IMG/VR virus record: IMGVR_UViG_3300049139_000178
Coordinates: 30,962 to 94,961 of that record
Origin: a virus
Reading direction: 5' to 3' (one strand)
DNA: 64,000 nucleotides
The notes below the pieces were generated by a model. It made no database searches, had not been told where the DNA came from, and saw nothing but the letters and a program-made list of their open reading frames with translations. Shown piece by piece: positions 1-64,000 of the stretch. Position 1 is the first letter of the stretch. Every line of letters begins with the position of its first letter. The translations under genes and the position numbers were made by a program.

Positions 1-591
1 GACCAGGTGACCCCGGGACATCATCCACAGCGGGGAGCGGGTGTAGACCGCGTCCTCCCACACGCTGCCGAGCCCCTGCCCGTCCCCGCGCGCCATCGTG
101 GCGGTGAAGCCGACAGCCCGCGTGCCGGGCATCCCGCTGTAGCAGCCGAGTCCGGCGAGGATGTTGCGGTAGCTGACGGCCGCCGCGTGGTGGCACTCGT
201 CCACGATGACCAGACCGACCTTGCCGCACTTCTCCTGCGAGTCGACCAGGCGGTTGAACCGGGTCTCCCGGGCGAGGGTCTGCACCGAGCAGACCATGAC
301 GTCAGCAGCCACGTTGTCGGCCGCCGCCTTCACCTTGCCGACGAACAGGCTCGGTTCGGTCTGCTTCAGCTTGTTCAGCGTCTGGTCGGCCAGCTCGTCG
401 CGGTGCACAAGGATGACGACGCGGCTTCCTTCGGAAGCAAGGTGCTCGGCCGCCATGCGGGAGAACACGACCGTTTTCCCTGCGCCAGTTGGGAGCACAA
501 CGGCGGGCCGCTGCATGCCGTCAGCCCACGCGGCCTGGACGGCGTCGATGGCTTCGCGCTGGTACTCGCGAAGCGTCAGGGTCTGGCTCAC
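1..591 (-). CDS. SF2 DEAD/DEAH-box helicase (ResIII/UvsW-like), C-terminus beyond the window edge
   Basis: Manual translation from GTG at 591: MSQTLTLREYQREAI...VLPTGAGKT (motif I)...LVHRDEL...IVDECHH (motif II)...GFTAT (motif III). Open to position 1, so absent from the ORF track. Confidence 0.9.
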   Translation of the reverse strand, partial: MSQTLTLREYQREAIDAVQAAWADGMQRPAVVLPTGAGKTVVFSRMAAEHLASEGSRVVILVHRDELADQTLNKLKQTEPSLFVGKVKAAADNVAADVMVCSVQTLARETRFNRLVDSQEKCGKVGLVIVDECHHAAAVSYRNILAGLGCYSGMPGTRAVGFTATMARGDGQGLGSVWEDAVYTRSPLWMMSRGHLV

Positions 592-968
592 TGGTTCGTC
601 CGCCCCATCTCGCGCAGGATCCGCCGGGCCTCGCCGTCGGGGCACAGCGGAGGCGGGTAGTCGTGGATCAGGCATTCGCCCTGCTCGTTGACCGCGCACG
701 GCTTCGGGTCGGCCCACGCCATCAGCATCGGCGCGGTGGCCTCCAGTGCGACGTCCGCGCCCTGGCGCCAGAAGTGCGCCTCCGGCTGGTCCCAGTTGGG
801 GCGCAGCGCCTCGGGGACGGTCACGCCCCGGTACGTCTCCGGGCCGTCAGTCGGCGGTCCCGGCCAGACAGCCTTCCGGGAGTCCGCGAGGCTCTTCAGC
901 CGCTGCACGTGGTCGGGGCTGAGCGATTCGAGCAGGCTCAGCAGCTTGCGGTCGTCGTCGTTGCTCAT
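588..968 (-). CDS. hypothetical phage protein
   Basis: MSNDDDRKLL...; stop overlaps the helicase start (GTGA coupling). Confidence 0.65.
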   Translation of the reverse strand: MSNDDDRKLLSLLESLSPDHVQRLKSLADSRKAVWPGPPTDGPETYRGVTVPEALRPNWDQPEAHFWRQGADVALEATAPMLMAWADPKPCAVNEQGECLIHDYPPPLCPDGEARRILREMGRTNQ

Positions 969-1294
969 GCGGCCGTCGCCCTCTCGTGCCGGTCCCCAGC
1001 GCGGGTCCACGCCAACTGTGCGGGCGAGAAAGCCACCCGAACGTCGAACCCGTGGCGGATGATCAGGTGCTCCCACAGGTCGGCGAAGTGCTCGCCGTCC
1101 GTCGCGCCGTTGTACGGCACGGTCCAGTAGCAGTACGCGCAGTCGGCGTGCGGGCCTGTGGAGTGGGCGGCCAGCCGCCGCTCCCGGCCCAGCGCGTCGA
1201 CCAGTTCCCAGTCCCGGCCCTCCGGGCTCGGGTCCAGCACGTCGGAACCGATGAGGTTCAGCGTGTCCGCGTAGGCGGTCTCTTCCTTGGTCAT
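965..1294 (-). CDS. hypothetical protein with CxxC motif
   Basis: MTKEETAY...HADCAYC; GGAGG upstream; ATGA overlap with next gene. Confidence 0.65.
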   Translation of the reverse strand: MTKEETAYADTLNLIGSDVLDPSPEGRDWELVDALGRERRLAAHSTGPHADCAYCYWTVPYNGATDGEHFADLWEHLIIRHGFDVRVAFSPAQLAWTRAGDRHERATAA

Positions 1295-1521
1295 GAGTCC
1301 GTGATCCTCCCAGCGGGGTGCACAATCACCGAACCCGCACCTCAGGAGGGAGCTGCGGGGCCTGCGACGTCGCCCCATCTGCGCCCGGCGTCCCGGGATT
1401 CCTTGGTCAATGGTCGGTGGGGCTCCGTCGGGCCCTCTGTCCGTTATGGTACCCAGTGTATAAGCGTGTGTAAACGCGGGTATCATCGCTTCGCATACTT
1501 ACACACCATCAAGGAGGAGCA

Positions 1522-1746
1522 GTGGAAGAGTTCCTGACGGTCGACCAGGTCGCGTTCCTCGCGGAAGTGCATCCGGGGTCCGTGTACCGGTGGCTGGACA
1601 ACCCGGACGTGCCACTGACCAAGCACAAGACGCCCAACGGCCGCGTACGCATCCTCCGGACCGAGGCGGAGGAGTGGATCCGGATGCGCAACACACCCAT
1701 CGTCGTCTCCGCCGGCTCTCCGGCCGCCACGGGCGTCGGTGCGTGA
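1522..1746 (+). CDS. excisionase/MerR-like helix-turn-helix DNA-binding protein
   Basis: FLTVDQVAFLAEVHPGSVYRWL...GRVRI pattern; strong AGGAGGAG RBS; divergent from the helicase operon. Confidence 0.8.
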   Translation: MEEFLTVDQVAFLAEVHPGSVYRWLDNPDVPLTKHKTPNGRVRILRTEAEEWIRMRNTPIVVSAGSPAATGVGA

Positions 1747-2228
1747 TGAACAGCCTGTACCAGACGGTCAAGCCGATACCCACCGCCGTCGCCGGGGTCA
1801 CCACCCGCTCGCGGTTAGAGGCCCGCTGGATCCTGTTCTTCGAACACGCGCGTATCCCGTGGGAGTACGAACCGCACACGTACCGCGTCGGCTCGCGGGG
1901 GTACCTGCCGGACTTCCGAATTCGGCCCCATCGCGGCGCTGACCAGGCATGGATGGAGATAAAGCCCGTCGCGGATACCTTTGACGACCCACGCTGGAAG
2001 GGTCTCGTCACCAAGACCGGCTTGATGCTGTTCACGGTGCGCGGCCTGCACCGCCTGGGTGACGTCTGCGGGCGGGATCACACCGTCCGCGTCTGGCACC
2101 CGAGCGGCATGGTCGCCGACGTTCACCGTATGTGGACCGGCCCCGAGTTCCGGACGGCGTGGGAGGCGGCTCACGCCGCACGATTCGACGGCCGGCGCCC
2201 GGCGGTCCGGAAGGGGAGGAGAGAGTAA
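1746..2228 (+). CDS. PD-(D/E)xK-type nuclease-like protein
   Basis: RSRLEARW...WEYEP...YLPDF...WMEIKP; in-frame TTA codon at 1815-1817. Confidence 0.7.
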   Translation: MNSLYQTVKPIPTAVAGVTTRSRLEARWILFFEHARIPWEYEPHTYRVGSRGYLPDFRIRPHRGADQAWMEIKPVADTFDDPRWKGLVTKTGLMLFTVRGLHRLGDVCGRDHTVRVWHPSGMVADVHRMWTGPEFRTAWEAAHAARFDGRRPAVRKGRRE

Positions 2229-2281
2229 GTGCCCAAGCCCCCGCAGACCAAGGAAGCAATGACCAAGGAATCGAGGAACCG

Positions 2282-5200
2282 ATGACCACGTACGTGGAAG
2301 CGAACGCGGGGCAGTTGTCAGACCACCATCTGGCGGAGCTGGACGCGAGTGAGATCGCGCCGGAGGTGCGTGAAGAACGCGGATACGAGACCCTGTACGG
2401 CACCGACGAGGACAAAGCCCTGCTGCGGCAGGAGAAGATCCCGGTCTGGGCTTGGCGTGAAGAGAGTGCGTTTCCGGGACTCCTTCTGCCGATGTACCGG
2501 GTGACCGGCGAGCGCATCGGCGCCATGTTCAAGCCCGGCATCCCGCAGGTGCACAACGAGAAGAAGGTGAAATACGCGACGCCGGTGGGCAAGTCGCGTC
2601 TGGACATCCCACCGACTGTGGCGCACCTCGTCCGTCCGACAGACCCCAAGGTCATTCTTGAGGCACCGCTGTGGATCACGGAGGGCATCAAGAAGGCTGA
2701 CGCCCTCGCATCCAAGGGTCTCGCCACCGTCACCCTGTCCGGGGTGTTCAACTGGCGCGCAACCCTCGGCACGCTCGGGGACTGGGAAGACATCCCGCTC
2801 AAGGGGCGCCGGGTCATCATCTGCTTCGACGCGGACGCCCGGCACAAGCCCAGTGTCCTCTCCGCCATGATCCGCCTGGGCCGGTGGCTGGAGACCCGGC
2901 GGGTTGAGAGCGTCTACTACCTGATCGTCCCCGAGGAGGTGAACGGGGCCCAGGTCAAAGGTGTGGACGACTATCTCCACGCCGGCGGCACTCTCGAAGG
3001 GCTGCGGGACGCGGCCACGCGGGAAGTCCCGTCCGACAACACCCGGGATGCCGCCTTCAGTGACGCCGTTCTGGTCGAGACGCTGTGCATGGAGGCTCTG
3101 GAAGGGAACTACCGGTGGGCCTCGGGCCTGGGGTGGTTGAACTGGAACGGCAGTGTCTGGGCCGAGTGCTCGGAGGCTCAGGTGCTGGAAGAAATCCGGT
3201 TGTGGGCCCGTGCGGGGTGGGATCGGACCCTGGAGGAGATGCGAGGGGGCAAGGACCTGCGCGGCCAGTTGGACGGCTGGAAGGGCGTCCTCTCGGCCGG
3301 CAAGTTGGGCAGCCTGCTGAAACTGGCCCGGGGCGTCGCAGGGATTCTGGCCGACGCGAACGATTTCGACTACGACCCGGACGTCATCAACTGCCGAAAC
3401 GGCATCCTGGACCTGCGTACGGGTGTCCTGACCCCGCACGACCCGGACCGGTTGATGACGAAGATCACCGGTTGCGACTACGTGAAGGGCGCCACGCACC
3501 CCGACTGGACCACGGCTCTGGAGGCCGTCCCGGACGACTCCCGCGACTGGTTCCAGATCCGCAGCGGCCAGGCCATCACCGGCCACACCCCGCCGGACGA
3601 CATGATCCTCATCTGCCAGGGCGGCGGGTCCAACGGCAAGTCGTCCGTCATGGACTCCATCGCGATGGCCGCCGGGAAGAGGGGCGGCTACCACACGGTC
3701 GTCTCCGACAAGGCCCTGCTGGGGAACGCTTCCGACGGTCACTCCACGGAGATGATGCCGTTCATGGGCGCGCGTCTCGCCGTGCTGGAGGAGACCCCGG
3801 AGGCCAAGCGGCTGGACGTGAACCGGGTCAAGAAACTCGCGGGCACGGATCAGATCACCGCGCGCAAGATCCGCCAGGACAACATCACCTTCGCCACGAC
3901 GCACAGCCTGGTCATCAACACCAACTTCAAGCCCCTGGTGGACGAGACGGACCACGGCACATGGCGGCGTCTGGCCATGCTGGTGTTCCCGTTCACGTTC
4001 AGGAAGCCCGGGGAGGCGTGCACGGGGCCGAACGACAAGGCCGGTGACCCGAACCTGCGCCAGCGCCTGCGGGCTGACGAGCGGGTCGCCGAGGCCGTCC
4101 TGGCATGGCTCGTGGAGGGCGCCCGCAAGTGGTACGCGGCCGACATGATCCTGCCCCCGCCTCCGAGGCGGGTGGAGAAGGACACCCTGGAGTGGCGCCG
4201 TGAGTCGGACCTGATCCTGTCCTTCATCGGGGACGTCCTGGAGTTCGACTGGAACAGCCACATCGCCGCCCGGGAGCTGCACGAGGTCTTCAACAAGTAC
4301 CTCGTCGACAAGGGTCACCGGGAGTGGACCGACCGCACGTTCGTGAGCCGTTTCGGAAGCCACGACGAGTGCTCCCGGAACTCGGTCCAGCGGAAGAAGA
4401 TCAGGGCTCGGGACGGGCGGTCGACGCTGGGCGGACCCGCACCCACGGGCGTCAACTACTACGCGTGGCTAGGGATCAAGTTCCAGGACCCGAACGGAAA
4501 CGGCCAGGTCAGCGAGGAAGAGTCGGGAGGTGTACCGCCTGTACCCTCTCCTCCGGTTAACGGTGAAACTGTCTCTCGTATAGAGGTAACCGACGCAGGA
4601 GGTACAGGGGGTACACCTCCTCAACGCGACCCTGAAGCGGACCCGTTTGGGGATGATCCTTTCGCCGAAGCGGAAGCACCCCGCGTGGCCACCGTGCCTG
4701 CTCCGGCACCGTCCCCGGAGAGCGTCCCGCCCCGCGCCGGCGGCGTGATCGGATTCGACATCGAGTCACACTCGGCCAAGCGGCTGTTCACCCACACCGA
4801 CCTCGGCGGGGACCCGTACACCAAGCTGTCCGGCTACGTCACCGAGGACGGGACCGAGGTCGTCGTCAACTCCGTGCAGGAGCTGATCAAGCGTCTGGAA
4901 GACGCCGACGAGATCTACGGCCACAACCTGCTCGGGTTCGACCTCATGGCTCTCGCCCGTCACCACGGCGCCGACTACGACAAGCTGGCCGCCAAGACGG
5001 TGGATACCATGCGATGGGCGATGACTGTTGACCCGCCGGGCGCCAAGGGCGAAAAGCCGTGGTCCGCCAAGGGCTATTACAGTCTGGACGGCCTTGCCGC
5101 CCGGCTGGGCATGCCCGGCAAGACGGACGACCTCCGGGCCCTCGCCATCAAGCACGCCCCGGAGGAGATCGACGGGCGCAAGCTGACCGACGACGAGCGG

Positions 5201-6652
5201 GCCGAGATCGGATACGGCCGGATCCCCGAGGATGACCCCGAGTACCGCTCGTACTTCAGCGGCGACCTGAAGGCGACCCGGGGCGTGCGGCGCGCTCTGG
5301 GTGAGCCCTCGGACTACGTCCGGCGCGAGATGCGCGTGGCCCACCTCCAGCACCGCATGACGTACAACGGCTGGCGCGTGGACGTCCCCGAACTGACCAG
5401 GCTGGTGCAGGCTGAGGCCGACAAGCGGCAGGAGTCGCTGGAGTGGTTGCATGAGAACTGCGGCGTGCCGCTGACTAGGTCGGTCGGCAAGGGCCGGGGA
5501 AAGAACCGCGTCTTCACGGACGAGCCGGTGCTTGCCCCCTTGTCCACCAATGAGGGCCGGGACGCCCTCATCCGGGCGTTCGCCGATCGGGGCCTGCCGT
5601 ACTACCTCAAGACGGCGTCCGGGACACTCGCCACCAGCAAAGACGCGCTGGGTGAGGGTGCCTACCTGGTGGGCAAGGGCAAAGAGACCCGCGAAATGCC
5701 CGCCCTTCTCAACCCGAACCGCCGCCCGTTCCACCCGGACGCGGACTGGGCGGCGATCGAGGAGATGGCGGGCCACATCGTCACCGTGACGTCTTCGGTG
5801 CAGAAGTACGCGGAGATCCAGAAGCACCTCATCGGGGACCGGGTGCACCCGAAGGTCGGTGACCTCCAGGCGTCCGGTCGGTGGGCGTACATCAACCCGT
5901 CAGTGACCAACATGGGCAAGCGTGGCGGCAAGGTCCACCAGCGGCGCCCGATGATCGCCGATGACGGCATGCTGCTGGTTGCGTTCGACCTGGACCAGGT
6001 CGACATGCGCGCCGTGGCCGGACACAGCCAGGACGAGGCGTACATGGCGCTGTTCGGGCCGGGCATGGATGCGCACAGCATGGTCACCGATGCCGTGTTC
6101 GGCCGGGACAACTGCGGGTGCACGGGACCGAAGCACACCTGTGAGTGGCGGGACAAGGCCAAAGCATCCGGTCACGGCTGGAACTACGGCATGGGCGTGG
6201 ACAGTCTTGTCCTCCGCCAGGGTGTCGAGCGGGCGGTGGCTCAGCAGTTCGACGACCAGATGAACGCACAGTTCCCGGGGCTGTGCGCCTGGAGGACTGA
6301 AGTCCGCGAGCGGGGCAAGGCCGGCGAGCTGCTGGACAACGGCTTCGGCCGGCTTATGCGCTGCAACCCCGACCGTGCCTGGACGCAGGCTCCGGCGCTG
6401 ATGGGCCAGGGTGGCGCCCGGGACATCATGTGCGAGGCGCTGTTGCGGCTCGTCGACCGGGCCCCGGAGGCCACGGAGTGGCTGCGATGCGTCGTGCACG
6501 ACGAGGTCGTCCTGTGCGTCCCCGAACACCGCGTGGAGGAGACCACGGCCACCGTGCTGGAGGCTTTCACGTTCGAGTTCAAGGGCGTGCCGATCACGGC
6601 AGGCGCCTCCAAGGCGGCCGTGTCGTGGGACGCGTGCTACGCGAAGGACTGA
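2282..6652 (+). CDS. primase (DUF3854/TOPRIM-like) - D5-like SF3 helicase - 3'-5' exonuclease - family A DNA polymerase fusion
   Basis: WITEGIKKADAL, ICFDAD, KGVDDYL (TOPRIM); INCRNGILDL...HDP (D5_N); GGGSNGKS (Walker A); FDIES/GHNLLGFD/YFSGD (Exo I-III); DLDQVDMR, KASGHGWNYG, VHDEV (PolA motifs A, B, C). No stop between domains; GAGGA RBS before ATG 2282. Confidence 0.92.
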   Translation: MTTYVEANAGQLSDHHLAELDASEIAPEVREERGYETLYGTDEDKALLRQEKIPVWAWREESAFPGLLLPMYRVTGERIGAMFKPGIPQVHNEKKVKYATPVGKSRLDIPPTVAHLVRPTDPKVILEAPLWITEGIKKADALASKGLATVTLSGVFNWRATLGTLGDWEDIPLKGRRVIICFDADARHKPSVLSAMIRLGRWLETRRVESVYYLIVPEEVNGAQVKGVDDYLHAGGTLEGLRDAATREVPSDNTRDAAFSDAVLVETLCMEALEGNYRWASGLGWLNWNGSVWAECSEAQVLEEIRLWARAGWDRTLEEMRGGKDLRGQLDGWKGVLSAGKLGSLLKLARGVAGILADANDFDYDPDVINCRNGILDLRTGVLTPHDPDRLMTKITGCDYVKGATHPDWTTALEAVPDDSRDWFQIRSGQAITGHTPPDDMILICQGGGSNGKSSVMDSIAMAAGKRGGYHTVVSDKALLGNASDGHSTEMMPFMGARLAVLEETPEAKRLDVNRVKKLAGTDQITARKIRQDNITFATTHSLVINTNFKPLVDETDHGTWRRLAMLVFPFTFRKPGEACTGPNDKAGDPNLRQRLRADERVAEAVLAWLVEGARKWYAADMILPPPPRRVEKDTLEWRRESDLILSFIGDVLEFDWNSHIAARELHEVFNKYLVDKGHREWTDRTFVSRFGSHDECSRNSVQRKKIRARDGRSTLGGPAPTGVNYYAWLGIKFQDPNGNGQVSEEESGGVPPVPSPPVNGETVSRIEVTDAGGTGGTPPQRDPEADPFGDDPFAEAEAPRVATVPAPAPSPESVPPRAGGVIGFDIESHSAKRLFTHTDLGGDPYTKLSGYVTEDGTEVVVNSVQELIKRLEDADEIYGHNLLGFDLMALARHHGADYDKLAAKTVDTMRWAMTVDPPGAKGEKPWSAKGYYSLDGLAARLGMPGKTDDLRALAIKHAPEEIDGRKLTDDERAEIGYGRIPEDDPEYRSYFSGDLKATRGVRRALGEPSDYVRREMRVAHLQHRMTYNGWRVDVPELTRLVQAEADKRQESLEWLHENCGVPLTRSVGKGRGKNRVFTDEPVLAPLSTNEGRDALIRAFADRGLPYYLKTASGTLATSKDALGEGAYLVGKGKETREMPALLNPNRRPFHPDADWAAIEEMAGHIVTVTSSVQKYAEIQKHLIGDRVHPKVGDLQASGRWAYINPSVTNMGKRGGKVHQRRPMIADDGMLLVAFDLDQVDMRAVAGHSQDEAYMALFGPGMDAHSMVTDAVFGRDNCGCTGPKHTCEWRDKAKASGHGWNYGMGVDSLVLRQGVERAVAQQFDDQMNAQFPGLCAWRTEVRERGKAGELLDNGFGRLMRCNPDRAWTQAPALMGQGGARDIMCEALLRLVDRAPEATEWLRCVVHDEVVLCVPEHRVEETTATVLEAFTFEFKGVPITAGASKAAVSWDACYAKD
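4526..4620. repeat. palindromic origin-like element, copy 1 (inside the helicase-polymerase linker)
   Basis: GGAGGTGTACCGCCTGTACC ... GGTACAGGGGGTACACCTCC inverted arms with TGTACC units around an AT-richer core; related copy at 49943-50025. Confidence 0.7.
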
Positions 6653-6657
6653 CGGCC

Positions 6658-6867
6658 ATGGCTGACGTGATCGAGTGCCCCCTGTGCGGGGACCTGGTGG
6701 ACACGGGCGCGATGGACGACTCGCTCAAGGGCTCGCACGTCCCGGGGCACGGGCCCGGCGGGTGGCGGCTGTGCGAGGCCTCGGGGCTGCCCGTCGATGA
6801 GGCCCTCGCCATAGCCATCTTGCGTGCAGAGGGCGGCGAGCGTCTGCGTCTGGCGGCTCACCCGTAG
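6658..6867 (+). CDS. small Cys/His (Zn-binding) protein
   Basis: MADVIECPLCG...H...C directly after the polymerase stop. Confidence 0.65.
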   Translation: MADVIECPLCGDLVDTGAMDDSLKGSHVPGHGPGGWRLCEASGLPVDEALAIAILRAEGGERLRLAAHP

Positions 6868-6895
6868 ATGCGGTGCCGGGACAGCTCCGAGGGGG

Positions 6896-6930
6896 TTGTC
6901 CCGGCGTCTCGGCCATGGTTTAATTAAATC
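6896..6930 (+). promoter_or_regulatory. conserved promoter/operator TTGnnn-N12-nnTGRTTTAATTAAATC
   Basis: TTGTCC-12 nt-CATGGTTTAATTAAATC; one of nine copies with identical spacing. Confidence 0.75.
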
Positions 6931-6978
6931 GAATGGTTCGGGCCGGTCGGCCCGGCTACGACCAAGGAAGGCGGGACC

Positions 6979-7143
6979 GTGTCGTACAAGCCCGGAAGCT
7001 ACAGCCAGGATCTCCGTTCCGACCACCAGAACGGCGACCACGTTGAGCAGAGCGCGACCCACTGCCCCTCGTGTCTCTTCCCCTCCCTCTCCCGTCAGCC
7101 CTCGAATGAAGAACTGCTCCGCGTCGCGCAGGAAGAGGACTGA
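6979..7143 (+). CDS. small hypothetical protein (54 aa)
   Basis: GTG TCG TAC AAG...HCPSC...TGA; preceded by GACCAAGGAAGG. Confidence 0.5.
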   Translation: MSYKPGSYSQDLRSDHQNGDHVEQSATHCPSCLFPSLSRQPSNEELLRVAQEED

Positions 7144-7146
7144 CCC

Positions 7147-7671
7147 ATGAGTGCTGACACCTACGACCTCGGCCACATCGCGAGCGGTATCGACCGCATC
7201 GAGCGGGCACGGAAGACCATCGACCGCCGGAAGTACACCGACAAGGTGGGCAACGACTGGACCGCCGGTATCGAGGGCATGAAGCACCCGAAGGTCGTCG
7301 GCGTCTACGGCGAGGCGGTGCTGGACTACAGCGACGATGGTGCCCGGTTCCAGGTGAACGGCTACACCCATGGCGGGCATCACCTCTATCGCCGGGAGTT
7401 CGCATCGCTGGACGCGGCCCTGCGCAACGGCTCTCGTGTGGCTCACGACGGCCCGACGCCTGCCGAGCGCGTGGAGGCGTGGAACCTGACGTATCCCGAG
7501 GGCCGGGCCGTGCGCTACTGGACCGGGGCGCGCGAGGGCGCTGGCGCGACGGGGCGCACTCGCAGCGCGGCGTGGGTCGCCGAGGGCCACACCGCCGTCG
7601 TCCAGGTCACCGGTCACGGTGCCTGGATCGCCCTGACCCACGTCGACCCGATCCCGGAGACGGAGGGCTGA
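7147..7671 (+). CDS. hypothetical phage protein
   Basis: ORF with GAGGA RBS in a compact operon. Confidence 0.7.
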   Translation: MSADTYDLGHIASGIDRIERARKTIDRRKYTDKVGNDWTAGIEGMKHPKVVGVYGEAVLDYSDDGARFQVNGYTHGGHHLYRREFASLDAALRNGSRVAHDGPTPAERVEAWNLTYPEGRAVRYWTGAREGAGATGRTRSAAWVAEGHTAVVQVTGHGAWIALTHVDPIPETEG

Positions 7672-7674
7672 GCG

Positions 7675-7872
7675 GTGACCGCGTTCGTGCGCGCCTTCGT
7701 CTTCTGCGACGACTGCGGTCAACCCCTCGACACCGACACCGTGCCGGCCGCCAGCAGCATCAGCGAGGCCCTGCGCGACGCCAAGCGGCGGGGCTGGGTC
7801 CGAAAGCGCGGGCGTTGCGACCTCTGCGGGGGTTGCAAGGTCAAGACCAAGGAAGCGAGGAACGAGGAATGA
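7675..7872 (+). CDS. small Zn-finger protein
   Basis: CDDC...GW...DLCGGC. Confidence 0.65.
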   Translation: MTAFVRAFVFCDDCGQPLDTDTVPAASSISEALRDAKRRGWVRKRGRCDLCGGCKVKTKEARNEE

Positions 7873-8177
7873 GCGACGACAAGGGGCACGGCTACACGTG
7901 GGCGGACCTGCGCGAGCGGCCGGCCGACGAACTGGGTGTCGGGGATACGTGGGTTAACCCGGATGCGTTCACGGTGTACCGGGTCGACAAGGACGGCAAC
8001 GTGTACCCCGGTCTGTCTCCGCTGGACGGCTACGCGTGGACCATCACGGCTCGCGACGGGAACACCGTCACGGCCCGGCGCCATGACAGGCGACAGGCGG
8101 AGACCGCGACGATCCCCGAGGGGCAGCGCGTCCTCGCCGTCGTGCGCACGACCGACGAAACGGGGGCCGGGGTATGA
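7869..8177 (+). CDS. hypothetical protein
   Basis: MSDDKGHG...; ATGA coupling; GACCAAGGAA and GAGGA upstream. Confidence 0.65.
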   Translation: MSDDKGHGYTWADLRERPADELGVGDTWVNPDAFTVYRVDKDGNVYPGLSPLDGYAWTITARDGNTVTARRHDRRQAETATIPEGQRVLAVVRTTDETGAGV

Positions 8178-8608
8178 GCGTCCACTTGGAGTGCGACCGC
8201 TGCGGGTTCCAGGAGCAGACCGGCAGCGTGATGCTGTTCGCCGGACTCACTGGCCCCGGGATCCCGACGGCCCGCCCCGAGCTACCGGTCGGCTGGACAC
8301 GGCCCCGGCTCCCCACCGAGGACGACGAGCTGCGCGACCAGGAGCTGTGCCCCGGGTGCAAGGCGGACCTGTTCGCGTTCATGCGCGGCGTCGCCGTCCC
8401 GGGCCGGACGGTTCCGGTGGAGGTTTGTCAGGGCTGCGGGCACCACGCGGGCGAGGGGTGCGGCTGTCCGCCGAACCGGATCTGCCCCGGCTGCGGGCAC
8501 CTGCGTCACGCGGACCCGTGCCCCGACCACGTCTCCGAGGTCGGCCCGTGCGGCTGCAAGGAACTGACGACCCGCAAGCAGATGAAGGAGCTGGGGATCT
8601 ATGACTGA
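8174..8608 (+). CDS. Cys-rich multi Zn-finger protein
   Basis: CDRC, CPGC, CQGCGH, CPGCGH and CGC motifs. Confidence 0.7.
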   Translation: MSVHLECDRCGFQEQTGSVMLFAGLTGPGIPTARPELPVGWTRPRLPTEDDELRDQELCPGCKADLFAFMRGVAVPGRTVPVEVCQGCGHHAGEGCGCPPNRICPGCGHLRHADPCPDHVSEVGPCGCKELTTRKQMKELGIYD

Positions 8609-9017
8609 ACCGAGGCGCACGCGGCTGGTCGTGGACATCGAGTGGCGCGGCCACCCCAACGCCGAGCCCGGGGACGAGTACTACGCGGACGCCGAGCTGC
8701 CCGAGGTGGCGACGCGGTGGATCACAGATGCGTTCTACGACCGCGACGACTCTCCTCAGGTCACCGTGACCGACGTCGGCGAACCCGGACCCGACGCTGA
8801 TGGGCCCGGGACCGAGGACGTCATCTATGAAGTCGTCGGTGGATGGGGTGTGAGCAGCGCGGACAGTGCAGAGGACGCTCGCCGGAAGGTCGCGGAGGCG
8901 TTGCGGGACTACCCGCACAGCGGGGCACGGGCTCAACAGCGTGTGTATCGCGACTGGCCTGACGGCTCCGAGTACTACGGCCCGTGGACGGACTTGCCGG
9001 AGGAGACTGATGACTGA
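8601..9017 (+). CDS. acidic hypothetical protein
   Basis: Overlapping operon ORF followed by a terminator. Confidence 0.65.
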   Translation: MTEPRRTRLVVDIEWRGHPNAEPGDEYYADAELPEVATRWITDAFYDRDDSPQVTVTDVGEPGPDADGPGTEDVIYEVVGGWGVSSADSAEDARRKVAEALRDYPHSGARAQQRVYRDWPDGSEYYGPWTDLPEETDD

Positions 9018-9038
9018 CTGATCGTCCGACGAATCACC

Positions 9039-9074
9039 GAGCCCCGGAGCCCTACGGCCCGGGGCTTCGTCGTG
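9039..9074 (+). terminator. GAAGCCCCGG-family hairpin terminator
   Basis: GAGCCCCGG...CCGGGGCTTCGTCGTG. Confidence 0.65.
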
Positions 9075-9100
9075 CACCGCTCGCCCCGCTCACGGGGCCG

Positions 9101-9134
9101 CCGGAACGATCATGGGCTGCTCCGGTCTTAACAT
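9101..9134 (+). promoter_or_regulatory. putative promoter CCGGAACGATCATGGG-N10-CTTAACAT
   Basis: The 16-mer recurs exactly at 42241 with the same spacing to a TANNNT hexamer. Confidence 0.5.
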
Positions 9135-9168
9135 CGCCCGCGTCCGTCGACCAGGCGAAGGGGCCGCG

Positions 9169-10005
9169 ATGACCACGACCATCGGAACCGAACAGGTCTC
9201 GCTGGAAGACCTCACCCCGTTCCCCGGCAACGCGCGCCGGGGCAACGTGGAGACGATCCTGGACAGCCTCCGGGCGAACGGCCAGTACAAGCCGCTCACC
9301 GTTCGCCGGGCCGGCGAGACGCTGACGATCCTCGCCGGGAATCACACGTACGTAGCGCTGCTGCGGCACGAGGAGTCCGGCCGCGAAGCCTGCCAGGACT
9401 GGGAGCTGGCCAACGACCGGCCGTGCCAGCTCTGCATCAACGTCGACCGCGACGACCCGACTGCGCTCTCCCATCTCATCGAGTGCGACGACGACACCGC
9501 CAAGCGCATCAACCTGGTGGACAACAAATCGGCGGACGACGGCACCTACGACGACGAGGCCGTGGCCGCCATCCTCGGCTCGCTGGAGGGCGGTGTCGTC
9601 GGCACCGGCTTCACAGACGACGAGGCCGACTCTCTGCTGGCCCGGTTCGAGGAGGAGGAGGTCGTCGCGTACACCGCGCCGGCCGTCGCCGAGTACAACG
9701 ACTCCCCGGAGGAACGCCAGGCCCGCATCGACTCGCACGGCGGGGAGAACAGCCGTACCTACGAGTCCCGGGGCGTGCGGGACATCTTCCTCGCCATGCC
9801 CAACGCCGAGGCCGACGAGCTGGGCCGCTGCATCATGGCGCTGCGCGAGCACTTCGGCGCCATGAGCCAGAGCGAGATCGTGCTGCGGGCGGCCCGGGTG
9901 GCCGTGGCGGTGATGGACGGTGCCGGCTCGGGCCTGACCCTCGCGGAGTGCCTCAGCCGGGGCGAGGAGATCTACGCCCCGGAGGAGACCGAGGACGCGA
10001 CGTGA
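9169..10005 (+). CDS. ParB/Srx-like protein heading the DNA modification locus
   Basis: LTPFPGNARRGNV...SLRANGQYKPL...ILAGNHT...LVDNK. Confidence 0.85.
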   Translation: MTTTIGTEQVSLEDLTPFPGNARRGNVETILDSLRANGQYKPLTVRRAGETLTILAGNHTYVALLRHEESGREACQDWELANDRPCQLCINVDRDDPTALSHLIECDDDTAKRINLVDNKSADDGTYDDEAVAAILGSLEGGVVGTGFTDDEADSLLARFEEEEVVAYTAPAVAEYNDSPEERQARIDSHGGENSRTYESRGVRDIFLAMPNAEADELGRCIMALREHFGAMSQSEIVLRAARVAVAVMDGAGSGLTLAECLSRGEEIYAPEETEDAT

Positions 10006-11090
10006 CCACCCCTCCCGAGCTGACCGCCGGCGTGGACTTCCGGCAGTCCTCCCTCCGGCGCGAGGTGTTCCTGCGCTTTTACGAGTGGTCGGTGCGGCAC
10101 AAGTCGTTCCCCGGCGGGGTGCATTACGTGCTGCCGCACCTGGCCGACGTACTCGGATGGGACACGGAGCAGCGGTTCTGGGCCGCTTTCCTCAACGCCA
10201 ATACGCAGAACCCCGTCACCACGCTGCTGCTCATGCAGGCCGCCCCGCACCCCGCCGACACCTCCGGGGCGCTGGCGTTCTGGCAGCGTCACTACCGCGA
10301 GCTGGAGTGGGACACCGACCGCCGGTACCACAAGGCCCGGTTCGGCGACGCGGTGGACGGCTATCTGCACCTCGTCGGCTCCGGCCCGGCGGCGCAGACC
10401 CGCTACTTCCGCCGGCCGCACGAGTGGACGGCGTGGTGGGAGGCTGCGTCGGCCGTGCCGACCATGGGGCGCCTGTCCACCTGGAGCTATTTGGAGTACC
10501 TGCGGATCCTGGAGTGCGGGGCCCCGGACGCCGACACGCTCATGCTCACCGACATCCCCGGCTCCCGCAGTCACCGCAACGGCCTCGCCCTGGTGGCCGG
10601 ACACGACGAGTGGATCTCAGACAAGCAGCTCGGCCGGGCCCCGGTCAGCTACACCCCGGACATCCTGAGCGAGCTGGCCTCCGTCGGCTACGGCTTGCTG
10701 CGCGAGGCGGCCCGCCGCCTGCCCGGTGACCGCACGGTCGGCTACCTGTCGCTGGAGTCGGCTCTGTGCACGTACAAGAGCTGGCACAAGCCGAACCGCA
10801 GGTACCCCGGCGTCTACAACGACATGCTGCACGACCGGCTCGTGCGGGCTGAGAACCGCTTCGGCCGCCGCTTCGGCGCCATCTGGGACGCCCGGCGCGA
10901 GGCCCTGCCCGCCAGGTTGCGGCTGGAGGACAACCCCGGCGATCCGGGCTGCGTGCCGGTCAAACAGAACTGGTACCTGACCACCGGCCAGGTCATCGGC
11001 ATGGCGGAAGAGTGGCCGTGCTTCAGCAACGACTTCGACCGCATGGTGCGCGAGGGCGTGTTCGGCGTGAGGGAGCGGGCGTGGCTGTGA
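10002..11090 (+). CDS. amino acid:DNA transferase (aGPT-pyrophosphorylase family, HhH-glycosylase fold)
   Basis: WDTDRRYHK, MGRLSTWSYLEYL, SRSHRNGL, LESALCTYK, RYPGVY; GTGA coupling; neighbours are a kinase, a PLP enzyme and TET/JBP. Confidence 0.8.
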   Translation: MTTPPELTAGVDFRQSSLRREVFLRFYEWSVRHKSFPGGVHYVLPHLADVLGWDTEQRFWAAFLNANTQNPVTTLLLMQAAPHPADTSGALAFWQRHYRELEWDTDRRYHKARFGDAVDGYLHLVGSGPAAQTRYFRRPHEWTAWWEAASAVPTMGRLSTWSYLEYLRILECGAPDADTLMLTDIPGSRSHRNGLALVAGHDEWISDKQLGRAPVSYTPDILSELASVGYGLLREAARRLPGDRTVGYLSLESALCTYKSWHKPNRRYPGVYNDMLHDRLVRAENRFGRRFGAIWDARREALPARLRLEDNPGDPGCVPVKQNWYLTTGQVIGMAEEWPCFSNDFDRMVREGVFGVRERAWL

Positions 11091-11815
11091 ACAAAGCGAT
11101 CATCTGCGAGCGGTGGGAGGTGCCACTGGCCGAGCAGAACGACGGCAACAGGTGGTTCGCCGACTGGGTCCGCCGCGACCCCAAACAGGCCAGCGCCCAC
11201 GTCACCGCCGGGTACTGCGCCTACCGCGCGCTCAGCCTCGTCTACACCCCCGACGAACTGCGCACGGCGGAGGAGTTCTTCGGCGGGCTGGGCTGCCAGT
11301 CGCTCATCATCAGCGACCGGTGGCAGCCGGAGCAGCACACCATCCACGAGCAGCACCCGGCCGCCGTGGAGCACCTGCGCACGCTGATGCCGTGGGCTGA
11401 GGTGTGGCGCTCCGACTCCTACGCCGTGGAGCCGGCCGGGGCGGATCTGGTCGGGCTGGACTTCGGAGACCTGACGGCGTGGCGGCTGCGCGAGGGCCAG
11501 GCCCACCGGCGGCTACTCGATGCGGTGTTCACCCGCCGGCCGAAGGCTGTCGTACTCACGGACATCGCCGGGCCCCGGCTGCACCTGCACCGGCAGCGCT
11601 ACGGCGAAGTCCTCGGCGCGGCCAGCCTGCCCGGCTACCGCACGTACCTGGAGGCGCTGGTGCGCTGGTTCCAGACCACCTACGACTACGCGCTGGTGCG
11701 CGGCTACTGGCAGAGCTGGTCCACCGTGCTCGCGCTCGTACCGGCGGAGAACTTCATCGGGCTGGGGTCGCTGGAGCCCGTGCCCGACCGGCCCCGAGGA
11801 ATCGAGATCCTGTGA
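11087..11815 (+). CDS. class I SAM-dependent methyltransferase-like protein
   Basis: EEFFGGLGCQS (motif I-like), acidic residue at the end of the next strand (TIHE), DSY, ADLVGLDFG (degenerate motif IV). Confidence 0.55.
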   Translation: MNKAIICERWEVPLAEQNDGNRWFADWVRRDPKQASAHVTAGYCAYRALSLVYTPDELRTAEEFFGGLGCQSLIISDRWQPEQHTIHEQHPAAVEHLRTLMPWAEVWRSDSYAVEPAGADLVGLDFGDLTAWRLREGQAHRRLLDAVFTRRPKAVVLTDIAGPRLHLHRQRYGEVLGAASLPGYRTYLEALVRWFQTTYDYALVRGYWQSWSTVLALVPAENFIGLGSLEPVPDRPRGIEIL

Positions 11816-12684
11816 TGGACCTGGACACCTGGCTCAGCCCTGTAGAGAACCGGGACGGCCGCCTCTACAAGCGCGAAGACCTCGCCGCGCTGCCGGTCGG
11901 CGTCAACGGCTCCAAGTTGCGCGCCTGCGAGCACCTGATAGGCCGGGCGGCACGCGCCGGCGCCAAGCGCGTCATCTCCGCAGCCTCGGTGCTCTCCCCG
12001 CAGAGCGCCATGGCGGCCGTCCTGGCGCAGCGCCACGGGCTGGGTTGCACGGTCGTCGTCGGCGGCACGAAGCCCAGCACGGCCATCCGCCACCCGTCGG
12101 TGCGCATGGCCGTGGACCACGGCGCCTCGTTGGAGTTCGCGGCCGTCGGCTACAACCCGGCGCTTCAGTCCTACGCGCGCAAGCTGGCCGCGCTCGACCC
12201 CGACGCCTACTGGCTCCAGTACGGCATCACCACCCCGCCGTCCGCCGGCCGCGAGGAGCTGCGCGCCTTTCACAACGTCGCCGCCCGGCAGACGGCCAAC
12301 CTGCCGCGCGGGGTGGAGACGCTCGTCGTGCCGTTCGGCTCGGGCAACACGGCCGCCGGGGTGCTCATGGGCCTGGCGCAGCGAGCCCCGGCGGACCGTC
12401 CGGAGCGCATTGTACTCGTCGGCATCGGCCCCGACCGGCGGACCTGGCTCGCGGACCGCTTCGCCGCGATGGGCCTGCGCCTCCCGGCCTACGAGCACCT
12501 GGACCTGCACGGCTCCGGGTATGCCGCCTACGGCGACAAGATGCCCGGCACCGCCGACGGTATCCGACTGCACCCCACCTACGAGGGCAAGATCGTGCGC
12601 TACCTGAACGAGCACCGGCCCGACTGGTGGACCCGGCGCGACGGCACCACCTGCCTGTGGATCGTGGGAGGGCCGATCTCGTGA
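11815..12684 (+). CDS. fold-type II PLP-dependent enzyme (ACC deaminase/D-cysteine desulfhydrase-like)
   Basis: YKREDL...NGSKLR (PLP lysine), VPFGSGNTAAG, LHPTYEGK. Confidence 0.85.
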   Translation: MDLDTWLSPVENRDGRLYKREDLAALPVGVNGSKLRACEHLIGRAARAGAKRVISAASVLSPQSAMAAVLAQRHGLGCTVVVGGTKPSTAIRHPSVRMAVDHGASLEFAAVGYNPALQSYARKLAALDPDAYWLQYGITTPPSAGREELRAFHNVAARQTANLPRGVETLVVPFGSGNTAAGVLMGLAQRAPADRPERIVLVGIGPDRRTWLADRFAAMGLRLPAYEHLDLHGSGYAAYGDKMPGTADGIRLHPTYEGKIVRYLNEHRPDWWTRRDGTTCLWIVGGPIS

Positions 12685-13256
12685 TCAGTGAGCTGCTGTA
12701 CCTCGTCGGCCCGCCCGGCGCCGGGAAGTCCACCCTCGCGCGGGAACTGCGCACCGGCTGGGACACGGAGGTCGACCGGCACCACCCTGTCCCGCATACC
12801 CGGCTCACCCACCCGGCGACCGGCCGGACCGTCGGTCTGGAGCTGGGGGTGCCCCGTCCGGAGTTCCCCGGCACCGACGCCCTGGCCATGGACATAGGGC
12901 TCCGGGCCCTCCAGTTCCTCTCCTCCAGCTACCTGCACTTCGCGCTCGGCGAGGGCGCCCGGCTGGCGACGAAGCCGTTCCTCGCCGGTCTCGCGCAGCA
13001 GGGAATTGCCGTGACCGTGGTGGAGCTGATGGCACCGCAGGCCCTGCTCGACGAGCGGTGGCGCGAGCGCGGAGCGAAGCAGAACCCGTCCTGGCGCAAG
13101 GGCGCGGCCACCCGGGCCCGCCGCATAGCCGAGTGGGCCGCCGGGGCGCCCGGCGTCCGGCTGCGGTGCATCGATGTGGGGGAGTACGGCCTGTCGGAGA
13201 TGGCGGACGAGGTGCGCGACGCCTTCCCGCCGATAGCCCTGGGGGTGAACCGGTGA
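12681..13256 (+). CDS. P-loop nucleotide/DNA kinase
   Basis: LVGPPGAGKST, PGTDALAMD, GEGARL, RGAKQNPSWRKG. Confidence 0.8.
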   Translation: MISELLYLVGPPGAGKSTLARELRTGWDTEVDRHHPVPHTRLTHPATGRTVGLELGVPRPEFPGTDALAMDIGLRALQFLSSSYLHFALGEGARLATKPFLAGLAQQGIAVTVVELMAPQALLDERWRERGAKQNPSWRKGAATRARRIAEWAAGAPGVRLRCIDVGEYGLSEMADEVRDAFPPIALGVNR

Positions 13257-14143
13257 TCTCGATACGCCTGCGCTCGCGCATCGGCAAACAGGAGCTGGAC
13301 GAGAAGGTCGGCAAGGTCATCGGCGACGACGCGTACAACGTGCTGCTGACGGGTCCGAGCAGGGTGTTCATGCCCAACGGGCAGCCGCTGTGCGTCTACC
13401 TGCCCGGAGCGATGCGCGACGTCGTCACCGACGAGCAGTACGAGACCTTGCACTCGCTGCACAGCACCAAGACCGGTAACAGGGGCCTGGCCGGGGGAGC
13501 CCCGACGTGGACCACAGGCAAGCAGTGGCGAGCGTTCCCGGTGTCGTCCGCCGTACTGGGCTCCCTGGACCCCAAGCTGCCGAGAAATCCCGCCTGTCGC
13601 CTGACGGCCTGGACTGGCAAAAACCTCCCCCGGTGGGAGGTGCTGCACCCGGCGCTTCAGGCCGTCGCGGACAACATGCGGCAGCACGTCCCCGACAGGT
13701 ATGCGGCGCAGATGGAAGAGATCGACCAGACGCATCCGGATTGGGTGGTACCCGGCACCCCGTTCACGACGATCACGGTCAACAACACGTACCCGACCGG
13801 TGTGCACACCGATAAGGGTGACCTGGACAAGGGCTTCAGCACGATCTTCTGCGTGCGTCGGGGCGAGTACACCGGCGGCCGGTTCGTCTTCCCGGAGTTC
13901 CGCGTCGCCGTCGACCTCCAGGACGGCGACCTGATCCTGATGGACGCCCACCAGTGGCACGGCAATACGGCCCTGGTCTGCGCGTGCGGGGAGAAGCGGA
14001 CGGCCTACTGCGAGGAGTGCGGCGCCGAGCGGATCTCAGTCGTCTCGTACATGCGCACTGCGATGACCAAGTGCGGTAGCGAGGCTGAGGAGATCGACCG
14101 GGCGCGGGAGTACCGCGAGCGCACCAAGGGCGTCGTCCGTTAA
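13253..14143 (+). CDS. TET/JBP-family 2OG-Fe(II) dioxygenase
   Basis: FTTITVNN...HTDKGD (HxD), GGRFVFPEF, HQWHGNT (distal His), RISVVSY (2OG-binding Arg). Confidence 0.9.
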   Translation: MISIRLRSRIGKQELDEKVGKVIGDDAYNVLLTGPSRVFMPNGQPLCVYLPGAMRDVVTDEQYETLHSLHSTKTGNRGLAGGAPTWTTGKQWRAFPVSSAVLGSLDPKLPRNPACRLTAWTGKNLPRWEVLHPALQAVADNMRQHVPDRYAAQMEEIDQTHPDWVVPGTPFTTITVNNTYPTGVHTDKGDLDKGFSTIFCVRRGEYTGGRFVFPEFRVAVDLQDGDLILMDAHQWHGNTALVCACGEKRTAYCEECGAERISVVSYMRTAMTKCGSEAEEIDRAREYRERTKGVVR

Positions 14144-14165
14144 CTGTTAGGGAGGCTAAGGAGCT

Positions 14166-14798
14166 ATGGCGAAGGGTGATCCGCCCAACCAACAGCCCAG
14201 CCACCGGGCGATGGTGGCGCAGCGGCGCGCACGGGCCATCGAGCTGAAGAACCGGGGCTTGTCCTGGCAGCAAGTGGCCGAGCAGATGGTTCCGGCCTAT
14301 CTGGACGGCGACGGCAACCCGTCGGCTGCCGCCGCGTGCGTGGACGTCTCCCGCGCGCTGAAGCAGGCCAACAAGGAACTTTCGATGGGGCTGGAGGAGT
14401 ACCGCGAGGCGGCGCGCATGCGGCTGGACGGGCTGCGCCGGCAGGTGTTCGCAGTCCTCGCCCGGCCGCACTACGTACTGCACGCGGGGCAAATCGTCCG
14501 CGACGACGAAGGCAATCCTCTGCGGGACGACAGCGTGGTGCTCGCGTGCGTCGACCGGCTGCAACGCATCGAAGAGCGCCAGGCGAAGATCGACGGCACG
14601 GACGCGTCGGAGAAGTTGACCATCGCCTTGGACCGCAGGGTCGACGAGGAAACGACGGTGGTGGTAGAAGCGATCCTGGCCGGCGCCAACGCGGTCGAGT
14701 TGGAGCCCGCGCAGCGACAGCGGATGCTGGAGGCCGCTGGTGCGCACCTGCGTGTCCTGGAGGGCGAGGTCGTCGGCGAGGCGGAGGAGCCGGAGTGA
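14166..14798 (+). CDS. terS: terminase small subunit (HTH)
   Basis: RRARAIELKNRGLSWQQVAE HTH...RLDGL...IEERQAKIDGTD; position upstream of terL. Confidence 0.7.
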   Translation: MAKGDPPNQQPSHRAMVAQRRARAIELKNRGLSWQQVAEQMVPAYLDGDGNPSAAAACVDVSRALKQANKELSMGLEEYREAARMRLDGLRRQVFAVLARPHYVLHAGQIVRDDEGNPLRDDSVVLACVDRLQRIEERQAKIDGTDASEKLTIALDRRVDEETTVVVEAILAGANAVELEPAQRQRMLEAAGAHLRVLEGEVVGEAEEPE

Positions 14799-14977
14799 AC
14801 AGCGGAGAGCAAACGAGCCCCCATCCGTTCGCGCGGGCGCGCTGGCGGTGGTGGCTCTGCGTTCACTGCTACGCCCCGAGAAGTCTGCACCCCCGGCGCG
14901 GCTGGGTCCGGGCGCGTCCGCTCGGGGACCGCAGGTATCTGTCGGCCGACGCCCCGCACTTCCGCGAAGGCTGGTAG
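14795..14977 (+). CDS. small hypothetical protein
   Basis: GTGA-coupled; CVHC...H motif. Confidence 0.5.
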   Translation: MNSGEQTSPHPFARARWRWWLCVHCYAPRSLHPRRGWVRARPLGDRRYLSADAPHFREGW

Positions 14978-15033
14978 GCGCTCCGGGAGTTCGGTGGCAT
15001 CATCCGGACCCACCCACGACACAGGAGGCAGAC

Positions 15034-15288
15034 GTGCCCCTCCCCACTGACGGCTTCACCACCGCCAGCGTCACCTACTCCCTCGCCACCAGCGACAACC
15101 TGCCGGTGAACATCACCGTGCGGACGGACAACGCAGGGCGGCGCGAGGCGTTCGAGCTGTTCCAGCCGTACCTGGAGGCGGCCCTGAACCAGCTCCGCAA
15201 CGACTACGCCAACGGCACTGAGCAGGAGGTGCTCTACATCGAGCGTGCCTACGGCGCGGCCATGCAGGAACAACTGACGAGCGAGTAG
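15034..15288 (+). CDS. hypothetical protein
   Basis: AGGAGG RBS, GTG start, MPLPTDGF... Confidence 0.65.
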   Translation: MPLPTDGFTTASVTYSLATSDNLPVNITVRTDNAGRREAFELFQPYLEAALNQLRNDYANGTEQEVLYIERAYGAAMQEQLTSE

Positions 15289-15460
15289 CCGGCCGGCCAC
15301 CTGGGTACGACACCTGGGACGGCGGCCCGTACACACCGCCTCAGCTCTGGAACCGCCCGGCGCCGCACCGGGCGGTTCCTGCGTTTCCCAGGTTGTTCGG
15401 CGATTCTCCGGTCCCTGGCTACCATCCGGCCACGACCAGTGACCAAGGAGACGAGTGGCC

Positions 15461-16546
15461 ATGCGTGTTCTGCTCACCGGTGCGGCGGGGTTCGTCGGCA
15501 GCCACGTCCTGCGCCATCTGCTGACGCATACGGACTGGGACGTCGTCTGCCCGGTCAGCTTCCACCACAAGGGCCTGCCGGCGCGCATCGCCTCAGCCGT
15601 CTGCGACACCGACTGGTCCCACCGAGTGGACGTCGTGCACTGGGATATGCGGTCCCCGGCCGACCCGCTGACGCTGCACCAGCTCGACGGCTGCGACGTC
15701 ATCATGAACGTCGCCAGCGAGTCGCACGTCGACCGCTCTATCACTCACCCCGTCGACTTCGTGCAGAACAACGTCGCGTTGATGCTGAACGTCCTGGAGG
15801 TCGCGCGGGCCATCGAGCCCCGACTGCTCCTCCAGATGTCCACCGACGAAGTCTACGGCCCGGCCTACGGCGACCACCGGCACCGCGAGTGGGAACCGGC
15901 CGTGCCGTCGAATCCGTACTCGGCGAGCAAGGCGGCGCAGGAGTCCATCGCCATCAGCTACTGGCGGACCTACGGCGTGCCGCTCGTCATCACCAACACC
16001 ATGAACATCATCGGGGAGATGCAGGACGGCGAGAAGTTTCTGCCAAGAATCATCAAGAGTCTGCGCGCGGGTCGGCCCGTGCCAGTGCACACCGCACCCG
16101 ACGGCACCCCCGGCTCCCGCTTCTACCTGCACGCGCGCAACCTCGCCGACGCCTGGCTGTTCCTGACGCGGCGGTATACCGACGAGGGCGACATCGAGGT
16201 GACCACGCTGGGTGGTGAGGTCATCCGCATCCCCACGGGCCCCGCGCAGTACAGCCACGGCGGAACCCGGCGGCCCGACAGGTTCAACATCGTCGGCGAG
16301 CGCGAGGTGAACAACGCCGAGCTGGTCGGAATGGTTGGGCAGCTCATGGGGCTGGGGCCGTGCGAGGTGGACCAGTTGATCCAGCCGGTGTCCTTCCACG
16401 CCTCACGGCCGGGTCACGACCTGCGATACGCCCTGGACGGGTCCAAGATGGCTCGCCTCGGCTGGGAGCCCCCGGTGCCGCTGGAGAAGTCCATCGAAAC
16501 CACCGTGCGCTGGTCGCTCGACAACCCGGCCTGGCTGGAGCTGTAG
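15461..16546 (+). CDS. NAD-dependent NDP-sugar 4,6-dehydratase (RmlB-like extended SDR)
   Basis: TGAAGFVG, ASESHVDRSI, STDEVYG, YSASK, RPGHDLRYALD. Confidence 0.9.
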   Translation: MRVLLTGAAGFVGSHVLRHLLTHTDWDVVCPVSFHHKGLPARIASAVCDTDWSHRVDVVHWDMRSPADPLTLHQLDGCDVIMNVASESHVDRSITHPVDFVQNNVALMLNVLEVARAIEPRLLLQMSTDEVYGPAYGDHRHREWEPAVPSNPYSASKAAQESIAISYWRTYGVPLVITNTMNIIGEMQDGEKFLPRIIKSLRAGRPVPVHTAPDGTPGSRFYLHARNLADAWLFLTRRYTDEGDIEVTTLGGEVIRIPTGPAQYSHGGTRRPDRFNIVGEREVNNAELVGMVGQLMGLGPCEVDQLIQPVSFHASRPGHDLRYALDGSKMARLGWEPPVPLEKSIETTVRWSLDNPAWLEL

Positions 16547-16556
16547 GGCGCCGGAT

Positions 16557-16594
16557 GGTTTAACAAAACCATCATCCGGGGATTTAACTAAATG
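16557..16594. promoter_or_regulatory. two tandem variants of the GATTTAATTAAATC palindrome upstream of the HTH regulator
   Basis: GGTTTAACAAAACC (16557-16570) and GATTTAACTAAATG (16581-16594), without the upstream TTG box. Confidence 0.55.
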
Positions 16595-16707
16595 AAAGAG
16601 TCCTGGCAGACCCGGTGATCTGACCCGGATCGTCGCCAGTCGACAAGGGCCCCGGGTCAGTGGACGTGACCCGGGGCCCACCCCAATCTACGGAGGGAGC
16701 GACCCAC

Positions 16708-17529
16708 ATGGATACCGAGCCGCAGCCCGTCGTCCTGACCGAACGGCAGCGCCGAGTGCTGTGGCTGCTGTCCACGGGTCGCACCCGAGCGGAGATAGTC
16801 CCGCTCATCCCTGGCGAGACGGACGGAGGGGTCCGGGGAGCGTGTGCCCGCATCTACGCCCTGCTCGACGCTGCCACGGCCGCGCAGGCCGTCCGCAACG
16901 GGCTGCTGGGCGGGCACATCGGACCATACGAAGATTGCGGCACCCTGGCCGCGTACCGCCGGCACATCAAGCGTGAGGAGCCGATCTGCCAGGCCTGCAA
17001 GCGCGGCAACCGTGAGCGGGCGGAGACCGAGGCGGCCCTGCGCAACCGCCGCGTGAAGCTGAACGAGGCGCAGGTCCGGTTGCTGCGGGCGTTCGACGCC
17101 GGGCGCACCATGGCCCAGATATGCACCGCCTGGGGCGTCCATCACCGGGTCGTGAAGAACCTCGCTACATCCGCCTACGCGGCCCTCGGGGTCGCGCACC
17201 TTCCGCAGGTCGTCCGGCGTGAGGCAGCGCTGCGCGAGGCCTGTATGCGCGGCCTGCTCGGGGTGCGACTGCCGGACCAGCCGATGCCGACAGACCGTCA
17301 GGTCCGTCTGTCCGACACGCACGTGAAGATCCTGCTGGAGCTGGAGACGGGGGCCAGTTTCTCCGTCGCCGCCGAACGGCTGAGCATGCACCCCGGAACG
17401 TTCTCCTCCCGGGTGTCCGAGGCGTACAAGCGCCTCGGCGTGGACTGGGTGGACAAGCCACAGCGCAAGGACGCAGCCTTGCGCAAGGCACGCGCGTTGG
17501 GTCTGCTGCCCGAACCCGCGTCGACCTGA
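16708..17529 (+). CDS. transcriptional regulator with three LuxR-like HTH repeats and a Zn-finger
   Basis: LTERQRRVLWLLSTG, LNEAQVRLLRAFDAG, LSDTHVKILLELETG repeats; CGT..AY.RH....E..C..C. Confidence 0.75.
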   Translation: MDTEPQPVVLTERQRRVLWLLSTGRTRAEIVPLIPGETDGGVRGACARIYALLDAATAAQAVRNGLLGGHIGPYEDCGTLAAYRRHIKREEPICQACKRGNRERAETEAALRNRRVKLNEAQVRLLRAFDAGRTMAQICTAWGVHHRVVKNLATSAYAALGVAHLPQVVRREAALREACMRGLLGVRLPDQPMPTDRQVRLSDTHVKILLELETGASFSVAAERLSMHPGTFSSRVSEAYKRLGVDWVDKPQRKDAALRKARALGLLPEPAST

Positions 17530-18854
<1,325 letters not shown>

Positions 18855-18912
18855 CCCACCGCACCGGCCCGTGCCGGCCGGTAATCGGCACGGGCTCCGT
18901 CGTGTTCGGAGG

Positions 18913-18947
18913 TTGTTCGGCCACCGAATCTCTGGTTTAGTTAAATC
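18913..18947 (+). promoter_or_regulatory. conserved promoter/operator copy
   Basis: TTGTTC-12 nt-TCTGGTTTAGTTAAATC. Confidence 0.7.
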
Positions 18948-18976
18948 CATAGGATCACGGAATGAAGGAACAAGCC

Positions 18977-19231
18977 ATGGACAGCATGACGGGCTACATC
19001 GACACCTTGTGCGGCCACATCGTGGATCTTCACGATAGGTATGAGTTGTCGCCTGCGTTCCACTCACGTACTGGGACGGACCTTCAGATCCGGTTGCAGT
19101 TCCTCGGGGAACTTACCGGGCTGCGTCGTGCCCTTGCCATCGCGCTGGGGGAAGACCCGGAGCAGGAGTGCGACATCGAGGGCGCGGCGGACACGTACGT
19201 CCGCGAGTGGCGTGAGAAGCACAAGCGCTGA
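18977..19231 (+). CDS. hypothetical protein in a single-gene cassette
   Basis: Promoter, AAGGAA RBS, ORF, then hairpin at about 19251-19283. Confidence 0.65.
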   Translation: MDSMTGYIDTLCGHIVDLHDRYELSPAFHSRTGTDLQIRLQFLGELTGLRRALAIALGEDPEQECDIEGAADTYVREWREKHKR

Positions 19232-19331
19232 TACCGGACCCTCACCCACTAGAACCCCGGCGCCCTTCCGGTCCGGGGCTCCGCCGATGCTCCGGAAAGC
19301 AACGGCCGCAGCTCCACCGACAATGACCCCC

Positions 19332-20693
19332 ATGGTGGACCGGAAGCTGAGCCGCGCGGCGGCCGAACGGCTGCTGATGCACGCGCGCACGCTGACCGAG
19401 CCGCGCTGGACTCCGCTGCCCCACCAGGTCCCGCCCGAGGGCGACTGGTACGGCTGGTTGCTGCTCGCGGGCCGTGGCGCCGGCAAGACAGACGCCTGCG
19501 CGCGGTACGTCCACGAGCACGTCATGGGCCCGCCGTGCCTACCGGGTCCCACCCCGCACTGGATCGGCATCATCGCGCCCACCCTCGGCGACGCGGCCAC
19601 GTCCTGCTACGCCGGTCCGTCCGGACTCCGGGTGCACAGCCCCGAGGCTCGGATGATGACCGTCCAGGGCGGCACGGTCATCCGCTGGCCCAACGGCTCC
19701 GAGGCGAAGCTGTTCGGCGCCGACAGCCCCGGCAGCGTCGAGCGCCTGCGGTCCGGCGGTAACCGCTGCCTCTCGTGGTTGGAAGAGCTGGCGGCCTGGC
19801 GCTACCTGGACGACACCTGGGACCAAATGCGCTTCGGCCTGCGCACTGGTCCCCGGCCGCACTGGGTGGCGTCCACCACGCCGAAGCCCCGGGCGCTGAT
19901 CAAGAAACTCGCGTCCGGCGGAGTCGAGAACGTGGTGCGCACCCGGGCGTCCATGTACGACAACCCCCACCTGCCCGAGGACATCAAGGCCGCGCTGGAG
20001 GACGCATACGGCAGTACGCAGATCGGCCGCCAGGAGCTGCACGCCGAGATCATCGACCAGGACGAGAACGCGCTGTGGACTCGCGACACGATCGACGCCC
20101 ACCGACTGCGCCCGGCGGACCTCCCGGACCTCGCGCGGATCTCCGTCGGCGTAGACCCCTCCGGCGGCCGGGGCGAGCAGGGCATCGTCGTCGTGGGCAA
20201 GGCTATGCAGGAGCACGTCCGAACCGACGGCCGCCCGGCGCAGCTCGCCCACGGCTACGTCCTCGCCGACCGGACGTGCCACCTTTCCCCGGACGGCTGG
20301 GGCCGGCGTGCGGTTCAGGCGGCCGTCGACTACGACGCGGACGATATCTGCTGTGAAGTGAATTTTGGCGGGGACATGGCCGTCAACACGATCCGGGCGG
20401 CGGCCGACGCGATGGGCGTGCGCATCCCGATCCGCACCGTGCGCGCCACGCGGGGGAAGAAGGTGCGCGCGGAGCCGGTGTCGGCCCTGTCCGAGCAGGG
20501 CCGCTGGCACATGGTGGGGGAGTTCCCCGAGCTGGAGGACCAGATGTGCACCTGGTACGACGAGCTGGACTGGAGCCCCGACCGGCTGGACGCGATGGTG
20601 TGGCCGGCCTGGCACCAGCGGATCGTGAAACCGACAATGACCGGCACGACGTCGTCCAAGGGCCTGGCCACCGCTGCGCGGACCATCGGATGA
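19332..20693 (+). CDS. terL: terminase large subunit
   Basis: LAGRGAGKT (Walker A), WLEELA (Walker B), STTPK, GVDPS and SPDRLDAMVW (RNase H-like nuclease). Start may be 19323. Confidence 0.92.
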   Translation: MVDRKLSRAAAERLLMHARTLTEPRWTPLPHQVPPEGDWYGWLLLAGRGAGKTDACARYVHEHVMGPPCLPGPTPHWIGIIAPTLGDAATSCYAGPSGLRVHSPEARMMTVQGGTVIRWPNGSEAKLFGADSPGSVERLRSGGNRCLSWLEELAAWRYLDDTWDQMRFGLRTGPRPHWVASTTPKPRALIKKLASGGVENVVRTRASMYDNPHLPEDIKAALEDAYGSTQIGRQELHAEIIDQDENALWTRDTIDAHRLRPADLPDLARISVGVDPSGGRGEQGIVVVGKAMQEHVRTDGRPAQLAHGYVLADRTCHLSPDGWGRRAVQAAVDYDADDICCEVNFGGDMAVNTIRAAADAMGVRIPIRTVRATRGKKVRAEPVSALSEQGRWHMVGEFPELEDQMCTWYDELDWSPDRLDAMVWPAWHQRIVKPTMTGTTSSKGLATAARTIG

Positions 20694-20757
20694 CGTGCGG
20701 AGTTGGTGATTTGGGCAGACGGTTGAAGAATCGCCGCCCCGGACGGGTGACGTGGGG

Positions 20758-20792
20758 TTGTCCGGCGTACGGGAGCATGGTTTAGTAAATTC
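20758..20792 (+). promoter_or_regulatory. conserved promoter/operator copy
   Basis: TTGTCC-12 nt-CATGGTTTAGTAAATTC. Confidence 0.7.
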
Positions 20793-20822
20793 ATCGGTGA
20801 CCACGGAACAGAGGAGCAGACC

Positions 20823-21752
20823 ATGGAACTTGACCCCAACCTCCGCGAGATGGCGGACGACCTCAAAAACAGGCTTGCCTGGACCCCGGGCCTCGGATGG
20901 CTGTACTGGGACGGCAAAACCTGGGTGACGCAGTTCGGCGCGGACGAGGCGGCCGACCGGGTGAACCAGTGGCGGGAAGAGCACGGGCACCGCCGACTCT
21001 CTGACAGGCACGTCCGTACGATCCTCCGTCAGCTCCAGGTTGTTCTGGAGATCGACGCGCAGACCCTGGACTCACACCCCGGCCTGCTCAACGTGCAGAA
21101 CGGCGTGGTGGACCTCTTCACCGGAACGCTGCACCCGCACGACCCCGCCTTGCTGCTGACCAAGGTAGCGGCTGTCGATTACGACCCCGACGCTCAGAGC
21201 CCGGCCTGGGACCAGGTACTCGCGGCCCTGCCGCCCGGAGTGCCTTTCCGGCTCGGATCGTTCGTCGCGGGAGCCGTAACCGGAGAACCTGCCGATTCGG
21301 CCGCCGTCCTGCACGGCCCGGGGTCGTCCGGGAAGTCGACGTTCCTTCGGCCGCTATGCGATGCCCTCGGGAACCACGCGCTGTACTCGGTCAATTGGCC
21401 CCTGGCCGGGGACCTGCGCGGTGTCCGTCTCGTCGTGGCTGAGGAGATCGGGCGCATCAACACCGGTCAGTTGAAGCTCCTGCTCACAGAGAGCATGATC
21501 GTCACGCGGCACCCCCACCGGGACCCTTACACGTTCAAGCCGTCACACAGCCTGGCCCTGGTGACAGGACCGCACGACGATCGGGGGCTGGACGAAGGTA
21601 CCCGGCGGCGCCTGAACCCCATCGAGTTCGAGGAGCTGACCGACCCGGACCCGAGCCTGCGACCCCGCCTGAAGGAGACCGAAGCCCTGCGCGCTGCTCT
21701 CGCGTGGGCTGTGGGTCAAGTTACACCGTTGCCGGGAGCAGTGGGCCGCTGA
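20823..21752 (+). CDS. stand-alone D5_N + SF3 P-loop helicase-like protein (no primase domain)
   Basis: GLGWLYWDGKTW, LNVQNGVVDL...HDP..LLTK, GPGSSGKST, VAEE; paralogous to the central part of 2282-6652. Confidence 0.8.
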   Translation: MELDPNLREMADDLKNRLAWTPGLGWLYWDGKTWVTQFGADEAADRVNQWREEHGHRRLSDRHVRTILRQLQVVLEIDAQTLDSHPGLLNVQNGVVDLFTGTLHPHDPALLLTKVAAVDYDPDAQSPAWDQVLAALPPGVPFRLGSFVAGAVTGEPADSAAVLHGPGSSGKSTFLRPLCDALGNHALYSVNWPLAGDLRGVRLVVAEEIGRINTGQLKLLLTESMIVTRHPHRDPYTFKPSHSLALVTGPHDDRGLDEGTRRRLNPIEFEELTDPDPSLRPRLKETEALRAALAWAVGQVTPLPGAVGR

Positions 21753-21860
21753 ACGCAGCCGTTGACCACCCACCCTGAAGCGCGAAAGGAGGATCCACTA
21801 TGTGCCCCACGTGCCACGGACGAGATGGCCAGCACCACGTCCAGTGCCCCCAGTTCTGAC

Positions 21861-21904
21861 CACGACGAAGCCCCGGCGCCCTCGCGGCCCGGGGCTTCGT
21901 CGTG
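21861..21904. terminator. GAAGCCCCGG-family hairpin terminator
   Basis: CACGACGAAGCCCCGG...CCGGGGCTTCGTCGTG perfect 16-bp arms. Confidence 0.75.
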
Positions 21905-21967
21905 CCCCGAGATGGTGAATCGGCGGATCTGCCCTACCCTGCCCGGGTCTCTTCCTCGGGAGGAATC

Positions 21968-22333
21968 ATGGGCAAGGTGTACGGGCGGGAACCGGCCGTG
22001 TGGCTGGCGGCCGTCGGAGCGGTGTGGCAGATCCTCAGCGCGTTCGGCCTCGGGTTCGACCCGCAGCTCCAGTCCATCATCACCGCCATCGTCGCGGCCG
22101 TGCTCGGCATCATCGTCGCCGTGCAGGTAGGTGACGGCATCATCGCGGCCCTGAACGGCCTCGTGGTCGCGGGCGTCTCCCTCACCGCGTACTTCGGGTT
22201 CGACTGGGACGCCGAGACGCAGGCCAAGGTCGTCGGCGCCGTCATGCTGATCGTCGCGTGGCTGTTCACCCGGCCGAACGTCACCGCGCCGCAGCCCGCC
22301 ACCGTTTCCCCTCCAGGCAAGCTCGTCGCTTGA
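21968..22333 (+). CDS. multi-TM membrane protein, holin-like
   Basis: YGREPAVW...RPNVT with four hydrophobic segments; GGAGG RBS. Confidence 0.65.
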   Translation: MGKVYGREPAVWLAAVGAVWQILSAFGLGFDPQLQSIITAIVAAVLGIIVAVQVGDGIIAALNGLVVAGVSLTAYFGFDWDAETQAKVVGAVMLIVAWLFTRPNVTAPQPATVSPPGKLVA

Positions 22334-22443
22334 CGCAACTAGGTCACCAGGCGCAACGTCTCTCCTACGGCGGGGCGCTCGGCCTGGTGACCACCTCCAA
22401 CACGTCGCCCGACAGGGCGTCCCGTCCACATGACCATGGAGCC

Positions 22444-22881
22444 GTGACCGTGCCCGTCTGGCTGCTCATCGCCTGCATGATCCTCGCGAACTACCGTGCC
22501 GCGCGCCTCGCCGTGCGGGATACGTTCCCGCCTGTGCTGTGGCTGCGTGACCGTCTCGCCGGCGGGTGGCGCCCATTGACGGAACCAGAGCAGGAACGGC
22601 ACGCGGCCCCTCAGCCGTCTAATGAAGAGCCGTTCGTGCGTCATCCGGCCCTCGGCACGCTGACGCTCATCGACGGCCGGGTGAACCGCTACGTGCGCCG
22701 CAAGAGCTGGTCGCCGTACTGGCTGGCGGAGCTGCTCACTTGCCCGTGGTGCGTGTCCGGGTGGCTGTCCGCCGCGCTCACCGCAGCCGTCGCCTTCACT
22801 GTCGGCGTCCCGGCGCCGGTGCTCGTGTGGGGCGCGGTATGGGGTGCCTCCGCCTTGCTCGCCTCGCGCGAGTGGGCCTGA
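22444..22881 (+). CDS. DUF1360-like membrane protein
   Basis: YRAARLAVRD...ELLTCPWCVSGW. Confidence 0.7.
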   Translation: MTVPVWLLIACMILANYRAARLAVRDTFPPVLWLRDRLAGGWRPLTEPEQERHAAPQPSNEEPFVRHPALGTLTLIDGRVNRYVRRKSWSPYWLAELLTCPWCVSGWLSAALTAAVAFTVGVPAPVLVWGAVWGASALLASREWA

Positions 22882-22926
22882 CCTGAATCACCCCGAACCG
22901 TCGACCGCAGCCGATAGCCTGCGGTC

Positions 22927-23193
22927 GTGAACGTTACGAGGAATTCTGACGGCAGCCATGAGCCCCCGTACGACGAGAGCTGGCCGCCCCGCATGCAGCT
23001 CGAATGGTCCGCCGGCGTAGTCGCATCCAAGACGGGACTACGCATCCACATCAGCGAGCTGGGCGAGGACCAGTACGCGGTCCGGGTCGGCAGCAGCGGA
23101 CTGAGCCCCATGAACCTTGCCAACGCGTACGCCTTCCTGGACGGAGTCTCGGTCGGAGCGCGGGAGACCTCGGTTGTCAGTGCCTCGCGGTAA
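22927..23193 (+). CDS. hypothetical protein
   Basis: ORF filling the gap on the coding strand. Confidence 0.5.
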   Translation: MNVTRNSDGSHEPPYDESWPPRMQLEWSAGVVASKTGLRIHISELGEDQYAVRVGSSGLSPMNLANAYAFLDGVSVGARETSVVSASR

Positions 23194-23202
23194 CTTCCCG
23201 AC

Positions 23203-24471
23203 ATGACCGACACCACCACATCGCTCCCGGTCTACGAGCGCCGGGACATCCCCGAGCAGCACCGGCACCTGCGCACAATGACGGAGCTGAAGAAGGACCG
23301 GCTGAAGCCCGCCGAGGGGCAGGAGCCCGTGGCCATGCTGCGGGTCTACCGGCGCGGGCACGGCTGGGGCAAGTTCCCGCTGTACGACCCGGCTGGCGCG
23401 GCGAAGATGCGCCCGCTGTCCGCGAAGCAGCAACGGGCCATGGAAGTCCGGCGCACCTGCCCCGAGTGCGAGGCCGTGCGCGGGTACGTCGTCTACACCC
23501 GGTGCACCGACTGCCGTACGAAGGCGCAGCAGGAAGCGCAGGACCGCCGGGCCCGGACCTGCGAGCGGTGCCGACGGGTGTCCGGGGCCGCGCTGCCGAA
23601 GGACGTACACGGCTGGCCGGCGTGCGACCCGTGCCGGATCCGTTACGCGCTCTGCAAGCAGCTCGCCGACGAGCGCGCGGCCGTGTGGCGCCGTACCTGC
23701 CCCGGATACCCGGGCCACGACTGCACGGTGCAGACAGCAACCGATGAGGAAATCACTGAGGCGTGGAACGCCGGAGACTACACCGGCCCCTGGCGATGCC
23801 CGCCGTGCGCGGAGGCCTACGACAGGTGGCAGGAGACCCAGCACCGCGAAGCGGAGGAGAACGGGCGCCGCGCTGAGGAAGCGCGGGAGCGGCAGGTCGC
23901 CGACCTGTCCGCGTGGGCGCGGGACGCCCTCGCCGACCCGGCCGTGGTCGTCCTGGACACGGAGACGACCGGGCTGCACGACGAGGCGCGCATCGTCGAC
24001 CTGGCTGTGCTGACCGCCGGCGGCGACGTCCTCGTGGACACGTTGCTCGACCCGGGCGAGCCGATCCCGGCCGAGGCGTGGGGAGTTCACGGCATCTCCG
24101 ACGCGGACGTGCAGAGGGCGCCCCGGTTCGGCGACATCCTGGTGCAGCTGACCGGCGCACTGGTCAACCGCCGGTGCCTGATCTACAACGACACGTTCGA
24201 CGTCGCCCGGCTGCGTCACGAGCTGACGCTGCACTACCGCGAGGCCGGCCACGACGACCCGGCCGCCTCCGCCGCCGCGTGGCTGGGCACGATGCGGTTC
24301 GAGGACGTGATGGTGCCGTACTCGGACTGGTTCGGGGAGGAGTCACCCTTCGGCGACTACCGCTGGCAGCCGTTGTACGGCGGGGACCACCGGGCCGCCT
24401 CCGACTGCCGCGCGGTGCTGGACCGGCTGCGCGACATGGCCTCCGGGGTTGTCGACCCGGTCGAGTCATGA
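23203..24471 (+). CDS. DEDDh 3'-5' exonuclease (DnaQ-like) with N-terminal Zn fingers
   Basis: VLDTETTGL, VHGI, YNDTFD, HRAASD; several CxxC pairs. Confidence 0.88.
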   Translation: MTDTTTSLPVYERRDIPEQHRHLRTMTELKKDRLKPAEGQEPVAMLRVYRRGHGWGKFPLYDPAGAAKMRPLSAKQQRAMEVRRTCPECEAVRGYVVYTRCTDCRTKAQQEAQDRRARTCERCRRVSGAALPKDVHGWPACDPCRIRYALCKQLADERAAVWRRTCPGYPGHDCTVQTATDEEITEAWNAGDYTGPWRCPPCAEAYDRWQETQHREAEENGRRAEEARERQVADLSAWARDALADPAVVVLDTETTGLHDEARIVDLAVLTAGGDVLVDTLLDPGEPIPAEAWGVHGISDADVQRAPRFGDILVQLTGALVNRRCLIYNDTFDVARLRHELTLHYREAGHDDPAASAAAWLGTMRFEDVMVPYSDWFGEESPFGDYRWQPLYGGDHRAASDCRAVLDRLRDMASGVVDPVES

Positions 24472-24483
24472 TTTAATCAAATC
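24449..24483 (+). promoter_or_regulatory. conserved promoter/operator copy
   Basis: TTGTCG-12 nt-CATGATTTAATCAAATC. Confidence 0.7.
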
Positions 24484-24512
24484 AGTAACACCGACCAAGG
24501 AAGGCAGGACCC

Positions 24513-24914
24513 ATGACCCTCATCGCCAAAGGTCCAGTGTGGACCGGCCGCATCTACGGCGTCCGCGCACGGGCAGCCACGTGGGAGATGACCCCGGTGG
24601 AGCTGGCCCGCGTGTTCGCCCACGCGCATGGCTACCGGACGGCCGTCGGCGGGTGGATCTACGACCCGGAAGGGCACCCCGTTGCCCACGGCTGGCAGTC
24701 TTTTGCCGACGCTCTCGCCGCGCGGGGGTGGATCGTAGAAGGCAAGGGCGTCGCCTGGACGAAAGCCACGTGGGAAGGCAACCGGCTCCCGCTGTCCAAG
24801 TCCTACCGCACGGAACTCGCCCACGACGCCAAGATGCAGGCGCAGGGACGCGAGCTGCGGCGCGTCATGCGCGGCGGCCGGATGGTCACCGCATGGGTGC
24901 CGAAGGGCTGCTGA
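24513..24914 (+). CDS. hypothetical protein in a single-gene cassette
   Basis: Promoter + CCGACCAAGGAA + ORF + terminator. Confidence 0.7.
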   Translation: MTLIAKGPVWTGRIYGVRARAATWEMTPVELARVFAHAHGYRTAVGGWIYDPEGHPVAHGWQSFADALAARGWIVEGKGVAWTKATWEGNRLPLSKSYRTELAHDAKMQAQGRELRRVMRGGRMVTAWVPKGC

Positions 24915-24961
24915 CACGACGAAGCCCCGGAGTCACGGGACTCCGGGGCTTCGTCGTGTCA
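24912..24961. terminator. bidirectional terminator with 23-bp perfect arms
   Basis: TGACACGACGAAGCCCCGGAGTC-ACGG-GACTCCGGGGCTTCGTCGTGTCA; the arms include both convergent stop codons. Confidence 0.85.
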
Positions 24962-26044
24962 CAGGAACCGGTCGACCAGGCCCTCATACACCGCCACGGC
25001 CGCCGCCGCGTGCGTGCGCTTGAGCGCCTCGTCGTCCCGGCGCCGGATGTACCGCATGGTCGTCGCCACCTGGCTGTGGTCGGCGAACCGTCGGATGTCG
25101 TCGGGCTTCACACCCTGGTCGTACATGTGGGTGAGCTTGCTCGCCCGCAGGACGTGTGGGGTGAGGTCCCGGCCGGGCAGTACGCCGGCCGCGCGGCCCA
25201 GGCGGTTCAGCAGCCGGTCCACCGCGTGCCGGTCCATCGGCCGATCGTCGTCATCGAGCAGCAGCGGCCCGGAGGTCCGGCCCTGCCAGCACACGGCCCC
25301 GAGTTCGCACAGCTTCGGAGGCAGGGTGAACTTCCGGCCCTTGCCGCCCTTGCGGGTCAGGTCCAGTTTGCACTCCCCGCCGGACGGCTTCATGTGCTGC
25401 ATCCCGGCCGCGCAGCACTCCGAGACGCGGCCGGCCAGCGTGTAGATGAGCACCGGCACGAGGGCCTGCCGGGGCGTGGCCGCCTGCTCCACCACGGCCT
25501 GGAACTCAGGCACTTCGAGAATCGGCGTCATGGCCGTCTCGTCGTGCGGGTCGATCACCGGCCGGTCGTACCGGGTGATGGGGTTGATGATCTCCAGCCG
25601 GGTGCGGAACTTGGTGTACTCGATCAGCGAAGTCAGCGACGACGCCAGGCGGTTGACCCGGCGGGGCCCGAGGCCGATGTCCGTTGTCCAGGCCCGCCAG
25701 GCCGGGATGACGTCGGAGGTGATCGCCCCGAGGTAGAAGGGCTCGGTGCCGACCAGCTCCCGAGCGGCCCTCGCCCAGTGGCGGACGTCGTCGGCGTACT
25801 CGCGCCGGGTGCCGTCGCTGGTGAGCCGCTCGGAGTTCAGCCACCCCACCACGTGCTCGAACGTCTCCGGCGCGCACAGCTCGTGCAGGAGGTCCAGCCG
25901 GTGGACGCGCGGTCCGAGCCGGCGGTTCTTTGGGTCGCGCGGGGCGACCGTGCCCAGTTTCTCGCGCAGGCCCAGCATGGTGCGCAGCGCCACGTTGCCG
26001 TCGGCCGAGATCGTGTCGGCCCCTGCCGCCGTCATGATCGTCAT
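24959..26044 (-). CDS. tyrosine recombinase (integrase/XerC-like)
   Basis: RVSE, RKGGK, HVLR, HSQVATTMRY catalytic R-K-H-R-H-Y set. Confidence 0.92.
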   Translation of the reverse strand: MTIMTAAGADTISADGNVALRTMLGLREKLGTVAPRDPKNRRLGPRVHRLDLLHELCAPETFEHVVGWLNSERLTSDGTRREYADDVRHWARAARELVGTEPFYLGAITSDVIPAWRAWTTDIGLGPRRVNRLASSLTSLIEYTKFRTRLEIINPITRYDRPVIDPHDETAMTPILEVPEFQAVVEQAATPRQALVPVLIYTLAGRVSECCAAGMQHMKPSGGECKLDLTRKGGKGRKFTLPPKLCELGAVCWQGRTSGPLLLDDDDRPMDRHAVDRLLNRLGRAAGVLPGRDLTPHVLRASKLTHMYDQGVKPDDIRRFADHSQVATTMRYIRRRDDEALKRTHAAAAVAVYEGLVDRFL

Positions 26045-26333
26045 GGCAGATGAGCCTATCCCTGCGGCCCCTGGCCCGTCTGCACCCAGGGGTGGCGGGC
26101 TGTCCTCCTTTGGCCGTGACGCCTCAGGTGAGCAGGGGCCGCGCCTCGGTGATATGTCCGATCCGTGGGAGCCATGGCAGTCACGTGCCGTCGGACTCGC
26201 TCACACGAGGAAAACGGGCCTGGGTCCAGTCTGGCACACAGGATGTATCGGGGCGGCGACGTGCTCAAAACACACGTTTTGCGCTTCGCCCAGAGCGATT
26301 CTGCGGCAGACGGGTTCCGTGGCATCCTCCGGG

Positions 26334-26368
26334 TTGTCCTCTGCGGGACCCTATGGTTTAATTAATTC
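26334..26368 (+). promoter_or_regulatory. conserved promoter/operator copy
   Basis: TTGTCC-12 nt-TATGGTTTAATTAATTC. Confidence 0.75.
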
Positions 26369-26408
26369 ATCGGGCAACGAGCCGGAAGACCAAGGAAAGA
26401 AGGAACGC

Positions 26409-26600
26409 ATGGCCGTCAACCTCCCCACTCCTCTCCCGCAGTGCCCCAAGCACGGCAGGATGCAGCTCCGTCCGGGCCACACCCTGGAACAGCGGTGGTG
26501 CGGGACCTGGTACGACTGCACCGAGCCTCGGTGCAGCACTTCAACGCTTCTGGCTTCCCCCGCGTTGACGGCTTCGCTGGAAGTGCAGCGAACCGCCTGA
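26409..26600 (+). CDS. small Zn-ribbon protein
   Basis: CPKH...WCGTWYDC...C; GACCAAGGAAAGAAGGAA leader. Confidence 0.65.
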   Translation: MAVNLPTPLPQCPKHGRMQLRPGHTLEQRWCGTWYDCTEPRCSTSTLLASPALTASLEVQRTA

Positions 26601-26631
26601 CCCGCCGTACAGACCAAGGAGACCTCGTCGC

Positions 26632-26928
26632 ATGAGCGACCCCACCCCGATCCGCCGCCCTGCCCGGACAGGTCACCGATGCATCTGCGGTGCTACGTGG
26701 CGGCCGGGGTTCTCCTCGGATCCCGCGTGGCTCTTCACGGCGGATCCCCGGCTGAGCACCTTCGTCGGACTGCTGCACTGCCAGGCGTGCGGCCGGCGGA
26801 AGACCGACGTGCTCCGGGAGCAGGCCGAGCAGAAGCGCGCGGCCACCCCACCGGCCATCCCGCCTCGCGAGCGCCCGCCGGCCAAGGTTCTTCCGTTCAG
26901 GAAGCCCTCGGCCGACGAGGCCAACTGA
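26632..26928 (+). CDS. small Zn-finger protein
   Basis: CICG...CQACG; GACCAAGGAG leader. Confidence 0.65.
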   Translation: MSDPTPIRRPARTGHRCICGATWRPGFSSDPAWLFTADPRLSTFVGLLHCQACGRRKTDVLREQAEQKRAATPPAIPPRERPPAKVLPFRKPSADEAN

Positions 26929-26947
26929 CCAAGGAAAGAGGGACCCG

Positions 26948-27175
26948 ATGAGTGGGCTGACCAGGCACGGAAAGGTGATCACGTACACCGACGAGTCCGG
27001 AGACAGCATCGAGATCACCGCTGCGCGGGATAGCGGCGGACGTCCGGTGGTTGCCCTGGTCCCGGTGCTGGACGCGGGTGGCGAACTCGTGCACGTGGCC
27101 GACGAGGACGTGGAGGAGTTCATCGCGGCCGTCCGCGAGAAGCAGGTAGAGGCTCGGGAGAAGTACGACACCTGA
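26948..27175 (+). CDS. hypothetical protein
   Basis: GACCAAGGAAAGAGG leader. Confidence 0.7.
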   Translation: MSGLTRHGKVITYTDESGDSIEITAARDSGGRPVVALVPVLDAGGELVHVADEDVEEFIAAVREKQVEAREKYDT

Positions 27176-27203
27176 CGCCCGGCAGACCAAGGAAAGAAGG
27201 ACC

Positions 27204-27620
27204 ATGACGCGCACCGCTAACGACAGGATGCGGAGCAACGCCCGCCTGCGGATGTTCAGCCTCGCCCGGGGCCACGGCGGCTTGAAGACCGTGGCCGACG
27301 TGGAGCAGCGCACGAACATGAACGACGCGCGTATAGCACTGTGCTTCGCGATGGGTGTGGACCCGGAGGACATCGACCCGAGCAGCGGCCACCACATCGG
27401 CCGGTCGGCGTACGAGAACAGCCGGACCTCATGGGTCGACCACATAGCGCAGTTCGGGTGGAGCGACTACTACGACGGCCCCGCGCTCGCCGAGGTCATG
27501 GAGCGCTGGGCCGCACGGCGCCCACAGTTCACCGCCGGGGACGACTGGAAGGCGGCCGGGATAGCCGCACACCTTCTGCGCTCGTGCAGCCGATCGCCCT
27601 GCGACGTGCACGCAGACTGA
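27204..27620 (+). CDS. hypothetical protein
   Basis: GACCAAGGAAAGAAGGA leader. Confidence 0.7.
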   Translation: MTRTANDRMRSNARLRMFSLARGHGGLKTVADVEQRTNMNDARIALCFAMGVDPEDIDPSSGHHIGRSAYENSRTSWVDHIAQFGWSDYYDGPALAEVMERWAARRPQFTAGDDWKAAGIAAHLLRSCSRSPCDVHAD

Positions 27621-27624
27621 CGGG

Positions 27625-27659
27625 TTGTGCCCCTGCCCGAGCTATGATTTAATTAAGTC
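27625..27659 (+). promoter_or_regulatory. conserved promoter/operator copy
   Basis: TTGTGC-12 nt-TATGATTTAATTAAGTC. Confidence 0.75.
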
Positions 27660-27700
27660 ATCGGGCAGGGGCCCGCCGGACCAAGGAAAAGGAACCGACC

Positions 27701-27769
27701 ATGACCGCTGTAGCCGTCGAACTGATCCCCGCTGTCGCCTGCGCCGAGGCCGGCCACAGCACCCACTGA
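27701..27769 (+). CDS. 22-aa micro-ORF or gene remnant
   Basis: Full promoter and GACCAAGGAAAAGGAACCGACC leader before ATG; MTAVAVELIPAVACAEAGHSTH. Confidence 0.4.
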   Translation: MTAVAVELIPAVACAEAGHSTH

Positions 27770-27836
27770 CGCCAGACACGACGAAGCCCCGGGACAACTA
27801 CGCTTTGGGGCCCACCCGAACCGAGGAGAACACAGG

Positions 27837-28067
27837 ATGAGCGACACTCAGACCACCACGTGCACCCGGAAGACTGTCGACCGCTGGTGCCAGCCCGACC
27901 CGTCGGGTCTCTTCGGTGAGCCGAACCCCACTCCGGAGGACCCCGGGCCGTGGAAGGACGGGGAGACCGTCGTCTGCCGCTGTGGCGCCGAGGTTGAGGT
28001 GACCCACCGGATTACCAACCAGCGTGAGACCGGCACGCAGTATGTCGGTGACCTCGCCGCGCACTGA
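27837..28067 (+). CDS. small Cys-containing protein
   Basis: GAGGAG RBS; followed by a terminator. Confidence 0.6.
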   Translation: MSDTQTTTCTRKTVDRWCQPDPSGLFGEPNPTPEDPGPWKDGETVVCRCGAEVEVTHRITNQRETGTQYVGDLAAH

Positions 28068-28072
28068 CCCCA

Positions 28073-28120
28073 GACGCGACGAAGCCCCGGGACTCCACCA
28101 CAGGTCCCGGGGCTTCGCTG
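28073..28120. terminator. GAAGCCCCGG-family bidirectional terminator
   Basis: CGAAGCCCCGGGAC...GTCCCGGGGCTTCG between convergent genes. Confidence 0.75.
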
Positions 28121-28130
28121 TTGCGGTCCG

Positions 28131-28511
28131 TCACACGGACCAGTGCCGGCCACCCGCCGCACCGAAGGCACCGACGTACACCCGGTGCGTGTAGTCGCCG
28201 GACTGCCACCGTGTCCCCGCCGCGCCCGCGATGAAGCGATGGCACGTACGTTCGATAATACGGTGCAGCTCGGGGAACTGGAGGCCCAGGAGCAGGCCCG
28301 ACATCTCCACCCCTTCCGGGGCCGGCAGGGCCGCCGCGTCTTCGTCGCCGGTCGCCTCGTGCACGGCGGCCCGGATAGCCAGGACGCGGACCGCGTCGGC
28401 CATGCTCCCGGCGACGGCAGGCATCTCCGGGTCGGCCATCCACTGTCCGTGGATCTCCATCGCCCGCCGGGCGGTCGTCTCGACGTCGGACAGAGTGCTG
28501 GTGGCGGCCAT
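28131..28511 (-). CDS. hypothetical protein
   Basis: GGAGGA RBS; divergent from the GntR gene. Confidence 0.65.
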   Translation of the reverse strand: MAATSTLSDVETTARRAMEIHGQWMADPEMPAVAGSMADAVRVLAIRAAVHEATGDEDAAALPAPEGVEMSGLLLGLQFPELHRIIERTCHRFIAGAAGTRWQSGDYTHRVYVGAFGAAGGRHWSV

Positions 28512-28561
28512 GCGGTCCTCCGTGTGTGATTTATCGAATTCACGGGAATGCCCCTGTGAGA

Positions 28562-28593
28562 CTTCCTACAGGAACTGCCCCTCCTGTAGGAAG
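28562..28593. promoter_or_regulatory. 12-bp perfect inverted repeat in the divergent GntR promoter region
   Basis: CTTCCTACAGGA-8 nt-TCCTGTAGGAAG. Confidence 0.55.
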
Positions 28594-28652
28594 CTAAGGC
28601 ACGGCTGGGGTACCGTCAACCACATCCGATAGGAAGACCCGAGGAGATACCC

Positions 28653-29330
28653 ATGGCAGGGACCGTCGCACGCATGGTTTCGTACCTGAGGGCCCGTATT
28701 GACCTGGGAACACTGAAGCCGGGCGACCGACTGCCGCCGACGGCGGCCCTGATGAAGCAATTCATGATCAGCGACAACGCGGTGTACCGGGGGATCGCGC
28801 TCTTGAAGGCTGAGGGCTACGTCACCTCCCAGCAGGGCAAGGGAGTGTTCGTTGCCGACCGGCGTCGGCTCATCGTCGGTGAGAAGCGTATCCAGGGCAT
28901 TACGCAGGCCGGTGAGACGATCAACCACAAGCGGAGCGTCCGCGTGCAGGCGCCTGACTGGGTCGCCGAGTTCCTCGGGGAGGGCGAGTGCGTGAACCGC
29001 GTCCGTACGGTGATCCGTGGGGGCGCGGTCGTGCAGGCGTCGCAGTCGTGGGTGCACCTCGCGGTTGCCGACGTCGTCCCCGAGATCGACGAGCCCCGGG
29101 CCTGTGACCCCACGTGGCAGGCCGTCTATCAGGACCGTTCGGGCAACCCGGTGAAGGTAGCGTCCAAAACGGGCATCGTCCGCACCACGACGGACGAGGA
29201 GCGCGAGGAGTTCGGCCTGGACGCCGACCGGGAGGTGCTGGTCGTCCGCAGCGTCTACGTCACCGGCAACACGGTGATCGGCGTCGGCGAGGCCGCGTAT
29301 GCGCCGGATAACCCTCTGATCATGTCCTGA
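28653..29330 (+). CDS. GntR-family regulator with UTRA-like C-terminal domain
   Basis: LKPGDRLPPTAALMKQFMIS...L..EGYV.SQQGKGVFV winged HTH. Confidence 0.88.
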   Translation: MAGTVARMVSYLRARIDLGTLKPGDRLPPTAALMKQFMISDNAVYRGIALLKAEGYVTSQQGKGVFVADRRRLIVGEKRIQGITQAGETINHKRSVRVQAPDWVAEFLGEGECVNRVRTVIRGGAVVQASQSWVHLAVADVVPEIDEPRACDPTWQAVYQDRSGNPVKVASKTGIVRTTTDEEREEFGLDADREVLVVRSVYVTGNTVIGVGEAAYAPDNPLIMS

Positions 29331-29379
29331 TCAAGCGAGCAGCGCACCGAAAACCCGACCAAGGAATGAGGAAACGATC

Positions 29380-29616
29380 ATGGCCGTGAACAAGCTGACT
29401 CCGGGAATGATCGACGTGGACGTCCCCGGCTGGGAACTGGAAGGCGAAGTCCGCGACTGCCACGAGACGTTCAGCGAGACGCCCGCGCGGGACGTGGAGA
29501 AGGCCAAGCGCTGGGCCAACCAGCGCATCGGCCGCCGCCTCGTCTGGCGCAAGGTAGTGGAGCGGGGGTTCGAGCACTACGAGGCCAACGCCGTCGACGA
29601 CCCCTACGACCGTTGA
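29380..29616 (+). CDS. hypothetical protein
   Basis: GACCAAGGAATGAGGAA leader; hairpin at about 29631-29667. Confidence 0.65.
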   Translation: MAVNKLTPGMIDVDVPGWELEGEVRDCHETFSETPARDVEKAKRWANQRIGRRLVWRKVVERGFEHYEANAVDDPYDR

Positions 29617-29677
29617 CCCTTCCTCAGCCGTGAACCCCGGAGCCCCTCACGCTCCGGGGTTTCTTCGTACCTGAGGG

Positions 29678-29712
29678 TTGCGTGCATCCCACAACTATGG
29701 TTTAATTAATCC
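29678..29712 (+). promoter_or_regulatory. conserved promoter/operator copy driving the RiPP operon
   Basis: TTGCGT-12 nt-TATGGTTTAATTAATCC. Confidence 0.7.
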
Positions 29713-29824
29713 ATGATCGACGACCCTTGGGAGCTGGTCTCCCCGGGCGCGGATCAGGAGTACGGAACCAGGAACATAGGAACGGGCCGTCAGAGCGCGG
29801 CCCCCACATCCGAAGGATGGCATC

Positions 29825-30097
29825 GTGACCGCCACGAGCACCCCCTTTGCACTCCTCGCTGAGGTCCCGGCCCCGCCCGCCGACCGAACCCCGGAGTTCA
29901 CGTTCGACCCCTTCCGCCAGCTCAACGTGACGACGGCTGGGGACGCCGTGATCGACGTCGCCGACGTCCAGTCCATGACGATGACCCACAACAGCAAGGG
30001 ATTCAAGAAGGACGACGACTTCGCCCACGCCCCGCACGCCCTGCTCGGGCCGACCATGACCCACAACTCCTCCGGGCACAAGAAGGACGACGACTGA
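29825..30097 (+). CDS. graspetide (ATP-grasp RiPP) precursor with two core repeats
   Basis: Leader PFAL...FDPFRQLNV...G; cores TMTHNSKGFKKDDD and TMTHNSSGHKKDDD; stop overlaps the ATP-grasp start. Confidence 0.85.
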   Translation: MTATSTPFALLAEVPAPPADRTPEFTFDPFRQLNVTTAGDAVIDVADVQSMTMTHNSKGFKKDDDFAHAPHALLGPTMTHNSSGHKKDDD

Positions 30098-31104
30098 TGC
30101 CGCTCCCACCCACCGTGCTTGTCGTCACCGCGCCTGACGACCTCAGCGCCGATCTCGTGATACGGCAGATCCAGGAACGCGGCGTCACCATCCACCGCCT
30201 GAACCCTGCTGACCTCGCGCGTCCGGGGGCCCTGAGGATGACCGGCGTCTCAGACGGAGAGCCGTTACGGTTCACCATCGAAGACAACCACCGCTCCACG
30301 CTCTCGCAGTCGGTTGTCTCCGTTTTCTGGTGGCACCCGGGCCTGCCCGGTGGGTGGGAGCAGCAGGAGTCCCGGGCCATCCTGGAGGACTTCCTGTACG
30401 GCCTTGACGGGACGCTGTGGGTGAACCACCCGCTCCGGGCACAGGCTGCCCGGCCCGGCCCACGGCAACTGCACGTCGCTTCGTCTCTCGGCCTCCGGAC
30501 TCCACCCGCACTGTTCACCAACGACCCCGACCAGGCCGCTGCGTTCGCCGCCGAACAAGGCGGCAAGGTGGTGTGCAAGACCCTCACCGCACACCCGGAC
30601 CGGTTCGTCCAGGCCCGGCTGGTGTCCTCCGGGGAGATCCTGGCCAACGCAGATCACGTGCGGCAGAGCGTGTGTTACTTCCAGCGGCCTGTGGACAAGA
30701 CGCACGACATCCGACTGACGGTGATCGGCGACCGGATGTTCCCGTGCAAGGTCACCGCCGGCGGTGCGTTCGACTGGAGGGCGGCACCGGAGGACGACCT
30801 GGGTTTTGAGGCTGTGGGCGCCAGCCTGCCGCTGACGCAGAAAGTCCGGAAACTCATGCAGACGCTGGGGCTGGAGTACGCCGCCCTGGACTTCGCCGTC
30901 GACCAGGGCGGCACGTGGTGGTTCCTGGAAGCGAACCCGGCGGGCCAGTTCGGTTTCGTGGAGACGTCTACAGGGATGGTCATTTCGCGGGCCATCGCCG
31001 ACCACCTCGTTCAAACGGCCCTGGCCACCCACGTCTACACTCCCGGAGGCGGCCACCGAGCATATTCGGGGACGCCTTGGCAACGGGGGTCCGCCGGCGT
31101 GTAG
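30097..31104 (+). CDS. ATP-grasp peptide maturase (RimK/MvdD-like graspetide synthetase)
   Basis: DLSADLVI, WVNHP, GLRTP...TNDP, VCKTL, FQRPVDK..DIRLTVIG, DWR, AALDF, FLEANPAGQFGF; TTA codon at 30265. Confidence 0.9.
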   Translation: MPLPPTVLVVTAPDDLSADLVIRQIQERGVTIHRLNPADLARPGALRMTGVSDGEPLRFTIEDNHRSTLSQSVVSVFWWHPGLPGGWEQQESRAILEDFLYGLDGTLWVNHPLRAQAARPGPRQLHVASSLGLRTPPALFTNDPDQAAAFAAEQGGKVVCKTLTAHPDRFVQARLVSSGEILANADHVRQSVCYFQRPVDKTHDIRLTVIGDRMFPCKVTAGGAFDWRAAPEDDLGFEAVGASLPLTQKVRKLMQTLGLEYAALDFAVDQGGTWWFLEANPAGQFGFVETSTGMVISRAIADHLVQTALATHVYTPGGGHRAYSGTPWQRGSAGV

Positions 31105-31128
31105 AGCATCGGACCGGAACACCCCACA

Positions 31129-31162
31129 GGCCCCGGAGCATCCCCGCTCCGGGGCCTTCGTG
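31129..31162 (+). terminator. hairpin terminator closing the RiPP operon
   Basis: GGCCCCGGAGC...GCTCCGGGGCCTTCG. Confidence 0.65.
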
Positions 31163-31366
31163 CGTGAGTAGGCGAAAACGACCTTCCGACGTACAGTGCC
31201 CACGTTTCCCCGACTTCCTCGGGTCAGGGTGCACAGGGGTGCGTGAGCCCCGCCGGTGTGGTGGTCGGCGGGGCTCACGCGCGGGCAGGACCCCGTTTGC
31301 CGTGAAAACGGCTATTCGGATGATCGCGGCTACCATGCCCTCCGATCCGAACCGGGGAGGTATGCC

Positions 31367-33220
31367 GTGCCGTGGTACGACGCATTCCGGGGGCGCGTGG
31401 CTCGGGAGCCCGCTCCGCTGCCTCAGCTGCCTGAAGGGCTGACGGCCGCCGCTGCTCCGCCGCCCGGACCGGAGACCAAGTTCTTGCGCCGCACCGAGGC
31501 CTGGCAGGAAGAGGTCTGGCGCTTCCACGACACGCTCGGCGAGTTCAATTACGGCGTCGGGTGGTTGGCCAACATGCTTTCCCGGGTGCGCCTGCGGGCG
31601 GGCCGCCTGAAGCCGGGCTCCGATGAACCGGACATCGTCACCTCCGGCACAGCCGCCGACCTCATGATGCTGTTCGGCGGGGGAGTCGCCGGCCAGTCGC
31701 AGCTCATGCGACGCCTCACGGTTCAGCTCGCGCTGCCCGGCGAGGGCTATCTGGTCGGCGAGCAGGACGGCAAAGTCGAGCGCTGGCAGGTCCGGTCCGT
31801 GGACGAAATCCGCGTGCAGTCCGGCAAGTACCAGGTGATGGACGAGGAGTCGGCCACCACCGGCCAGGACTGGCGTGACCTCGCCGAGGACCACCACGTC
31901 GTCCGCGTCTGGCGACCGCATGACCGCTACTTCCACATGGCAGACTCCCCGGCGCGCAGTGCTCGCGAGATCATGCGTGAGCTGGAGCTGGTCAACCGGA
32001 AGATCGCAGCCGAGTACTTGTCCCGGCTGGCCTCTGCCGGCCTCCTTCTGCTCCCTGACGAGCTTTCGTTCCCGGTTCGCGAGGAGTTCGCCAACGACCC
32101 GGACAACGCCAACCCGCTGATGTCCGAGTGGATCGAGATCGCCGCGACGGCGATTCAGAACCCCGGCACCGCCTCGGCCGTGGTGCCCATCCCGCTGGTC
32201 GGCCCGGCCGAGGCCATCGAGAAAGTGAAACACGTCGACTTCACGTTGAAGATTGACGAGAAGATCATCGAGAAGCGGGACAGCGCGATCAAGCGACTGG
32301 CAACCAAGTTGGACATGCCGGCCGACGTGCTGCTGGGCATGGGCGACGTCAACCACTGGGGGCAGTGGCAGATCGAGGAATCCGGGCTCAAGACGCACAT
32401 CGCCCCCGTCGCGGAACTGATCTGCGACGCCCTCACGCGCGGCTACCTCCAGCCCCGGCTGGAAGCGTCCGGAGAGGACCCGGCCGCGTGGGTCGTCTGG
32501 TACGACATGAGCGAGCTGGCTCTGAGCCCGGACCGCAGCGGGAACGCCACCCTGGCCTACGACCGGCTGGAGCTGTCCGGCGAGGCGTACCGCCGGGAGC
32601 TGGGGTTCGACGAGGACGACGCACCGGACGACGAAGAGCTGCGGGTACAGTCCCTCAAGTCCATCATCCGCACCCTGCCGTCCGGCGCCGCGTCGGCCCT
32701 GGCGCAGCTGCTCGGCGAGGACGTCCCGCAGATCGTCCCGGTCTCCCCGCAGGATCCCGGCACAGCCGAAGCCGTGCAGCAGGGCGACACGCCTCCGCCG
32801 GCGAACCAGCAGCCGACCGAGGAGGGCGCGGGCCGCGCGGCGCCGCCGAGCGATGAACCCTCGCCTACACAGGGCCGGACCGGGCCACCCTCGCGAGACC
32901 AGCAGGCTACGGCTGAGCGAGCGCAACGGCTCGTACAGCAGGCCCGGACGCAGCACATGCTCCGCGTCGGCGCGACGAACCGGTGGGACCTGCTGCACCC
33001 CGGCATCTGCGGAGAGCACGAGTACTCGTGCCCGTTCACACACGCAGTCGTCGCGGCAGCTCCCTCCGTACGGCCCGGCAGCAGCGGGACGTACCTCTGC
33101 CACCTGGACGCTTTCGGCCGCCTGGTCCTGGACGGTCGTAGCCCGTACGCGGACACCACGGCCATGATCTCCACCTCGCTCGTTCCAAGGGCGGTGAACG
33201 GCCATGCCCCCGCGCACTGA
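31367..33220 (+). CDS. portal protein
   Basis: WQEEVW.F....GEF.Y, LALPGEGYL, RVWRPH...ADSP, SRLASAGLL, NHWGQW; first gene of the head module; GGAGG RBS. Confidence 0.82.
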   Translation: MPWYDAFRGRVAREPAPLPQLPEGLTAAAAPPPGPETKFLRRTEAWQEEVWRFHDTLGEFNYGVGWLANMLSRVRLRAGRLKPGSDEPDIVTSGTAADLMMLFGGGVAGQSQLMRRLTVQLALPGEGYLVGEQDGKVERWQVRSVDEIRVQSGKYQVMDEESATTGQDWRDLAEDHHVVRVWRPHDRYFHMADSPARSAREIMRELELVNRKIAAEYLSRLASAGLLLLPDELSFPVREEFANDPDNANPLMSEWIEIAATAIQNPGTASAVVPIPLVGPAEAIEKVKHVDFTLKIDEKIIEKRDSAIKRLATKLDMPADVLLGMGDVNHWGQWQIEESGLKTHIAPVAELICDALTRGYLQPRLEASGEDPAAWVVWYDMSELALSPDRSGNATLAYDRLELSGEAYRRELGFDEDDAPDDEELRVQSLKSIIRTLPSGAASALAQLLGEDVPQIVPVSPQDPGTAEAVQQGDTPPPANQQPTEEGAGRAAPPSDEPSPTQGRTGPPSRDQQATAERAQRLVQQARTQHMLRVGATNRWDLLHPGICGEHEYSCPFTHAVVAAAPSVRPGSSGTYLCHLDAFGRLVLDGRSPYADTTAMISTSLVPRAVNGHAPAH

Positions 33221-36218
33221 CCACCAGCACCCGCCGGTCGTGACGGCCGCCGCCGACGGCTCGCACACGCAGGGCTGCATGATCGCCCTCATGCCGACGG
33301 CCGAGGACGCCGAACGCCTCGCGATACCCGGCGGCGAGCCGGCCGAGGAGCTGCACTGCACGCTGTACTACCTGGGCAAGACGGACGCGCACCCGGCCGA
33401 TGCGCGCACGGCCCTGGTCGACGAACTGACCGCGCTCGCACAGGACATGCCGCTGGTCACGGCCAAAGTATTCGGGGCCGCGCACTGGAACGGGGACAGC
33501 GACGAGCCGTCTTGGGTGTGGTCCGTGGGTGACGGTCCGGACGAGGCCGCCGTGACCGAGTATGGGACGGGCCTGGAGGCGTACCGCAGCCTGGCGGCTC
33601 ACGCACTGCTGCGGTCCGGGACGTCCACGCTGATTCCCAAGCCGCACAGCCCCTGGGTCGCCCATATATGCGCCGCGTACAGCGACGACCCCGCGTTCCT
33701 CCCCGAGCTGGAGCAGCGGCTGGGCGAGGTGATGTTCGACCGGATCCGGGTCAGCTTCGGGGACGAGGACCACGACATCCCGCTCACCGGCGACGCGGTG
33801 ACGGCCGCCGCCGGGCCGCTGCGCCGGGAGCCGACCGAGCTGGAGCTGGCCTCGCGCGTCGACTTCGCCTCCGTGCATCAGGAGTGGGAAGCCGCGACGA
33901 ACCGGGCGATGCAGTCGCTGAGGTCGGTCACGGCCGCCTGGCGCCTGGACCTGCGGCAGCAGATCACCCGCGACCTTGCCGACGACAGGCTGGACTCCAT
34001 CCCCGAGCTGACCCTGGACAGCCGGGCCGCCACGGCCACACTGCTCACCCTCATGGAGGAGTACGCGGTCAAAGCGGGCCGGGCGTGCCAGCGCGAGGCA
34101 GAGCAGCAGGGCGTCGCCGTGCCGGACTGGTCCCTGCCCGAGGGCGACGAGGACGCGGTCACCGCTGCGCTCACCGGCCGGCGCCTGCTGGCCTCTGTTG
34201 CAGAGCTGGCCAGTGACCTGATGTCCGGTGCGCTGCTCACGGCCGCGAAGCGCAAGCTTTCCGGGCTGCTGCGCTCCAGCCGACCGACGGACCAGATCGC
34301 GGCCGAAGTAGACCGGGAACTGGCCACGGTCGACGACACCTCGGTACGGGCCTCCATCGGCCAGGCAATGACGGCTGCTCAGAATGCCGGGCGGAACGCT
34401 GTGATGGAAGCGGCTCCACCCGCGTCCAGCTACGTGGCCAGCGAGATTCTCGACCGCCGCACCTGCGAGCCGTGCAAGGCCATCGACGGCCGCACCTTCA
34501 CCACTCTGGACGCCGCCGTGGCGGAGTACCCGGTCATGGGCTACCGCGATTGCACCGGCGCCCGGTACGGCAACGCCTGCCGGGGCTTCCTCATCGCCGT
34601 CTGGCAGGACGTACGCAGCCCGGCGACCACGGCAAGTGCCGACACCCACCCGGCCGCTCAGGACGCGGCGGAAGGAGATCAGTTCATGACGACCGAAGCA
34701 GCGACCGAAGCGACTGAAGAACTGGGTAAGGGGGAACCGAACCCCGGCACTCCGAAGGACAAGCGTCTGAAAAAGAACCAGACGGCGGCCGAAGAGAAGC
34801 GGTGCCCGCCCGGCATGGAGCTGGACGAGGAGTCCGGCGAGTGCGTGCCGGAGTCCGACGAGGAAGAGGCAGCCGGGGGCACGCGGACGCTGCGCGGTGA
34901 GCACGGCCCGGAGACCCTGGCCCACGGTGCGGCGGCCGACGCCGAGAAGGTGGCAGGCCCGCCGGTCAGCGAGATGGGCGGCGGGGAGACCGCGCCGTGG
35001 CGCGGGCCGCTCACGGTGGAGGGCATCGAGACCGGTGACGGCCGGGAGTTCAAGCCCGAGGCGTTGACGTGGGCGGACTTGCCGCTGCCGTTGCGCTGGA
35101 ACAAGGAGGACTCGCACGGCGGAGAGCCGCACACCGTCGCGGTCAACGTCGGCCGCATCGACAAGGTGTGGCGGGAGGACGGAGGCCTGGTCATGGGCGA
35201 GGGCGTGCTGGACCTGTCCACCGAGGACGGCCGCACCGTCCACGGCAAGATCAAAGGCCAGTTCCTGCGCGGCGTGTCGGTGGACGTCGACTCGATCAAG
35301 GACGCCGACATGGAACTGGTGTGGCCGTCCGACCCGGAAGAGGACGGCGAGGGCTCCCCGTTCGACATGCTGTTCGCGTCGCCGGAGAAGGTGGTGTTTC
35401 ACCGGGGCCGTATCCGGGCCGCGACGCTCGTGGACATTCCGGCGTTCGCCGAGGCGTACATCGCCCTGCTGGACGAGGACGGCGCGGTCGTCGCTGGCGG
35501 GGAGCCGATCGGCGCGGTGCGCGAGACGCGGGTCCGTACGGCCTACGCGCGTACGGTGGAGGCGCCGGTGCGCCCGCCGGCCGGCTGGTTCGCCGACCCG
35601 AAGCTGTCTGTGCCGACGGGGATCACGGTCACGCCGGAGGGCCGCGTGTACGGGCACGCCGCGCTGTGGGGCACGTGCCACATCGGTCAGGAGGGTGTGT
35701 GCGTCACCCCGCCGCACGAGGAGTCCCACCCGTACTACATGACCGGCAACGTCTGGACCGAGGACGGCGCGTCCGTCTCCGTCGGTCAGATCACCGTCGG
35801 CACCGGGCACGCGCCACTGTCCTACGGCTACCGCGCGGCGGCCGACCACTACGACAACACCGGCGCGGCCGTGGCAGACGTCGCAGTGGGCAACGACGCG
35901 CACGGCATCTGGGTCGCCGGGTCCATCCGTCCCGGCACCTCTGAGTCGCGCATCCACGAACTGCGCGCGGCCGGCCAGGTCTCCGGCGACTGGCGCCGCA
36001 TCGGCGGGAGCCTGCGCCTGGTCGGCCTGCTCGCGGTGAACGTCCCCGGCTTCCCCGTCCCCAAGCTGAAGACGCACCTCACGTCCGGCCAGCAGCTCGC
36101 CCTCGTCGCGGCGGGTATCCCGCAGCTCTCCGAGGGCCTCACCGAGGACGAGCTGGACCAGTGGGCCTACCGGCGCGTCCTCACAGCCCTGTCCCGCAAA
36201 GTCCACGGAGAGGAGTGA
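33204..36218 (+). CDS. 2H phosphoesterase - MuF minor head - capsid maturation protease fusion
   Basis: LHCTL.YLG and WVAHIC (2H motifs); SEILDRRTCEPC..IDG...CRG (MuF); EGIETGDGR...VGRID...SVD (protease-like); position between portal and capsid. Confidence 0.75.
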   Translation: MPPRTDHQHPPVVTAAADGSHTQGCMIALMPTAEDAERLAIPGGEPAEELHCTLYYLGKTDAHPADARTALVDELTALAQDMPLVTAKVFGAAHWNGDSDEPSWVWSVGDGPDEAAVTEYGTGLEAYRSLAAHALLRSGTSTLIPKPHSPWVAHICAAYSDDPAFLPELEQRLGEVMFDRIRVSFGDEDHDIPLTGDAVTAAAGPLRREPTELELASRVDFASVHQEWEAATNRAMQSLRSVTAAWRLDLRQQITRDLADDRLDSIPELTLDSRAATATLLTLMEEYAVKAGRACQREAEQQGVAVPDWSLPEGDEDAVTAALTGRRLLASVAELASDLMSGALLTAAKRKLSGLLRSSRPTDQIAAEVDRELATVDDTSVRASIGQAMTAAQNAGRNAVMEAAPPASSYVASEILDRRTCEPCKAIDGRTFTTLDAAVAEYPVMGYRDCTGARYGNACRGFLIAVWQDVRSPATTASADTHPAAQDAAEGDQFMTTEAATEATEELGKGEPNPGTPKDKRLKKNQTAAEEKRCPPGMELDEESGECVPESDEEEAAGGTRTLRGEHGPETLAHGAAADAEKVAGPPVSEMGGGETAPWRGPLTVEGIETGDGREFKPEALTWADLPLPLRWNKEDSHGGEPHTVAVNVGRIDKVWREDGGLVMGEGVLDLSTEDGRTVHGKIKGQFLRGVSVDVDSIKDADMELVWPSDPEEDGEGSPFDMLFASPEKVVFHRGRIRAATLVDIPAFAEAYIALLDEDGAVVAGGEPIGAVRETRVRTAYARTVEAPVRPPAGWFADPKLSVPTGITVTPEGRVYGHAALWGTCHIGQEGVCVTPPHEESHPYYMTGNVWTEDGASVSVGQITVGTGHAPLSYGYRAAADHYDNTGAAVADVAVGNDAHGIWVAGSIRPGTSESRIHELRAAGQVSGDWRRIGGSLRLVGLLAVNVPGFPVPKLKTHLTSGQQLALVAAGIPQLSEGLTEDELDQWAYRRVLTALSRKVHGEE

Positions 36219-36223
36219 TCGAC

Positions 36224-36277
36224 ATGTGTGGCTGCAACCGTCCGGCTCCGCCCCCGCCGCCCCCGATCGGCGGCTGA
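36224..36277 (+). CDS. 17-aa MCGC micro-protein
   Basis: GAGGAG RBS; MCGCNRPAPPPPPPIGG. Confidence 0.45.
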   Translation: MCGCNRPAPPPPPPIGG

Positions 36278-36386
36278 GCAGCGACAACGGCCGAATCGTC
36301 AGGGTCCTTGTGACTTTTGGCGATTCGGCCGTTCGTGTGTACCTTGCGCGCCGACTTGATCTCGGCCGCTTCCCACGGAGGTTTCA

Positions 36387-38177
36387 GTGCCGGAACCGGA
36401 GCTTTTCACCGCACCTGACGACCTCACCCTTGTGGGCGAGGCCGAGCTGCGCGAGCTGGAGTCCAACGCGGTCGCGGAGTTCGACCGCGTCTCAGGACTT
36501 CAGCACATCACCCCCGAACACATCAGCTACAGCGAGTGCCTGACACGCGACCTGGACCGTATTCGCGCTGAGCTGCGCGTGCGTGCCGTCCGCGCGGAAG
36601 AGACGGCTGCCACCGCGCAACAGGAAGCCACCCGGCGTATGGCGCTGCTGCGGCAGTCCGTACACGTCGGTGAGGGCGGCGAAGGCGGTGACGGGGGCGA
36701 GGGCGCCGCGCCCGTCACCGCCGGCAGCCGTGTCGACCTCGCTGCGCTGACCGAGGCCACCGCCCGGGGTGTGGCCAGCATCCTCTTCGGCGACCAGGCC
36801 CCGGACGATGTCCGCAAGCGCGTGGCCTCCCTGTCCCAGGTCCGTGAGCGGGCCCCGCGCGCCAAGGCTCCGGACGCGCAGACCATGGCCGTCACCGCGT
36901 CGGTGGACATCCCCGGTGTGGCGGCCGGGCAGTCCATGCCGACGCTGGAGGCTCTGAGCGAGGCCTTCCGCGCTAAGGCCAAGGCCGTGCCGACCACGCA
37001 GTACGGCGACCGGGGCGCTCCGCGCCACCTTGTGGCCTCGGTGCGCAACCAGTTCGACCACACCGTGGACGACCGCACTTCGGCCTCCACGGTGGAAGAG
37101 CTGTGGCACTCGATGACACAGCAGCGCGGCCAGGCCGACGCCCTGCTGGCTGGCGGTGGCTGGTGCGCCCCGTCCGAGGTGAGCTACGACTTCTTCAACA
37201 TCGCCGACACCCCGGTGGGTCTCATCGACCTGCCGACCGTCGGTGTCTCCCGGGGCGGCATCCGCTACCCGGTCAGCCCCAGCATCGGTGACGTGTTCTT
37301 CCAGAACGCGGGCAGCAACCCGGCGAGCGGCTTCGGCGGCTTCGCCTTCCCGTTCAGCAACGCCTCGGACCCGTGGCTGTGGACCGAGGCCGACGACATC
37401 GCCACGGTCACCGGCTCGGTGAACAAGCCCACCCTGCGGGTTCCGTGCCCGACGTTCGACGAGACGCGGCTGGAGGCGTACGGCATCAGCCTCACCGCCG
37501 GCAACCTCACCGACGACGCCTACCCCGAAGCCACGCAGAACTTCATCCGGCTGCTGCGCGCGGCCTACAGCCACGTGATCAACGCCCGGCTGATCTCCCT
37601 CATGGTGGCCCGGTCCACCTCGGCGATCGCCCTTGGCGCGGCGAACAAGCCGGCCGCGCAGACGCTGCTCAACGGCGTGGAGCTGGCGGCGATCGACTAC
37701 CGCGCGAAGTTCGCCATGCGCGAGGACGCGGTGCTGGAGGTCGTCCTGCCGCGTTGGACGCTGGCGGTCATCCGGGCCGACCTGGCCTGGCGGACCAAGG
37801 TCGAGCGCGAATCGGTGTCGGACGCCCAGATCATCGCCTGGTTCACCGACCGCGCGGTGCGCCCGCAGTTCGTCTCCGACTGGCAGGTGCGCGGCTCCGG
37901 CCAGTTCGGCCGCGTGGACACGCACATGACGGCTTGGCCGACAGCGGTGGACTTCATGATGTACGCCGCCGGCACCTTCCTGCACGGCAACGGTCTCCAG
38001 CTTGACCTCGGCGTCATCCGGGACAGCTTGCTGAACGCGGAGAACGACCACAGCGCCCTGTGGGCGGAGGAGGCGCACCTGGTCGCCAGGGTCGGCCACG
38101 AGTCCCGCCTGTACCGGGCGACGCTCGCGGTCAACGGCTCTGGCAGCGCTGACCAGACCCTCGGTCACCAGCTCTGA
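36387..38177 (+). CDS. major capsid (hexamer) protein with N-terminal scaffold-like region
   Basis: GGWCAPSE..YDF, DLPTVGVSRGGI, LDLGVIRDS.LNAEND. Confidence 0.85.
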   Translation: MPEPELFTAPDDLTLVGEAELRELESNAVAEFDRVSGLQHITPEHISYSECLTRDLDRIRAELRVRAVRAEETAATAQQEATRRMALLRQSVHVGEGGEGGDGGEGAAPVTAGSRVDLAALTEATARGVASILFGDQAPDDVRKRVASLSQVRERAPRAKAPDAQTMAVTASVDIPGVAAGQSMPTLEALSEAFRAKAKAVPTTQYGDRGAPRHLVASVRNQFDHTVDDRTSASTVEELWHSMTQQRGQADALLAGGGWCAPSEVSYDFFNIADTPVGLIDLPTVGVSRGGIRYPVSPSIGDVFFQNAGSNPASGFGGFAFPFSNASDPWLWTEADDIATVTGSVNKPTLRVPCPTFDETRLEAYGISLTAGNLTDDAYPEATQNFIRLLRAAYSHVINARLISLMVARSTSAIALGAANKPAAQTLLNGVELAAIDYRAKFAMREDAVLEVVLPRWTLAVIRADLAWRTKVERESVSDAQIIAWFTDRAVRPQFVSDWQVRGSGQFGRVDTHMTAWPTAVDFMMYAAGTFLHGNGLQLDLGVIRDSLLNAENDHSALWAEEAHLVARVGHESRLYRATLAVNGSGSADQTLGHQL

Positions 38178-38211
38178 GTCCTGACCGCAACAGCGATGGA
38201 GGGAGCGTGAC

Positions 38212-39099
38212 GTGGCCGGTATCCGGGGCATAGTCGACGGGCCCGACTTCGTCGCGCTCCCGAACGCACTGTGGGACGCGGCTCAGCACCCGGCGCCGAC
38301 CGGGCCGCACTGGCAGCAGGGTGTCACCTGGACGGACTGGTGCGGCGGCGCGCAGACCACCTACGCGGACAAGTGCATCGCCGTCACCGGCACCGACGGA
38401 TCCGTACCGCCTGCACCGCCGCTGGAGCCGACGGCGAGCGGCGTGGACCGGGGCGCCACAGCGTTCACGGTGTACGCGGCGTTCGACTGCTCGCTGATCG
38501 GCCTGCCGGACGTGGACCAGGCGGTGCAGGCGCTGGACCGCAGCGAGGCCTTCCAGGTGGGCCGGGCGTTCTGGACCGGGCAGGCCGGCAACCAAGCCAC
38601 CGTCTGGCCGCACCTGGCCGCCGATACCGTTCTGGACGACCCGCAGGGCATCCGGCTCCAGACGGCCGCCGACACGGTGGTGGCGACAGCCGGCGACGCA
38701 GCCACGGTCGTCGGCCGCCTGGACGGAGCGCTCGCCGACCAGTACGGCGGGGAGGGCGTGGTCCACGTTCCCGTGGCCGCCCTGGCCACCCTGACATCCC
38801 GGGACCTTGTCCGCCAGGACGCGGGCGGGGTCCTGCGGACGCCCGGCGGGCACCGGGTCGTCGCGGCGGCCGGGTACACCGGGTCCGGCCCCGACGGCGC
38901 GGCGGCTCCTGCGGGATCTGCCTGGATCTACGCCACCGGCGCCCTGTTCGGCTACCGCAGCGATGTGGCCGTACGGGACTTCCCAGGCACGTTCGACCGG
39001 TCCAACAACACCGTCCGCAAACAGGCGTCTCGCACGTACCTGTTCGGCTGGGAGTGCGCGCACCTGGCCGCCCTCATGACTCTCGGCGTACCCACGTAA
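38212..39099 (+). CDS. second capsid protein (pentamer-type)
   Basis: FTVYA..DCS.IG, GVVHVP, LRTPGG..VV..AGY, WIYATG; directly after the major capsid gene. Confidence 0.65.
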   Translation: MAGIRGIVDGPDFVALPNALWDAAQHPAPTGPHWQQGVTWTDWCGGAQTTYADKCIAVTGTDGSVPPAPPLEPTASGVDRGATAFTVYAAFDCSLIGLPDVDQAVQALDRSEAFQVGRAFWTGQAGNQATVWPHLAADTVLDDPQGIRLQTAADTVVATAGDAATVVGRLDGALADQYGGEGVVHVPVAALATLTSRDLVRQDAGGVLRTPGGHRVVAAAGYTGSGPDGAAAPAGSAWIYATGALFGYRSDVAVRDFPGTFDRSNNTVRKQASRTYLFGWECAHLAALMTLGVPT

Positions 39100-39111
39100 G
39101 GGGTGACAGCA

Positions 39112-39807
39112 GTGGTAGCTACCGTGGCTTCGGCCGCAACCGCGATCAAGGGCACGCACGCCCGGATCGTCCGCGTGGACGCCTGCGGCAACCCGGTCAC
39201 AGGAACCGGATCCCTGGTCGTGGTGACCAAGGGCTTCGTTCAGGTGCAGATGGAACCGCAGTACGAGGACGGTGAGGAGTTCTTCGAGCGCACGGCCGAC
39301 GGCACGCCCTGCGTGAACCAGAAGGACGACCCGGTCCTCAAGCGCATGCAGTTGACCATCGACTTCTGCGAGATCAACACCACCGGCGTCGCGTACCTCG
39401 CGAGTGCGCGGGAGCTGACCGTCAACGGTGCCGGGGTAACCGGCACGGGTTTCGCCTTCGCGGAGGGCTCGCCGTCCAACCGGTACTCGCTGGAGGTCTG
39501 GCAGCGAGTGGCCGGGTCCGGGTCGTGTGACCCGTCCGGCGCGCAACGCTACATCTACAACGCGTGGCCCAACGTCGGTGCGTCCCGTATCGGCACGTAC
39601 ACCGTGGAGAACGGACGCTCCACCCTCCAGGTCCAGTCCGAAACACAGGCCGTGTCTACGACACCGGTCATCGGGTGGGGCAACGGGCCCGGGGCCACGT
39701 CGTGGCTGCCGGCCGGCGAGACAGCCCACGCAGGCGAGCACTGGCTGTGGAACATCACCACCACGGCTCCGCCCGACCCGCAGGTCAACCCGCTGACTCT
39801 GTCGTGA
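39112..39807 (+). CDS. major tail protein
   Basis: RVDACGNP, GEEF.ERTADG.PCV, SLEVW; synteny. Confidence 0.7.
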   Translation: MVATVASAATAIKGTHARIVRVDACGNPVTGTGSLVVVTKGFVQVQMEPQYEDGEEFFERTADGTPCVNQKDDPVLKRMQLTIDFCEINTTGVAYLASARELTVNGAGVTGTGFAFAEGSPSNRYSLEVWQRVAGSGSCDPSGAQRYIYNAWPNVGASRIGTYTVENGRSTLQVQSETQAVSTTPVIGWGNGPGATSWLPAGETAHAGEHWLWNITTTAPPDPQVNPLTLS

Positions 39808-40097
39808 TCCTTACGGCGGAGCAGCACTGGGTCTGCCCCAACTGCGACCACACGGAAGTCACGGCTGGGGCAGACAACCGTTTCCACACCTGTGCTGGCC
39901 TCCGGGGCCTGCTCGCTCCGATGGTCCTGGAGGGCGTGCGGGCCCGGGTGCGGGCCGTGCTCCGGGAGGACTACGTGGGAGGCGAGGACGTCCAGTACGA
40001 CGGCGAGGGCCGGCCGGTGATGTCCGTGGTGACGGAGCGGGACGACGGCCAGGACTGCACAGTCTTCGCTCCGACCGTTCGGGTTACGAGGGGATAA
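39804..40097 (+). CDS. small virion-module protein with CxxC
   Basis: WVCPNC...HTC; GTGA coupling. Confidence 0.6.
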   Translation: MILTAEQHWVCPNCDHTEVTAGADNRFHTCAGLRGLLAPMVLEGVRARVRAVLREDYVGGEDVQYDGEGRPVMSVVTERDDGQDCTVFAPTVRVTRG

Positions 40098-40101
40098 GCC
40101 G

Positions 40102-40584
40102 ATGGCGTGGACGGACAGCCGGGCCTTCCGGGAGTGGATCCGGGGCCCGATGATGCAGGCCTCCGGGACCGGCTACACCGGCTTGGACTCCGACACGCTC
40201 AAGGCAGCCCTGTTCGACAACACCGTCACCCCCGACCGTGACGCGGCCGTCGCCGACACCGGATACGGAGCCGGCACCTGGACGACTGCGCGGGAAATCA
40301 CCGGCGGGGCCAACTGGGCTGCGGGCGGCCGGATTTTGGCGTCCAAGACTTTCACCAACCCGGAACCCGGCGTGGTCATGTTCGACGCTGCCGACCTCTC
40401 CGCCGGCGGGACTCTCACGCTGTCCGACGCGTACGGCTGCCTGATCTATGACGACTCCATCACAGGCGGCACCGTCGCCGACCAGGGGGTGGCCTACCTG
40501 TACTTCGGCGGCCCGCAGTCCGTCGTCTCGGGCAGCTTCACCATCGTGTGGTCCAGCAACGGAATCATGCGGTTCGCCGCGTAG
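40102..40584 (+). CDS. virion structural protein
   Basis: LKAALF...AGG..L...FDAAD...FGG...FTI.W beta-rich pattern. Confidence 0.65.
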   Translation: MAWTDSRAFREWIRGPMMQASGTGYTGLDSDTLKAALFDNTVTPDRDAAVADTGYGAGTWTTAREITGGANWAAGGRILASKTFTNPEPGVVMFDAADLSAGGTLTLSDAYGCLIYDDSITGGTVADQGVAYLYFGGPQSVVSGSFTIVWSSNGIMRFAA

Positions 40585-40593
40585 GAGGGCATC

Positions 40594-41370
40594 GTGGCCG
40601 AGTTCGGGCCGTGCGAGGACTGGCCGGTCTACTGGACGTGCGACGTGTCCACCTACTCGCCCGAGCTGACCGGGTACGCGGTGTCCGCCGCCACGCGTGT
40701 TCTGTGGGCTCTGTCCGGGCGCCGCTTCGGGCAGTGTGAGGTGACGCTGCGACCGTGCGCCGAGGACTGCGGCGACTGGGCTGCCGTCCCGCTGTGGGAC
40801 TGGGGCTGGCGCGTCGGCTACTCGATGCCACCGTGGGATTTCTACCGCCTTCCGTACTGCGCCGGGCAGTGCTCGGTCGGCTGCTCCTGCGTGAACATCT
40901 CCACCGTCCGCATGCCCGACAACACGAGCCGCATCGTGGAGGTGAAGCTGGACGGCACGCCGATGGCCACCGGCGCCTACCGGCTGGACGGCCGCACACT
41001 GATGCGGACCGACGGTCACGCGTGGCCGCGCTGCAACAACCTCGCTCGCGACGACGACCAGCCGGGCACCTGGTCCGTGCGGGCAGTCGTCGGTGAGCCG
41101 GTGCCGGACTCCGGGCGCCTGGCAATGGGTGAGCTGGCCTGCGAGATCGCCAAGGCCGGGACCGGTGTGGACTGCCGTCTGCCGCCGGGCGTGACGCAGC
41201 TCGTGCGCCAGGGCGTCACCATCCAGTACCCCGACATGGGGCAACTGCTCAAGGACGGCCGCACCGGCCTGTACCTCGTGGATATGTTCCTCGCCGCCGA
41301 AAACCCTGACGGTCTGAAGCAGCGCGGCCGGGTGTACGACGTCGACAGGATCCTGCGGAGGCGGCTGTGA
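40594..41370 (+). CDS. head-to-tail adaptor
   Basis: LWALSGRRFG.C..TLRPC, ELACE, CRLP..VT...RQGVT. Confidence 0.75.
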   Translation: MAEFGPCEDWPVYWTCDVSTYSPELTGYAVSAATRVLWALSGRRFGQCEVTLRPCAEDCGDWAAVPLWDWGWRVGYSMPPWDFYRLPYCAGQCSVGCSCVNISTVRMPDNTSRIVEVKLDGTPMATGAYRLDGRTLMRTDGHAWPRCNNLARDDDQPGTWSVRAVVGEPVPDSGRLAMGELACEIAKAGTGVDCRLPPGVTQLVRQGVTIQYPDMGQLLKDGRTGLYLVDMFLAAENPDGLKQRGRVYDVDRILRRRL

Positions 41371-41867
41371 TCGAAGGAAAGGCGCGTTGGTACATCGTCG
41401 GGCAGAACCTCGTGGCGGCCGTGAAGGCCGGGCTCACGTCCAAGCCGAAGCGCGCCGGCCAGGTCCCTGGGGAAATCGCCTGGGACTCGTGCGACTGCGG
41501 CGGAATGCTCGCCGTCAGCATGTCGCGGGTGTACCTGTCGGAGAACTTCCCCGAGGAGTCTGAGACGGTGAGCGGCGCCTGCCAGCCGCCGTACGAAGTG
41601 GGACAGTTCACCGTGGCCGTGGTGCGCTGCGCCCCGAACCCCAACGGCGTGGAGGCAGCCCCTCCGGCAGATGAGCTGGACGCGGCGGCGGGCCTGCTGC
41701 TCCAGGACGCCACCGAGATGCTGGACGCCGTATCAGCCCTGATGTGCCGCCTGAAGAACGACGACCAGGTGCTGGACTATCTGATCACTCCGGTGGAGCC
41801 GGTCGGGCCCGAGGGCGGCTGTGTAGGCGTGAACCTGACCGCCCGCGTCTGCCTGGTGCGGAGCTGA
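41367..41867 (+). CDS. tail terminator-like protein
   Basis: PGEIAWDSC, VVRC.P, GPEGGCVG; synteny. Confidence 0.6.
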   Translation: MIEGKARWYIVGQNLVAAVKAGLTSKPKRAGQVPGEIAWDSCDCGGMLAVSMSRVYLSENFPEESETVSGACQPPYEVGQFTVAVVRCAPNPNGVEAAPPADELDAAAGLLLQDATEMLDAVSALMCRLKNDDQVLDYLITPVEPVGPEGGCVGVNLTARVCLVRS

Positions 41868-41868
41868 C

Positions 41869-42234
41869 GTGCCCGCCGCGCGCATCGAGATCCGGGCCGG
41901 CGGGGTCAACGAACTCCTCCTCGCGCCCGACTCGCCGGTGATGAAGGAACTGATCCGCAAGGCCCGCCGGGTGCAGCGCAACGCCCGGCGCATGGCCCCG
42001 GGGAAGATGGGCCGTCAGGTTCGCGCCGTGGTGGTCGGGCGGCACGTCCGCGTGGAGTCCACCCACGAGGCGACTATGTACGTGATCAAGGGGACGAGGC
42101 CTCACCAGATCAGACCCCGCACACGGCAGGTACTGCGGTTCACCACGAAGCGCGGGGTCGTGTTCGCCCGGGTGGTCAATCACCCGGGGACGAAGAAGAA
42201 CGACTTCCTGACCAAGGCCCTGCGCATGGGCTGA
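41869..42234 (+). CDS. neck protein (HK97 gp10-like)
   Basis: GTRPHQIRP...VNHPGT.KN.FL.KAL. Confidence 0.7.
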   Translation: MPAARIEIRAGGVNELLLAPDSPVMKELIRKARRVQRNARRMAPGKMGRQVRAVVVGRHVRVESTHEATMYVIKGTRPHQIRPRTRQVLRFTTKRGVVFARVVNHPGTKKNDFLTKALRMG

Positions 42235-42240
42235 CACGCT

Positions 42241-42274
42241 CCGGAACGATCATGGGGTGCTGTGGGCTTACCGT
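42241..42274 (+). promoter_or_regulatory. putative promoter CCGGAACGATCATGGG-N10-CTTACCGT
   Basis: Exact 16-mer repeat of 9101; ends 7 nt before ATG 42282, consistent with a leaderless transcript. Confidence 0.5.
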
Positions 42275-42281
42275 GCGCGCC

Positions 42282-42722
42282 ATGACGGAGAACTCGGGGA
42301 TCAAGGACTTCACCAAGAAGCGGAAGGACATCTCCTTCCGCGAGGGTGACGACATCTTCCACGCCGCGCGGGGCGTGCCTGCCGAGGTGCTGCTGGACTT
42401 CGCCACGGAGTTCTCCAGCATGGACACCTCGGCGACCATCGACCAGCAGCTCAAGGCCTTCCGCTCGATGCTGGAGGTCGTGCTGTTGCCCGACTCGCTG
42501 AAGCGGTTCAACGAGCGCATGCGCGACCGGGACAACCCCATCGAGATCGACCAGGTGGAGGACATCGTCACCTGGCTGATGGAGCAGTACGGGCTCCGCC
42601 CTACCGAACCGTCCTTGGTCTCGCCCTCTGGGCCCTCCGGCCCGGGACCTGGCATTACCTCGACGGTCAGTACACCGGCCGAGGTGTCGATATCCGCCAG
42701 CTCCCCGTCGATCGCTTCCTGA
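42282..42722 (+). CDS. tail assembly chaperone
   Basis: Two ORFs upstream of the tape measure; ...WLMEQYGLRPT. Confidence 0.75.
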   Translation: MTENSGIKDFTKKRKDISFREGDDIFHAARGVPAEVLLDFATEFSSMDTSATIDQQLKAFRSMLEVVLLPDSLKRFNERMRDRDNPIEIDQVEDIVTWLMEQYGLRPTEPSLVSPSGPSGPGPGITSTVSTPAEVSISASSPSIAS

Positions 42723-42946
42723 ACCTCGTCTACTACGAGATGAGCCAGCGGACGGAATCGCGTGAGGGCGAGCCGGAGGACGCCGCGCAGCAGCGGCTGG
42801 ACTCCGAGCTGGAGGTACGCCTGTGGCGTGTCCCGGGCCAGGCCGAGCCCGAGCCGGTGGAGATCGAGGATGGCGCCCCGTGGTGGTGGCACGGCGATGA
42901 GGACGCAAGCCAGCAGTTCCTCGCTGCACAAGGGGTGGTGTTGTAG
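42602..42946 (+). CDS. tail assembly chaperone, predicted -1 frameshift extension
   Basis: The -1 frame is open from at least 42602: YRTVLGLALW...WHYLDG...GVDI..LP.DRFLNLVY, continuing into the 42740-42946 ORF. Confidence 0.6.
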   Translation, partial: YRTVLGLALWALRPGTWHYLDGQYTGRGVDIRQLPVDRFLNLVYYEMSQRTESREGEPEDAAQQRLDSELEVRLWRVPGQAEPEPVEIEDGAPWWWHGDEDASQQFLAAQGVVL

Positions 42947-45900
42947 ATGCCCGTCGGCACGCTGATCGGAGCCGGGTTCGTCCGAATCGACGCCGACACG
43001 TCCCCCGCCATGAAGGCGGTAGAGGGGCTGGGACGGATCGGCTCGCACGCCCTCGCGAGTGCGTTCCTCCCAGTCCAGGCGGCAGTGACCGCCGGGGCCG
43101 GTGCCATGACGGCCACCCTCGCCTCCGCCGGCGCGGCGGGCGGAGCCTTCGCGGCGGCCGTGGTCCCGCAGTTCGAGAAAATCACCGAGGCCAGTCAGAA
43201 GCTGGACATCGCTGAGGAAGCCAATGAAAAGGCGGCACTCGCCAAGCGGCATGCCCAGAGTCTGGCCAAGGAGATGGGCGTCAAGTACGGCCAGCAGATC
43301 AAGATCACTGCTGGGATGTCCGCCGAGGCCAAGGAGAAGGCGCAGGCGTACAACAAGGCGCTGGGCGAGGTCACGACCGCCACCAACACCGCGCGCAAGT
43401 CGCAGGCCATCTACGACGAGAAGTTGAAGGCCATGACGCCGGCCACCCGCAAGACGGCGCTGGCGTTCGAGGATCTGAAAGACGACATCGACAAGTGGTC
43501 GGACTCCCTGTCAGGCACCACGATGCCGATCTTCACGGCCGGTATCAACAAAATCCGGGAGATCCTCCCCAAGCTGACCCCCTTCGTGAAGATCGCCGCT
43601 CGGGAGATCAAGGAATTCACGTCGTCGTTCGGCGAGGGCCAGGCGGGCCGGGTCTTCTCCGAGTTCGGCAAGAACCTCCAGGGCAACGCCGGGTCGGCCC
43701 TCGGCAACTTCCTTACCACCATCAAGAACATCACCGTCGGCGTCGTCGGCATGATCAACGCGTTCATGCCCGTGCAGAGCGACATGTCCGGCGGCATGGT
43801 CGAGCTGACGCAGCGCTTCGCCGACTTCGGCGCGAACCTCGGCAAGAGCGAGGGCTTCGCGACGTTCATGGAGCGGGCGCAGGGGGCCGTCCCGGCCATC
43901 AAGGAGTTCGCCTCGGCCCTCGGGGACATCGCTTCTGCGGCCGGGCCCCTGGGCGGGGTCGGGCTACTGATGCTCCAGCTCTTCGCCCAGATCGTGTCGG
44001 CTATCCCCACGCCGGTGCTGCGGCTGCTCGTCCCGGCCATCCTCGCCGTGAACCTGGCGCTGAAGCTGTACGCGATCTACCAGGCCGCCGCCACTGCGGC
44101 CACCTGGCTGTTCGGCACGTCCGTAGTCGCGAGCAACGGCGCCGTCGCCTCCAGCCGGGCAGCCCTGATCCTGTTCCGGATCCAGCAGGTCGCCTACGCC
44201 GTGAGCACTGCTGCGTCCACGGCGGCCACGTGGGCCTTCACTGCCGCGTCTCGGGCGGCTGCCCTGGGCATGCGGCTGTTCACGGGCGTACTGCGTGTCG
44301 CCCGTGCGGCTGTGGTGCTTACGGCGGGCGCCATGCGAGTGCTCGCCGTGGCGATGCTGACCAACCCGATCGGCCTCGTCATCACGGCCCTGGTGGCCCT
44401 CGGCGCGGCTTTCTACATCGCGTGGAAGAAGAGCGAGACCTTCCGCAACGGGGTGATGACGGCCCTGAACTGGGTGAAGGACATCGGCGTCTCGGTCGGC
44501 GGCTGGTTCGCCGGGCCCTTCGTCCGGTTCTTCACCGAGAAGATCCCCGGCGCCTTCCAGTCGCTGCTCGACTGGGTCCAATCCAAATGGGCGGCCCTGG
44601 TCAGCCTGCTGTCCCTGCCGGTGCAGACGGGTGTCAAGTACGTCCTGGAGCGGTGGGCGATCCTGCGGACCGGGCTGTCCGCCGTCTGGGACCAGATACG
44701 TTCGAACGTCTTCGCGCCGATCGGGGACTTTTTCACCAAGACCATCCCCGGCTGGGCCGGGTACGTGAGGGACTTCGCCACACGGGCTTGGAACGCGATC
44801 CTGTCCCGGCTGGTGAGCGTCTACAACGGACTGCGCGACAAGGTGTTCGCGCCGATCGGCCGGTTCTTCACCAAGACCGTCCCCGGTTGGGCAGGTACGG
44901 TGCGCGATCGCGTGGTGGGCGCCTGGAACGCGCTGCGCGACCGGCTCACCGGCGTCTACAACGCCGTGCGTTCCCGGGTGTTCTCGCCCATCGGCAACTT
45001 CTTCACCAAGACCATCCCCGGCTGGGCGGGCACGGCGCGCAACCGGGTGTCGGGCGCCTGGAACGGGCTGCGTGACCGGCTCGTCGGCGTCTACGGATCC
45101 ATCAAGTCCCGGGTGTTCTCGCCCATCGGCAACTTCTTCACCAAGACCATCCCCAACTGGGCGAAAACCCTGCGCGACCGCGTGCACAGCTACTTCCGTG
45201 CCATGCGGGACGGCATCGGCACCATCTGGAACGGCATCAAGAGCAAGACCAAGAGCCCCATCAACTGGGTGCTGGACCGGGTGTGGAACCGGGGCCTGGT
45301 CAGCATCTGGGGCAAGATCGCCGGGTGGGTCGGGTTGAAGAACAGCCTGAAGAAGATCAAGCTCCTGGCGTCCGGCGGCACGGTCGGCCGCGCCACTCCC
45401 GGCGTCTTCAACCGGCCCACGGCCATCGTCGGCGAGGGCAACCCCAGGTACCCGGAGTACGTGATCCCAACCGACCCCAAGTACGCCACGCGGGCACGGG
45501 GTCTGTGGGAGGCGGCCGGGGCGCACTTCTACGCCGAGGGCGGCATCCTCGGTTCCATCAAGGGCGCCATCGGGTCCGTGTTCGACACCGGCAAGTCCCT
45601 GAGCAAAGCAGCACTGGGCTTCCTGTCCGATCCGGTCGACAAGGCCAAGGACATGCTGCTGGGCCCGCTGAAGAACATCACGAAGTCCATCGGTTCCAGC
45701 TCGTGGGCCAAGATGGCCGCCCGGCTGCCTCGCATGGCCGTGGACGGCCTGATCAAGGCCGTGAAGTCCGTGGGGTCGGATCTGCTCGGTTTCGGCGGCG
45801 GAGGGGGCAACGTCGACATCGGCGGGTCCGGCGTCAAGCGCTGGACCGGCGTTGTGCGACAGGCTCTCGGGCTCGTCGGCCAGCCGCTGTCCCTGACGAA

Positions 45901-46441
45901 CACCACGCTCCGCAGGATGAACCAGGAGTCCGGCGGCAACCCACGCGCCGTCAACAAGTGGGACATCAACTGGCAGCGCGGCTACCCGTCGGTCGGCCTC
46001 ATGCAGGTGATCCGGCCGACCTTCCAGGCTCACGCCGGCCGGTTCCGCAAGACCGGGCCATTCATGTACGGTACATCGATCAATCCCCTTGCCAACGTGT
46101 ACGCCTCGATGCGCTATGCCTTGTCGGCGTACGGCAGCCTCTCGCGCGCCTACAACCGGCCCGGCGGATACGCGCTCGGCACGGACGGGGCAACAGGCGG
46201 CTGGCACTGGACCGGCGAGCTGGGCCCGGAGCTGATGAAGCTGCCCTCCGGGACCAAGATCCGCAGCCACCGCGCTTCCGTCCGCCAGGCCGCGAACACC
46301 GCCACGGCTGTGATCCACCTGACGGTGGAGAACCACGGAGTGATCGGCTCCCGGCAGGAAACGCTGGACTGGCTGGTGCGCTCCCTGGAGCAGCTTGACC
46401 GTCGCAACCGGCTGCCCCGGTCGATGGGAGGGGTCGCGTAA
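42947..46441 (+). CDS. tape measure protein with C-terminal lytic transglycosylase
   Basis: Ala/Gly-rich helical, TM region with NPIGLVI, Trp/Phe repeats, QESGGNP...GLMQVI (SLT). Confidence 0.92.
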   Translation: MPVGTLIGAGFVRIDADTSPAMKAVEGLGRIGSHALASAFLPVQAAVTAGAGAMTATLASAGAAGGAFAAAVVPQFEKITEASQKLDIAEEANEKAALAKRHAQSLAKEMGVKYGQQIKITAGMSAEAKEKAQAYNKALGEVTTATNTARKSQAIYDEKLKAMTPATRKTALAFEDLKDDIDKWSDSLSGTTMPIFTAGINKIREILPKLTPFVKIAAREIKEFTSSFGEGQAGRVFSEFGKNLQGNAGSALGNFLTTIKNITVGVVGMINAFMPVQSDMSGGMVELTQRFADFGANLGKSEGFATFMERAQGAVPAIKEFASALGDIASAAGPLGGVGLLMLQLFAQIVSAIPTPVLRLLVPAILAVNLALKLYAIYQAAATAATWLFGTSVVASNGAVASSRAALILFRIQQVAYAVSTAASTAATWAFTAASRAAALGMRLFTGVLRVARAAVVLTAGAMRVLAVAMLTNPIGLVITALVALGAAFYIAWKKSETFRNGVMTALNWVKDIGVSVGGWFAGPFVRFFTEKIPGAFQSLLDWVQSKWAALVSLLSLPVQTGVKYVLERWAILRTGLSAVWDQIRSNVFAPIGDFFTKTIPGWAGYVRDFATRAWNAILSRLVSVYNGLRDKVFAPIGRFFTKTVPGWAGTVRDRVVGAWNALRDRLTGVYNAVRSRVFSPIGNFFTKTIPGWAGTARNRVSGAWNGLRDRLVGVYGSIKSRVFSPIGNFFTKTIPNWAKTLRDRVHSYFRAMRDGIGTIWNGIKSKTKSPINWVLDRVWNRGLVSIWGKIAGWVGLKNSLKKIKLLASGGTVGRATPGVFNRPTAIVGEGNPRYPEYVIPTDPKYATRARGLWEAAGAHFYAEGGILGSIKGAIGSVFDTGKSLSKAALGFLSDPVDKAKDMLLGPLKNITKSIGSSSWAKMAARLPRMAVDGLIKAVKSVGSDLLGFGGGGGNVDIGGSGVKRWTGVVRQALGLVGQPLSLTNTTLRRMNQESGGNPRAVNKWDINWQRGYPSVGLMQVIRPTFQAHAGRFRKTGPFMYGTSINPLANVYASMRYALSAYGSLSRAYNRPGGYALGTDGATGGWHWTGELGPELMKLPSGTKIRSHRASVRQAANTATAVIHLTVENHGVIGSRQETLDWLVRSLEQLDRRNRLPRSMGGVA
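44711..45180 (+). repeat. four 135-bp (45-aa) tandem repeats in the tape measure gene
   Basis: F(A/S)PIG.FFTKT(I/V)P.WA units start at 44711, 44846, 44981 and 45116. Confidence 0.85.
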
Positions 46442-49400
46442 TGCCTGTCGCCTTCCGCTCCGTCGGTCCCCGGCTCAAGGTCGACATGACCTCCGCGCCG
46501 AACCCGCAGACGGTCGCCATGCCGCCCGGCCACGCCGCCGGAGACCTGCTGCTGCTGATCCTCGTCTACGACAACAACGTGCCCCCGACGACGGATCCCG
46601 GAGGGTGGACCCTGCTCGGAGCGGCCAGCGCAGGCCAGTCTCCGCCCGGCGCCACCGCCTCCCAGGTCCAGACGCGGGTGTACTACCGCATGGCCACGGG
46701 GGCGACCCCCGGCGCCTCGTTCTCCTTCTCAAAGGCGGCCTGGCCCACGGGCTCCCCGTTCGTCCTGGCGTTCACGGCGGCCTACAGCGGGGTAGACCCG
46801 GCAGGCCCCATTGAGAAATGGGTCGGCACCGGGACCGCGAACACGGCCGCGACGCAGACGCACCCGCAGCTCACCACCATGGTGAACGGTGACTGGCTGC
46901 TCACCCTGCGCACGGGCTCCGCCTGGCAGGCTCGGACCGTCACTGCCTCCGGCGGCACGAACGTCGAGAGGGTGGACGACAACGACGGATTCGGCGAGCT
47001 GTTCGCCGCGCTGTACGACTCCGGGGCCGACCTCGCCCCCGGTACGCAGGCGCAGCGTTCCACGACCTCCGCCGGCGGGGACGCCGTTTGCCAGGGCGGC
47101 TCCACGATGTGGTCGCTGGCGCTCAAGCCGGTCACCCCGGCCACAATCACCTACGCCCTGCCGGGCACCGCGTCCGTGACGGCCACGGCCTACAACCCCG
47201 CCGTGCAGACGGCTCCGGGCGGGTGGGAGTTGTGCGGTGAACAGGGCCTGCCTGGCTACCGGTTCCTCATCGACTGGGACGCGGAGGGCACCTTGGGGGA
47301 CATGTCGACCACGGGCCCGGTCTACTCCTCGGACACCTTCGGCCGTAGCGTCGCCGACGGCTGGGGCAATGCCGACACCGGCCAGACGTGGACGGTGGGG
47401 TCGAACACGTCCAACTTTTCCGTGAGCGGCGGCGCGGGCAGGCACGCGGTCAGTGCGCGCGGTGTCTCCCGGTTCTCGCTGCTGCCCGCGCCCTCACCGG
47501 ACACGGACATGCGCGTGAACTGGTCCGCCGACCAGGCCGGCGTAGCGGACAGCCTGTACGTGCACCTCACGGCGCGGTACCTCGACGCCGACAACATGTA
47601 TTACGCACGTGTGCAGATGGCGTCCACGGGCTCAGTCGTTCTCACGCTGCGCAAGAGGGTGGGCGGTACGGAGACGGTCCTGGCTACCGGATCCACCACC
47701 CTGGCGTTCTCGGCGGGGACGGTCTACACCGCGCGCATGCGCGTCATGCGTGACCTCCTTGCCGCCAAGGTCTGGCCGGCCGGGACCGAGGAGCCGGGGG
47801 CCTGGCAGGTGTCGGCCACAGACTCGGATCTGTCCGCCGCCGGATCGGTCGGCCTGCGCACGGTAGTCGGGTCGGCGACCACCAACACCCTCCCGGTGAC
47901 GTTCTCATTCGACGACTTCTCGGTCTCGTCCACGGTCGACCTGGAAGACGTCACTGAGGAGATCATCAGCGACATCTCCGTCAGCTACGGCCGGGACCAG
48001 GAACGCCAGCTCAGCCCGGCGGCCGTCGGCTCCGCCTCGTTCACGCTGAACAACTCCGGCCGGCGGTACAGCCCGGAGAACGCACTGAGCCCCCTGCACG
48101 GGGACCTGGACCCGGCGAGGCCGATGCGCGCGACGGTCACCTTCAACGGCCAGACCCACGCCCTGTTCAACGGCCGCATCGACGACTACGACGTGCACGC
48201 CGACTACGCCGACCGCACGGCGGAGTTCACCTTCCTCGATGCACTCAGCGACCTGGCGGGCATCAAGCTGTCCACTGGCGTCTACGGGAGCATGCGCACC
48301 GGAGAGCTGATCAACACGGTGCTGGACCTGGCCGGATGGACGGCCGGGCGGGACATCGACCCGGGCGCCACGGTGGTGCGGTACTGGTGGGCCGAGGGAA
48401 CGGACGCCTTGAGCTCCATCACCGACCTGGTGAAGAGCGAGGGGCCACCGTCGGTGGCGTACGTGGCCCCGGACGGCACGTTCGTCTTCCGCGACCGGCA
48501 TCACCGGCTGTTGCGGACGCAGTCCCGGGAGTCCCGGGCGACGTTCGTGGGTGGCCGGCTGGAGGACTGCGAGGCCGGCTCGCCGCCTGCATCCGGCTAC
48601 GACTTCACCAAGCCCTTCACCTACTCCCACGGCTGGCGCGACATCGTCAACTCCGTCACGTTCGACGTGGAACAGCGGACGCCGTCGGCGACGCTGGAGG
48701 CCGTGTGGACGGACGAGTCCACCTACACGCTGACCTCCGGGCAGTCGGTGGAGCTGGAGGTCACCACCTCGGACCCGTTCGTCGATGCTGTCACCCCCAG
48801 AAGCGGTACGGACCTCACATTCACCGCCGCCGGCGGGGCTTCCGTGTGGGCGTTCCTGAGCCGGACCTCGGGCGCGTCTGCCAAGCTCACGCTGCGCGCG
48901 GTGGGCGGCCCGGCAACGGTCACCTTTGTCCAGCTCCGCGCGAGGCCGCTGACGGTGCAGCGCACAGTGAAGGTCTCGCTGACGGACCCCGGGTCGATCA
49001 CGCGGCACGGTGAGCGGTCCTACCCGGACGGCGCGCCCTGGGCGGGCCCGGCAGATGCCGAGGCCATCGCGAACATGATCCTTCTGCACTACGCGCGCAG
49101 GCGGCCGACGGTGCAGCTCCGCATCGCCAGCAAGGACCCCACGCACTTCATGCAGGTGCTCCAGCGCACCGTGAGCGACCGCATCCGCATCGTCAACGAG
49201 GAGATGGGCCTGGACGGCGATTTCTTCGTGGAGCGGGTGACGCACACGATCCAGCGCACCGGGCGGCCGGGCCGCGCTCCTGTGCATTCGGTGGTCCTCG
49301 GCTGTGAGCGGGACCTGGTGGCGCCGGACAACACGTTCGCGTTCGACCAGCGGGGCCGGGGGTTCGACCAAGGCGTATTCGATCTGACGGTAGCCGACAG

Positions 49401-49470
49401 CGCCGACGAGGTGTTCGTGTTCGACGACCCGGTGCAGGGCCAGTTCGACCGTGGCCGGCTCGGTACGTGA
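46441..49470 (+). CDS. large minor tail/baseplate protein with beta-rich accessory domains
   Basis: Follows the tape measure; DTFGRSVADGWG, ISVSYGR, F.LNN..RRYSP, FVFRDR. Confidence 0.75.
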   Translation: MPVAFRSVGPRLKVDMTSAPNPQTVAMPPGHAAGDLLLLILVYDNNVPPTTDPGGWTLLGAASAGQSPPGATASQVQTRVYYRMATGATPGASFSFSKAAWPTGSPFVLAFTAAYSGVDPAGPIEKWVGTGTANTAATQTHPQLTTMVNGDWLLTLRTGSAWQARTVTASGGTNVERVDDNDGFGELFAALYDSGADLAPGTQAQRSTTSAGGDAVCQGGSTMWSLALKPVTPATITYALPGTASVTATAYNPAVQTAPGGWELCGEQGLPGYRFLIDWDAEGTLGDMSTTGPVYSSDTFGRSVADGWGNADTGQTWTVGSNTSNFSVSGGAGRHAVSARGVSRFSLLPAPSPDTDMRVNWSADQAGVADSLYVHLTARYLDADNMYYARVQMASTGSVVLTLRKRVGGTETVLATGSTTLAFSAGTVYTARMRVMRDLLAAKVWPAGTEEPGAWQVSATDSDLSAAGSVGLRTVVGSATTNTLPVTFSFDDFSVSSTVDLEDVTEEIISDISVSYGRDQERQLSPAAVGSASFTLNNSGRRYSPENALSPLHGDLDPARPMRATVTFNGQTHALFNGRIDDYDVHADYADRTAEFTFLDALSDLAGIKLSTGVYGSMRTGELINTVLDLAGWTAGRDIDPGATVVRYWWAEGTDALSSITDLVKSEGPPSVAYVAPDGTFVFRDRHHRLLRTQSRESRATFVGGRLEDCEAGSPPASGYDFTKPFTYSHGWRDIVNSVTFDVEQRTPSATLEAVWTDESTYTLTSGQSVELEVTTSDPFVDAVTPRSGTDLTFTAAGGASVWAFLSRTSGASAKLTLRAVGGPATVTFVQLRARPLTVQRTVKVSLTDPGSITRHGERSYPDGAPWAGPADAEAIANMILLHYARRRPTVQLRIASKDPTHFMQVLQRTVSDRIRIVNEEMGLDGDFFVERVTHTIQRTGRPGRAPVHSVVLGCERDLVAPDNTFAFDQRGRGFDQGVFDLTVADSADEVFVFDDPVQGQFDRGRLGT

Positions 49471-49480
49471 GGAGAGACGG

Positions 49481-49867
49481 ATGGGGATGGAAGTTCCGCG
49501 CGAGCGGACGCCGGTGGCGCGAGCGTACGTCTACGGCGGGGACTGGGTGGCCGACTGCCCGAGGCCCGGGACGGAGCCCGGCCGCCCCGGCTGCGGCAAC
49601 GTGGAGTTCCTGCACCGGCCGTCGCGCATGGGCGGCCCGAGGGACATCCCACTGGAGTTCTTCATGTGCTCGCACTGCGGCATGCAGGCTCCCATCGTCT
49701 GGCCGGACAACCAGCACGCGATCCTGGCCGTGCTCGCCCGGCGGCCGGTGCCGAAAACACGCAACTGGTACCCAGCCGACCACCCCGTGGCGGTCCGGTT
49801 CCGCCTCCCGCACGGACAGAGCGTGCGGGATCTTGAGGCCGAGAACGAGGCCCACGGTGTGCACTGA
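49481..49867 (+). CDS. Zn-binding hypothetical protein
   Basis: WVADCP...CGN...CSHCG; GAGGAG RBS. Confidence 0.65.
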   Translation: MGMEVPRERTPVARAYVYGGDWVADCPRPGTEPGRPGCGNVEFLHRPSRMGGPRDIPLEFFMCSHCGMQAPIVWPDNQHAILAVLARRPVPKTRNWYPADHPVAVRFRLPHGQSVRDLEAENEAHGVH

Positions 49868-49942
49868 CGCGACCCCGAGAACGTTAGGCGCAATAACGGT
49901 TAAGGCTGAAAATCCGCAGGTGAAGACCTACTGCAAGATCAC

Positions 49943-50025
49943 GTACCCCCTGTACCCTCTCCGTCGGTTAACACAGAAATTGACCCCTCATAGGCGTTAT
50001 ACGGAGCAGAGGGTACAGCGGGTAC
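49943..50025. repeat. palindromic origin-like element, copy 2 (intergenic)
   Basis: GTACCCCCTGTACCCTCT ... AGAGGGTACAGCGGGTAC arms (17/18 match); same 83-bp span as copy 1. Confidence 0.7.
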
Positions 50026-50071
50026 AGAAACTAGTTCGTTTCGTTAACAGGGCTCTGGAGGTGGCCTGACG

Positions 50072-50614
50072 ATGGCCTGGAGCGCACCTATGACCGCCGT
50101 CGCCGGGGCGACCTTCACTGCGGCGGCCTTCAATCAGTTCGTCCGCGACAACCTGCTGGAGACCGCGCCCGCCAAGGCGACGGCCGCTTCCCAGCTCTTC
50201 GTCTCCACGGGGCCCAACGCGATCGCTACCCGCGTCCCCACGCAGGCGTCGGTCACCACCAACCAGTCGACGTCCTCGTCCACGTTCACCGACCTGGCCA
50301 CCGTCGGCCCCCGGGTGACCCTGGAAACAGGCACCATCGCGTTCTGCTGGTTCGGAGCCAGCCAGGCCCACAGTGCCAACGACAACGAAACCGCCTGCTC
50401 CGTCGCCGTCTCCGGCGCGTCCACCGTTGCCGCGTCCAACGCCTGGCAGCACTCCACTGACGGTGTCACTGCCGGCAACTACGTGCGCGGCACCTCGTTC
50501 CATATCTTCACCGGCCTGACCCCCGGGGTGAACGTCTTCACCATGAAGTACCGGCTCGGGGTGTCCGGCGTCGCCAGCTTCCGTGACCGCGAACTCGGCG
50601 TACTGCCGCTGTAG
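50072..50614 (+). CDS. minor tail/fibre protein, paralog 1
   Basis: MAWSAPMTAVAG..FTAA.FN.F.RDNL.ETAPAKA; Thr/Ser-rich. Confidence 0.7.
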   Translation: MAWSAPMTAVAGATFTAAAFNQFVRDNLLETAPAKATAASQLFVSTGPNAIATRVPTQASVTTNQSTSSSTFTDLATVGPRVTLETGTIAFCWFGASQAHSANDNETACSVAVSGASTVAASNAWQHSTDGVTAGNYVRGTSFHIFTGLTPGVNVFTMKYRLGVSGVASFRDRELGVLPL

Positions 50615-50629
50615 GGGAGGAGACGGACC

Positions 50630-51166
50630 ATGGCCTGGACAGCCCCCATGACCGCAGTCGCGGGCAGTGTTTTCACGGCGGCGCAGTTCAACACCTTCAT
50701 CAGGGACAACCTCGCCGAGACCGCGCCGGCCAAGGCGGCCACGCCCGGCGGGTACTTCGTCACCACGGCGACGAACCAGATAGCCGAGCGAAACGGCCAG
50801 GTGGCAACCCAGCTGGCCAACGACAACACGACGTCCACGTCCTACACCGATCTGGACACCACTACGGGCCCGTCCCTGACCGTGACCACCGGCAACTGCG
50901 CCGTCGTCATCATCTCCGCCTCGCTGAGCAACTCGGCGAACGTGTCCGCGCGCATGGCGTACGAGGTGTCCGGCGCATCGTCCATCGCCCCTGCGGACAA
51001 CCGGGGTATCGGAACCTTCGGAGTGGCCGGCGTGGGCATCGTCGCCTCGAACACGCTCTTCCACAACGACCTGACGGCAGGCTCCAACACGTTCGCCGCC
51101 AAGTACCGCGTCGCCGGCGGAACCGGGTCCTTCACGTCCCGCCGTATCACCGTCCTGCCGCTCTAG
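50630..51166 (+). CDS. minor tail/fibre protein, paralog 2
   Basis: MAWTAPMTAVAG...; ends VLPL like paralog 1. Confidence 0.7.
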   Translation: MAWTAPMTAVAGSVFTAAQFNTFIRDNLAETAPAKAATPGGYFVTTATNQIAERNGQVATQLANDNTTSTSYTDLDTTTGPSLTVTTGNCAVVIISASLSNSANVSARMAYEVSGASSIAPADNRGIGTFGVAGVGIVASNTLFHNDLTAGSNTFAAKYRVAGGTGSFTSRRITVLPL

Positions 51167-51174
51167 GAGAAGCC

Positions 51175-51654
51175 GTGCCCGCTGGATACGTCACCGTCAG
51201 GGTGTACTACGAGCACGACGCCGGCACCTGGTACGCCTCGGGCGACCAGCCCGGGACGCGTACCCGCCCGCTGACCGCCACCAACCGCGCGGCGGCGGAG
51301 GCCGAGGCGGCGACGATGGTCACGGCGATGGGGTTGAACCTTGTCGGGGCCTGGACGTACCTCGGCGACGACGAGAGCGGCAGCCGCGCCGTATTCGCCC
51401 GCGCCGGATCCAGCGACGCCGTGAAGTCCCTGCTCGGGCTGTTCTGGACCACGCACAAGGAACTGTTGGCCAAGCTGGGTGTCAACGTCCCCGCCCTGCC
51501 CGCAGCTCAGCGCGCCCTGCTGTTCAGCCAGGACGTGATGCTGGTCGGGCTGGTGCGGACCCTTGTCGACAAGGGCGCTCTCACGGACGACGACATCGCC
51601 GCCGCGTGCAGTTCGGTCCAGGCCGCCGACTTCTCCTGGCTGACGGGGCTGTGA
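51175..51654 (+). CDS. hypothetical protein
   Basis: AGGAG RBS; operon continuity. Confidence 0.65.
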   Translation: MPAGYVTVRVYYEHDAGTWYASGDQPGTRTRPLTATNRAAAEAEAATMVTAMGLNLVGAWTYLGDDESGSRAVFARAGSSDAVKSLLGLFWTTHKELLAKLGVNVPALPAAQRALLFSQDVMLVGLVRTLVDKGALTDDDIAAACSSVQAADFSWLTGL

Positions 51655-51974
51655 TGGACGGCTTCAGTGCGTTCCTCACCCCCAGTCTCGGTGCGGGTGG
51701 GGTCATCCTGCTCGTCGTGCTCATGGTGCTGCGCGGGACGCTCGTACCCCGGTCCACCGTGGACATGATGCGCGAGGACAGCAATCGCCAGGTCGAGCTG
51801 TGGAAGGCCCTGGCCGAGGGTCGTCAGGAACTCATCGAGATCCAGCAGGCGCAGCTCGACATGATGATGGGCACTGCGCAGACCACCGAGCGGGTGCTCG
51901 ATGCCGTTTCCGAGGCCGCCCGTCACAACCGGGGAGGTGGCGGCCATGCCCTGGCTCCGGCGCCGGAGGGCTGA
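51654..51974 (+). CDS. single-TM + coiled-coil membrane protein (lysis cassette)
   Basis: GGVILLVVLMVLRG.LVPR. Confidence 0.65.
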   Translation: MDGFSAFLTPSLGAGGVILLVVLMVLRGTLVPRSTVDMMREDSNRQVELWKALAEGRQELIEIQQAQLDMMMGTAQTTERVLDAVSEAARHNRGGGGHALAPAPEG

Positions 51975-52167
51975 GCCGGACCGCAGCCAGGCGGCCGACG
52001 ACGTCCGAGCCGTCCAGGAAGCGCTCCAGTCCCTCGAACACGACATCGCCCAGGCGCACGCGCGTACGGCGGTGATTTCGGAGATTTCGCGTACTCTGCG
52101 GCGGTTGGGCGAGCGGAACCACTTCGCCCCGTTGATCAAGGACGCACTTGGGGGCAAGTTCAGATGA
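51946..52167 (+). CDS. small lysis-cassette protein
   Basis: MPWLRRR...RNHFAPLI; GGAGG RBS. Confidence 0.6.
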   Translation: MPWLRRRRAEPDRSQAADDVRAVQEALQSLEHDIAQAHARTAVISEISRTLRRLGERNHFAPLIKDALGGKFR

Positions 52168-52484
52168 CGCCGGGGGAGACGGTGAACCTGTGGGGCAGTG
52201 TGATCGCTCTTGTCGGCTGCCTGTCCTTCGTCGCCGTCTACACCGTGCTCGCTCGTTGGTGGCGGACCCGCGTCGGCCGGCTGCTCGTCATCAAGGCCCT
52301 GGCCATTGCCGCGTTCATGGCCATCTCCATCTGCGTCACCCTGCTCCGCACTGACATCGAGATCCTGCGCGTGGTGCGCGGCGTGCTCGCGGCTCTGTTC
52401 GGGGTGCTGATGCTGTACCAGGCGTGGCTCGTGGGCCACACGCAGATCAAGGGAGCGCGCCGTGGCGTCACCGATGACACCTGA
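52164..52484 (+). CDS. putative holin (3 TM)
   Basis: Three hydrophobic helices, WWRT.VGR, directly upstream of the endolysin. Confidence 0.65.
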   Translation: MTPGETVNLWGSVIALVGCLSFVAVYTVLARWWRTRVGRLLVIKALAIAAFMAISICVTLLRTDIEILRVVRGVLAALFGVLMLYQAWLVGHTQIKGARRGVTDDT

Positions 52485-53433
52485 CACGTTCATACGCGTC
52501 CTCCGCGAGGAGGGCGTGCGCATCTCCGAATACCCGGGCTGGCGTACCCGCTCCCGGGACGCCGCCACCGGCCTGACCTTTGGCCCGGTGCGGCTGATCC
52601 TCAACCACCACACCGCCGGGGTGAACTCCCGCGACATCGTGGCGAAGAACGGCGTCCCGGGCCTGCCGGCGCCGCTCGCCCACATCCACCTCGCCAAGAC
52701 CGGCGTGGCCACGATGTGCAGCGCCGGCCGCGCGAACCACGCCGGGCCGATGGCCATCAACGCCTACCAGAGTTTCCGCGACGAGCAGGCCGTGCACCCG
52801 GCGCCGTCCAAGGCATCCGGCACGGTCGACGGCAATGACGTCAGCTACGGCATCGAGACCGAGAACCTCGGCAACAGCACCGACGTCTACCCGCGCGCTC
52901 AGTACGACGCCTGGGTGCGCATCAACGCCGCCGTTTGCCGCTTCTACGGCTGGTCGGCTGAGTCGGTCGCCTGTCACAAGGAGACGTCGGTGGAGGGGAA
53001 GATCGACCCGCGCGGCCCGGTGGAGGGCTACGGCAGCCGGGGCCGGTTCGAGTTCACCCCCAAGCAGTTCCGCGCGGACGTGGCCGAGCGGCTGCGTCAC
53101 GACCGCACCTGGAGCCCAGGAGAGGAAGACGACATGCCCACATCCGCTGAAGTCGCCAAAGCCGTACTCACTCTGGACGGTGTGATCACCGTCCCCGGGG
53201 CGCCTGCGAGCAACCCGACCTGGACTCTTTCCTCTGTTCAGACGGAGATCCTCAAGCGCATCGACCGTGTCGCGGCCGTTGAGGCCGCACAGAGTTCGGC
53301 CATCGCGGAGCTGACCCGGACCGTGGCCACCCTCGCTGCGAACAGCGCCGAGATCGACGTGGACGACCTGGTGGCCCGGATCCAGCAGGCTATCGAGTCG
53401 ATTGACGTCCGGCTCGAAGCCACGACCGGCTGA
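52462..53433 (+). CDS. endolysin, N-acetylmuramoyl-L-alanine amidase
   Basis: NHHTAG, GRANHAG, YGIETEN, HKE...KIDP zinc-amidase motifs. Confidence 0.9.
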   Translation: MASPMTPDTFIRVLREEGVRISEYPGWRTRSRDAATGLTFGPVRLILNHHTAGVNSRDIVAKNGVPGLPAPLAHIHLAKTGVATMCSAGRANHAGPMAINAYQSFRDEQAVHPAPSKASGTVDGNDVSYGIETENLGNSTDVYPRAQYDAWVRINAAVCRFYGWSAESVACHKETSVEGKIDPRGPVEGYGSRGRFEFTPKQFRADVAERLRHDRTWSPGEEDDMPTSAEVAKAVLTLDGVITVPGAPASNPTWTLSSVQTEILKRIDRVAAVEAAQSSAIAELTRTVATLAANSAEIDVDDLVARIQQAIESIDVRLEATTG

Positions 53434-53450
53434 GCGGGGAGGACGACGGC

Positions 53451-53678
53451 ATGTCGCAGGACGCAAGGATGCGCGTGGTCATCGACGAGGCCGTTGCTGC
53501 GGCCGTGACTCCGCTGGAGAAGCGCGTGGAGGAGCTGAGCGCCCGTCTCACGGCCGTGGAGGAGTCCGACGGCCCGGGCGTCGCACCGGAGCAGAAGCGG
53601 CCGTCCACGGCCCGTACAGCCCGGGCCAAGGGGTCCCCGGAGGGCAAGGCGGGCGAGGCCGCCAAGGCTGGGCAGTAG
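53451..53678 (+). CDS. small coiled-coil protein
   Basis: GGAGGA RBS. Confidence 0.6.
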   Translation: MSQDARMRVVIDEAVAAAVTPLEKRVEELSARLTAVEESDGPGVAPEQKRPSTARTARAKGSPEGKAGEAAKAGQ

Positions 53679-53708
53679 ATCTGTAGACCAGGGAGCGGAG
53701 ACCGAGGA

Positions 53709-54767
53709 ATGCGCGTCGTCACCTACCCGGCCGACACCGGCGGCTGCGGGTACTTCCGGATCATCTGGGCTGCGGAACTGCTCGCGGCGGCCGGCCATGA
53801 CGTAGAGATCCGCCCGCCCGCCAACCGGGGTCTGAAGTTGAGCGTTGGCGCGGACGGCCACGTGGAGGACGTCCTGGACACCGACGGGGTGGATGTCTTC
53901 GTCTTCCAGCGCCTCACGCACCGGCTCATGGCCGAGGCCGTGCCGCTGCTGCGGCGCAAGGGCATAGCCGTGGTGGTGGACGTGGACGACGACCTGTCCA
54001 CCGTGCACCCACGTAACCCGGCCTACGACTCGATGCACCCGCGCTCCGGGGGTCACCACTCGTGGCAGCACCTCGCCGCCGCGTGTCGGGACGCGACGTT
54101 GGTGACCGTGTCCACCCCGGCGCTGCTGGAGCGCTACGCCCGGCACGGGCGCGGCCACGTCATCTACAACCACCTGCCTGACTCCTACTACGAGGTGCCG
54201 CGCGTGGACCGGGACACCATCGGCTGGCCGGCCGCGCTCGCCTCCCACCCGGACGACCCGGCGGTGCTCGGCGGGGCCGTGGCGCGCCTGGTGTCGGAGG
54301 GCGCGGACTTCCGCGTCGTCGGCGACCCGACGGGCACCGGGGCCGCGTTCGGCCTGACCCGGGATCCCCAGGGGCGCACGGGTGTCGACGTGGCGGGCTG
54401 GCCGGCGGCCGTGGCGGGGGATCTTGGCGTAGGGATCGCGCCACTGGCGGACACCCGGTTCAACGCGGCGAAGTCCTGGCTGAAACCGCTGGAGATGTCG
54501 GCCCTGGGGATTCCGTGGGTTGCCTCGCCCCGGGCGGAGTACGTCCGGCTGCACAAGCGGGGCGCCGGTGTCCTCGCCGACAGTCCTCGTCGCTGGTACC
54601 GGGAACTGAAACGCCTGGTCGACTCGCCGGCCCTGCGCGAGGAGCGGGCTGAAGCGGGCCGCGCTGTGGCCGAGGAGCTGAGGCTGTCCGGCAACGAGTG
54701 GCGCTGGTGGGAGGCGTGGGAGAGGGCGCACGGAGTGCAAACCGCTTCCGGGGCGTACGCGGCGTGA
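53709..54767 (+). CDS. GT-B fold glycosyltransferase
   Basis: GCGYFRI.W, FQR, DVDDDL, VTVSTPAL, IGW, GIAPL.DT.FN.AKS.LK.LEMSALGIP.VASP. Confidence 0.85.
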   Translation: MRVVTYPADTGGCGYFRIIWAAELLAAAGHDVEIRPPANRGLKLSVGADGHVEDVLDTDGVDVFVFQRLTHRLMAEAVPLLRRKGIAVVVDVDDDLSTVHPRNPAYDSMHPRSGGHHSWQHLAAACRDATLVTVSTPALLERYARHGRGHVIYNHLPDSYYEVPRVDRDTIGWPAALASHPDDPAVLGGAVARLVSEGADFRVVGDPTGTGAAFGLTRDPQGRTGVDVAGWPAAVAGDLGVGIAPLADTRFNAAKSWLKPLEMSALGIPWVASPRAEYVRLHKRGAGVLADSPRRWYRELKRLVDSPALREERAEAGRAVAEELRLSGNEWRWWEAWERAHGVQTASGAYAA

Positions 54768-54807
54768 TACAGCCTGTCATGAAGTGCAATATCTGAACCA
54801 AATAGGG

Positions 54808-54895
54808 CCGGGCAGCCACTCACTGAGTGGACTGCCCGGCCATTACGTTGTCCTCTACTGACGGCCCTCCCCGATGACAGCGGGGAGGGCCGTCA
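54808..54895. terminator. two hairpins between the convergent glycosyltransferase and whiB genes
   Basis: GCCGGGCAG...CTGCCCGGC and TGACGGCCCTCCCCG...CGGGGAGGGCCGTCA. Confidence 0.7.
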
Positions 54896-55297
54896 GGCTA
54901 CGGTACGCACGCGGGTGTTGGTACGGGGCTGCGCAGCCGACTCCCTCAGCCATGACAGACCGCACGCCAGGCACAGTGCGTCGTGGCTGTCCACCATGTC
55001 GACGACCCGGCTGGACCCGCACGACGGGCACTTGACCCGGTCCTTCTTTGCCTTGAGGCGCCGACGCTCTGCCGTGTCGGTGCCACCCCAATACCCACGC
55101 AGGTTGTAGGTAAGCGCGTACCGCAGGCATGTCCCCCGAACGGGGCACGGGTTGCAGTACTCGCGCGAGGCCTCCAGACCGGCTTCGTCCTCCTTGTCGG
55201 GGACGAACGCTTCCATCGGGAGGCCACTGCACAGTGCGTCATCCTGCCAACGCACCTCTGAAGCGGCGTACCCGCCGCCCAGTCGCTGTTGTATCAC
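54893..55297 (-). CDS. whiB: WhiB-family Fe-S transcription factor with extra C-terminal Zn ribbon
   Basis: ALC...C..CPVR..CL.YAL...GYWGGT...ERR, then CPSC...CLACG. Start uncertain. Confidence 0.88.
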   Translation of the reverse strand: MIQQRLGGGYAASEVRWQDDALCSGLPMEAFVPDKEDEAGLEASREYCNPCPVRGTCLRYALTYNLRGYWGGTDTAERRRLKAKKDRVKCPSCGSSRVVDMVDSHDALCLACGLSWLRESAAQPRTNTRVRTVA

Positions 55298-55621
55298 CTA
55301 TCGACTCCTCGGACGCAGTGACACCTGTAGATCGAATCATTGTCGTGTGAACCAGTGTTTGGAACGGAGCACACGTGAATAAATACGACCTTCGCTCTAA
55401 GTAAGAGACGTGTTTCCGATTGTGAGTTGCCGCAGCTCAGAGACGGTCGACTTCACCATTCGTCCACGACTGACGGGTGTGCCGGCCAACTCGGCATATA
55501 GCCAACGGAGTTACCGGCGGCAACATCCGGGGGCATCCCAAACGAGCTGACGGGAAGGCTGCCCTTGCTGAACGGGTCGGTCAACCGGTTCGCGGCATCA
55601 CGCCAGCACAGAGAACTGGTT

Positions 55622-56065
55622 TCAGGTCTGGTCCTTCTCGCTCATCTCCTCCAGAGTCATCCGCCCCGTAACGTCGGTGTACGGTGCCGTCCAGGTCCAG
55701 TCCGGGTGACCGTCGCTCAGGCGCACGACGTCCCGGCCGGTGCTACGACGGATGTGCGGGATGGTCAGGCTCTTGGGGTTGACTCGCAGCACCTCGTACC
55801 AGGTGCCCCGGTACTGGACGAAGTCTCCCTTGCTGAAGTCCGCCTGGGTCCAGATCTTGAAGCCTTCAGCTTCGGCCCGGATGACGATCGCACCCCAGTG
55901 CTCTATCTGTTCTTCCAGCTCCACAAGCTGCCGGTCCAGCTCCCGGGCGTAATCGGATCCCGGGGTGCACCGGTTCCGGGCGCGCTGTACGCGGCGCCGT
56001 TCGGCCTCCAGCTTCTCGATGCGCCGCAGGGCCTCGGCCGCGTAGGTGGTGACGGATCTGCCCAT
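55622..56065 (-). CDS. hypothetical protein (coiled coil + SH3-like end)
   Basis: GACCAAGGAA and GGAGG leader; DFSKGDFV.YRGTWYEVLRVNPKS. Confidence 0.7.
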   Translation of the reverse strand: MGRSVTTYAAEALRRIEKLEAERRRVQRARNRCTPGSDYARELDRQLVELEEQIEHWGAIVIRAEAEGFKIWTQADFSKGDFVQYRGTWYEVLRVNPKSLTIPHIRRSTGRDVVRLSDGHPDWTWTAPYTDVTGRMTLEEMSEKDQT

Positions 56066-56219
56066 GGTGGAGGGCCTCCCCTTGTTCCTTGGTCCGGAGT
56101 TGCGAGTGCCCCGCCCAGGGGGAGTGGGCGGGGCACCGGTGCCATGACCCGGCAGGGGGTGAGCCACGGCGTACGGCACGGAGTGTGCCAGCGAGTACGG
56201 CAATCGCCGAACGGCCTGT

Positions 56220-56654
56220 TCAGGCCGCAGAGGTCCACCCCTCGGCGTCGATCCGGCGCAGCCACGCGGCCACGTCCACCCGGCCCTCAGCGGAGAGCAT
56301 CACGGTGGAGCCGTAGGCCTTGCCGCGCGGGCCGACCTGCACCCGGGCGGTGCCGAACGGCAGGACGCAGTCCAGCCGGGCCCACGTGTGCGTAGACCAG
56401 ACGATGGCGTACTCGTCGCTCCGGATATCCAGCGTGCACCCGTACAGCGCGCCGGGCCGGTCCCCGAGGGAGACCGGCTGCGCCTCACCGGCGAACCACG
56501 CGGCGAGCGGGCGGAGCCATTCCGGGCGCAGGACGACGCCGTTGTGCCCGCCGGGGGTGATGAACTGAGCGATCATCACCAACGTGTCGTCGTGAGCCGG
56601 CTCGAACCGCAGGGCCGTTCCCCGCACGGTGCCCGGGATCTCGAATGCGTCCAT
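56220..56654 (-). CDS. hypothetical protein with internal duplication
   Basis: GACCAAGGAAGG leader; V.L.......AAW occurs twice. Confidence 0.65.
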   Translation of the reverse strand: MDAFEIPGTVRGTALRFEPAHDDTLVMIAQFITPGGHNGVVLRPEWLRPLAAWFAGEAQPVSLGDRPGALYGCTLDIRSDEYAIVWSTHTWARLDCVLPFGTARVQVGPRGKAYGSTVMLSAEGRVDVAAWLRRIDAEGWTSAA

Positions 56655-56696
56655 GTGGTGCCTTCCTTGGTCAGTCGGTGCGGCGCAGGGGGTGGG

Positions 56697-56767
56697 TGCT
56701 CCCGGCCGGTCACGATCCGGCACCTCCGGGTTGAGAGCCCGGCGGACATCCGTTATCCCACGGGAGC
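56697..56767 (-). tRNA. tRNA-like cloverleaf, anticodon CTC (Glu), atypical T-loop
   Basis: GCTCCCG/CGGGAGC acceptor; TG; GGAT/GTCC D-stem with AACGGAT loop; CCGGG/CCCGG with CTCTCAA loop; AGGT; GCCGG/CCGGC with ATCGTGA loop; discriminator A; CCA not encoded. Confidence 0.7.
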
Positions 56768-56801
56768 GGGTTGGGGCCGAACGGCCCCGAGGCGGCGCTG
56801 G

Positions 56802-57074
56802 TCAGTTGCTCGCGGCGATTCGGTGCTGTTCCTCCACGCCGACGCGGGAGACGGTCAGCAGGGCCTCGCCCTCGGGGCAGTCCGGGCGGTCGTCGCGGCG
56901 GCAGTCGGCGCACTCCTTCACGTGCGTCTGGTAGTCGGAGAACGCGCCGTAGTACGGCAGGGCCGGCACCAGCTTCACTTCGCCGGTGACGAGGCTGTCC
57001 AGACCGACCTGCCCCTCGGCCTCGGCCGCGTCCTGCATGTCCGCGAGGTCCCACCTCGTCCAGATCGTCCGCAT
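56802..57074 (-). CDS. small His/Cys protein
   Basis: H...CADC...DC; GACCAAGGAATCGAGGAA leader. Confidence 0.7.
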   Translation of the reverse strand: MRTIWTRWDLADMQDAAEAEGQVGLDSLVTGEVKLVPALPYYGAFSDYQTHVKECADCRRDDRPDCPEGEALLTVSRVGVEEQHRIAASN

Positions 57075-57109
57075 GGCTTCCTCGATTCCTTGGTCAGTGG
57101 TGCAGCGAG

Positions 57110-57179
57110 TGCTCCCGGCCGGTCGTGACCCGGCGCCTCCGGGCCGGTGGCCTGGCGGACTTCGTTATCCCACGGAAGC
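57110..57179 (-). ncRNA. degenerate tRNA-like paralog (anticodon-position ACC)
   Basis: Same four stems as 56697-56767 with changed loops (CCACCGG, GTCACGA); one G-U pair in the acceptor and one mismatch in the anticodon stem. Confidence 0.55.
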
Positions 57180-57210
57180 GGGTTGGGACCGAACGGCCCC
57201 GGTGATGCGG

Positions 57211-57492
57211 TCAGTCGGCGATCTGGACGCCGGGCCAGTAGACGGTGAACACCCCGTCACGGGTCGACATGGTTGCCTTATTTGCCAGATCCAGGGCGTC
57301 TTCCGCACGGCCGTCGTCGGCGAGGACCAGTTCGAGGTAGTCCATGAACGGGATCAGGTGGGCATGGTCCATGCAGACTCCGGATCCAGAGGCGAGGTCC
57401 CAGCCCCGGTAGTCGTCGCGGACGGTGTAGTCGTTCTCGTCCAGGCCGGCCTCTTCGGCGGCTCTGACGATGTCCTGGCGGGAAAGCTGCAT
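57211..57492 (-). CDS. hypothetical protein
   Basis: MQLSRQDI...VYWPGV; first gene after the minus-strand promoter. Confidence 0.7.
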   Translation of the reverse strand: MQLSRQDIVRAAEEAGLDENDYTVRDDYRGWDLASGSGVCMDHAHLIPFMDYLELVLADDGRAEDALDLANKATMSTRDGVFTVYWPGVQIAD

Positions 57493-57539
57493 GGTCGGTC
57501 CCTCGTTTCTCGGTTTGCCAGCCAAGTTATCCGGCTGAT

Positions 57540-57574
57540 GACTTAATTAAATCATAGGTGCTCGATCGAGGCAA
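57540..57574 (-). promoter_or_regulatory. conserved promoter/operator copy
   Basis: Minus strand TTGCCT-12 nt-TATGATTTAATTAAGTC. Confidence 0.75.
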
Positions 57575-57654
57575 TACCGGCGACCCTTCGGATCCGGACC
57601 GGCCGGCGCTCGCTACGCTCTGCCCCAGACCACCGACCGAGGAACGAGGCACAC

Positions 57655-58335
57655 ATGACTCCACCACCACGGCTGCCCGTCGAGGGCAAGCGCATCGGCA
57701 TCATCGGCAAGGGTGGGAGCGGCAAGTCCACCGCATGGGCCCACGTGCTCGCCTACTACGGGTCCACCGGAGTACCGGCCATCGGCCAGGACGCCGATGA
57801 GCCCGGCGAGAAGGAGAAGGGGAGCCTCCTCACCTGGAGTGAGAAGGTCGACCTGGGGGTCCCGGTCTACCGCGCCCCGGCCGCACCGAGGATCGGGGAG
57901 GAGGCACGCCGGCTCACCCCTCCGCACGGGCTCTGCCTCATCGATACCGGTGCCTGGGACCGGCGCAGCGGGAACACCCATTTCGCCGTTCTGGCGAACG
58001 TCGACCTGTGCGTGTTCGCCCTGCCGCCCACTCCGATGGAGATGGAACGCGCCGGCTCCGTGCTGCGGGCGTACAAACAGATGCAGGACTTCGGCCTCAC
58101 TCCGCCGCGCACGGTGTTCCTGCTGACCCTGGTCAACCCGAACCCCAACACAGCGTCCATCGGGGAGACCCGGGACGACCTGACGAATGCCGGATTCCAG
58201 GTGCTGAAGACCACGATCCCCCGCAAGGACGGCCGGGGAAGCTACGCACAGTCCTTCGGCACCCGGCCAGACGTCAAGCCCGGCAGCCCCATGGCCCGGC
58301 TCGGAGACGAGCTGCTGCGGGAGGTGTCTCTGTGA
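57655..58335 (+). CDS. parA: ParA-family partition ATPase
   Basis: KGGSGKST deviant Walker A, DAD, IDTG, PTPMEMER, LLTLV. Confidence 0.85.
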   Translation: MTPPPRLPVEGKRIGIIGKGGSGKSTAWAHVLAYYGSTGVPAIGQDADEPGEKEKGSLLTWSEKVDLGVPVYRAPAAPRIGEEARRLTPPHGLCLIDTGAWDRRSGNTHFAVLANVDLCVFALPPTPMEMERAGSVLRAYKQMQDFGLTPPRTVFLLTLVNPNPNTASIGETRDDLTNAGFQVLKTTIPRKDGRGSYAQSFGTRPDVKPGSPMARLGDELLREVSL

Positions 58336-59147
58336 GCCCCACTCAGCAGCGCACCGACCGTACCGCCTTGTTGCTGGGGGAGCGGGCGCTGGGCGGCGAC
58401 GATGACACGGTCAACCCTCTGCTGCCCGCCGAGAAGCCCGACCCGTTCGCCCCGAAGGTGCTCGACCCTGCGTCCGTCACCGGCACCGCCGAGGAACGCC
58501 TGGCCGCGTTCGAAGCGGCTATTGACGAGGCGAAGGAGACCGCCGGCAACTCGCTCAAGGCGGCCCGCGCCCGGTTCGTCGTGGAAGCTGGGACGGCCCT
58601 GCGCGCGATCCGCGATGAGGACGGCGGACTCTACAAAGGCTCGTACGCGACGTTCGAGGAGTACATTGCCAAGCGCTGGGACATGGACCGCTCCCGCGCG
58701 TACCAGCTCATCGACGCCGCCCCGGCCATGGTCCTGATGTCTAAAATTTTCGACACAGCGCCCGTGGAGTCACAGGCCCGCGTGCTCGCTCCGGTCCTGG
58801 AGGCCCACGGCGAGGAGGCCGTGCGCGAGGTCGTCGTAGCGGTCAAGCAGACCGGGGCGAAGGTGACGGCCGCCGCCATCAGGGAAGCGGCCCATCGGCT
58901 TCACTACATTCCGGACCCGGCGCCGGCTCCGGAGGATGCCCCCGCTGACCTCCCGACTGAGCACACCCCGCAGGAGGCCCTGGCCATCGTCCGGCTGGAG
59001 CAGGGCCTGGCCGCACTGCGCGTCGCGCACAAGGCGCTGCGCGGCACGGTCGTCCCCGACGCCCTGGCCGCCGACCACGAGCGCGGCCTGGAGCTGGCAA
59101 AGCAGGTGGCATCCCTCGCCGCGAAGATCGGCCGTCTCACGCCGTGA
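58332..59147 (+). CDS. ParA-associated DNA-binding protein (putative centromere-binding partner)
   Basis: GTGA-coupled to parA; G.AL.AIRD..LY...TFEEY..RW....RAYQLI helical HTH-like region. Confidence 0.65.
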   Translation: MSPTQQRTDRTALLLGERALGGDDDTVNPLLPAEKPDPFAPKVLDPASVTGTAEERLAAFEAAIDEAKETAGNSLKAARARFVVEAGTALRAIRDEDGGLYKGSYATFEEYIAKRWDMDRSRAYQLIDAAPAMVLMSKIFDTAPVESQARVLAPVLEAHGEEAVREVVVAVKQTGAKVTAAAIREAAHRLHYIPDPAPAPEDAPADLPTEHTPQEALAIVRLEQGLAALRVAHKALRGTVVPDALAADHERGLELAKQVASLAAKIGRLTP

Positions 59148-59218
59148 GCGGATCCCTTCCGACCACCACCTGCCAGGCGTACGGTGATTTAAGGAAATCA
59201 GACCAAGGAGGACGGCCG

Positions 59219-59449
59219 ATGGACCGGTTCAGGGTGACGCTCGAATTCCCCGATGACCGCTGTGCCCGGGGGATCGCCGTGAACGCGGCGGATGTCCAGC
59301 AGGCGGAGGTCGCTGCCGTTGCGAACTGGGACGAACGCAAGTACGCCGAGAGCCCCGGGCCGACGGCCTTCTACAGGGTGTCCAAGGTGGAGAGGAAGGT
59401 GCCCCGGCCCTTCAGGCGCGCCCGGTGGGTGACCGAGGTCGCGTATTGA
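59219..59449 (+). CDS. hypothetical protein in a single-gene cassette
   Basis: GATTTAAGGAAATC (59186) + GACCAAGGAGGA leader; terminator follows. Confidence 0.6.
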   Translation: MDRFRVTLEFPDDRCARGIAVNAADVQQAEVAAVANWDERKYAESPGPTAFYRVSKVERKVPRPFRRARWVTEVAY

Positions 59450-59460
59450 CCGACCGTGAC

Positions 59461-59508
59461 GACACGACGAAGCCCCGGGACCAGGACGGCTCCGGGGCTT
59501 CGGTGTGT
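59461..59508. terminator. GAAGCCCCGG-family bidirectional terminator
   Basis: CACGACGAAGCCCCGG...CCGGGGCTTCGGTGTG. Confidence 0.7.
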
Positions 59509-59514
59509 TCGGGA

Positions 59515-59763
59515 TCAGCGCTCGACGTGCTGGAGTTCCTGCACCTTCCACGGGTCGGTGTGCGACAGCTTCATGAGGTCGCCGAACGTCCACCTCTGCT
59601 CCCGGGCCTTCTCCCAGATGCGCTGCGGGTTGTAGAAGGCCACCCCGAGGAGCTGCGGCAGACGTTCGCACCACCCAGCCATGGCCGCCGCGTCGTCGCA
59701 CTGTCCGATGCCCTGCCGCTTGGACCTCTTCAGCGCCACCTCGTACGTGTCGTCCACGGTCAC
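59515..59763 (-). CDS. hypothetical protein
   Basis: GGAGGAG RBS, coupled start. Confidence 0.65.
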   Translation of the reverse strand: MTVDDTYEVALKRSKRQGIGQCDDAAAMAGWCERLPQLLGVAFYNPQRIWEKAREQRWTFGDLMKLSHTDPWKVQELQHVER

Positions 59764-60191
59764 TCCTCCCCAGCGAGCTGCTTGAGCGACTCGACGGCCG
59801 CGTAGTCCACAGCCGCGAACTCGTCGCCCTTGGACGCCATCTCGTCCTCGGCCAGATCCAGGGCGTAGCGCAGCATCGCGCGCTCAGCGGAGTTCAGGCC
59901 CGGCCGAACCCCGGTCGACGTCACGTGGACCAGCGGCTTGGTGTGGCCGGGCGTGCCGAGCTGCTCGCGGCCGACGCACCACGAACACCCCTCCACGATC
60001 AGCCCGACGTGCTCTGTCTCGTGCAGCGCCTTGATGTGCGTGCACGGCGTGAGGGCGGGCACGCGGCTCAGCACCGTGTCGCGGTGCCGGTCAATTAGGG
60101 CCTGCGCTTCGTGCCGGTCCTCGCCGGCCTTCCGCAGCAGTACGTACAGTTCGACATCGGCGGCGATCTGTTCACCGGGTCCGTTGCTCAT
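59760..60191 (-). CDS. hypothetical protein
   Basis: Coupled operon ORF. Confidence 0.6.
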   Translation of the reverse strand: MSNGPGEQIAADVELYVLLRKAGEDRHEAQALIDRHRDTVLSRVPALTPCTHIKALHETEHVGLIVEGCSWCVGREQLGTPGHTKPLVHVTSTGVRPGLNSAERAMLRYALDLAEDEMASKGDEFAAVDYAAVESLKQLAGEE

Positions 60192-60772
60192 CGCCCCTCG
60201 TTCCCGTGGTCATCGGTCAGCCCCGCCTGTACGGCGAGGCACTCTTCACAGACGGCGATGCCGTCCGGTGTCGGACCCAGAATCTTGCAGAGCGTGACCC
60301 CGCACAGGGCCACCCCCTCGGCGGCGTACGGCGCGTCCCACTTCTCGTCCACGATGTGCGCGCGGATCCGGTGACCGGTGTCTCCGTAGCGCATCGGCTT
60401 CGGCAGCTCCAGCAGCGCCGGGTCCCAGCCGTCCGGCAGGTTCTCGGCGAGCAGCTCTGTGAGCCAGTCGGGCCGGGCCACGTAGCCGCGCGGGCCGTCG
60501 TTGCGCTCCTTCTCCCACCCGATGATCGTGATGGGCTTACCGACCGCCCCGGACTTCAGCCGCCGAGGTCCGACCACGGCGACGTAGGCCGATGCGCGGT
60601 TGCCGCGCGGGGTGCCTTCGTCCAGCCGCAGGGTGATCTCGACACGAGCCGGGAGGATCACGCGACCGTTCGACGGGTCGGTGAGTGCGTCCGTACGGGG
60701 CCGGGCGACCGGGACCACCACGGTCGTCTCAGTCGCCCGGCTGTATTCGTCGGGCAAGAAGTCGATGGTCAT
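60188..60772 (-). CDS. hypothetical protein with C-terminal Zn finger
   Basis: GACCACGGAAACGAGGAG leader; H...ALCG...C..C. Confidence 0.65.
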   Translation of the reverse strand: MTIDFLPDEYSRATETTVVVPVARPRTDALTDPSNGRVILPARVEITLRLDEGTPRGNRASAYVAVVGPRRLKSGAVGKPITIIGWEKERNDGPRGYVARPDWLTELLAENLPDGWDPALLELPKPMRYGDTGHRIRAHIVDEKWDAPYAAEGVALCGVTLCKILGPTPDGIAVCEECLAVQAGLTDDHGNEGR

Positions 60773-60808
60773 GCTCTCCTCGTTTCCGTGGTCGTCGGCG
60801 GTCTGTCG

Positions 60809-60906
60809 TGGTGGGCCCGCCCGGAGTCGAACCGGGGGCCCCGCAGAGCGCGTGGGAACCGACCAAGGTTCGCGCTCGGATGCGGGGCTGCCGCGCTGCG
60901 GGGCCC
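60809..60906 (-). ncRNA. 98-nt tRNA-like RNA shaped like a tmRNA tRNA-like domain, ending in ACCA
   Basis: GGGCCC/GGGCCC acceptor + ACCA; canonical T-arm CCCGG-TTCGACT-CCGGG; no D-stem; 8+7+4-bp long helix capped by TTGGTC; fully intergenic. Confidence 0.75.
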
Positions 60907-60945
60907 TCGTTGGCCGGGATCACGGCTCCCGGCCGGCCGTCGTGC

Positions 60946-61077
60946 TCATGCGTCTTCGTCGGGCCGGTACTCGTGGCGCCCCGGTGAGGCGAACAGGTAC
61001 CCACACAAGTCACAGGTCCCGTCGTGGTGTTCACTCTTAGGGTGCCCGCACTCGGCACACGGTTTGGCTTTCGTCAT
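60946..61077 (-). CDS. 43-aa Zn-finger micro-protein
   Basis: MTKAKPCAECGHPKSEH...CDLC...H; GACCACGGAAGTGAGGAG leader. Confidence 0.6.
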   Translation of the reverse strand: MTKAKPCAECGHPKSEHHDGTCDLCGYLFASPGRHEYRPDEDA

Positions 61078-61099
61078 CACTCGCTCCTCACTTCCGTGG

Positions 61100-61282
61100 T
61101 CACAGGTTCAGGATGTTCTCGGCGCGGCACTGCGCGCAGTCCTTCAGGTTGTCCGGGTGGACGGAGCCCCATGCGTCCATGTGGTCGCGAGTATCGTCCG
61201 GCTGGAAGGCCGTGCCCTCCAGGAAGCCGCGCTCCGAAGTTCCATCGGGGCCGTAGTGCCAGCCGTCGTCCATGGCGGTCAC
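61100..61282 (-). CDS. small hypothetical protein
   Basis: H...H...CAQC; coupled to the DUF262 gene stop. Confidence 0.55.
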   Translation of the reverse strand: MTAMDDGWHYGPDGTSERGFLEGTAFQPDDTRDHMDAWGSVHPDNLKDCAQCRAENILNL

Positions 61283-61863
61283 AGCCCGGCCACCCGCGCC
61301 GCGTTGGCCATGTCGTCGCTCGTCTGCTGCGTGCCGCCGCCGTTGACCAACAGGTAGAACCGGGCCTCATCGGCCTCGGTCGCGCAGTCGCTGATCTCGG
61401 CGACCATGAACCCGCACCGGCGCTTCACGAAGATGCTGCCCTTCCGGGTTAGGCCTGTGAAACGGACGTACGGGCCGTCGTCGGTGTCCTCGGTCTCAGC
61501 CACGTAGTTGTCGGGCATCCACGAGGCTGGTACGGCGAACTCGCCGGCGAACCACGCCATGGCCGTAGTCAAGCGCTGTTTGCCGTCGACCACGGCCCAG
61601 ATGCCCAGGCCCGTCTCGTACGGGTCCCCGTTGCTCCAGAGGTCGGTGCCCCGGTTGGAGAGGATGACGACACCGGCGGGCAGGCCGCGCAGCCACGACT
61701 CCACGAGCGCGATGCGCTGGTCCAGCGTCCACACGCTGCCACGCTGGTACGGCGGGTCCAGCAGCAGGGACCCGTCCTTGAGGTTCTGTACCTGGCCCCA
61801 CGCCTCGCGGTACGTCGGGTTCAGGTTGGTGTGCTCCAACGGGGCGGCGGTCTGCCTGGTCAT
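61279..61863 (-). CDS. stand-alone DUF262 (GmrSD N-terminal/ParB-like) protein
   Basis: PPYQRGSVW, LVESWLRGLP, VVDGKQRLTT, FY..NGGG. Confidence 0.85.
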   Translation of the reverse strand: MTRQTAAPLEHTNLNPTYREAWGQVQNLKDGSLLLDPPYQRGSVWTLDQRIALVESWLRGLPAGVVILSNRGTDLWSNGDPYETGLGIWAVVDGKQRLTTAMAWFAGEFAVPASWMPDNYVAETEDTDDGPYVRFTGLTRKGSIFVKRRCGFMVAEISDCATEADEARFYLLVNGGGTQQTSDDMANAARVAGL

Positions 61864-61907
61864 GGTCGGTTCCTCGTTTCTGTGATCGGCGTGCAGTGTC
61901 TGAAGTC

Positions 61908-62540
61908 CTACGGGGTCCGGCGCTGGGCGACGAACTCGGCCGCGTTGAGCGCGACGAACTGCCCGCGCGGGCCGGCGGGGCCGACGGCCGACCACACACC
62001 GCACGACTCGCCCGTGACCGCGTGCGGGACGGGCGCCAGCGTCCAGTCGATACCGTTCGCTTCCACGGTCACGGTGCCGTCCGGCTGCGCGGTGGGCTCC
62101 AGCCCCTTCGCCCGGAGGGCCTTGACGAGCGGCTCCGATTCCCCGGACGGGGCAGGGGTCTGCTCGGTCTGGCCGGCCCGCACCGCGAGCTGATGGAAGG
62201 CAGCGCGGTCGGCGGCGTCGAGCGGCTGACCGTCTGTCACGTCGTCCTCGCAGTCGCGACACACAGTCGGCTGCTCGGAGTCGCGGACCTCCGTAGCCCA
62301 CTTCGTCCCGCACACGACGCAGCGCTGCGGTTCGACGACCGTCGCGCCCGTCGCCCGGTCGATGACCTTGATCTCGATCTCGGCGCCGCGCGCGTTGGCC
62401 GCTTGCAGCGTCTCGATCATGGCGGCCTCGGCGGCGCCGAGCGTCCACTTCGGCGTGCGGGCCGGCTTGCCGCCGTCCCAGGCGTACACGACGGCGTACG
62501 GCATCGTCTGGCCCTTGTTGTGGCCTCCGCCTTTGCCCAT
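61908..62540 (-). CDS. hypothetical protein with CxxC pairs
   Basis: GAGGAACCGACCATG leader; first gene after the promoter. Confidence 0.65.
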   Translation of the reverse strand: MGKGGGHNKGQTMPYAVVYAWDGGKPARTPKWTLGAAEAAMIETLQAANARGAEIEIKVIDRATGATVVEPQRCVVCGTKWATEVRDSEQPTVCRDCEDDVTDGQPLDAADRAAFHQLAVRAGQTEQTPAPSGESEPLVKALRAKGLEPTAQPDGTVTVEANGIDWTLAPVPHAVTGESCGVWSAVGPAGPRGQFVALNAAEFVAQRRTP

Positions 62541-62579
62541 GGTCGGTTCCTCGTTTCCGGCCGGTCTGTCCGGCTCATT

Positions 62580-62614
62580 GATTTAATTAAATCAGAAAGT
62601 CCCGGGGCGCACAA
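62580..62614 (-). promoter_or_regulatory. conserved promoter/operator copy (perfect palindrome)
   Basis: Minus strand TTGTGC-12 nt-TCTGATTTAATTAAATC. Confidence 0.75.
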
Positions 62615-62646
62615 CCCCGGGACCCGATTCGATTCCTGGCCGGTCG

Positions 62647-63339
62647 TCAGCCGCGCGGCCGGCGCCGCACCCGGGCCAGCCAGTCCACCGTGACGAACGT
62701 CGTCAACGGGCCGGTGTTTCCGTCGTCGCTCAACCACACCGCGTCCGCGAGCGGGAAACGCAGGCCGTCCACGAACTCACCGTAGTTATTGCCGTGCCGG
62801 TCCATGATGCGGCCCTCGCCGGTCACAGTGCCGCGCACGGTGACGGTCAGCGCCTTGCCCCGCTCCACGGAGAGCCCACGGAACCCCCGCCAGCCGCAGA
62901 TGTTCCGAGAGCCGAGCACGACGTACCGGAAACTAATCTCGTCGCCGATCTCGATCTCGCTCGGCTTCACCGATTCGGTGTACCCGCCCGCATCTTCCCG
63001 GGCGACGTACGCGGCCTGTTCGGCCTTCACGGTCTCCTGCTGCTCCACGTAGTGGGCGCAGAACCCGTGCGGGTCGGCCGCCGGGACGGCTGCCAGGGCC
63101 CGCGTCACGGCGTCGCCCAGCGAGACCCCACGGGCCTTGAGGAAGGCGCCGAGGGCGGGCTTCAGCCCGTCCTTATCTACGCCCCAGGGGAAGTCAGGCA
63201 CCCCGGCGGCGATGGCGTCCCGGGCGGCGACGGCCGCCTTGCGGCTGGGTAGGGAGTAGGTGGTGACGTGGATGCCGGCGGGCACGGTGACGACGTGCCA
63301 CTCACCGCGCTTCTCCGAGCGGATGTCCAGGTTGCTCAT
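62647..63339 (-). CDS. hypothetical protein
   Basis: GACCAAGGAACGAGGAACCGACCATG leader. Confidence 0.7.
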   Translation of the reverse strand: MSNLDIRSEKRGEWHVVTVPAGIHVTTYSLPSRKAAVAARDAIAAGVPDFPWGVDKDGLKPALGAFLKARGVSLGDAVTRALAAVPAADPHGFCAHYVEQQETVKAEQAAYVAREDAGGYTESVKPSEIEIGDEISFRYVVLGSRNICGWRGFRGLSVERGKALTVTVRGTVTGEGRIMDRHGNNYGEFVDGLRFPLADAVWLSDDGNTGPLTTFVTVDWLARVRRRPRG

Positions 63340-63371
63340 GGTCGGTTCCTCGTTCCTTGGTCAATGGTGGG

Positions 63372-63572
63372 TCAGGACGTGACGGCCGGGGCGGTCAGCT
63401 TCCGCAGCCCGAGGTACAGGCCCCGGTCGAGCCCGTTGGAGTAGGTCCGCTGCACGATGACGAGGGCCCGGTCATACGGCACGCCGAGGCCGGTCAGCTC
63501 GGCTATCGCCGCCTCCTTCTGGTCCTGCGCGGCGGTGAACCCGGGATCTGTGATGCGGTCCTGCTTCGTCAC
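63372..63572 (-). CDS. hypothetical protein
   Basis: GAGAGGA RBS. Confidence 0.6.
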   Translation of the reverse strand: MTKQDRITDPGFTAAQDQKEAAIAELTGLGVPYDRALVIVQRTYSNGLDRGLYLGLRKLTAPAVTS

Positions 63573-63698
63573 GGTCGGTCGTCCTCTCTGAGGCCCCGTC
63601 GGCCGGCACGGATCATACGGCCGGAGCGGGGAATCGCTTCCTTGATTCCTTGGTCAGGTGGTGCAGGACCCCGGCGCGGCGGCCGGGGCCCGGGTGGG

Positions 63699-63881
63699 TC
63701 AGTCCGCCAGCGTGACGCTGCGGATAGAGCCGTTGTGAGAGGCGCTGGAGGACCGGACGGCTTCGCGCACGTAGGCCCGAGCGGCCTCCCGGACCCCGCC
63801 TTCACGTTCGACCGCGAGCGGGTATCTGTCCTTCATCTGCTCCGGGTCGACTTCCAGCGTGAGCACGACGCGCACCTTCAT
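63699..63881 (-). CDS. hypothetical protein
   Basis: MKVRVVLTLEVDP; GAGGA RBS. Confidence 0.6.
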   Translation of the reverse strand: MKVRVVLTLEVDPEQMKDRYPLAVEREGGVREAARAYVREAVRSSSASHNGSIRSVTLAD

Positions 63882-63945
63882 GATCAGTCCTCGTCTTCCT
63901 GGGGTTCGTTGGTGTCCTCGCAGTCGGCTGCGCAGCCCTCGCACT

Positions 63946-63988
<43 letters not shown>

Positions 63989-64000
63989 TGAGGAACGACC

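Follow-up and report, generated by a model that had tools for sequence, protein, structure and literature searches.

A tRNA-derived RNA gene of Streptomyces phage-plasmids with an invariant loop complementary to a leader shared by many phage genes

Introduction

Phage T4 encodes two stable RNAs, C and D (species 1 and 2), that are tRNA-like, do not decode and are processed with tRNAs, and they have no known antisense target. The C4 antisense RNA of P1 and P7 acts by base pairing, its loops binding sites at the ribosome-binding site in its own operon so that translation is blocked. RNase P frees C4 from a longer precursor, according to ref. 206 as it is cited in PMC4919922. In the engineered tRNA scaffold of Ponchon and Dardel, as described in PMC3753655, the acceptor, T and D arms are kept, the anticodon stem-loop is swapped for a hairpin insert, and the product is processed and stabilised in bacteria. 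Cluster K mycobacteriophages carry the start-associated sequence (SAS), an asymmetric motif that overlaps or adjoins the ribosome-binding site of 11-19 non-coupled genes; each Cluster K1 genome also has one copy in reverse orientation (Pope et al. 2011, PMC3203893).

The subject of this report is an RNA gene in the window, by which is meant the whole 64-kb stretch of phage DNA that was analysed (Table 1). The gene is conserved, structured, non-coding and derived from a tRNA, and a long arm ending in an invariant loop stands where the anticodon arm would be. Like the T4 stable RNAs and other non-decoding phage tRNA-like RNAs, it is phage-encoded, tRNA-like and non-decoding, but it is unrelated to the T4 species in sequence and layout. 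It shares the layout of the engineered scaffold; that scaffold is man-made, whereas the present RNA may be its natural counterpart, with a putative regulatory cargo. In mechanism, the closest natural analogue seems to be C4 (RF01695), also a phage-plasmid-encoded antisense RNA, with RNase P maturation that is probable here as well. However, C4 does not have a full tRNA body with T and D arms, it has no sequence match to the element, nor does the RF01695 model give an Rfam match to it, and C4 has essentially one target operon, whereas the loop described here matches the leader of 20-25% of genes. By comparison with these systems, the element would combine a phage antisense RNA of the RNase P type with a tRNA mimic.

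Table 1. Positions of the RNA gene, its parts, its neighbours and representative leaders (window coordinates; duplex energies are predicted)
Feature	Position	Strand	Remarks
tRNA-derived non-decoding RNA gene, 98 nt	60809..60906	-	acceptor stem, D-loop remnant, long arm, T arm, encoded ACCA
Apical 14-mer CCUUGGUCGGUUCC (anti-leader sequence)	60855..60868	-	invariant, 0/14 columns variable; complements leader boxes
7-bp GC clamp GAGCGCG/CGCGCUC, presents the loop	60846..60877 (60871-60877 with 60846-60852)	-	7/7 pairs identical in all copies
Outer 8-bp helix GCCCCGCA/UGCGGGGC	60838..60888 (60881-60888 with 60838-60845)	-	window lineage only; step-wise compensatory change
T arm CCCGG-UUCGACU-CCGGG	60820..60836	-	canonical UUCRANY loop; C-G/U-A covariation at first pair
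Conserved upstream hairpin CCGGGA-GCCGUGA-UCCCGG (60914-60932) with 5' ACGGC (60936-60940)	60914..60940	-	
Downstream co-oriented gene, 194 aa	60188..60772	-	no family; relatives keep the same mismatched leader variant GACCACGGAA
Upstream co-oriented gene, 43 aa	60946..61077	-	CxxC...CxxC; also GACCACGGAA leader
Box 2 of gene 61279-61863	61864..61873	-	gene has GmrSD_N/DUF262-type domain
Box 2 (GGAACCGACC, then directly AUG) of gene 61908-62540	62541..62550	-	13/14 loop bases pair, -24.4 kcal/mol
Terminator-like hairpin, then AT-rich box	62597..62625	-	probable start of the transcription unit containing the RNA gene
Full leader with both boxes (GACCAAGG...GGAACCGACC-AUG) of gene 62647-63339	63340..63362	-	duplex -21.3 kcal/mol
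Box 1, 11-nt form ACCGACCAAGG, before gene 24513-24914	24490..24500	+	example of the box-1 leaders, of which the window has about 15; duplex -21.3 kcal/mol

Structure and ancestry of the RNA

The sequence of the locus and its division into segments are exactly as the first-pass annotation wrote them, and the minimum-free-energy fold of the window copy reproduces the parts that it had named: an acceptor stem (6 bp), a T arm, a 3' ACCA with its encoded CCA and, after a 12-nt unstructured segment, a 19-bp helix interrupted into 8, 7 and 4 bp. The fold has a stability of -57.6 kcal/mol (z = -2.86), and none of 200 shuffles was equally stable. At least nine distinct orthologous copies were found in related Streptomyces phage-plasmids of ~93-99 kb (window, L001, L002, L003, L005, L006, L023, L219 and pS1D4-14.2). 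The relatives are complete records of ~93-99 kb that have direct repeats at their termini; Streptomyces sp. NRRL S-455 and S. africanus NRRL B-24243 each contribute one of them as a whole contig, and another is the linear plasmid pS1D4-14.2 of Streptomyces sp. S1D4-14, in which the element is unannotated. GenBank phages gave no DNA match to the locus or the element.

In a 7-sequence alignment, 93.6% of the cells are paired, compared with 27-50% for slid partners. Pairs have changed on both sides in the acceptor stem (C-G/U-A), in the D stem (U-A/A-U/G-C) and in the T stem (C-G/U-A), and the outer helix of the long arm passes from C-G in the window through U.G in L001 to U-A in L002 and L023. 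Indels of 1, 2 and 5 nt separate the copies and would break any reading frame, which excludes a coding reading. In some copies the acceptor stem has mismatches or a bulge.

The first-pass annotation likened the RNA to the tRNA-like domain of tmRNA, and the window copy does share with that domain an acceptor stem, a T arm, an unstructured analogue of the D loop and a long helix in place of the anticodon arm. The lack of a D stem holds for the lineage of the window (window, L001, L002 and L023) but not for L003, L005, L006, L219 and pS1D4-14.2, five lineages in which the D arm is canonical. Apart from the anticodon arm, the body of these five is that of a textbook class-I tRNA, with a 7-bp acceptor stem, U8-A9, a 4-bp D stem (GCUC/GAGC or GCAC/GUGC), GG in the D loop, A26, a variable loop of 4-5 nt, a T arm and A73; the acceptor stem and the T arm with its UUCRANY loop are present in every copy. 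The canonical D arm of the relatives shows tRNA and not tmRNA ancestry. The window lineage has lost 5 nt of the D loop and has re-paired the former 3' strand of the D stem as an 8-bp extension of the long arm, which explains its likeness to the tmRNA domain.

Kinship with tmRNA is therefore not upheld, and other differences point the same way. The molecule is only 98 nt long and has no pseudoknots. As the first-pass annotation had itself remarked, there is neither a tag ORF nor a G3-U70 pair: ARAGORN reports no tmRNA and no tag, and pair 3:70 of the window copy is G-C, not G-U (across the copies it is G3-C70, or C.C in an alternative register). The Rfam tmRNA model makes no call, and a search for SmpB (PF01668) found none in five complete relatives, while control genomes score.

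What ARAGORN does report for the window copy is 'tRNA-Ser(cga)'; the orthologues are called 'Thr(cgt)', 'Ser(cga)' at another position, or nothing. Because the anticodon calls disagree between orthologues, they are artefacts of a forced fit, and whatever the mechanism of the RNA may be, the 'tRNA-Ser' call at 60809-60906 is wrong. The Rfam search that the first-pass annotation had proposed was run and yielded no family for the element: neither the tRNA model (RF00005) nor the tmRNA models match the window copy at the gathering threshold or at E<=10, whereas the neighbouring tRNA-Glu, as a positive comparison, scores 53.6 bits with the tRNA model. An anticodon arm (5-bp stem and 7-nt loop) is present in no copy. 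An intron-containing tRNA was ruled out, because removal of the insert in silico leaves a 4-bp stem with a 2-nt loop and thus no anticodon loop. As to the origin of the scaffold, no tRNA resembling the body was found among the host tRNAs of two Streptomyces genomes.

A decaying tRNA gene without present function, or a charged tmRNA-like molecule that enters ribosomes, would fit the ARAGORN call, the tmRNA-like appearance of the window copy and the imperfect acceptor stems of some copies. This reading is nevertheless extremely improbable: the insert is perfectly conserved while 46% of the other columns differ (see below), no copy has an anticodon loop, the D arm of the relatives marks tRNA ancestry, and G3-U70, a tag frame, pseudoknots and, in the five complete relatives, SmpB are all missing.

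An invariant loop

The conservation of the RNA is concentrated at the tip of the long arm. Together, the apical 14-mer and its clamp have 0 of 28 variable columns, versus 33 of 71 (46%) elsewhere in the molecule, and all four positions that flank the 14-mer vary, the 5' flank being AA, AG, UU or CAU. In L006 and pS1D4-14.2 the inner AACC/GGUU stem is gone, the 14-mer is kept, and the clamp closes an open loop of 16-17 nt. Since the flank changes abolish the inner stem and the 14-mer is retained, selection acts on the sequence of the 14-mer, presented as an open loop, and not on the inner stem. Judged from the alignment, then, the loop is under sequence-specific selection, and the loop conservation on which the first-pass annotation had let its proposal depend is found.

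All of the copies (at least nine) have an identical 14-mer and all carriers have an identical leader, forming one clade among the matches listed. Searches that were independent of the loop, made by way of the upstream hairpin, found no copy with a divergent 14-mer, and a search with the clamp and T-arm pattern found the identical 14-mer in all copies among the matches listed. Because both loop and leader are invariant within a single clade, their co-occurrence counts as one evolutionary event.

The leader shared by phage genes

A k-mer analysis of the regions upstream of crude gene calls gave the leader consensus cGACCAAGGAA-CGAGGAA-CCGACC-AUG before 20-25% of genes. Its 8-nt core GACCAAGG, which the first-pass annotation had rightly placed before many phage genes, was counted 27 times in the window, where 2.2 would be expected and none of 100 shuffles gave as many, about 15-17 of these copies lying 12-20 nt ahead of a start codon, and each complete relative has 40-50 copies versus 6-9 for a control. 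The two occurrences of CCGACCAAGG at 24491 and 29355 are present as reported, and 60861-60868 (+), within the RNA gene, is indeed the only intergenic antisense copy: the copy at 42613 (-) lies in a CDS, and that at 59201 (+) is a true leader of a plus-strand gene. The genome G006 at first looked as if it had the motif without the RNA; its GACCAAGG copies are in-frame Thr-Lys codons, which rules it out as a leader-bearing genome lacking the RNA.

The leader contains two boxes. Box 1, ACCGACCAAGG, ends 12-16 nt before the start codon and lies just 5' of the Shine-Dalgarno sequence; box 2, GGAACCGACCA, extends from the Shine-Dalgarno sequence through the A of AUG, on which it ends. The motif is asymmetric, has a single orientation and keeps a fixed short distance to the starts of non-coupled genes: an upstream gap of <=10 nt is found for 4-7% of leader genes versus 36-42% of other genes. 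This absence of translational coupling points to the level of translation. The functions of leader-bearing genes are diverse, including a primase-helicase-polymerase fusion (PHROGs), an epimerase and many unknowns. The leaders themselves are short and purine-rich, with no obvious inhibitory fold. Some of them follow AT-rich boxes that resemble promoters or operators.

One might suppose that GACCAAGG and GGAACCGACC are sites for a DNA-binding regulator, with the RNA gene holding one inverted copy, for example for autoregulation. The promoter- or operator-like boxes ahead of some leaders would suit this idea, as would the fact that a double-stranded site can be read in both orientations. It is very improbable, however, since the boxes keep their distance to start codons and not to promoters, and also occur inside operons; the lack of translational coupling again speaks for translation; the RNA gene fuses the boxes into an overlapping 14-mer, unlike the spaced boxes of the leader; and the 14-mer lies exactly at the tip of a covarying RNA structure.

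Complementarity between loop and leader

Complementing the 14-mer gives GGAACCGACCAAGG, which shares sequence with each half of the leader. The complementarity claimed by the first-pass annotation is real and longer than it had noted, reaching 11 nt, and it involves two boxes, one of which runs from Shine-Dalgarno to AUG. Counting the start-associated complementary sites of >=9 nt, located between -6 and +30 relative to a start, gives 14, 20 and 21 for three complete genomes and 5 for the 64-kb window. With 100 shuffled loops the mean was 0.2-0.3 sites and the maximum 3-7, and the reversed sequence gave 0, so that the enrichment over shuffled loops is 50-100 fold. Two 11-nt complement classes dominate, namely ACCGACCAAGG and GGAACCGACCA, each at a fixed distance from the start codon. 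Complementarity of >=9 nt is seen in 19-31 of the ~120 leaders per genome versus 1 of ~300 internal coding windows, and in G004 a lineage-specific UU flank lengthens the pairing to 13-15 nt.

Loop-only duplexes with the leaders have predicted energies of -21 to -24 kcal/mol. When the whole hairpin is used, the duplex energies fail to distinguish leaders from coding windows in this GC-rich genome; they were discarded, and complementarity was judged by exact-complement counts together with loop-only duplexes. Both genes that flank the RNA gene have the conserved mismatched leader GACCACGGAA, for which the duplex reaches only about -13 kcal/mol (-13.1 for 60188..60772).

In the predicted fold, the UUGGUC centre of the 14-mer has an unpaired probability of 0.99-1.0. 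The short apical stem of the window copy sequesters 7-8 of the 14 loop bases, and opening it would cost ~4.8 kcal/mol. An accessible loop complementary to a ribosome-binding region, as expected of trans-acting antisense sRNAs that block the initiation of translation, is present here in the form of 11-nt perfect complements and a free UUGGUC.

In all four genomes the genes with box 2 cluster on the strand of the RNA gene, 1-9 kb upstream of it (7 of 7 in G002). The window, G001-G004, G007 and pS1D4-14.2 have both the leader and the hairpin RNA. G005 and G006 have neither the long-arm RNA nor the leader, though the module of upstream hairpin plus tRNA is present. A second tRNA mimic occurs at another locus in G002, G004 and G005, and its apical sequence has 0-1 start-associated complements, which shows that a tRNA-like body alone carries no such complementarity. 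A search for host targets of the loop gave scattered matches with 0-1 mismatches, near the number expected by chance, and none that was multi-copy or common to the hosts.

The Cluster K parallel

In the Cluster K phage Anaya, the reverse copy of SAS forms the 10-nt loop (CCUCCUAUCC) of a GC-clamped intergenic hairpin, located in a 385-bp unannotated gap after the gp96 terminator. Conservation of the structured region (z = -3.8) extends to 182 Cluster K phages. In Amohnition, Krueger and Bryler the loop has drifted and is about 8/10 complementary by hand alignment, and Yuna and SirPhilip have it deleted or lack it; all five phages keep SAS unchanged, at 13-18 copies. Because the motif persists where the loop has drifted or been lost, such leaders can work without an antisense RNA and have an intrinsic role. 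An antisense loop can then be no more than a modulator, and it is not why the motif exists.

As Pope et al. reported for SAS (PMC3203893), the leader described here precedes seldom-coupled genes, and in both systems a GC-clamped hairpin presents the antisense loop. The differences are that SAS is unrelated to it in sequence, that the Cluster K RNA is without a tRNA body, and that SAS does not co-vary with its loop and persists where the loop is deleted. The first-pass annotation had proposed a tRNA-mimic guide RNA for the leader that switches a whole gene class. Of this proposal, the conserved tRNA mimic and a complementarity beyond chance stand, while the switching of a whole class is weakened by the analogy with Cluster K.

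A wider generalization, which we hold only tentatively and think somewhat doubtful, is that phages of Actinomycetota use dedicated anti-leader RNAs that mirror the start-associated motif and exert one-to-many translational control, the RNA being carried here in a natural tRNA scaffold. If true, a single small RNA could bring about early shut-off, or silencing in the plasmid state, and such RNAs would be the trans-acting partner so far lacking for start-associated sequences, the role of which has been an open question since 2011.

A model for the action of the RNA

The RNA gene sits near the middle of a block of small genes that share its orientation, and no promoter or terminator consensus was found between the hairpin at ~62.6 kb and the RNA gene. 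With no promoter or terminator nearby, the gene is probably co-transcribed and its product then excised. The interpretation we favour, at about an even chance, is that of a natural tRNA scaffold carrying an anti-leader loop, which most likely represses translation. From the structure, conservation, complementarity and positional specificity described above, we infer the following course of expression, processing, pairing in vivo and regulation. The RNA would be transcribed within a polycistronic unit of small genes on a Streptomyces phage-plasmid of ~95 kb and excised by host tRNA-processing enzymes, with RNase P acting at the 5' end and trimming at the 3' end, the CCA being either encoded or added; maturation by RNase P is suggested by the acceptor stem, the T arm, the ACCA and the mid-operon position. 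The tRNA body would provide precise ends and stability, and the 7-bp GC clamp would present the 14-nt sequence in place of an anticodon arm. That sequence would then pair with box 1 and box 2 of the shared leader and block 30S binding, so that translation is repressed. The best targets would be the genes just upstream in the arm of the genome that encodes the RNA, with weaker modulation of other leader-bearing genes. Repression is the more likely sign, because pairing with box 2 covers the stretch from Shine-Dalgarno to AUG, and the clustering of box-2 genes beside the RNA gene suggests feedback on, or temporal shut-off of, that block.

Pairing could also activate translation, by opening an inhibitory structure in the leader or by recruiting ribosomes through the tRNA-like body, which would make the RNA a one-to-many activator. 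Box 1 lies upstream of the Shine-Dalgarno sequence, where sRNA binding can activate, and there are essential functions among the leader-bearing genes, such as the primase-helicase-polymerase fusion. We regard activation as quite unlikely, as a duplex with box 2 would cover the spacer between Shine-Dalgarno and AUG together with the A of AUG, a geometry that is classically repressive, and the short, purine-rich leaders have no obvious inhibitory fold to be opened.

Several considerations tell against the favoured model. Besides the sequestered loop bases of the window copy, the full-hairpin energies, the single clade and the Cluster K parallel, the RNA would have to be abundant if a seed of 11 nt is to act on more than 20 mRNAs, and the invariance of the clamp, which shows no covariation, could mean that a protein reads the hairpin. 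The latter leads to an alternative in which the tRNA-like body is the functional part, either as a punctuation mark at which RNase P/RNase Z cut the operon mRNA, the new 3' end being shielded by the upstream hairpin, or as a decoy that occupies a tRNA-binding factor of host or phage, for example an anticodon nuclease or a modification enzyme; the conserved hairpin would be read by a protein, and the complementarity to the leader would be secondary. In favour of this alternative, the gene is mid-operon and has neither promoter nor terminator for itself, each copy is preceded at 7 nt by a conserved hairpin that ordinary phage tRNAs also have ahead of them, and tRNA mimicry recurs in other non-decoding tRNA-like genes (the L004 mini form, L034 and the second mimic). 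It is nonetheless unlikely, because it leaves unexplained the match of the 14-mer to two boxes at fixed positions, at 50-100 times chance, as well as the clustering of box-2 genes beside the RNA gene, and because the second mimic has a tRNA-like body without such complementarity.

If the pairing of loop and leader is real, the RNA would be the first instance in nature of the tRNA-scaffold design, invented independently by RNA engineers, and a rare phage-encoded regulator of translation that acts from one to many. One could then test directly what start-associated leader motifs in actinophages do, a long-standing question: the RNA and some 20-40 predicted targets are defined at nucleotide level, and there are cultured carriers, namely Streptomyces sp. 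S1D4-14 (pS1D4-14.2), S. africanus NRRL B-24243 and Streptomyces sp. NRRL S-455. Whatever the mechanism, this group of phage-plasmids has at least two non-decoding tRNA-derived RNA genes that are missing from current annotation.

The upstream hairpin and other tRNA-like genes

The hairpin that lies 7 nt ahead of the 5' end of the RNA is identical in all copies, and its loop sequence GCCGU can pair with ACGGC at 60936-60940. Rfam has no family for it. The idea that it mimics the L1 stalk found no match, in that a pattern for 23S H76-78 was unmatched in the host draft genome, and the hairpin is not present in the host's own rplK leader. It does occur ahead of further phage genes, for tRNAs, tRNA-like RNAs and proteins alike, and also in the nusG-rplK spacer of Rhodocyclaceae, in roughly 15 contexts altogether. 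The relatives carry further non-decoding tRNA-like genes, namely the L004 mini form, L034 and the second mimic.

A hairpin shared by diverse loci

The 98-nt tRNA-derived RNA of the Streptomyces phage-plasmid is preceded, 7 nt before its 5' end, by a 19-nt hairpin (CCGGGA-GCCGUGA-UCCCGG) that is followed by a 3' CA. A conserved 5' ACGGC is able to pair with the hairpin loop, making a pseudoknot possible. Further copies of the hairpin were found at L004, L008, L009, L012, L014, L015, L017, L029-L031, L034, L036, L039 and L052, in very diverse contexts that include the 5' sides of phage tRNAs, of tRNA-like genes and of phage protein genes. In Rhodocyclaceae, a copy occupies the nusG-rplK spacer, rplA being the following gene, at the position expected for the L1 autoregulatory site. 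No matching family was found in Rfam, and the rplK leader of the Streptomyces host itself does not contain the hairpin. The hairpin may be an uncatalogued RNA motif, perhaps a mimic of the L1 site. On a low-GC, phage-like contig (L012), a type II hammerhead and a twister-sister ribozyme are located about 1 kb upstream of the hairpin copy.

Coordinates of the features discussed
Feature	Location	Strand	Remark
Hairpin with 5' ACGGC	window 60914-60940	-	recurrent across loci
Type II hammerhead and twister-sister ribozymes	L012 (Ga0080006_1163879) 3020-3085 and 3496-3564		
Second non-decoding tRNA mimic	G004 51053-51151	-	within locus set L077, L082, L074
Second non-decoding tRNA mimic	G002 ~42600-42701	+	within locus set L077, L082, L074
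Second non-decoding tRNA mimic	G005 75676-75766	-	within locus set L077, L082, L074
gp96-gp97 gap	Mycobacterium phage Anaya JF704106, 59715-60066 (= L116 9715-10066)		unannotated
AT-rich boxes, TTAATTAAnTCATCGGGCA-like	window ~24467-24490, 26358-26387, 27649-27678, 59184-59200, 62560-62590		
Tandem GACCAAGGAA box doublet	window 2246-2268	+	15 nt apart
Box-2 gene, GmrSD_N/DUF262-type domain	window 61279-61863	-	Pfam E = 3.5e-16

Other tRNA-like genes

At two loci, L004 (IMGVR_UViG_3300036771_000090) and L034 (Ga0307296_10166571), other tRNA-like variants occupy the equivalent position, directly 3' of the hairpin. One is a 'mini' form consisting only of an acceptor stem, a D-loop-like linker and a T arm, with neither anticodon arm nor CCA; the insert of the other holds a second hairpin, GGGGGA-GUGA-UCCCCC.

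A second non-decoding tRNA mimic is found in three related genomes. It has canonical D and T arms and an acceptor stem that is canonical with a C1:A72 mismatch, lacks CCA, and carries a covarying 7-bp stem and a CCCCGG-loop-CCGG hairpin in place of the anticodon arm. Its apical sequence contains no start-associated complements.

A candidate RNA in Cluster K mycobacteriophages

Besides two conserved hairpins, the gp96-gp97 gap of Anaya contains a promoter-like sequence, TTGGCG...TAGACT. The second hairpin carries the Cluster K start-associated sequence (SAS), as its reverse complement, in the loop. The region is kept in 182 Cluster K phages, although the anti-SAS loop is subject to drift or deletion while the SAS is constant. 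The gap represents a candidate undescribed non-coding RNA. About 30 nt 3' of the anti-SAS hairpin, the 12-nt GCCGTGATCCCG (L116 9911-9922) has the same letters as the loop and 3' arm of the 19-nt hairpin, with the 5' arm missing; this match may be due to chance.

Leaders and operon neighbours

The AT-rich boxes, conspicuous against a 69% GC genome, precede some of the GACCAAGG leaders by about 5-25 nt and probably serve as promoter/operator of the element itself. The GACCAAGGAA doublet is located 5' of a gene for a 1456-aa primase-helicase-polymerase, and relatives keep the doublet as paired matches. The box-2 gene with the DUF262-type domain is in one operon with the 98-nt RNA and matches DUF262 genes of large Streptomyces plasmids; it could be a fragment of a modification-dependent nuclease or a defence gene.
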